Shown here piece after piece: positions 1 through 1,704 of a stretch of DNA of 1,704 nucleotides. The stretch comes from Naegleria gruberi (lineage: Eukaryota). The notes beneath the pieces were generated by a model that was not told the origin of the DNA, did not search any database, and worked only from the letters and a program-made list of their open reading frames with translations. Within the stretch, counting starts at the first letter, position 1. Each line of letters begins with the position of its first letter. The stretch is taken from NCBI GenBank assembly GCA_000004985.1, contig GG739343.1. One strand, 5' to 3'. A program made the translations under genes and the position numbers.

Positions 1-2
1 CC

Positions 3-26
3 CATTTTTTTTGATTTTTTTGTAAA
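3..26. repeat. Copy A of a direct-repeat motif caT8gaT7gtaaa; the - strand reads TTTACAAAAAAATCAAAAAAAATG
   Basis: Identical to 1117..1139 apart from one extra T in the second T-run. On the - strand it ends in ATG (5..3) followed by GG at the window edge. Confidence 0.85.
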
Positions 27-50
27 TTAATGGATTCTAATTGGAAGGGT

Positions 51-245
51 TCATTGTAAATTGCATCCTGTGAGTGGATAAAACCCCATTCGATAATCCC
101 AATAATCAATACCATTGTCATCAGGTAGAGCAACACAACAAGTAGGTTCAAAACCTTGAAATGCTTCCATTAAAGTTCTTTTCACAATATTTTCACTTTC
201 AGGTTTGTGAAAATGAAAAAATCGTCCAAAGTGAAATATATCCAC
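51..245 (-). CDS. Downstream (C-terminal side) segment, +1 frame relative to 247..777; listed in the ORF track as a 64-aa GTG-initiated ORF
   Basis: The frame opens at 251 (after TAA 254..252), only 5 nt before the TAA (249..247) that ends the 247..777 frame. It reads (VN)VDIFHFGRFFHFHKPESENIVKRTLMEAFQGFEPTCCVALPDDNGIDYWDYRMGFYPLTGCNLQ and ends at TGA 53..51. If TGA is sense it continues (C)TLPIRIH to TAA 29..27. The first codon in the ORF track is GTG, not ATG, so an independent start is unlikely. Confidence 0.35.
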   Translation of the reverse strand: MDIFHFGRFFHFHKPESENIVKRTLMEAFQGFEPTCCVALPDDNGIDYWDYRMGFYPLTGCNLQ

Positions 246-246
246 A

Positions 247-777
247 TTAACTTATCCTTATAATAAGGTTTTTCAGTTTTTTTATCCAATCACTTATTTC
301 GTAAAATGAAAAGGAGTAAACTTCCAAATCATTCAGAATCTTGTGAAAAATTTGACAATCTGTCATTTCCTCAGTTCCAGGCCATTTGAAAGGTCTTACA
401 TGGTTAACATATGAGTGAATAGTTCTTGCAGCAAAATAATAAGAGAATTTGGCCATTTGATGAGGAGTTGGATCCAACTCATTGTTAAACTTGATTCGAA
501 CATCAATTAACTTGCAAGTTTCAGAAAAATTCTTCTCACATTTTTCTCCTTTAATTCTTGTTTGGAATAATTGTGAAAGTTCATTCACAAATCTTGATTT
601 CCCAACTCCTTCCTCGCCTTGAACAATCAGAACCGTTCCAGTATCTAAAGTTTTTAATATTTTCCAGATCACTATTGCTAAACGAAGTAAATAAATAATT
701 TTCAATCCAATTAAATGGTAAGGTGAATTGACTTTTGGATTTTTAAAGTTCTGGGAACACTTGTTTGATGATATCAT
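247..777 (-). CDS. P-loop NTPase segment (Walker A GEEGVGKS; STAND/NACHT-like or KAP-like); the central frame of a gene that is split over several frames
   Basis: ORF track gives 176 aa, ATG at 777..775, TAA at 249..247. A hydrophobic strand followed by a glycine-rich loop, TGTVLIVQGEEGVGKSRFVNELSQ, is a textbook Walker A (GxxxxGKS) context of the kind found in NACHT/STAND and KAP NTPases. I could not recognise a Walker B (hhhhDE) motif downstream. The protein-like reading continues in other frames upstream and downstream, so this ORF is probably not the whole gene. Confidence 0.6.
   Translation of the reverse strand: MISSNKCSQNFKNPKVNSPYHLIGLKIIYLLRLAIVIWKILKTLDTGTVLIVQGEEGVGKSRFVNELSQLFQTRIKGEKCEKNFSETCKLIDVRIKFNNELDPTPHQMAKFSYYFAARTIHSYVNHVRPFKWPGTEEMTDCQIFHKILNDLEVYSFSFYEISDWIKKLKNLIIRIS
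595..618 (-). other. Walker A / P-loop motif GEEGVGKS (codons ggc gag gaa gga gtt ggg aaa tca)
   Basis: Direct translation of the - strand, residues 54-61 of the 247..777 ORF. Confidence 0.8.
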
Positions 778-988
778 AAGTGTCTAATCTTTCATAAGCT
801 TCAAGAACAATATGAACAATCCTATTGACAAACTTTCCATCGACATCATATTGTTCCAAACCATCAATTTGATTGCCAAATTCCTTTCTTAATACGGAAA
901 TCAGATAGTTCCTATCCCACTCTGAATAATTCCAATAACAAAGATTGTTGACTATAGTCTGTAACTTCTTCTTTACATATTGGCTTAT
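746..988 (-). CDS. Upstream (N-terminal side) segment of the same NTPase gene, in the frame one step behind 247..777; no ATG in this frame
   Basis: The - strand frame with codon starts congruent to 1 mod 3 is open from after TGA (991..989) to TAA (745..743), 81 codons. It reads ISQYVKKKLQTIVNNLCYWNYSEWDRNYLISVLRKEFGNQIDGLEQYDVDGKFVNRIVHIVLEAYERLDTYDIIKQVFPEL. The composition is hydrophilic and protein-like. It overlaps the start of the 247..777 frame by 12 codons. It is absent from the ORF track because it lacks an ATG/GTG and its longest TTG-initiated piece is short. If TGA is a sense codon the frame stays open up to TAA at 1087..1085. Confidence 0.35.
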
Positions 989-1116
989 TCACCAGAAGAA
1001 AACATATCTGTAATTTACAATAACAAGTTTGAATCCTCTTCAATTAAAGTTTAATATGATTTTTGATATATTTGAAAAAAAATTTTAAGGTTTGGAAAAT
1101 TTGAATATTCTTGAGA

Positions 1117-1139
1117 CATTTTTTTTGATTTTTTGTAAA
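1117..1139. repeat. Copy B of the direct-repeat motif caT8gaT6gtaaa; the - strand reads TTTACAAAAAATCAAAAAAAATG
   Basis: It overlaps the left arm of the inverted repeat. On the - strand it ends in ATG 1119..1117, the mirrored actin start. Confidence 0.85.
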
Positions 1140-1158
1140 ACTGTTCATTGTTCCTCAG

Positions 1159-1179
1159 AAATTACAAAATTAAAAAAAA
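1159..1179 (+). promoter_or_regulatory. Start context aaATTACAAAATTAAAAAAAAA immediately 5' of the actin ATG; TTACAAAA at 1162..1169
   Basis: This is the third occurrence of TTACAAAA + T + A-run + ATG in the window. The other two are on the - strand at 1139..1117 and 26..3. That makes it a candidate core promoter or initiator element. No Shine-Dalgarno-like purine tract of the GGAGG type is present. Confidence 0.4.
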
Positions 1180-1704
1180 ATGTCTCAAGAATATTCAGCG
1201 ATCGTGTTTGATAATGGCTCTGGCTCCATTAAAGCAGGTTTTTCAGGATGTGAGAATCCACAAGTGGTTTTTCCATCACTCATTGCTTCTCCTTTAAAAT
1301 CCAAAGAATCTGAAAATATCAAAGAAATATACCTTGTGGGAGATGAAGCTAAAATTGACAGTAGAAAGAATGTTAGAATGGTCAGATATCCAATAGAACA
1401 TGGAGTAGTGACGAATTGGGAGGGGATGGAACAGATTTGGCGTCATGTTTTTAGTCAATTACAGGTGGATTGTGAAAATCATCCTGTTTTATTGACTCAA
1501 CCTCCTTGTAATCCAAAACAAAATAGAGAAAAGATGACTGAAATAATGTTCGAAACATTTAGAATACCATCCATGTATGTTTCTATTCCTGCTGTATTGT
1601 CCTTGTTTGCAACTGGGAGGACAACTGGAATAGTTTTAGATTCTGGAGATGGTGTGACGAATATTGTTCCAATTTTTGAATCACATGCTTTAGAATATGC
1701 TGTT
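1180..1704 (+). CDS. Actin-family protein (divergent actin or actin-related protein); 5' end complete, 3' end truncated by the window edge
   Basis: Seen in sequence: ATG at 1180..1182 is preceded by in-frame TAA at 1171..1173, so it is the first start. 175 codons stay open to the last base of the window. The translation [23 protein letters not shown]...[18 protein letters not shown]...[27 protein letters not shown]...[30 protein letters not shown] carries the canonical actin-fold motifs: phosphate-1 DNGSG (1210..1224), YPIEHG, NREKMTxIMFETF and phosphate-2 DSGDGV (1639..1653). Established knowledge: these blocks are diagnostic of actin/Arp. The region matching the actin DNase-I binding loop is replaced by [14 protein letters not shown]. 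Confidence 0.85.

Follow-up and report, generated by a model that had tools for sequence, protein, structure and literature searches.

A predicted, unannotated metallophosphoesterase gene behind a locally repeated start context at the edge of a Naegleria gruberi contig

The window analyzed here is a complete 1704-bp contig of Naegleria gruberi whose left edge lies 2 nt past a minus-strand ATG (5..3), predicted to be the start codon of an unannotated gene for a calcineurin-like metallophosphoesterase. The best overall explanation, which we regard as probable, combines the start of this phosphoesterase gene, the A8 start context of the lineage, locally duplicated copies of the start region, and an adjoining dead NTPase gene. 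The features that enter this explanation are the following, from left to right.

1..5, minus strand: ATGGG, the initial 5 nt of a predicted metallophosphoesterase ORF that leaves the contig here and has its continuation in metagenome contig L001 at 880-1263
3..26, minus strand: cassette copy A, TTTACAAAAAAATCAAAAAAAATG; leader and start context with the final ATG at 5..3, identical at L001 859-882
27..29, minus strand: stop codon TAA in frame with ATG 5..3 and 8 codons upstream of it, also present at L001 856-858
49..57, minus strand: 9-mer ACAATGAAC, a possible promoter element farther upstream; the supposed stop TGA 53..51 falls inside it
51..1116, minus strand: P-loop NTPase pseudogene fragment in frames -3/-1/-3, with in-frame stops (for example TAA 746..744); its counterpart occupies L001 1-850
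1102..1138, no strand assigned: left arm of an inverted repeat; holds the leader and ATG as well as, in inverted form, the first 18 coding nt of the actin-like gene
1117..1139, minus strand: cassette copy B, TTTACAAAAAATCAAAAAAAATG; its ATG (1119..1117) opens a 22-codon ORF starting MSQEYS
1143..1151, no strand assigned: second copy of the 9-mer, GTTCATTGT, in the 23-nt unique center of the divergent spacer
1162..1182, plus strand: cassette copy C, TTACAAAATTAAAAAAAAATG; leader of the actin-like gene
1162..1197, no strand assigned: right arm of the inverted repeat, including cassette copy C
1180..1704, plus strand: actin-like coding sequence, partial (175 codons), NAEGRDRAFT_77005 (Pfam Actin, E = 8.6e-56)

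The predicted gene at the left edge

A reading of the DNA made from its letters alone (the sequence-only reading) had predicted that a further gene runs leftwards on the minus strand from the ATG at 5..3. Since the N. gruberi NEG-M contig stops 2 nt after this ATG, the reading frame is demonstrable in a close relative instead of in NEG-M. This relative is L001, an ENA metagenome contig of 1264 nt that served as a stand-in for the sequence left of the window. It matches window positions 1..885 on the opposite strand with 95.5% identity, is identical to the window across the cassette and the ATG, and extends 380 nt beyond the left edge. From the L001 ATG at 880, the equivalent of window 5..3, the frame stays open for at least 128 codons, up to where the contig stops, and the predicted leftward gene is thus borne out in the closest sequence available.

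The translation of L001 880-1263 has the N-terminus MGQAESSV and reads MGQAESSVAIEDSG...ASDVHLEF...LLGDIGDP...VTGNHEYY. It matches the Pfam Metallophos family (PF00149) at 23.9 bits, above the curated (gathering) cut-off of 21.5, and contains the first three motifs of that family in the correct order, DVH (DxH), GDIGD (GD), and GNHE. The L001 ORF covers the N-terminal 128 residues, and the C-terminal motifs lie beyond the contig. The same stretch stays open in 1 of 20000 shuffles, and GC3 is 0.26 in this ORF and 0.24 in the actin-like gene. Motif order and a score above the gathering threshold are features that the predicted gene shares with calcineurin-like metallophosphoesterases; unlike these proteins generally, it has no detected sequence homologue, with the N-terminal 128 residues in view. 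Searches with the fragment returned no homologue from a database of 5.8 billion proteins or from IMG/VR, and the best structure match in the PDB was insignificant. Nor is the phosphoesterase among the annotated N. gruberi proteins contained in the 5.8-billion-protein database.

A single reading frame holds TGA 53..51, TAA 29..27, and ATG 5..3, and because the TAA closes the frame upstream, ATG 5..3 is the first possible start. We propose that this first ATG would be the one used, a longer N-terminus being excluded by the in-frame TAA, and that positions 3..26 would represent the proximal promoter or leader together with the start codon of an unannotated minus-strand calcineurin-like metallophosphoesterase with the N-terminus MGQAESS. 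The N. gruberi sequence to the left of position 1 would then be expected to read ATGGGACAAGCAGAA..., in an open frame with metallophosphoesterase motifs. The N-terminus MGQAES fits MGxxxS, a pattern for N-myristoylation.

The adjoining NTPase fragment

The sequence-only reading had placed the further gene directly against the 3' end of an NTPase gene and had inferred a very compact genome with fused gene-end and gene-start signals. Comparison with homologues shows that the NTPase survives only as a decaying fragment of a pseudogene, truncated and interrupted by stops and frameshifts. A HMMER search of 1.84 billion representative proteins with the NTPase sequence identified only two pieces of L001 and one distant relative, KAL9646466.1 of Willaertia magna, a hypothetical protein of 830 aa in which Pfam recognizes no domain. 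In the 5.8-billion-protein database, the NTPase ORF has one match, a 100-aa product on L001, and an exact protein look-up gave no record for the 176-aa ORF or for the NAEGRDRAFT_77005 protein. A Pfam search of the NTPase yielded weak P-loop matches, all below threshold, including one of VapE-like/SF3-type (E ~0.003). The family is an uncharacterized heterolobosean P-loop family.

By tblastn, the window is collinear with residues ~146-464 of the 830 residues of KAL9646466.1, about one third of the family length, in three pieces. Residues 146-224 correspond to 862..641 (frame -3, with an in-frame TAA), residues 254-374 to 657..277 (frame -1, E = 4e-14, with the Walker A motif inside), and residues 384-464 to 247..5 (frame -3, with two stops and a Walker B-like block). 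The Walker A sequence GEEGVGKS of the window aligns with GDCPGVGKS of KAL9646466.1, and the Walker B-like sequence MWIYFTLDD aligns with IWIHFTIDE. No continuous full-length frame spans the homologous region. The window and L001 share the NTPase TAA stop and differ by indels of 8, 4, and 13 nt, none of them a multiple of three. The stops, the frameshifts, the partial coverage of the homologue, and these indels all argue against an intact NTPase gene.

An alternative in which the stops and frame changes are explained by a ciliate genetic code and tiny introns, with a 28-nt GT..AG candidate at ~650-680, was considered and rejected. The source is Naegleria, the indels relative to L001 are those given above, and the alignment to KAL9646466.1 crosses stops and changes frame within conserved blocks. 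One patch of the pseudogene differs from its surroundings: L001 345-366 and window 528-541 are distinguished by clustered substitutions and an 8-nt insertion, and the rest is ~98% identical. The patch resembles the product of a minor repair or replacement within the pseudogene.

As the NTPase is a pseudogene fragment, TGA 53..51 is not the end of a working gene, and the proposal of a fused gene-end and gene-start signal loses its support. The distance from this TGA to the motif, given previously as 22 nt, is 24 nt (27..50). The DNA between copies A and B is what remains, decayed and truncated, of a P-loop NTPase gene, and the short distance from stop to ATG is therefore no sign that two live genes have their signals fused.

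The repeated start context and its counterparts in the lineage

On the plus strand, positions 3..26 and 1117..1139 read CATTTTTTTTGATTTTTTTGTAAA and CATTTTTTTTGATTTTTTGTAAA, respectively. They have an exact 18-mer in common (repeat family D7) and match at 23 of 24 positions, the difference being one 1-nt indel (an extra T in a run), which upholds the near-identity reported by the sequence-only reading. On the minus strand, both copies take the form TTTACAAAAAA(A)TCAAAAAAAATG. Their similarity is confined to the stretch from TTTAC to ATG, with abrupt borders on both sides. The architecture is shared with the start of the actin-like gene, as had also been claimed: copy C has it on the plus strand, and TTACAAAA together with A8-ATG is found at all three sites. 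TTACAAAA occurs exactly three times in the window (both strands), each time 2-5 nt before A8-ATG, and AAAAAAAATG likewise occurs exactly three times, against a shuffle mean of 0.14, always together with TTACAAAA. A8 stands directly before ATG 5..3, ATG 1119..1117, and ATG 1180..1182. An ATG ends every copy, and two of the three ATGs head ORFs with a Pfam domain. Among 2000 dinucleotide-preserving shuffles, none contained a repeated 18-mer, and a single TTACAAAA-N(2-5)-A(7-9)TG appeared in one. The cassette repeat is real, and chance is excluded as its cause. A second shared element lies farther upstream: GTTCATTGT (ACAATGAAC on the minus strand) is present exactly twice in the window, upstream of copies A and B, where 0.04 occurrences are expected, and none of 200 shuffles reached two. 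An Rfam search of the window gave no match, and literature searches found nothing specific on Naegleria promoters or the cassette motif, nor a paper for study accession PRJEB11402.

The expectation that the motif would be enriched at other gene starts was examined in the sister genus, at a 22.6-kb locus of W. magna (L024) with 14 called genes and 13 complete starts. It held for the A-run before the ATG and failed for TTACAAAA. At least three A's directly precede the ATG in 9 of the 13 complete starts, and at least four do so in 8. Conversely, among the ~800 ATGs on both strands of this locus, AAAA-ATG coincides with an annotated start in 8 of 10 cases, AAAAA-ATG in 6 of 6, and A8-ATG in 2 of 2; the gene calls were possibly trained on start context, which may inflate the figure of 8 of 10. 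These counts indicate that an A-run before the ATG is an ordinary and highly informative start signal of the lineage. Naegleria lovaniensis is among the genomes with the strongest Kozak signal in a preprint survey of start contexts (10.64898/2026.06.25.734688). The A8 before the ATGs in the window accordingly matches the normal start context of Naegleria and its relatives, in which the leader is very short, rich in A, and unstructured, and position -3 is A.

The part of the cassette upstream of the A-run behaves differently at L024. No W. magna start among the 13 has TTACAA at -35..-6, and TTACAAAA, present 15 times at the locus, never coincides with a start. The absence of TTACAAAA from these 13 starts leaves a general promoter role for the TTACAAAA block unsupported. 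Likewise, the L024 data revealed no enrichment of the TTTACAAAA block upstream of unlinked genes and no significant enrichment of an ACAA-type initiator. At 5 of the 13 W. magna starts, the preceding 80 nt contain AATGAAY in one orientation or the other (background 0.10, P ~0.006, post hoc), which is a weak lead. Compared with the plain heterolobosean Kozak-type context, which also has an A-run directly 5' of the ATG and A at -3, the window is distinguished by a 24-nt block that is near-identical at three starts within 1.2 kb, a conservation far in excess of what a degenerate Kozak context needs.

That the gene at 5..3 is expressed, from an active promoter and a transcription start site close to its ATG, is our inference. 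A proximal promoter element or the transcription start itself most likely lies in the block TTTACAAAAAA(A)TC, common to the three starts. The transcript would begin inside the cassette or shortly ahead of it, ~10-20 nt from the ATG, giving a leader that consists mostly of A. TTTACAAAA and ACAATGAAC may be proximal promoter elements that came to be shared via local duplication. In the protists Trichomonas, Giardia, and Entamoeba, compact promoters are driven by initiator elements, and leaders are very short. The window resembles them in having the cassette motif no more than ~20 nt from the ATG, TCA followed by A's, and very short intergenic DNA; it differs from them in belonging to a different lineage and in that copy C has TTA in place of TCA.

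Origin of the copies and alternative readings

The likeness of the three copies probably results from local duplication or gene conversion. Copies B and C lie in the arms of an inverted repeat of 32 nt with 94% complementarity (1102-1133 and 1166-1197; I1), which a second alignment (I7) lengthens to ~37 nt. The repeat takes in the ATG and the first six codons of the actin-like gene, rendering the divergent spacer almost palindromic, and as single-stranded DNA the region is predicted to form a hairpin (-28.8 kcal/mol, z = -9.4). The minus-strand ORF from 1119..1117 starts MSQEYS, as the actin-like protein does, and reaches a stop after 22 codons. Copy B thus represents an inverted duplicate of the actin start and not an independent promoter of the NTPase. 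Being largely such a duplicate, it provides no independent third example of the cassette, and as it heads no usable ORF, the cassette can exist without a live gene. By hand count, the first six codons at L001 880-897 (MGQAES) and at 1180-1197 of the actin-like gene (MSQEYS) are identical at 11 of 18 nt; this likeness suggests that the cassette may formerly have reached into coding sequence.

These duplications raise the question of whether the cassette has any function. It is possible, though we consider it unlikely, that the 24-nt identity is a mere scar of local rearrangement, produced by fold-back duplication and gene conversion, with TTTACAAAA functionless and the A-run before the ATG alone being of consequence. 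The inverted repeat of B and C (32-37 nt) extends 18 nt into the actin coding sequence, a reach that a promoter element does not need, and copy B heads only its 22-codon ORF. The truncated pseudogene between A and B suggests breakpoints at both ends, and the failure to find TTACAAAA at W. magna gene starts is in line with a scar as well. On the other hand, the similarity of A and B stops abruptly at TTTAC and at the ATG, which fits a functional module better than a randomly duplicated segment. The second 9-mer common to the regions upstream of both A and B, and the retention of the ATG in all three copies, also speak for function.

A further proposal gives the cassette a larger role. The 24-nt cassette and ACAATGAAC would together form a dedicated, portable promoter-leader module of Naegleria, copied between neighboring genes and sometimes carrying their first codons with it. 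We consider such a module quite improbable; if it were real, it would mark a co-regulated or recently assembled gene cluster.

An origin of the contig from a compact viral or mobile element in or with Naegleria, with a dedicated short promoter and the actin as a "viractin", is very improbable. Three functionally unrelated genes packed tightly behind near-identical motifs, on a tiny and unplaced contig, could point to such an element, as could the very divergent actin and the below-threshold VapE-like/SF3-type P-loop match of the NTPase. In giant viruses, short AT-rich motifs such as the mimivirid AAAATTGA are also repeated before packed, unrelated genes. The resemblance ends there: the window has neither viral hallmark genes nor genes with viral closest relatives, and the cassette is essentially absent from viral contigs. 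Exact matches to the motif number two among 2.9 million IMG/VR contigs and 16 among 241 million metagenome records; all 18 are unrelated to the window, and none heads a related ORF. Searches for the B/C-type start in viral contigs and for the A-type start in prokaryote genomes gave no matches. In a giant-virus contig (L022), the actin gene is preceded by AAAAATTGA instead of the cassette motif. The NTPase has a single distant relative, a cellular gene of W. magna whose neighbors encode formin, a kinase, IFT57, and TELO2, and the phosphoesterase has no viral relative in IMG/VR.

The divergence of the actin does not bring it nearer to viruses, since the closest giant-virus actins (54% and 41% identity) are no closer to it than cellular actins are. 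In the 5.8-billion-protein database, the actin-like protein has a 100% match to [quoted passage not shown] and at most ~59% identity to other genuine actins. NAEGRDRAFT_77005, annotated only as a 174-aa partial protein, is an orphan and unusually divergent actin paralogue. A paper that cites nanopore data for N. gruberi (PMC12344493) reports that silent genes associated with repeats are enriched for cytoskeletal functions. Two higher-scoring actin matches (P0002 and P0003, with 57% and 63% identity) were set aside as ordinary actins on contigs with internal duplications. The metagenome actin contigs L002 (1-1731) and L003 (1-977) contain internally duplicated actin segments that inflate their scores against the query; both contigs are probably assembly chimeras.

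Tight packing is equally a property of ordinary W. magna DNA, in which intergenic spacers of 16-43 nt are found at L024 (16, 42, and 43 nt were seen). Two convergent genes are 16 nt apart (7593-7610), and two divergent genes are 42 nt apart (9958-10001). By this standard, a divergent spacer of 60 nt, as lies between copy B and the actin-like gene, is normal for the group. In a homopolymer-rich window of 32% G+C, A/T runs of low complexity might be suspected of resembling one another by chance, with ATG 5..3 starting no gene; this reading is already refuted by the shuffle test on the 18-mer and by the L001 ORF with its domain.

The biology of the window is ordinary, consisting of a real gene start in the usual Naegleria context, with a dead gene and a small inverted duplication adjoining it, and the general picture of genome organization is unchanged. 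A neighboring gene that looks tidy can be a pseudogene, and a proposed fusion of gene end and gene start therefore needs a check against homologues. The A(7-9)ATG signature marks gene starts in heterolobosean genomes with high specificity and is of practical use; it could aid the re-annotation of small or fragmentary contigs. For the Naegleria gene catalogue, the predicted gene would add one missing member, a lineage-restricted metallophosphoesterase.

Follow-up and report, generated by a model that had tools for sequence, protein, structure and literature searches.

The AT-rich initiators of Giardia reportedly give rise to bidirectional and partly sterile transcription (Teodorovic et al. 2007, NAR). 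For Naegleria, a survey of the accessible literature on core promoters, transcription start sites (TSSs), and bidirectional promoters found no described core promoter elements. Among the other described systems that come close to the present locus are mutational ones. Short template switches perfect nearby inverted repeats that are near-perfect to begin with, and create hairpins in a single step (PMC5453318; PMC8794818). In the coding genes of yeast, template switching homogenizes the non-identical arms of short inverted repeats, replacing up to five neighboring amino acids (PMC8604942).

Here we analyze a stretch of 1,704 nucleotides (nts) from Naegleria gruberi (contig GG739343.1, assembly GCA_000004985.1), hereafter the window, which makes up an entire small scaffold of the draft genome and has a G+C content of 31.7%. 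In this window, the start codon of an actin gene lies inside a perfect palindrome and is mirrored on the opposite strand. The palindrome is real and highly nonrandom, and is best seen as a by-product of a compact bidirectional start architecture together with a local inverted copy beside a dead gene. By itself, it shows no regulatory mechanism. Two points are worth pursuing: the candidate motif near the gene starts and the possible rewriting of a start region by template switching.

The inverted repeat around the actin start codon

The preliminary description had reported a perfect 25-bp inverted repeat around the actin start codon, and this repeat is real. Positions 1102–1126 (TGAATATTCTTGAGACATTTTTTTT) are the exact reverse complement of 1173–1197 (AAAAAAAATGTCTCAAGAATATTCA), with 25 of 25 nts matching across a 46-nt spacer (Table 1). 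The longest perfect inverted repeat found in 300 dinucleotide-preserving shuffles of the window, with spacers of up to 200 nts allowed, was 15 nts, as against the 25 observed. The right arm, described earlier as A8 plus 18 nts, does hold the actin ATG on the plus strand, but actually consists of A7, the ATG (1180–1182), and a further 15 nts. The ATG at 1119..1117 on the minus strand and that at 1180..1182 on the plus strand form a pair of divergent starts with 60 nts between them, in a geometry exactly symmetric about position 1149.5.

Inward, the resemblance fades gradually. A repeat finder extended the inverted repeat to 32 nts at 94% identity (1102–1133/1166–1197), and with one or two indels the likeness continues to the TTAC at 1138/1162. 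The arms differ only in this inner stretch, which is rich in homopolymers: one run is A6 in one arm and A4 in the other, a second is A7 or A8, and a single position has C or T. Most of these positions are prone to slippage. The outer ends are sharp, where AAAATT faces GATCGC in unrelated flanks.

Table 1. Coordinates of features in and around the inverted repeat (window numbering)
Feature	Position	Strand	Remarks
Third start cassette (TTACAAAAAAATCAAAAAAA-ATG), heading a metallophosphoesterase-like gene	3..25	−	Runs off the left end; Metallophos
P-loop NTPase relic, frameshifted and stop-containing	51..862	−	Frame −1 holds Walker A (GEEGVGKS), frame −3 Walker B (MWIYFTLDD)
Dead-end 22-codon ORF MSQEYSNFPNLKIFFQIYQKSY, opened by the mirrored ATG 1119..1117	1051..1119	−	TAA 1053..1051
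Perfect 25-bp inverted repeat, left arm	1102..1126	−	Reads A7-ATG-TCTCAAGAATATTCA; reverse complement of 1173–1197
Inner imperfect continuation, left arm	1127..1138	−	Reads TTACAAAAAATC (start-proximal motif), exactly as upstream of ATG 5..3
Nonpalindromic 23-nt core between the head-to-head start cassettes	1139..1161	.	Loop of the predicted fold
Inner imperfect continuation, right arm	1162..1172	+	TTACAAAATTA, the actin copy of the start-proximal motif
Perfect 25-bp inverted repeat, right arm	1173..1197	+	A7 leader, actin ATG 1180–1182, codons 2–6 (SQEYS)
Divergent actin gene, 5′ part (175 codons), NAEGRDRAFT_77005 (protein XP_002668085.1)	1180..1704	+	Protein 100% identical; runs off the scaffold

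As RNA, the region 1095–1204 is predicted to fold with −39.2 kcal/mol on the plus strand (z −8.8, none of 200 shuffles being as stable) and with −37.4 kcal/mol on the minus strand (z −8.2); as single-stranded DNA it folds with −28.8 kcal/mol. The predicted plus-strand stem includes the actin start codon. A search of the hairpin against Rfam found no family at the gathering threshold, the best scores being 35.5 against a required 94 and 35.3 against a required 100 (MIR1435, MIR2934, and others). These sub-threshold matches to plant MIR families reflect generic hairpin similarity only. A heat-shock element was also considered and rejected: the sequence TCTCA-AGAAT-ATTCA offers two perfect units and one imperfect unit where at least three alternating nGAAn units are required, and GAANNTTC occurs at chance level.

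The actin gene

The plus-strand ORF matches the Pfam Actin family (PF00022) with 189.7 bits and an E-value of 8.6e−56, and its product is a genuine but divergent actin with an intact reading frame. Residues 1–175 align with residues 1–175 of 375-residue actins, giving the protein an N-terminus of canonical length. Its identity to conventional actins in the protein collection is about 57%. No orthologous actin locus was found, as matches in IMG/VR are 41–54% identical and those on JGI metagenome contigs reach 60% at best. The protein is recorded on a single contig among 15 billion proteins.

Several side observations concern this gene and its neighbors. Of the metagenomic relatives of the actin, the two that score highest (P0002 and P0003; L002 and L003) are canonical actins bearing internal tandem duplications of about 100 residues, which are probably assembly artifacts that inflate the scores. 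The three genes of the scaffold are all near-orphans, with no match to the actin above 60% identity, a single distant homolog of the NTPase, and, in a word-indexed search, no homolog of the phosphoesterase. A single-contig record of an actin is odd for a resequenced genome, and the placement of the scaffold in N. gruberi is worth verifying. An origin from a giant virus had been suggested by the tight spacing, the promoter-like motif, the actin, and the NTPase, and was rejected: protein scans of IMG/VR yielded only the distant actin matches given above, with no match to either the NTPase or the phosphoesterase, and the palindrome arm was absent from it. The 18-mer motif matches many unrelated viral contigs once each, an uninformative consequence of low complexity.

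The minus-strand partner

The mirrored ATG opens a 22-codon ORF that ends at the stop codon at 1053..1051, as the preliminary description had stated. Direct reading of the sequence revealed neither a GT nor a GC splice donor ahead of its TAA, so that this ORF cannot be exon 1 of anything. Further along the minus strand, a 176-codon ORF (247–777) carries the Walker A motif GEEGVGKS and matches no Pfam family at cutoff. An exhaustive HMMER search of 1.84 billion representative sequences returned a sole true homolog of the NTPase, the 830-residue hypothetical protein KAL9646466.1 of Willaertia magna (E-value 6.5e−6, 34% identity); the remaining matches came from a sister contig, on which the same sequence is split in two. 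KAL9646466.1 itself matches no Pfam family.

Aligned to the window by tblastn, KAL9646466.1 falls into colinear pieces in differing frames, −3/−1/−3. Residues 146–224 map to frame −3 across an in-frame stop, residues 254–374 to frame −1, and residues 384 onward again to frame −3, there including the Walker B-like MWIYFTLDD. Between the Walker A and Walker B motifs lies a frame shift of +2. Introns joining the frames were considered and rejected, as the flanking Trp codons are 44 nts apart compared to 42 nts in the homolog, the mark of a small indel, and the 22-codon ORF lacks a GT donor. Ciliate or other alternative genetic codes were likewise rejected for the minus-strand gene, as both the actin and the 176-residue ORF use CAA and CAG for Gln, and the TGA stops remain.

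The sister contig offers an independent view of the same sequence. This ENA metagenome contig (L001, positions 1–1264; ERZ929261, run ERR1078381) is 95.5% identical to window positions 885..1, which implies a close Naegleria relative in the sample of run ERR1078381. It keeps the frame breaks of the NTPase and adds indels of 8, 4, and 13 nts inside the supposed ORF. Searched against an index of 5.8 billion proteins, the NTPase and the phosphoesterase returned the sister contig alone, or no match. Judged from these alignments, the minus-strand “NTPase gene” is a pseudogene in decay, the remnant of a P-loop NTPase of lineage-restricted distribution.

The suggestion that the 22-codon ORF acts as an upstream ORF (uORF) in the NTPase leader does not survive these findings. 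The relic lies in frames −3/−1/−3 with an in-frame stop, the indels of the sister contig are not multiples of three, and a GT donor is missing; without an intact NTPase gene, the proposed uORF has no main ORF to act on. Viewed as a bidirectional gene pair, the locus has an intact partner in the actin, while on the minus strand it has a dead-end ORF followed by a pseudogene.

A motif shared by three gene starts

A third gene start lies at the left edge of the window. The repeat finder showed positions 3–20 to be identical to 1117–1134 (18 of 18 nts), and on the minus strand this segment reads AAAAAATCAAAAAAAATG, ending at the ATG at 5..3. The sister contig, which reaches 380 nts past the left end of the window, reveals that this ATG opens a real ORF of the form MGQAESS…GDIGDP…GNHEY. 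Its metallophosphoesterase-like character is indicated by a Pfam Metallophos score of 23.9 bits, against a cutoff of 21.5. The first residues of its product, MGQAES, resemble an N-myristoylation signal (MGxxxS).

With the ATGs in register, the sequences of the three starts are ttacaaaattaaaaaaaaATGtctcaagaatattca (actin), ttacaaaaaatcaaaaaaaATGtctcaagaatattca (mirror), and ttacaaaaaaatcaaaaaaaATGggacaagcagaatcg (phosphoesterase). They share the start-proximal motif TTACAAAA-T[CT]-A7–8-ATG, which is the inner half of each palindrome arm and which also precedes the third start at 5..3. The octamer TTACAAAA occurs exactly three times on both strands of the window, at 18–25 (minus), 1131–1138 (minus), and 1162–1169 (plus), and each of the three copies lies 18–20 nts upstream of an ATG on the same strand. 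The count of three compares to 0.36 expected and is reached in none of 200 shuffles, two of the copies being nonindependent as they lie within the inverted repeat. We propose TTACAAAA, followed by an A-run and the ATG, as a candidate initiator, core-promoter, or leader motif of Naegleria, in which the C-A step of TTACA would be a plausible initiator.

The mirror copy has the appearance of a mosaic. Upstream of its ATG it matches the phosphoesterase start, with one A in the run differing, and downstream its 15 nts match actin. Since it shares 18 nts with the region upstream of the metallophosphoesterase gene and 25 nts with the actin start, its upstream part is not a simple copy of the actin upstream region. 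The preliminary description had also entertained a DNA-level symmetry of the bidirectional-promoter type, and this idea fits the anatomy: the two ATGs are 60 nts apart, and each is preceded by TTACAAAA and an A-run, an arrangement also found before the third start.

Gene starts in Willaertia

A 22.6-kb locus of Willaertia magna (JBEGDK010000129.1; L206) with 13 complete annotated genes served for comparison. Among the 78 pairs of its gene starts, identity reached at most 12/18 upstream and 9/15 downstream of the ATG (means of 8 and 4.4), compared to 13–15/18 upstream and 15/15 downstream here. An A-rich context at −1..−8 is generic at the Willaertia starts. Annotated divergent ATG pairs are only 42 and 80 nts apart (L206 positions 9958/10001 and 6781/6862), such that the promoters or leaders of these pairs must be tiny or overlap the adjoining coding sequence. 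None of the 13 Willaertia gene starts is spanned by a perfect inverted repeat, the best inverted repeats within 200 nts being at most 15 nts at 93% identity, or of low complexity. Against this background, the 60-nt head-to-head layout and the A7-ATG are ordinary for the group, but agreement at all 15 positions that follow the ATG (15/15) is out of the ordinary.

A further observation from the same 22.6 kb concerns TTGACAAC, which occurs three times on both strands, at 14094–14101 (minus), 18026–18033 (plus), and 21598–21605 (plus). All copies lie 11–49 nts upstream of an annotated ATG on the same strand, a placement for which 1.7% of positions qualify. TTGACAAC is possibly a promoter element related to the TTACAA motif of Naegleria.

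Origin of the palindrome

The explanation we favor, to which we give an even chance, is that the palindrome consists of two head-to-head start cassettes overlaid by a local inverted copying event, and is not a translational switch. Each cassette would combine TTACAAAA, located some 18–20 nts upstream, with a leader rich in A, the ATG itself, and the five initial codons, and two copies would stand head to head. The inner part of each arm (TTAC…A-run…ATG) would be the promoter or leader motif of at least three gene starts on the scaffold. Two divergent copies of such a motif automatically produce a quasi-palindrome; only the 15 nts after the ATG call for a special explanation. These outer 15 nts, corresponding to codons 2–6, may have been made identical by local inverted copying along either of two routes. 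In one, template switching during replication would have extended or homogenized the quasi-palindrome already present; in the other, a short segment of about 36 nts would have been duplicated in inverted orientation, with later slippage in the A-runs. The replacement of up to five residues seen in yeast (PMC8604942) is on the same scale as codons 2–6 here. One cassette would head the working, divergent actin gene, and the other would now head only the dead-end ORF before the decayed NTPase pseudogene. If the motif is indeed a core promoter or leader, with TSSs near the ATG, mature mRNAs would not contain both arms.

Because the mirrored ORF cannot be spliced and stands before a pseudogene, a recent event is more economical than selection for mirror perfection. 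Both the mechanism and the direction of copying are inferred. The actin arm is the more likely source, given the canonical N-terminal length of the protein. In the opposite direction points, weakly, the NTPase homolog of Willaertia, which begins with MSDES, vaguely like MSQEYS. The minus-strand copy bears no unique changes in −15..+18 despite heading a pseudogene, which could reflect constraint.

Several other explanations compete with inverted copying between start cassettes. Control at the RNA level would require an actin or antisense transcript that begins beyond the far arm, whose 25-bp stem, extended to about 34 bp, hides the AUG until it is melted or cleaved. The stem proposed in the preliminary description to sequester the AUG is energetically possible, with the folds given above stable on both strands, but it demands that transcription start at least 78 nts before the ATG, within the relic of the NTPase. 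Such a start is disfavored by the motif found 18–20 nts before all three ATGs, which together with the 42–80-nt spacing of heterolobosean ATG pairs suggests very short leaders. Moreover, a perfect stem devoid of G-U pairs or bulges has the look of a recent copy, and the minus strand has no intact gene to regulate; we consider such control quite unlikely. The same TSS problem besets a hairpin RNA gene, in which a read-through transcript would become a Dicer substrate and yield small RNAs against the 5′ end of actin. The long perfect stem and its generic likeness to miRNA precursor models speak for this possibility, yet all Rfam matches fall well below gathering, leaving it highly improbable. 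A selected symmetry in the DNA would instead place one binding site in each arm of a symmetric bidirectional promoter, at the 8-bp palindrome GAATATTC (resembling the heat-shock consensus nGAAnnTTCn). Each site would lie just inside one gene and 64–78 nts upstream of the opposite ATG, so that the first codons of one gene double as an upstream element of its partner. The self-complementary GAATATTC is indeed present in both arms (1103–1110 and 1189–1196), and the left arm, although in noncoding relic DNA, is perfect in a layout exactly symmetric about 1149.5. However, the count of GAANNTTC shows no enrichment (3 copies where 1.38 are expected, with 30 of 200 shuffles reaching 3), the death of the partner gene leaves half of the symmetry without a beneficiary, and no comparable start-spanning repeat exists at the 13 Willaertia starts. 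To our knowledge, no factor binds this site. On balance, selected symmetry of this kind is unlikely. A long shot is the proposition that Naegleria uses a selected, symmetric bidirectional start cassette, in which codons 2–6 of each gene also serve the facing promoter as its upstream element or else, when transcription under some conditions initiates upstream, form a hairpin that gates actin translation or feeds RNAi.

Two further explanations treat the repeat as foreign or spurious. A miniature inverted-repeat element (MITE) would make 1102–1197 a 96-bp unit in which the terminal repeats provide the start of actin by chance. Long terminal inverted repeats around an AT-rich interior are what such an element would show, and plant MIR hairpin families, to which there are weak matches, are often MITE-derived; those Rfam scores are nevertheless far below gathering (35 vs. 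94–100). The flanks, …GGAAAATT on one side and GCGATCGT… on the other, contain no direct repeat that would betray a target-site duplication, and searches of the window, IMG/VR, and the fetched loci turned up no further copy. Excision would also remove the actin ATG together with codons 1–6, yet the N-terminus of the protein has canonical length. A MITE origin is therefore barely credible. Less far-fetched, though still very improbable, is an assembly or cloning artifact of a tiny scaffold built from low-coverage Sanger reads. The scaffold is just 1,704 nts long, its actin is found on one contig among 15 billion proteins, and the independent sister contig ends at window position 885, short of the repeat, such that 886–1704 lack a second contig. 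Conversely, the sister contig independently confirms the left 885 nts at 95.5%, and chimeras do not typically take the form of a 25-bp repeat around a unique interior of 46 nts within continuous sequence. The surroundings of both arms also make biological sense, with an intact actin start and a motif in common with a third gene.

If inverted copying between start cassettes is the right account, the locus would be a clean eukaryotic case of a short inverted copying event rewriting the region of a start codon, either giving a gene a new N-terminus or planting a promoter–ATG cassette on the opposite strand. It would bear on the nonselective origin of gene starts and of hairpins. Were a selected symmetry or hairpin true instead, the N-terminus of this actin would be dictated by the symmetry of a promoter or an RNA structure, not by protein function.

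Comparison with known systems

Like MITEs and other elements with terminal inverted repeats, the locus presents a short AT-rich unit with long inverted repeats at its ends. It differs from them in that it lacks a target-site duplication, searches yielded no other copies, and the arms hold a functional start codon and the motif of a gene start that lies outside the repeat. With 5′-leader hairpins and uORFs it shares an AUG that would lie in a stable stem if both arms were transcribed, along with a short ORF before an NTPase-like sequence; here, however, the main ORF on the minus strand is not intact, and cotranscription of both arms appears unlikely. The compact bidirectional promoters of head-to-head gene pairs in gene-dense protists likewise feature divergent starts tens of nts apart and A- or AT-rich elements near the ATG, and one of their directions may yield a sterile transcript alone. 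In contrast to these, the symmetry here extends 15 nts into the coding sequence, and one partner is a pseudogene. Finally, in comparison with template-switch or quasi-palindrome mutations, as framed in the Ripley model and the four-point model (PMC5453318) and as described for RNA hairpins (PMC8794818), the event here is inferred rather than reconstructed, and the repeat spans a start codon together with a promoter or leader, whereas those mutations lie in internal coding or intergenic sequence. In common with them, the locus shows a perfect inverse arm of some tens of bases within 100 nts of its likely source, sharp boundaries, and several adjoining codons affected, as in yeast (PMC8604942). 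Head-to-head copies of the motif of TTACAAAA, A-run, and ATG would have offered the near-palindromic substrate that such mutations start from.

Follow-up and report, generated by a model that had tools for sequence, protein, structure and literature searches.

Giardia, Trichomonas, and Entamoeba are well-known examples of organisms with compact promoters that lack a TATA box, are centred on an initiator and yield very short leaders. In Giardia lamblia, an AT-rich initiator of the AATTAAAAA type spans the transcription start site, with leaders of 1–14 nt and promoters that are reportedly shorter than about 70 bp, and in Trichomonas vaginalis the initiator reads TCA+1YW and is bound by IBP39. 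Poly(dA:dT) tracts, in turn, exclude nucleosomes at promoters in yeast, Dictyostelium, and Plasmodium. For Naegleria, our search of the literature on promoters, transcription start sites, and leaders found no paper defining a core promoter. In a preprint that scores 2,282 eukaryotic genomes for the strength of the start context at positions -6 to -1, Naegleria lovaniensis is listed with those that have the highest index (10.64898/2026.06.25.734688); the index spans these 6 positions only, the bases behind it are unstated in the text, and it is silent on the TTACAAAA box considered below. Compact initiator promoters are already known, as are A-rich start contexts, which for Naegleria are visible in this published index.

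The stretch of DNA analysed here (the window) makes up an entire unplaced scaffold of Naegleria gruberi, 1,704 bp in length, with a G+C content of 22–36%. An earlier note on this DNA had pointed to 3 copies of TTACAAAA, each with an A-run and then an ATG after it, and had taken them for a candidate initiator or promoter element. All 3 copies are present, and the features of the window are as follows.

25..3, minus strand: copy A, TTACAAAAAAATCAAAAAAAATG, ending in the ATG (5..3) of a metallophosphoesterase-like gene that exits the left end of the window
51..1116, minus strand: P-loop NTPase pseudogene, frameshifted and truncated, in three reading frames, with a Walker A motif GEEGVGKS at 618..595
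1102..1197: inverted repeat with arms 1102–1138 and 1162–1197 and a 23-nt spacer, 1139–1161
1138..1117, minus strand: copy B, TTACAAAAAATCAAAAAAAATG, with its ATG at 1119..1117
1162..1182, plus strand: copy C, TTACAAAATTAAAAAAAAATG, whose last 3 bases (1180..1182) are the actin-family start codon
1180..1704, plus strand: N-terminal 175 codons of a divergent actin-family gene, NAEGRDRAFT_77005 (partial), open to the scaffold end

The TTACAAAA box occurs exactly 3 times in the window, at 25..18 (minus strand), 1138..1131 (minus strand), and 1162..1169 (plus strand), against 0.36 occurrences expected from dinucleotide shuffles, and none of 200 shuffles reached 3. In each copy, the box lies about 12–14 nt upstream of a run of 7 or 8 A and the ATG, and occupies roughly positions -21 to -12. 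Of the 65 ATGs on both strands of the window, 3 are preceded by at least 6 A, and these are exactly copies A, B, and C. The wording of the earlier note, in which TTACAAAA is followed by one or two T, then 7–9 A, then ATG, describes copy C literally (TTACAAAA-TT-A8-ATG) but not copies A (TTACAAAA-AAA-TC-A7-ATG) and B (TTACAAAA-AA-TC-A7-ATG), which carry additional A residues and TC in place of the T or TT. Copy C also holds the only AATTAAAAA of the window, at 1168–1176, where copies A and B have ATCAAAAAAA. A separate 9-mer, ACAATGAAC, is found upstream of copies A and B (57..49 and 1154..1146, both on the minus strand); it stands at -52 from the ATG of copy A, where it overlaps the stop codon of the pseudogene, and at -34 from that of copy B, and with such unequal distances it may be there by chance.

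Copies A and C precede real gene starts, whereas copy B precedes the remnant of the P-loop pseudogene. The ATG of copy C opens a reading frame that matches the Pfam Actin family at 8.6e-56 and aligns to residues 1–175 of solved actins. The product is 100% identical to NAEGRDRAFT_77005 (partial) and about 54%–59% identical to all other actins, cellular or viral; its only relatives in IMG/VR are 2 proteins of 54% and 41% identity, the former being the actin of a giant-virus metagenome-assembled genome (MAG; L039). Two further actin matches on long contigs were considered as Naegleria DNA and proved to come from unrelated eukaryotes. The actin carries an unusual segment after its first phosphate-binding loop. 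Among the N. gruberi genes that are silent and methylated, cytoskeleton functions have been reported to be over-represented (PMC12344493).

The gene behind copy A could be followed beyond the window on a metagenome contig, L001 (ENA ERZ929261, run ERR1078381; 1–1264), which is 96% identical to window positions 1..885 and on which the motif of copy A is 100% conserved. There, the same ATG opens an open reading frame (ORF) of at least 128 codons (880–1263), MGQAES...DVH...GD...GNHE, that encodes a calcineurin-like metallophosphoesterase (Pfam Metallophos, 6.6e-05, above the curated cut-off). The MGQAES start, which we take to fit an N-terminus of the N-myristoylation type, would be a point in favour of this ATG being the real start. 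The earlier note had judged 2 of the 3 copies to sit in front of plausible gene starts, and this is borne out by the alignment of the actin from residue 1 and by the metallophosphoesterase frame opened by the ATG at 5..3. The ATG of copy B opens only 22 codons (MSQEYSNFPNLKIFFQIYQKSY, then a stop) and is thus a relic start. A comparison based on shared 5-residue words found no homologues of the phosphoesterase, IMG/VR held no relatives of either the P-loop protein or the phosphoesterase, and the metagenome and prokaryotic-genome collections held none of the actin, P-loop, or phosphoesterase proteins.

The P-loop gene occupies the minus strand from 1116 to 51 and is spread across 3 frames. A HMMER scan of 1.8 billion representative sequences returned 3 matches, namely 2 pieces of L001 and the Willaertia magna protein KAL9646466.1, which is 830 aa long, has no Pfam domain, and is encoded at positions 10001–12638 of L041, our comparison locus from this sister genus (JBEGDK010000129.1:91025-113662; 22.6 kb, chromosomal). 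Residues 254–374 of the Willaertia protein match window positions 657..277 and residues 380–393 continue in another frame, while its C-terminal 440 aa have no counterpart in the window. Some of the frame breaks are common to the window and L001 and others are private indels (13 nt, 4 nt, and about 7 nt); the common breaks mean that the gene died before the 2 copies or strains split. The P-loop gene is a frameshifted and truncated pseudogene on a rearranged scaffold, and its family is an orphan one, seemingly restricted to heterolobosean amoebae. Several other accounts of this strand were considered and rejected. An alternative genetic code or introns would not rescue the gene, since the breaks require +1 or +2 shifts, which lie beyond stop read-through, no GT donor occurs from the ATG at 1119 up to the first stop, and the Willaertia homologue aligns across 2 frames; and an identity as a D5-like viral helicase found no Pfam or PHROG match at the cut-off. 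As an orphan, rearranged fragment carrying a dead gene, the scaffold may be unrepresentative of normal genes.

The Willaertia locus shows how gene starts look in ordinary chromosomal surroundings. It holds 14 called host genes, including formin, kinase, IFT57, TELO2, and P450 genes around the P-loop homologue, and 13 of their starts fall within the locus. Convergent and tandem neighbours lie 17–150 nt apart, and the head-to-head pairs are separated by spacers of 42 nt and 80 nt, with an A-run before each ATG. At least 4 A directly precede the ATG at 8 of the 13 annotated starts, compared with 1.3% of 800 ATGs (P ~1e-12). The runs usually follow a T, as in TTAAAAAAATG, and all 4 ATGs of the locus that are preceded by at least 6 A are annotated starts. 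Taken together with the N. lovaniensis index, this enrichment identifies the T + A-run + ATG half of the motif as a lineage-wide and highly specific gene-start signature, and an A-run before an ATG as a mark that, in this lineage, singles out true starts very specifically. The earlier note had likened such rigid start contexts to those of genomes with very short or absent leaders, whether giant-virus, protist, or archaeal; the protist part of that comparison agrees with a host of this kind, with ATGs 60 nt apart, and with the short spacers of Willaertia, while we see no sign that the scaffold came from a giant virus or an archaeon.

The reach of the TTACAAAA box is a different matter. The box is missing from all 13 Willaertia starts, and TTACAA was found upstream of none; ACAA occurs upstream of 7 (P ~0.02, uncorrected), a post hoc count that is not significant after multiple testing. 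We also scanned IMG/VR and metagenomes with a strict pattern, TTACAAAAN{0,3}TYAAAAAAAATG. In IMG/VR, the pattern matched 35 contigs, once each, and its base-for-base reversal 8, an excess of about 4-fold, probably because AT-rich viruses in general favour A-rich sequence ahead of an ATG. In metagenomes, at least 120 contigs were matched, again once each. An ORF of at least 80 codons follows the match in 26 of 121 cases among the metagenome matches listed and in a minority of the 35 from IMG/VR, and we found no reuse of the motif at other ORFs of the same contig, either on the 35 IMG/VR contigs or on the metagenome contigs among the matches listed. These matches are mostly attributable to chance in AT-rich DNA. 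Six AT-rich metagenome contigs (L051, L083, L094, L100, L121, and L150) share an identical TTACAAAAGCTTCAAAAAAAATG before ORFs beginning MSR, MTR, or MDR, then ..KEGV..EVNCETDFVAKN. We take these ORFs to be bacterial elongation factor Ts (EF-Ts) genes, entered at what is presumably an internal start or a domain boundary, and TTACAAAAGCTTCAAAAAAAATG resembles the motif but belongs to conserved bacterial sequence.

The 3 copies, which the earlier note had counted as independent evidence, are kin. Copies B and C lie in an inverted repeat in which 1102–1133 matches 1166–1197 over 32 nt at 94% identity, with arms of up to 37 nt when the TTACAAAA boxes are included. The repeat takes in the entire 60-nt head-to-head intergenic region and, beyond it, the ATG and 15 coding nucleotides, which read ATGTCTCAAGAATATTCA, or MSQEYS, on both strands. 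Because it reaches into coding sequence, which promoter function does not need, we conclude that B and C are related by inverted duplication. Copies A and B, in turn, share an exact 18-nt direct repeat (3–20 = 1117–1134) and are equal at 22 of 23 positions across the unit, with unrelated flanks on both sides; that their likeness is limited to this unit of 22–23 nt favours a self-contained module over a long duplication. Copy B is thus a mosaic: its promoter half resembles copy A, and the part from the A-run or ATG onward resembles copy C. As there are only 3 copies and these are related by duplication, TTACAAAA could recur for historical reasons and not through selection, and the original observation is real but over-counted.

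Such kinship lends itself to an explanation that we hold to be a minority possibility, if a serious one: the A-run alone would be functional, as an ordinary, Kozak-like context for translation shared throughout Naegleria and Willaertia, and TTACAAAA would merely have been copied locally on a repeat-like scaffold. The 15 coding nucleotides in the B/C repeat, unexplained by promoter function, would follow from duplication, as would the mosaic make-up of copy B and its position in front of a dead ORF, and the frameshifts and truncation of the P-loop gene show that the region has been rearranged. The disparity at Willaertia starts between TTACAA (0/13) and the A-run (8/13) points the same way, as does the strong genus-level context at -6 to -1 already reported (10.64898/2026.06.25.734688). 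Yet a random duplication is unlikely to span precisely the stretch from TTTAC to ATG that copies A and B have in common, copy C differs from both inside the unit and nevertheless keeps TTACAAAA intact, and spacers of 45–60 nt imply that some promoter signal resides within or very near these bases. We think it very improbable that the inverted repeat is itself the functional unit, whether as a hairpin or cruciform, as the terminal inverted repeats of a miniature transposon, as a miRNA-like precursor, or as a recombination hotspot. Its arms of 32–37 nt and 94% identity do yield, as single-stranded RNA, a strong predicted hairpin (-39.2 kcal/mol, z = -9.9), and several Rfam miRNA-precursor models match positions 1100–1200 weakly, but the predicted fold is enough to explain these matches, all of which score far under gathering (18–36 against 58–230 bits; 35.5 bits against a threshold of 94 for the best). 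Moreover, no target-site duplication was found flanking the repeat, its right arm encodes the actual start of the actin protein, copy A stands apart from any inverted repeat as a third copy, and divergent transcripts that each start within their own arm would not hold both arms.

It would surprise us greatly if the scaffold were an endogenised viral fragment with a promoter of the giant-virus (NCLDV) type and with its actin (a "viractin"), P-loop NTPase, and phosphoesterase all of viral ancestry. A rigid A/T-rich motif immediately 5' of the ATG does resemble the promoter style of NCLDVs and poxviruses, for which the late TAAATG, the intermediate core + TAAA, and the mimivirus AAAATTGA serve as models, and giant-virus MAGs encode actins, L039 among them at 54% identity. 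The forward motif also outnumbers its reversal in IMG/VR (35 vs 8), and the vaccinia intermediate G8R promoter, which reads ...AATTTACAAAAATTTAAAATG and contains TTTACAAAAATTTAAAATG, is strikingly like copies A and C (PMC12917281). On the other side, all 35 IMG/VR matches are single and most have no ORF after them, the actin is no nearer to viral (54%) than to cellular (55%–59%) actins, the P-loop protein and phosphoesterase have no relatives in IMG/VR, and the sole P-loop homologue is a Willaertia chromosomal gene among host genes. The consensus motifs are missing at the 3 starts, where there is no viral gene context either: in the window, AAAATTGA occurs once and TAAATG twice, all within coding sequence, and AAATATTT is absent. 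As for G8R, its core reportedly spans -26 to -13; counting back from TAAA in the printed sequence, TTACAAAA falls in the spacer between core and initiator, outside the core element, and we therefore treat the vaccinia resemblance as coincidence.

We judge the chances to be about even that the motif serves a gene-dense heterolobosean nuclear genome as a compact module of initiator and leader, and the promoter or initiator interpretation of the earlier note is, to that extent, plausible and partly supported. Only 60 nt separate the head-to-head ATGs, and the spacer that contains copy A measures 45 nt; unless the transcription signals are inside the neighbouring genes, they must be in or next to these bases. 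In the module as we picture it, T(C/T) + A7-8 + ATG would be the general half, supplying a short, A-rich, unstructured leader and the start-codon context, and TTACAAAA, 12–14 nt further upstream, would be the candidate initiator. We infer that RNA polymerase II would start at the CA of TTACA, a pyrimidine–purine step common to the 3 copies, which would give an almost pure A/U leader of 15–19 nt, and the flanking A/T tracts may keep the 45- to 60-nt spacers free of nucleosomes. The module would drive the actin-like gene from copy C and the metallophosphoesterase gene from copy A. Copy B would be a relic of inverted duplication or recombination, in which a promoter half of type A was joined, within the A-run and ATG, to the first 15 coding nucleotides of the actin gene, in front of the dead P-loop gene.

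A bolder claim, that TTACAAAA-N2-5-T(C/T)-A7-8-ATG forms a position-locked cassette of initiator and leader at Naegleria nuclear genes throughout the genome, and would be the first defined heterolobosean core promoter, seems to us unlikely. If it were true, the mosaic copy B would exemplify the exchange of cassettes between genes by recombination within A-runs. Should the TTACAAAA box prove general, it would offer a handle for fixing gene and transcription starts in Naegleria, including the pathogen N. fowleri, and would make it possible to design minimal promoters for transfecting these amoebae, which is still difficult.

Compared with the systems described above, the compact module that we favour shares with the yeast-like, A-rich start context of heteroloboseans (AAAAAAATG) the A residues from -1 to -7 or -8, present in all 3 copies. 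The A7-8 and T7-8 tracts that flank the 60-nt bidirectional spacer recall the poly(dA:dT) tracts of other promoters, but here the tract always lies right against the ATG, and this fixed placement suggests that it acts in the leader or in initiation rather than in chromatin alone. With Trichomonas, the module would have in common an initiator-centred, TATA-less core (TATAAA is absent from the whole window) and short leaders, and a TCA stands 8 nt ahead of the ATG in copies A and B; however, AA rather than Y-W follows this TCA, and copy C has TTA. The likeness to Giardia lies in an A/T-rich element that abuts the ATG, in extremely short intergenic promoters, and in copy C, which contains AATTAAAAA exactly, whereas copies A and B carry ATCAAAAAAA, the host is a heterolobosean rather than a diplomonad, and TTACAAAA has no known Giardia counterpart. 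A genome-wide cassette, if real, would work much as the ultra-compact promoters known from Giardia and Trichomonas do, although its lineage is free-living and rich in transcription factors.
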